DNA of 12,204 bases from Oceanihabitans sp. Its GTDB lineage: Bacteria; Bacteroidota; Bacteroidia; Flavobacteriales; Flavobacteriaceae. Of this stretch, positions 1 through 12,204 are shown one piece after another. Within the stretch, counting starts at the first letter, position 1. Each line of letters opens with the position of its first letter. A program made the translations under genes and the position numbers. The stretch spans positions 1 through 12,204 of the forward strand of contig JAGPUY010000432.1 in NCBI GenBank assembly GCA_018067265.1. The letters run 5' to 3'. Below the pieces are notes generated by a model. The model worked only from the letters and a program-made list of their open reading frames with translations. It had not been told where the DNA came from and made no database searches.

Positions 1-1065
1 GTTTGGGTAGATTATGATAATGATGGCGATTCCGATATGTTTATTGCTAAATGTAGAGGTGGAAATGTAACCCATAAAATAAATGAACTTTGGCGTAATG
101 ATGGAAACGGTGTATTTACCAATGTTGCTGCCAATCCAGGTGTAAACCTTGCCGATCCTGTGCAAACTTGGTCTTCTGCTTGGGCAGATTATGACAATGA
201 TGGAGATATGGATGCATACATAGGTGCAAGTTCAAGTTCTGATGGCGCCCACAAATACATGTTAAATGATGGAGATGGTACTTTTACATACGCTACCGCT
301 CCTAGTGGTGCCCCGTACGGTATTGAAAATGCGCCAGCAGATTTCAATAATGATGGGTATGTAGATATTCTATCCAACGGTAGAATCTTACTAAATAATG
401 GCGATAATACGTTTACGGTTCTAAATACAGGAATGCCACCTAGTGGCGCAATTGGGGACCTTAACAATGATGGTTTTTTAGATGTATTTACAAGAACAAA
501 TAATTCAGGTGCACTTTATATAAACAATCCTAACGAAAACAATTGGATTAAAATAAGAACACAAGGAACTCTAAGTAACTATAATGGTATTGGTGCTAGA
601 GTTGAAATAGTTTCCGCTCTTGGAACACAAATTAGAGATGTAAGAAGTGGGGAAGGATTTGAATTTATGAGCAGTCTAAACTCACATTTTGGTATTGGTA
701 CCGATACCGAAATTACAAGCCTAACCATTAAATGGCCTTCTGGAACAGTAGATGTAATTTTTAATCCAAATATTAATGAAACCATCACAGCTATTGAAGG
801 AGACAGCCCTCTTAGTATAAATAATAACACACTAGAAGAAGATCTTGTTATTTATCCAAACCCAGCAAAAGATATGGTTACTATAAGTTCTTCCATAGCA
901 TTAAACAATGCCGTATATACGATTTATGATATTACTGGAAAACAAATTTTAAACGATAACTTAAATTCAAATACCATTAATGTTTCCAAACTAAATTCCG
1001 GTATATATATATTAAAAGTATCCGTAAACGGAAAAAACAAAACACAAAAATTAATAAAGGAATAA
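1..1065 (+). CDS. Secreted FG-GAP / ASPIC-UnbV (CRTAC1-like) repeat protein with T9SS C-terminal sorting domain; 5'-partial (reading frame is open from base 1)
   Basis: Frame 1 is open from the window start (VWVDYDNDGDSDMFIAK...), so the M at 37 is internal. Repeated DxDxDGxxD FG-GAP-type calcium-binding motifs (DYDNDGDMD, DFNNDGYVD, DLNNDGFLD). An UnbV/ASPIC-like block (NWIKIRTQG...GIGARVEIVSALGTQIRDVRSGEGFEFMSSLNSHFGIG). The last ~75 aa (LVIYPNPAKDMVTISSS...GIYILKVSVNGKNKTQKLIKE) match the T9SS Por_Secre_tail pattern. Confidence 0.8.
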   Translation, partial: VWVDYDNDGDSDMFIAKCRGGNVTHKINELWRNDGNGVFTNVAANPGVNLADPVQTWSSAWADYDNDGDMDAYIGASSSSDGAHKYMLNDGDGTFTYATAPSGAPYGIENAPADFNNDGYVDILSNGRILLNNGDNTFTVLNTGMPPSGAIGDLNNDGFLDVFTRTNNSGALYINNPNENNWIKIRTQGTLSNYNGIGARVEIVSALGTQIRDVRSGEGFEFMSSLNSHFGIGTDTEITSLTIKWPSGTVDVIFNPNINETITAIEGDSPLSINNNTLEEDLVIYPNPAKDMVTISSSIALNNAVYTIYDITGKQILNDNLNSNTINVSKLNSGIYILKVSVNGKNKTQKLIKE

Positions 1066-1084
1066 AACGATAAATCTTTCTTAA

Positions 1085-1117
1085 AAGCTCTACTATTCAT
1101 TTATTAGAGCTTTTTTT
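1085..1117 (+). terminator. Rho-independent terminator downstream of the FG-GAP gene
   Basis: Perfect 8-bp inverted repeat AAGCTCTA(1085-1092)/TAGAGCTT(1105-1112) with a 12-nt loop, followed directly by T7 (1111-1117). Confidence 0.7.
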
Positions 1118-1152
1118 ATGCTATTTTTATAGCAATTTAAATTTCACTTAAA

Positions 1153-3324
1153 ATGAAAAAAATAACCCTTTGTTTAATTACACTTATTACTATAATGGCT
1201 TGTAAATCTGTGAAAAAAGTTCAAAAAGAAAGAAATATAACGATTAACTACCCAGAAACTAAAAAAGCAGATACCGTTACCAACTATTTTGGTGTAGATG
1301 TAAAAGATCCTTACCGTTGGCTTGAAGACGATAAAAGTAAAGAAACAGAAGATTGGGTAAAGGCACAAAACCAATCTACATTCGGTTATTTAGACCATAT
1401 TCCATATCGAAAAGAACTAAAAGAACGTCTTGAAAAACTTTGGAATTACGAAAAAGTAGGCGCTCCTTTTACCGAAGGAGATTACACTTATTTTTATAAA
1501 AATGATGGTTTACAAAACCAATATGTCATTTACAGACATGAAAAAGGAAGTAATCCAGATACTGCTGAGGTATTTCTAGATCCTAACAATTTTTCGGAGG
1601 ATGGAACCGTTTCTTTAGGAGGAACAAGTTTTTCAAAAGACGGAAAAACACTAGCCTATGCAATTTCTGAAGGCGGAAGCGATTGGAGAAAAGTTTTGAT
1701 CCTGAATACCGAAACAAAAGAGATTATGGAAGACACTTTAGTAGATATTAAATTTAGCGGTATGTCTTGGTTTAAAAACGAAGGTTTCTATTATTCTAGT
1801 TACGACAAACCTAAGGGAAGCGAACTTTCGGCTAAAACAGATCAGCATAAAGTATACTATCACAAACTTGGTACTCCTCAAAAAGAAGATGCGCTTATTT
1901 TTGGTGGTATACCTTCCGAAAAACATAGATATATCTACGGAACCGTTACAGAAGACAATAAGTACTTGCTAATTTCCCCAAGAGTTTCAACTTCCGGAAA
2001 CAAACTTTACATCAAAGATTTATCCAATCCAAACAATCCGTTAGTCACCATTTTAGAGCATACTGATAGTGACACCTACGTTATCGATAATATTGGTAGC
2101 AAGCTCTTTTTAGTAACGAATCTTAATGCGCCTAATAAAAAAATAGTAACGGTAGATGCTGCAAACCCTACACCAGAAAACTGGAAAGATTTTATTCCGG
2201 AAACGGAGTATGTTTTAAGTCCGTCTAAAGGTGGTGGATATTTCTTTACAGAATATATGGTAGATGCTATTTCTAAAGTAAAACAATATGACTACGACGG
2301 AAAATTCATAAGAGACATTCAACTTCCAGGAGTAGGAAATGCTGGTGGATTCGGCGGAAAAAAAGAAGAGAAAACAGATTATTTTTCCTTTACCAACTAC
2401 AATACACCATCTAGTATTTATACATTGAATGTAGATACTGGCGCGTCTGAATTATACTGGAAACCGAGTATAGATTTCAATCCAGAAGACTATATCAGCA
2501 AGCAAGTATTTTACAACTCTAAGGATGGTACCAAAGTACCAATGATAATTACCCACAAAAAAGGAGTAGAACTAAACGGTAAAAACCCAACCATTCTTTA
2601 TGGTTACGGCGGATTTAATGTGAGTTTAAATCCATCTTTTAGTATTACTAATGCCGTTTGGATGGAACAAGGCGGCGTTTATGCGGTTCCAAATCTTCGT
2701 GGTGGTGGCGAATACGGAAAAGAATGGCATAAAGCAGGAACGCAATTAAAAAAACAAAATGTCTTTGATGATTTTATTGCCGCTGCAGAATATCTAATAG
2801 CAAACAATTATACTTCTAGTGATTATTTAGCAATTCGCGGTGGTTCTAATGGTGGTTTACTAGTTGGTGCAACGATGACGCAACGTCCAGATTTAATGAA
2901 AGTAGCATTACCAGCAGTTGGTGTTTTAGATATGTTACGTTACCACACATTTACAGCTGGAGCAGGTTGGGCTTATGATTACGGAACCGCAGAAGACAAC
3001 AAAGAAATGTTTGAATATCTTAAAGGCTATTCACCGGTACACAATGTAAAAGAAGGCGTACAATATCCAGCAACCATGGTAACCACAGGAGATCATGATG
3101 ATCGCGTGGTACCAGCACACAGCTTTAAATTTGCAGCAGAATTACAAGACAAGCAAACAGGAAATAATCCTACATTAATTAGAATTGAAACCGATGCAGG
3201 TCATGGCGCTGGAACTCCGGTTAGTAAAACCATTGAGCAATATGCAGATATTTTCGGATTTACATTATACAATATGGGATTTGATGTGCTACCAAGTAAA
3301 ATGAAAGAAAAAATAAAAGGATAA
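1153..3324 (+). CDS. Prolyl oligopeptidase (peptidase S9A family) lipoprotein
   Basis: 723 aa. N-terminal lipoprotein signal ([19 protein letters not shown], Cys after the hydrophobic core). N-terminal beta-propeller region. C-terminal alpha/beta hydrolase with the GGSNGG nucleophile-serine motif ([14 protein letters not shown]), then Asp (TTGDHDDRV) and His (TDAGHGAG), which is typical of the S9 catalytic triad order Ser-Asp-His. Confidence 0.9.
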
Positions 3325-3407
3325 CTATTATAGTATACTACTCGCATTTAGCTTCCGAAACTTTAGCCAAGGTAGTATCGAAGTGTCTATTTTAATTTAA
3401 TAGTACT

Positions 3408-3442
3408 AAAACCGTTCTTCTTAAAAGTTGCGCGGTTTTTTT
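3408..3442 (+). terminator. Probable terminator after the prolyl oligopeptidase gene (A-tract/stem/T-tract, possibly bidirectional)
   Basis: AAAACCG...CGCGGTTTTTTT. Imperfect stem AACCG(3410-3414)/CGGTT(3433-3437) followed by T7. It shares the TTCTTAAAAG motif with the region just upstream of the 1085 terminator. Confidence 0.4.
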
Positions 3443-3446
3443 ATGG

Positions 3447-3454
3447 TATTTTTG
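3447..3454 (+). promoter_or_regulatory. Bacteroidota sigma-A type -7 element (TAnnTTTG) for the ABC ATPase gene
   Basis: TATTTTTG at 3447-3454 matches the TAnnTTTG consensus exactly. A TTG sits ~19 nt upstream (3428-3430). The ATG at 3459 follows within ~5 nt, implying a leaderless or near-leaderless mRNA, which is common in Bacteroidota. Confidence 0.4.
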
Positions 3455-3458
3455 CAAA

Positions 3459-4370
3459 ATGCTGCAAGTAAAAAACATCTCCTTTTCTTACAATAAAACT
3501 CCTGTTCTAAAGGATATTTCCTTTACCGTAAAACCTGGAGAACACCTTTCTATTATTGGTGAAAGTGGGTCTGGAAAAAGCACTTTACTAAAAGTGCTAT
3601 ACGGACAATATGATATAGAAAAAGGAAACATTTTTTGGAAAGACGAAGAGATTCTTGGACCAAAACACAATCTAGTTATTGGTTATAATTTCATGAAATA
3701 CGTAGCGCAAGAATTTGATTTGATGCCATTTATTTCTGTCGAAGAAAATATAGGGAAGTTTCTGTCTCGTTTTTATCCGGAAGAAAAACAAAAACGTGTC
3801 GCAGAATTAATGAAGGTTGTAGAGCTTACCAAGGTTGCAAAAACCAAAGTGAAGTTGCTTAGTGGCGGACAAAAACAACGTGTTGCCCTTGCAAGAGCTT
3901 TAGCAAAACAACCTGAAATTATTTTACTGGATGAACCTTTTAGTCATATCGATAATTTTAAAAAACAATCCCTTCGTAGAAGTGTTTTTAAATATTTAAA
4001 AGAAAATAATATTGCCTGTATTGTTGCCACACACGACAAAGAAGATGTATTGGGTCATGCCGATAAAATGATTGTTTTAAACAACCACAAAATAGCCGTT
4101 AACGCCAGTCCGGAAAACTTATACCTAAACCCAAAAACACCTTTAGTCGCTTCCTTTTTTGGAGAATTTAATGTGATAGATGATCAGATTATTTATGCGC
4201 ATCAATTGCAAGTAGTGGAACAATCCGATTTAGAAGTAATCGTTAAACAATCCTATTTTAAAGGGAATTGTTATTTAGTAGAAGCAGATTGGAATGGTGA
4301 AACTCTTTTTTTTGAACATCCTTCAGCGGTTATCGAAAACGAAAAAATACTTCTAAAAATAGCATTATAA
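3459..4370 (+). CDS. ABC transporter ATP-binding protein (PotA/FbpC-like, C-terminal TOBE-like domain); no permease gene adjacent
   Basis: Walker A GESGSGKST, ABC signature LSGGQKQRVALARAL, Walker B ILLDEPFSHID, and H-loop ATHD. The ~80-aa C-terminal extension is typical of importer ATPases. Confidence 0.85.
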   Translation: MLQVKNISFSYNKTPVLKDISFTVKPGEHLSIIGESGSGKSTLLKVLYGQYDIEKGNIFWKDEEILGPKHNLVIGYNFMKYVAQEFDLMPFISVEENIGKFLSRFYPEEKQKRVAELMKVVELTKVAKTKVKLLSGGQKQRVALARALAKQPEIILLDEPFSHIDNFKKQSLRRSVFKYLKENNIACIVATHDKEDVLGHADKMIVLNNHKIAVNASPENLYLNPKTPLVASFFGEFNVIDDQIIYAHQLQVVEQSDLEVIVKQSYFKGNCYLVEADWNGETLFFEHPSAVIENEKILLKIAL

Positions 4371-6086
4371 ATTCACTCTTTCTGCATACCGCAAGCCATT
4401 AGGTAATTCCATAGATGAAAATTCTAAATGTAAAACACGTCTTCTTTGTTGTGTTTGCGTTTCCGAAGAAGCATGTAATAAGAATGGTTTTATTAATTGT
4501 ACGCCGCCAGCTGCGACTTCACTTACAAAAGGAATGGAGTTGTTTACAATCAACTTAATTTCTGCATCCCTTAATCTTTTATTTTGGGATCCAGGAATGA
4601 CTTTTAATGCACCATTTTTAATCGTTGTATCGTCTAAATGAATTCGCATGGAAAACGTGTTTTTAGATATTTCTTCTGTCGGACAAACACTAATCACACC
4701 CTTTTTATTAGTCCAAGATGTAAAACCTTCTGTTTCTTTTTTCTCAGTCACATTAATCGGCACATCTTGATGCCAAGTCACATACCAATTATCTTTTGGC
4801 GACTTATCAAAATAAATAGCTTTGGTTAAAAACATTCCTTTGCCAATAGATTTTATTAGTTTTTTAAAATTCTTATTAAACAAAATCTCTTTTATTTCTG
4901 GCATTTTATGCAACACTTCGCGCATACCAAAAGCTTGCTCATCATGCTCTCTAATATAGGTGTCTAACCGAGCTTTTAATTTTCGAATATCCCGTTTTGT
5001 ATACACATGATTTAAAATTCCATAGCCTTTATATGCCAATCGTTTTGCAATGGTTCTCAAATTCTTGTCATTAATTTCCGTTTCATAAGCATCTACAGCA
5101 TCGCACAAACGTTCTTTAATATTTCTTTTTAAACGTTCTGGGGCAATCACTTTTATGCCTTCGCCAAGACCTAAAATTTCTTTTTCTAATTCAAAATTAA
5201 GCTGCACATCTAAAGAAATAGTTACACCGTAATTATCGCGATTCACTTCTTTTTGTGAAGCGTGAAAAGGCTTTGTTAACACATAAGGTGCCTGTTTGTG
5301 ATTTACATAAAGTAACACTTTTTCTGGTTCTAAATTTGGACTTACAGAAACACCAATTGCATTTTTATAATAGGTTTCTGTATTAAAGGTTTCATCTAAA
5401 ACAAAGGCCTTTTCACTTTTATTAATAGCGATTATTCTATCTAAAGCCAAGTTCATTAAGCCTTCGTTTTTAAGTCGCTTTCCTATAACAAACCATCGGT
5501 TTCTAAACTCTTTTAGCAAATACGGATGAAAGGTAAAAGTGCTTTCGTGACGCGCTTTAAAAGATTGATACGTAATGTCTATAGCTTCCTTTTTCAGAAT
5601 AAATTGATACAAGGTGTCTAAAAACTTTAATCCTTTTAAGTTTTCATTTTTCTCGAAATCTATTAACGATTTCTCTTGTGTTTTTTGCGTGTATACATGA
5701 TCTTCTAATTTCTGAACCATACTTCCTAACTCCTCAAAATGCGAAAAACCTTGAAACTGTTTTAAAAAAGAAACTGCTTCTGAAAGCTTACTTAAATCTT
5801 GATTAGAAATCGGACTATTCGTAATACTATAATCTTCATCTTCGTATTTATAATATTTTCTATCATATACTTTTATTGGCGCATTATATCCCAACTTATC
5901 ACTTCGCATCATTTGCAAGTCTAGTTGTACTGTGCGTTTACTAACATCTACGTCCTTGCCTTCATACTCGTAAAGTGCATCCGAAACTGCTTCAATTAAA
6001 TCGTTAAGTGTCCATTGTCTAAAATTATTTTGAAGACATTTATCTATGGTTTTATATCGAATTAATGCGTTTTTATTGACTGCCAT
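4365..6086 (-). CDS. wHTH-WYL domain regulator fused to a C-terminal PhyH-family Fe(II)/2-oxoglutarate dioxygenase domain
   Basis: 573 aa in one frame. N-terminal DNA-binding-like region (MAVNKNALIRYKTIDKCLQ...TLNDLIEAVSD...SKRTVQLDLQMM). WYL signature (FHPYLLKEFRNRWFVIGKRL...LALDRIIAI). C-terminal ~240 aa carry PhyH/EctD-like motifs: WHQD (HxD iron ligands), IHLDDTTIKNGALKVIPGSQ, and a distal LHASS...RRRVLHLEF (second His and 2OG-binding Arg). The last 6 nt overlap convergently with the ABC ATPase stop. Confidence 0.8.
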   Translation of the reverse strand: MAVNKNALIRYKTIDKCLQNNFRQWTLNDLIEAVSDALYEYEGKDVDVSKRTVQLDLQMMRSDKLGYNAPIKVYDRKYYKYEDEDYSITNSPISNQDLSKLSEAVSFLKQFQGFSHFEELGSMVQKLEDHVYTQKTQEKSLIDFEKNENLKGLKFLDTLYQFILKKEAIDITYQSFKARHESTFTFHPYLLKEFRNRWFVIGKRLKNEGLMNLALDRIIAINKSEKAFVLDETFNTETYYKNAIGVSVSPNLEPEKVLLYVNHKQAPYVLTKPFHASQKEVNRDNYGVTISLDVQLNFELEKEILGLGEGIKVIAPERLKRNIKERLCDAVDAYETEINDKNLRTIAKRLAYKGYGILNHVYTKRDIRKLKARLDTYIREHDEQAFGMREVLHKMPEIKEILFNKNFKKLIKSIGKGMFLTKAIYFDKSPKDNWYVTWHQDVPINVTEKKETEGFTSWTNKKGVISVCPTEEISKNTFSMRIHLDDTTIKNGALKVIPGSQNKRLRDAEIKLIVNNSIPFVSEVAAGGVQLIKPFLLHASSETQTQQRRRVLHLEFSSMELPNGLRYAERVNL

Positions 6087-6124
6087 ATTCTTAAGTTTTT
6101 AAGCGGAATTAAAAATAAAAAATT

Positions 6125-6145
6125 ACTACGCAAAAGCTCTGCGTA
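6125..6145. repeat. Palindromic intergenic repeat, family 1 copy (ACTACGCA-AAAGCTC-TGCGTA)
   Basis: TACGCA(6127-6132)/TGCGTA(6140-6145) inverted repeat with a 7-nt spacer. It has the same ACTACGCAAAA... head as the copies at 7179 and 10605. Confidence 0.6.
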
Positions 6146-6452
6146 AACACAAAAAAAATCAAAATAGGATAGATTTTAAATTAATCCTTACTTTTTTCAA
6201 AAAAATATAATACTTCGTATTATGCGATCCAATTTTAAGTGCTTTGAAAATTAAATTTGGAAAAGTCGAAAATAAAATTAGATATTTGCAGCGCAATGTC
6301 GTGTTAACCACAGTCAAAGCACAACCAAAATTTAGAATTAATAATTAGAAACTATGCGTTTATTTATAACATATCCAATCGATCCTAAAGGAATACCTCC
6401 TTTGGTGATGCTTCGTGATTATCGTTAGATAAACGTTTCCATTTTATAAATG

Positions 6453-6492
6453 AAAAACCCGAAGCAACTTAAAAACTGTTTCGGGTTTTTTG
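6453..6492 (+). terminator. Rho-independent terminator-like hairpin in a long intergenic region (possibly bidirectional)
   Basis: AAAAACCCGAAG...CTGTTTCGGGTTTTTTGTTTT. Stem CCCGAA(6458-6463)/TTCGGG(6480-6485), extendable with A:T pairs, followed by T6. The A-tract on the 5' side allows function on either strand. It lies 25 nt downstream of a 24-codon ORF (6355-6429). Confidence 0.5.
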
Positions 6493-6556
6493 TTTTCAGA
6501 CCTTAGCAAACCTGCTAAACACATTTCCAAAAACAGTTATAAAAAAGAATCGTATT

Positions 6557-6584
6557 GTCATGCTGAGCTTGTCGAAGCATCTCC
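6557..6584. repeat. GTCATGCTGAGCTTGTCGAAGCATCTCC motif, resembling the short GC-rich intergenic repeat class widespread in Bacteroidota (...TGAGCG.AGTCGAAG...)
   Basis: A GC-rich island in AT-rich intergenic DNA. ATGCT/AGCAT 5-bp inverted ends around GAGCTTGTCGA. Called from memory of similar motifs, not from a search. Confidence 0.25.
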
Positions 6585-6607
6585 ATACGTTCAAAACTTA
6601 AATGACG

Positions 6608-6626
6608 TCCTGAAATAAATTCAGGA
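6608..6626. repeat. Palindrome family 2 copy (TCCTGAA-ATAAA-TTCAGGA), 18 nt upstream of the 6644 ATG
   Basis: Perfect 7-bp arms TCCTGAA(6608-6614)/TTCAGGA(6620-6626) with a 5-nt spacer. The same arms recur at 10660-10680. Confidence 0.6.
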
Positions 6627-6643
6627 TAAAAAAAACCAAAATA

Positions 6644-7174
6644 ATGGACACGAATTTGTTAAACAACTACGTGCTTAAAGCTATAGATGCTTATCCATAC
6701 GAATTAGAAGAAACCGTAGAAAATCTAAACTACGCCTTGTCTTACGAAAGCAATAATGCCTACGCCTTATTTTTAATGGCACGTTTACAAGCGGAACAAT
6801 TTGGAGACTACGAAAAAGCAAAGCAGTATTTCGCGGAAGCTTTAGCTAATAAAATGGATTTTCAAAGAGTATATCCAAAATACATACAAGTATTACTGGA
6901 TAATGAGGATTTAGTGGAAGCCAAAAAACTAATCGATTTTGCCCTAACCGTAAAAGGCATAGATAAAGGTGCTATTTGGGAGAAACAAGGCCAACTTTTT
7001 GAAATAAAACAAAAGTATAAAGCAGCAATTAAAGCACTAAAAAAAGCAAAACAATTTGGATTTAACACCGATTTTATAAGCTATATAGATTCTGAAATTT
7101 CTAGAAACAAAAGCAAACTAAAACCTAAGAAGAAAAAATCTAAAGGCAAAAAAAAGAAGAAAAAGAAAAAATAA
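6644..7174 (+). CDS. TPR-like helical repeat protein with a C-terminal poly-lysine tail
   Basis: 176 aa. TPR-like segments (YALFLMARLQAEQFGDYEKAKQYFAEALA). The C-terminus is KPKKKKSKGKKKKKKKK, encoded by a long A/G homopurine tract (7131-7171). Confidence 0.6.
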   Translation: MDTNLLNNYVLKAIDAYPYELEETVENLNYALSYESNNAYALFLMARLQAEQFGDYEKAKQYFAEALANKMDFQRVYPKYIQVLLDNEDLVEAKKLIDFALTVKGIDKGAIWEKQGQLFEIKQKYKAAIKALKKAKQFGFNTDFISYIDSEISRNKSKLKPKKKKSKGKKKKKKKK

Positions 7175-7178
7175 TTTT

Positions 7179-7199
7179 ACTACGCAAAAACATTGCGCA
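7179..7199. repeat. Palindromic intergenic repeat, family 1 copy (ACTACGCAA-AAACA-TTGCGCA), directly after the stop of the 6644 gene
   Basis: TACGCAA(7181-7187)/TTGCGCA(7193-7199) with one mismatch relative to a perfect palindrome. It is followed by ...AATATTTGCAG (a -7-like TTTG element) ~10 nt downstream, the same arrangement as at 10605-10641. Confidence 0.6.
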
Positions 7200-7265
7200 A
7201 TAGCGTGGAATATTTGCAGAGTAATTAGTAAGAAGCTTTTTTTGGAATCAGGCTTCTACAGAAAT

Positions 7266-7294
7266 ACTCCACCAGACGAGGAAGCTGGTGGAGT
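7266..7294 (+). promoter_or_regulatory. Perfect 10-bp stem hairpin (ACTCCACCAG / CTGGTGGAGT) in the leader of the small ORF at 7313; function unknown (attenuator or terminator without a strong U-tract)
   Basis: ACTCCACCAG(7266-7275), loop ACGAGGAAG, CTGGTGGAGT(7285-7294). GC-rich relative to its surroundings. A second hairpin AGAAGC(7224-7229)/GCTTCT(7244-7249) lies just upstream. Confidence 0.4.
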
Positions 7295-7312
7295 TTAATA
7301 AAAGAGAAAAAT

Positions 7313-7618
7313 ATGAAAACAAATGGAACATTTAAATCAGATACTTTTCTGAATAAAAATTTAGAGTTTTGGAAGGCTTTAGAAATAGTATGTGTTGTTG
7401 AATGTTGTGGAATTGATGCTTTTGACTTTAGCAAAGAAACAATTCAAAAGAAGATATTAGATTACAATGAATTAGACATCATTTACAATATTGAATCATT
7501 AATCTATGAAATAGATAATTCAAAATTGGATAGAATATCTAGCTATCTATTTCATGTTTATGAAGACAAAAACATATTTAAAAACAGAATGAATAGAATC
7601 TTAATAGCTTTAAAATGA
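7313..7618 (+). CDS. Small hypothetical protein (101 aa) with a CVVECCG cysteine cluster, immediately upstream of the tRNA-like array
   Basis: Intact ORF with coding-like periodicity, very AT-rich, and no recognisable domain. Confidence 0.45.
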   Translation: MKTNGTFKSDTFLNKNLEFWKALEIVCVVECCGIDAFDFSKETIQKKILDYNELDIIYNIESLIYEIDNSKLDRISSYLFHVYEDKNIFKNRMNRILIALK

Positions 7619-7642
7619 AACTCAAAAAAATAACGATTAGAT

Positions 7643-7694
7643 GTTTACTCGCATTGTAAACGAGAGTTTGCAGGTTCAAGTCCTGCTTCTCAAA
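7643..7694 (+). ncRNA. tRNA-like module A: anticodon-type hairpin (loop ATTGTAA; U33, UGU, A37) + 5-nt variable + T-arm GCAGG-TTCAAGT-CCTGC + 3' strand TTCTCAA; no matching 5' acceptor/D-arm upstream
   Basis: Stem CTCG(C)(7648-7652)/ (A)CGAG(7660-7664), with a 7-nt loop that has a canonical U33/A37 layout. T-arm at 7670-7686 with a TTCAAGT loop. The upstream sequence does not form a D-arm or pair with the 3' strand. Confidence 0.35.
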
Positions 7695-7700
7695 CAAAAC

Positions 7701-7838
7701 GGAAGCATGGAGCAATTGGTTGGCTCTCCTGACTGAAATGCCTTTTTAGGCATTCAACGATTCCTATTTAAAAAATAGAAATCATTGAGTTAAAATTAGG
7801 TCTTTTAAAGCTTGTAGGTTCGAGTCCTACTGCTTCCA
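7701..7838 (+). ncRNA. tRNA-like module B: acceptor 5' GGAAGCA + U8 + D-arm GAGC-AATTGGTTG-GCTC, then an 86-nt insert of hairpins in place of the anticodon arm, then T-arm GTAGG-TTCGAGT-CCTAC + acceptor 3' TGCTTCC (7/7 pairs with 7701-7707) + A
   Basis: The D-arm has U8, A14 and G18G19. The T-loop is TTCGAGT. The acceptor strands are perfectly complementary but 130 nt apart. The insert (7728-7813) holds three hairpins (AATGCCT/AGGCATT; CTATTT/AAATAG; TTAAAA-TTAGGTC-TTTTAA). 138 nt is too long for a tRNA and too short for a group I intron. Confidence 0.4.
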
Positions 7839-7971
7839 CATCAAGCGAGTCTTGTTAAGTGTTTCGGTATAGCACTATTGTATAAATCCTTGCGGTTTCG
7901 CATAAGGTTTTTATATCCAACTTGACTTGAAGGCTTTGGTTATTAGCCAAATAATAACCACATCTATCTAC

Positions 7972-8024
7972 ACAGGTTCGAATCCTGTCTTCATTAATTT
8001 GAAGTAGCTAAGTCTGGTTAAGCA
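7972..8024 (+). ncRNA. tRNA-like module C (permuted topology): T-arm ACAGG-TTCGAAT-CCTGT, then 3' acceptor strand CTTCA looped by TTAATT onto 5' strand TGAAG, then TA(8-9), then D-arm GCT-AAGTCTGGTTA-AGC
   Basis: The T-loop is TTCGAAT. The acceptor stem is a closed hairpin (5 bp, 6-nt loop). The D-arm has U8, A14 and GG. The order T-arm, acc3', loop, acc5', D-arm is that of a circularly permuted tRNA with a capped acceptor. Confidence 0.45.
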
Positions 8025-8037
8025 ATAGATTCAATAT

Positions 8038-12204: not shown

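Follow-up and report, generated by a model that had tools for sequence, protein, structure and literature searches.

The window considered in this study (the whole stretch of DNA analysed, 12,204 nucleotides from Oceanihabitans sp.) contains, on its minus strand, a gene for a 573-aa wHTH-WYL-WCX-PhyH protein (4365..6086) and, on its plus strand, an RtcB-centred RNA-repair locus in which RtcB, SPFH, and tRNA-like elements are all present. The former reading frame begins with ATG, ends with a stop codon at 4365-4367, is supported by Pfam matches and full-length homologues, and encodes a product identical to an NCBI entry named 'WYL domain-containing protein [Oceanihabitans sp.]'. Three of its domains were identified by Pfam matches that all exceed the gathering cut-offs: a WYL domain (residues 155-220; 5427..5624, minus strand; PF13280, E 4e-11, 43.2 bits, cut-off 21.8), which also matches a PADLOC WYL model (1.4e-22); C-terminal to it, a WCX domain (residues 254-327; 5106..5327, minus strand; PF25583, E 2e-6, 28.3 bits against 23.9); and a PhyH-type Fe(II)/2OG oxygenase domain (residues ~335-573; 4368..5084, minus strand), in which PF05721 matches residues 388-551 over profile positions 50-213 (E 8e-11, 43.1 bits against 22). 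No Pfam HTH model matches the N-terminus; the winged HTH at residues 1 to ~90 (5817..6086, minus strand) is a structural assignment: over residues 5-81 the AF2 model has a helix-helix-helix-strand-strand arrangement, and full-length DriD (8tp8, E 9e-12) and PafBC are aligned by Foldseek to residues 1 to ~335. This wHTH region is extremely conserved, with many invariant residues in a 20-sequence family alignment. The arrangement of the domains relative to one another is not confident in the AF2 model (pTM 0.49). The preliminary description of this DNA had read a single polypeptide joining HTH, WYL, and a complete PhyH-type oxygenase, and the ORF, Pfam, AF2, and Foldseek results all agree with that architecture.

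The same description had pointed to the motifs WHQD and LHASS and to a 2OG-binding Arg, all of which proved to be real: the metal triad H439/D441/H538 (within WHQD, as H439-Q-D441, and LLHASS), together with S540 and R549, is invariant in the 20-sequence alignment, and H439, D441, and H538 are present in 176-179 of 181 sequences. S540 and R549 lie two and eleven residues after the distal His, the pattern of a 2OG C5-carboxylate ligand. Searching the PDB with the whole protein sequence gave nothing significant; matches required a profile built from the C-terminal domain, with which H538/S540/R549 align with H264/S266/R275 of human phytanoyl-CoA hydroxylase (PAHX, 2a1x), which we take to be the metal-triad His and the 2OG ligands, and WHQD aligns with 'PHQD' of PHYHD1. 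The AF2 model shows a double-stranded beta-helix fold with pLDDT ~85-90 over residues 340-573; its N-terminal helical part is too divergent to be covered by the PhyH profile, yet is present in the model. By Foldseek, the C-terminal half resembles small PhyH-family oxygenases, including AviO1 (4xaa, TM 0.72), HygX, SnoK/N, EctD, and PHYHD1 (probability 1.00 to AviO1, HygX, EctD, and PHYHD1), and the domain does not group with the AlkB or TET/JBP sequence families, PhyH being its only Pfam hit and the best 50 Foldseek matches containing no AlkB or TET structure. Profile match, fold, and triad thus bear out the earlier assignment of this half to the 2OG oxygenases, and the domain appears, from these residues, to be catalytically competent here and in most relatives. 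AviO1, HygX, SnoK/SnoN, EctD, proline and leucine hydroxylases, PHYHD1, and PAHX are compact PhyH-family enzymes that share its fold, HxD...H triad, and Ser/Arg 2OG site and are of similar size (~220-250 aa). They show 12-19% identity to the query, stand alone, and act on small molecules, whereas the query domain is strongly basic and forms one chain with a transcription factor. Other PhyH fusions, such as DUF6884-PhyH and some with unidentified N-terminal domains, gave no functional lead.

The plus strand of the window carries a gene for a TPR protein with a lysine-rich tail (6644..7174; Pfam), which occurs at 21 loci and travels with the locus in Flavobacteriaceae; TPR genes are known to accompany PrfH-RtcB systems (PMC6514570). 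It is followed by a DUF6331 gene (7313..7618, plus strand; Pfam E 1.8e-19), a cluster of tRNA-like RNAs (7609..8130, plus strand) with four T-arm repeats AGGTTCGAGTCCT, an SPFH/Band-7 gene (8535..9635, plus strand; Pfam) that is a likely regulon member, and an RtcB-family RNA ligase gene (10679..12100, plus strand; Pfam and NCBIfam) that is the likely main target. The tRNA-like cluster was recognised from its repeats and from Rfam tRNA and YrlA matches, while ARAGORN found none. It lies upstream of the SPFH gene, is conserved in related loci, is likely another regulon member, and resembles the 'b7a-tRNA' described in bioRxiv 10.1101/312249.

Relatives of the 573-aa protein are encoded in at least 588 species-level genomes, and the locus comparisons given here cover the best 80 of them. 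Among these, the regulator gene adjoins RtcB-centred RNA-repair genes and is usually divergent from them; the genes upstream and divergent encode RtcB (50/80 loci), SPFH (26/80), RlaP (14/80), PrfH-like RF-1 (11/80), Ro60/TROVE (9/80), and also a phosphoesterase. The conserved partners that the preliminary description had suggested looking for in homologous neighbourhoods are these recurrent repair genes. Burroughs & Aravind (2016) reportedly catalogued RtcB-centred repair with Band-7 and b7a-tRNA, Ro60 and Y RNA, RlaP, and PrfH; this is a catalogue of repair components, and the regulated genes of the window and of the related loci match it. Downstream ABC ATPase and prolyl oligopeptidase genes were also considered as targets and rejected, because their linkage is local synteny confined to close Flavobacteriaceae and the box described below was never present (0/16 ABC genes and 0/11 peptidase genes carry it within 150 nt upstream).

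A palindrome had been noticed at 6125-6145, in the intergenic region next to the regulator; it is real, corresponds to TACGCAAAAGCTCTGCGTA at 6127..6145 (box 1; no strand assigned), 41 nt upstream of the regulator ATG, and recurs twice in the window. Box 2, TACGCAAAAACATTGCGCA (7181..7199, plus strand), is followed after 9 nt by the -7 motif AATATTTG (7209-7216) in what would be the promoter of the DUF6331 gene, the tRNA-like RNAs, and the SPFH gene, all downstream of it; box 3, TACGCAAAAACATTGCGTA (10607..10625, plus strand), is likewise followed after 9 nt by CATATTTG (10635-10642), at the putative RtcB promoter. The consensus of the box across the loci is TACGCA-N7-TGCGTA. Three boxes in the window compare with 0.26 expected, and none of 200 shuffles reached three, and 1.36 Mb of related loci hold 90 boxes, against 1-5 in shuffles (~30-fold enrichment). 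Among the genes of these loci, 53/80 regulator genes, 40/57 RtcB genes, 8/9 Ro60 genes, and 10/12 f6 genes have a box in the 150 nt upstream of them, and in most related loci it is placed 38-44 nt upstream of the regulator gene. Its relation to the core promoter is fixed: in 78/93 boxes, TTTG of the -7 motif ends precisely 17 nt past the box, on one side only, the asymmetric spacer of the box keeps a fixed orientation, no -33 element is recognisable at the box promoters, and the box itself takes the -33 position. The sequence was also considered as an RNA hairpin or terminator, which was rejected for the repair promoters, where it lies upstream of the -7 motif and is therefore untranscribed; the stem has 6 bp and there is no T-run. 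The box is likely the operator of the wHTH-WYL-WCX-PhyH protein, and box 1 a likely autoregulatory one, since its distance of ~40 nt from the regulator ATG implies autoregulation; another factor could nevertheless be the box binder.

[quoted passage not shown] DriD and the query share the plan of the box, its A/T-rich centre, and a site upstream of their own gene, and in both the site stands at -35/-33, at a fixed distance from a -10/-7 element. They differ in that DriD (327 aa, only 14-19% identical to the query) has no enzyme domain, responds to ssDNA, and has DNA-damage genes under its control, whereas the query has an extra 240-aa oxygenase and a predicted regulon of RNA repair. Because the box geometry is that of DriD and the boxes stand at both regulator and repair promoters, the 573-aa protein most likely activates an RNA-repair regulon in response to a ligand and also regulates its own gene.

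In the mechanism that we propose, the N-terminal two-thirds (wHTH, helical linker, WYL, and WCX) would most likely work like DriD: a dimer would bind the 19-bp box TACGCA-N7-TGCGTA, which would replace the -33 element at a fixed distance from -7 before RtcB and before the SPFH/tRNA-like RNA unit, and, in relatives, the box-driven targets would also include Ro60, RlaP, and PrfH-linked genes. Characterised WYL regulators mostly bind ssDNA; here, the factor would be turned on when the WYL domain binds a single-stranded nucleic-acid ligand, probably RNA fragments or damaged RNA ends. Such a factor would extend WYL regulators from the control of DNA damage and phage defence to RNA damage, and it prompts the question of whether RNA can be the ligand of a WYL transcription factor.

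That the factor activates is suggested by promoter geometry, and we consider it rather unlikely that it is instead a CapW/BrxR-like repressor sitting on these promoters until a ligand frees it. Repressor sites usually tolerate variable placement, whereas the phasing of the box with the -7 motif holds to a single nucleotide in most boxes across orders, and its oriented spacer and the missing -33 element mirror DriD-dependent promoters. Repression would fit a box that overlaps the core promoter region and that, on the regulator's own gene, lies so close to the ATG, and many wHTH-WYL-WCX factors are repressors according to PMC11662680. CapW, BrxR, and PafBC share the three-domain wHTH-WYL-WCX core with the query; however, CapW and BrxR are repressors found beside phage-defence systems, whereas PADLOC returned generic WYL models only and no defence proteins among the neighbours of the query, and PafBC, a heterodimer or tandem fusion, recognises a non-palindromic motif that it binds only together with RNAP.

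To our knowledge, nothing is known of how RtcB/PrfH repair systems are switched on beyond proteobacterial RtcR. RtcR activates rtcBA or rsr-yrlBA-rtcBA and senses damaged tRNA fragments (PMC7790460); the task proposed for the query, switching on an RtcB operon possibly with Ro60 and tRNA-like RNAs, would be the same. The two proteins are nevertheless unrelated: RtcR combines CARF, AAA+, and HTH domains, depends on sigma-54, and is without an oxygenase, whereas the query is built on the wHTH-WYL-WCX core, and no Pfam or NCBIfam match to the CARF and sigma-54 AAA+ activator domains of RtcR was found in it. The biochemistry of bacterial RNA-repair and ribosome-rescue systems of RtcB and PrfH is under way (PMC12829566, PMC9223846), and the proposal offers a testable answer for a whole phylum, the Bacteroidota: it puts forward a regulator, defines the geometry in which its 19-bp operator stands at promoters, and predicts that the regulon includes RtcB, SPFH, tRNA-like RNAs, Ro60, RlaP, and PrfH-linked genes. 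Taken as a whole, the explanation that we favour, a DriD-like transcription factor dedicated to RNA repair and ribosome rescue and carrying an accessory oxygenase, seems to us moderately probable.

The oxygenase is an accessory module and not the regulator core, because orthologues that lack it or carry a dead version keep the same loci and the same box. Its triad is intact in the query and in 60/72 sampled species, degenerate in 11 loci, and the domain is absent in 8 (best 80 relatives), these cases being scattered across the tree; about a quarter of the sampled lineages have thus lost or catalytically inactivated it, and from this repeated loss and inactivation it follows that the core function does not require catalysis. 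Lineages with intact, dead, and absent oxygenases form natural comparison sets that make its contribution experimentally tractable. The fused domains are uniformly basic: their median pI is 9.57 (n=119; 9.7 in the query), whereas the N-terminal part has 6.6 and stand-alone homologues have 7.1, and fused domains that are catalytically dead are basic as well, which we counted in favour of proximity to nucleic acid. Tentatively, the oxygenase would lie beside the WYL/WCX ligand site and act on or bind either the signal derived from nucleic acid or nucleic acid close by. In this way the signal would be tuned, ended, or processed by oxidation, and the response would come to depend on O2, Fe(II), and 2OG. 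If active, as it appears to be, the fused oxygenase would equip a transcription factor with a chemical step that depends on O2, iron, and 2OG. The 'sense-and-modify' idea of the preliminary description is a hypothesis at this level, and the substrates considered below are what we infer.

Among the more specific readings of the domain, a small-molecule 'trigger enzyme' or second sensor is a possible one, though we would not expect it to hold: nucleic acid would not be the substrate, and the domain would gate a DriD-like factor by binding or turning over a metabolite or by reporting Fe(II), 2OG, or O2, comparable to the aminotransferase-like domain of MocR/GabR. The closest characterised relatives in sequence and structure have amino acids, sugars, and CoA esters as substrates, and retention of dead domains in 11 lineages fits a binding or regulatory role. 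Stand-alone homologues (33-45% identity) share extra invariant residues of the likely substrate pocket with the fused domains (W458, R481, H483, D485, K428, and H553), and four of their neighbourhoods (P0123, P0133, P0138, and P0201) are unrelated both to one another and to RNA repair; one context, a translationally coupled DapB-PhyH-HPPK arrangement, is housekeeping-like. Because this pocket is shared across such varied, unrelated neighbourhoods, a common small-molecule substrate is favoured over an RNA-derived one. However, a trigger enzyme leaves the shift in pI (~9.6 fused against 7.1 stand-alone) unexplained, no metabolite-related gene was found in the regulon across the related loci, and in most lineages strong purifying selection maintains the full catalytic set.

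It is unlikely, in our judgement, that the oxygenase acts directly on RNA or an RNA-derived nucleotide that is itself the damage signal sensed by the WYL domain; ribose or base oxidation at damaged ends, or removal of alkyl lesions, could be examples. Were it so, the protein would be the first nucleic-acid oxygenase of the PhyH family and also the first transcription factor to process its own nucleic-acid inducer chemically, uniting damage sensor and repair enzyme in a single chain as Ada does for DNA alkylation. Still less probability attaches to a protein hydroxylase acting on RNA polymerase, a repair protein, a ribosomal or translation factor, or the regulator itself; the regulon is translation-related, and 2OG oxygenases such as YcfD, PPHD (on EF-Tu), and OGFOD1 do act on translation proteins, but these general precedents are of JmjC or PHD type and not PhyH type, and no conserved partner protein is common to all of the 80 related loci.

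The claim of a new type of sense-and-modify protein was overstated, as fusions of enzymes and transcription factors already form a known category (Ada, MocR/GabR, PutA, and BirA). In these proteins, one chain likewise binds DNA and bears a signal-supplying enzyme or enzyme-derived domain; their folds and chemistry are nevertheless unrelated to the query, and none is known to pair a WYL sensor with an oxygenase. In the literature consulted, no paper on a WYL-oxygenase or WYL-PhyH architecture was found, an earlier mention in Burroughs & Aravind (2016) being possible. What is new is the combination of a WYL regulator with an oxygenase, together with its tie to RNA repair.

An artefact of assembly or frameshift, or an accidental fusion without functional coupling, is hardly credible, even though the oxygenase is dispensable in some lineages. 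Full-length fusions recur across several orders, in numerous independent assemblies and, for many genera, in complete genomes, and we reject the artefact outright. The question had been raised of whether homologues are split into two genes; among the best 80 relatives no split pair was seen, apart from locus L034, a probable frameshift. Leaving fragments aside, the 118 best full-length homologues (61-97% identity) are all 572-589 aa long, and the same three Pfam domains occur in nearly all of them; the query is thus not a frameshift-fused gene pair. The linker and the oxygenase domain are conserved in the 20-sequence alignment, and a C-terminal domain is present in 71 of the 80 best relatives.

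The minus-strand ORF at 4365-6086 starts with ATG and encodes a 573-aa protein, in which Pfam searches detected, above curated thresholds, a WYL domain (residues 155-220), a WCX domain (254-327), and a PhyH domain (388-551); no HTH model in Pfam was matched by its N-terminal 90 residues, and no NCBIfam model by the protein. An AlphaFold2 model built from 20 homologues (mean pLDDT 78), in which the inter-domain geometry is not fixed (pTM 0.49), contains a winged helix of three helices and two strands at the N-terminus. Using Foldseek, residues 1 to ~335 were matched to full-length DriD (8tp8, E 9e-12), the wHTH-WYL-WCX activator of Caulobacter crescentus, and to PafBC, and the C-terminal 240 residues to compact PhyH-family oxygenases (AviO1, TM 0.72; HygX; SnoK/SnoN; proline hydroxylase H11; EctD; PHYHD1). 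These results confirm the fusion of a WYL regulator and a PhyH domain in one chain that was proposed in the preliminary description, and the WHQD, distal His, and 2OG-binding Arg motifs it recognized are borne out by H439-Q-D441, H538, S540, and R549, which are invariant among 20 homologues. All testable defining features were found, and the protein is a member of both the wHTH-WYL-WCX class and the PhyH oxygenase family. By their class-defining features, RtcR-type regulators (CARF-sigma54 activators of rtc operons) and AlkB/TET-type enzymes do not include it, nor is it a BrxR/CapW-type defence regulator, as no defence genes were found alongside. Database labels are generic ('WYL domain-containing protein', 'phytanoyl-CoA dioxygenase family protein', 'YafY/ectoine hydroxylase-related dioxygenase').

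Under the name 'WYL domain-containing protein', an identical protein from an Oceanihabitans MAG is already on record. The regulator shares 61-97% identity with its best 120 database matches, which belong to Olleya, Algibacter, Winogradskyella, Psychroserpens, Lacinutrix, Flavivirga, Flexithrix, and other genera; once fragments are set aside, 118 of them remain, with lengths of 572-589 aa, and the three Pfam domains recur in nearly all of these. When one genome per species was scanned, at least 588 loci were found to encode a relative; the 80 best cover Flavobacteriales, Cytophagales, Saprospiraceae, Chitinophagales, and Bacteroidales, and the C-terminal domain is detectable by tblastn in 71 of them. 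An artefactual fusion is ruled out by these full-length homologues together with the loci.

The neighbourhoods of the 80 best loci were compared by tblastn with the window's proteins and by de novo ORF clustering. The window's downstream genes (ABC ATPase, prolyl oligopeptidase, and FG-GAP protein) reflect local synteny only; the upstream genes recur across orders, usually divergent from the regulator. RtcB is the most frequent of these (50/80 loci), ahead of SPFH/Band-7 (26/80), a TPR protein (21/80), RlaP nucleotidyltransferase (14/80, usually as a tandem pair), a PrfH-like RF-1-domain protein (11/80), and Ro60 (TROVE + vWA; 9/80); a phosphoesterase of the calcineurin-like type and some families of unknown nature recur as well. 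In many loci, RtcB starts 110-200 bp from the regulator start. RtcB-centred RNA-repair/ribosome-rescue systems have reportedly been catalogued by Burroughs and Aravind, and the genes upstream of the regulator are components of such systems, which are of a known kind. Published accounts cover PrfH-RtcB systems with TPR accretions (PMC6514570), Band-7 with 'b7a-tRNA' and Ro60 with Y RNA, both adjoining RtcB (bioRxiv 10.1101/312249), and a PrfH-CT subfamily in Flavobacteriia (PMC12829566).

These genes are linked to the regulator by a shared promoter element. The palindrome previously noticed at 6125-6145 is TACGCAAAAGCTCTGCGTA (6127-6145), and with up to two mismatches allowed the window holds three copies of this 19-bp box, all of them intergenic: 41 nt upstream of the regulator ATG (box 1, 6127-6145), just past the TPR stop codon (box 2, 7181-7199), and 54 nt upstream of the RtcB ATG (box 3, 10607-10625). 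Chance would give 0.26 copies, and none of 200 shuffles reached three. With up to one mismatch, 90 boxes were found across the 80 best loci, compared with 1-5 in shuffled sequence, and all but four fall between called ORFs. Counted with up to two mismatches and within 150 nt upstream of a gene, the box precedes 53/80 regulator genes, 40/57 RtcB, 8/9 Ro60, and 10/12 'f6' genes, 0/16 ABC genes, and 0/11 peptidase genes; for SPFH genes, where up to 1200 nt were allowed, it was found in 20/26, that is, ahead of tRNA-like RNAs. Ro60 lies directly downstream of the box in L017, L020, L028, L039, L044, L047, L048, L067, and L080. In four Flavobacteriaceae genomes (L004, L010, L013, and L055), a gene for a 767-aa protein with a signal peptide separates the box from the regulator gene, co-directional with the latter and 3-5 nt upstream of it (~7690-9996 in L004), so that the box heads a two-gene unit there.

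The spacer of the box is conserved and asymmetric (TACGCAAAAAGAyTGCGyA, read towards the repair genes), and in 78/93 cases the distance from the box to the end of TTTG in the Bacteroidota -7 motif is exactly 17 nt, with 18 nt in 6 more, a phasing confined to the repair-gene side. The box therefore covers roughly -40 to -22, the site of the -33 element, and no recognisable -33 element was found at box promoters. DriD has the consensus ATACGAC-N7-GTCGTAT with an A/T-rich centre and a site in its own promoter (PMC10853764), and the DriD site is reported to lie across the place of an absent -35 element, with unvarying spacing to -10 (PMC13004042); the box resembles it in its position at the promoter and its fixed spacing to the -10/-7 element.

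Taken as a whole, the protein is very probably a regulator that recognises the box, governs the RNA-repair genes, and regulates its own expression; we infer binding from features such as the wHTH, which is near-invariant in the alignment of homologues and in this fits the near-invariant box. Ro60 in the nine Bacteroidota loci is likewise predicted to be WYL-controlled. As for the direction of regulation, the strict phasing of box and -7 motif favours DriD-like activation over repression, and we infer an activator with moderate confidence. On the reading best supported here, a DriD-like dimeric factor would occupy the box and be switched on by a single-stranded nucleic-acid ligand on its WYL domain, probably RNA fragments in view of the regulon and by analogy with RtcR, which senses damaged tRNA (PMC7790460); the switched-on factor would then recruit RNA polymerase to promoters without a -33 element.

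The oxygenase domain probably represents a working enzyme in this organism. In a domain profile search, the counterparts of H538/S540/R549 in human phytanoyl-CoA hydroxylase are H264/S266/R275, and 'WHQD' corresponds to 'PHQD' in PHYHD1. Among 181 sequences, in which close relatives are over-represented, the triad residues are conserved in 176-179, S540 in 175, and R549 in 178. The H-D-H triad is intact in 60 of the 72 proteins that reach 450 aa; one more is cut by a contig end, and in the other 11 (Aureispira and other Saprospiraceae, Bacteroidales, a Chitinophagales MAG, and others) the triad is degenerate and accompanied by internal deletions. The domain is absent in 8/80 best loci, none of which has a PhyH gene within 10 kb. 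When a rough NJ tree was built from the N-terminal 332 residues, the short forms fell at four or more separate points among fused forms, which indicates repeated loss. Probable anaerobes (Bacteroidales, Mangrovibacterium) account for several of the cases in which the domain is lost or dead, as would fit an O2-requiring enzyme, but in this small sample the domain has been lost in aerobic lineages too. Oxygenase-less orthologues (L075 and L077-L079) have the same box 39-42 nt from the start codon. The domain is therefore an accessory module, and the regulator can function in its absence. The earlier interpretation is thus supported in part: the fusion and the oxygenase are real, but the regulator does not depend on the domain, and a 'sense-and-modify' role is a hypothesis.

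When the oxygenase domain alone was compared with 1.84 billion cluster representatives, 2253 matches were obtained at E < 1e-3, and the best 150 of these are mostly stand-alone proteins of 215-262 aa with 33-45% identity. The metal and 2OG ligands are common to the fused domain and the stand-alone homologues, as are F426, K428, N433, W434, W458, R481, H483, D485, and H553, which suggests a similar substrate. Four stand-alone neighbourhoods that were inspected show no RNA-repair link and no resemblance to each other; the only operon-like context among them is that of P0133 (41% identity; L083 1070-3035), which is translationally coupled, through overlapping stop/start codons, between dapB and HPPK (folK). 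The pocket that the fused domain has in common with the stand-alone enzymes and the chemistry of all characterised relatives are in keeping with a small-molecule or cofactor sensor, or 'trigger enzyme', a reading that we hold only tentatively. Fused domains are uniformly basic (median pI 9.57, range 8.6-9.85, n=119), and dead ones still are (pI 8.5-9.9); by comparison, the pI is 6.6 for the N-terminal part of the window's protein, and the median is 7.1 for stand-alone homologues. The positive charge acquired by the fused domain suggests contact with nucleic acid, and this shift, together with tethering beside WYL/WCX, underlies a reading that we hold just as tentatively, that the oxygenase acts on or binds a nucleic-acid-derived signal or neighbouring nucleic acid; direct oxidation of RNA or a nucleotide is unlikely. 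A protein hydroxylase seems quite improbable, and the remainder of our estimate falls to an oxygenase without functional coupling to the regulator.

RNA-repair systems of the kind linked to the regulator are already known, and the "new type" of protein first envisaged falls within the established category of enzyme-transcription-factor fusions. In our literature search, which Burroughs & Aravind 2016 (cited on WYL domains by a later paper) lay outside, the regulator-oxygenase combination, its RNA-repair link, the box, and the promoter geometry were nowhere described; the main added value lies in the RNA-repair regulon and its operator.

The window comprises, in order, the regulator (minus strand), a 557-bp intergenic region, the TPR gene, DUF6331, a 916-bp ORF-free stretch, SPFH, a 275-aa insert, and RtcB. 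The intergenic region contains a conserved ~300-nt element (6187-6500, plus strand) with its own promoter-like motif ATATTTG (~6283-6289), a hairpin AAAGG/CCTTT (~6378-6394) with compensatory changes between genera, and a 24-codon ORF (6355-6429), the frame of which is kept in diverged loci, followed by an intrinsic terminator (6451-6497); it could be an sRNA or micro-protein gene. In sister genera its counterpart is flanked by the 'f6' and PrfH genes, neither of which is present in the window. The TPR gene (6644-7174, plus strand), which is kept despite the absence of PrfH, encodes a ~30-residue C-terminal run of nearly all lysine; TPR proteins and proteins with highly charged tails are accreted to PrfH-RtcB systems as possible ribosome/rRNA binders (PMC6514570).

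Downstream of box 2, the region with the ORF-free stretch, 74-85% conserved in DNA across genera, has a leader with two hairpins (7217-7300, plus strand; hairpins 7231-7257 and 7268-7293) and four plus-strand tRNA-like modules (7609-7694, 7701-7838, 8004-8055, and 8066-8130) with Rfam tRNA scores up to 39.8 bits and four T-arm repeats. In the module at 7701-7838, the anticodon loop is enlarged by an insertion of 57 nt. ARAGORN called none of them a tRNA, and Rfam also gave a weak YrlA match (7944-8048, plus strand). These tandem modules look like the predicted, unvalidated 'band-7-associated tRNA', and tRNA-like elements also lie between box and SPFH gene in L001, L019, L025, L068, and L077.

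Between SPFH and RtcB, antisense to the operon, the Flavo-1 RNA motif (RF01705) is matched in the window (9671-9765, minus strand; 35.7 bits, below the gathering score of 42) and in the Olleya locus L001 (3418-3494, plus strand; 55.2 bits). We know of no function for this motif, to which its placement within an RNA-repair locus may be a clue. The 275-aa ORF (9777-10604, plus strand), inserted between the same genes in a low-GC patch (26-30% GC) and without counterpart in the 80 best related loci, contains an R-x4-H motif (RNELIH), and its residues 160-235 are weakly matched by a CARF-HEPN model in PADLOC (E 0.004); it may encode a HEPN RNase within the RNA-repair locus. Finally, a perfect plus-strand hairpin, ATCCTGAA-TCCAG-TTCAGGAT (10660-10681), ends in the RtcB start codon, suggesting translational control of RtcB; at the equivalent position L055 has ATTCTGAA...TTCAGAAT, a compensatory change.
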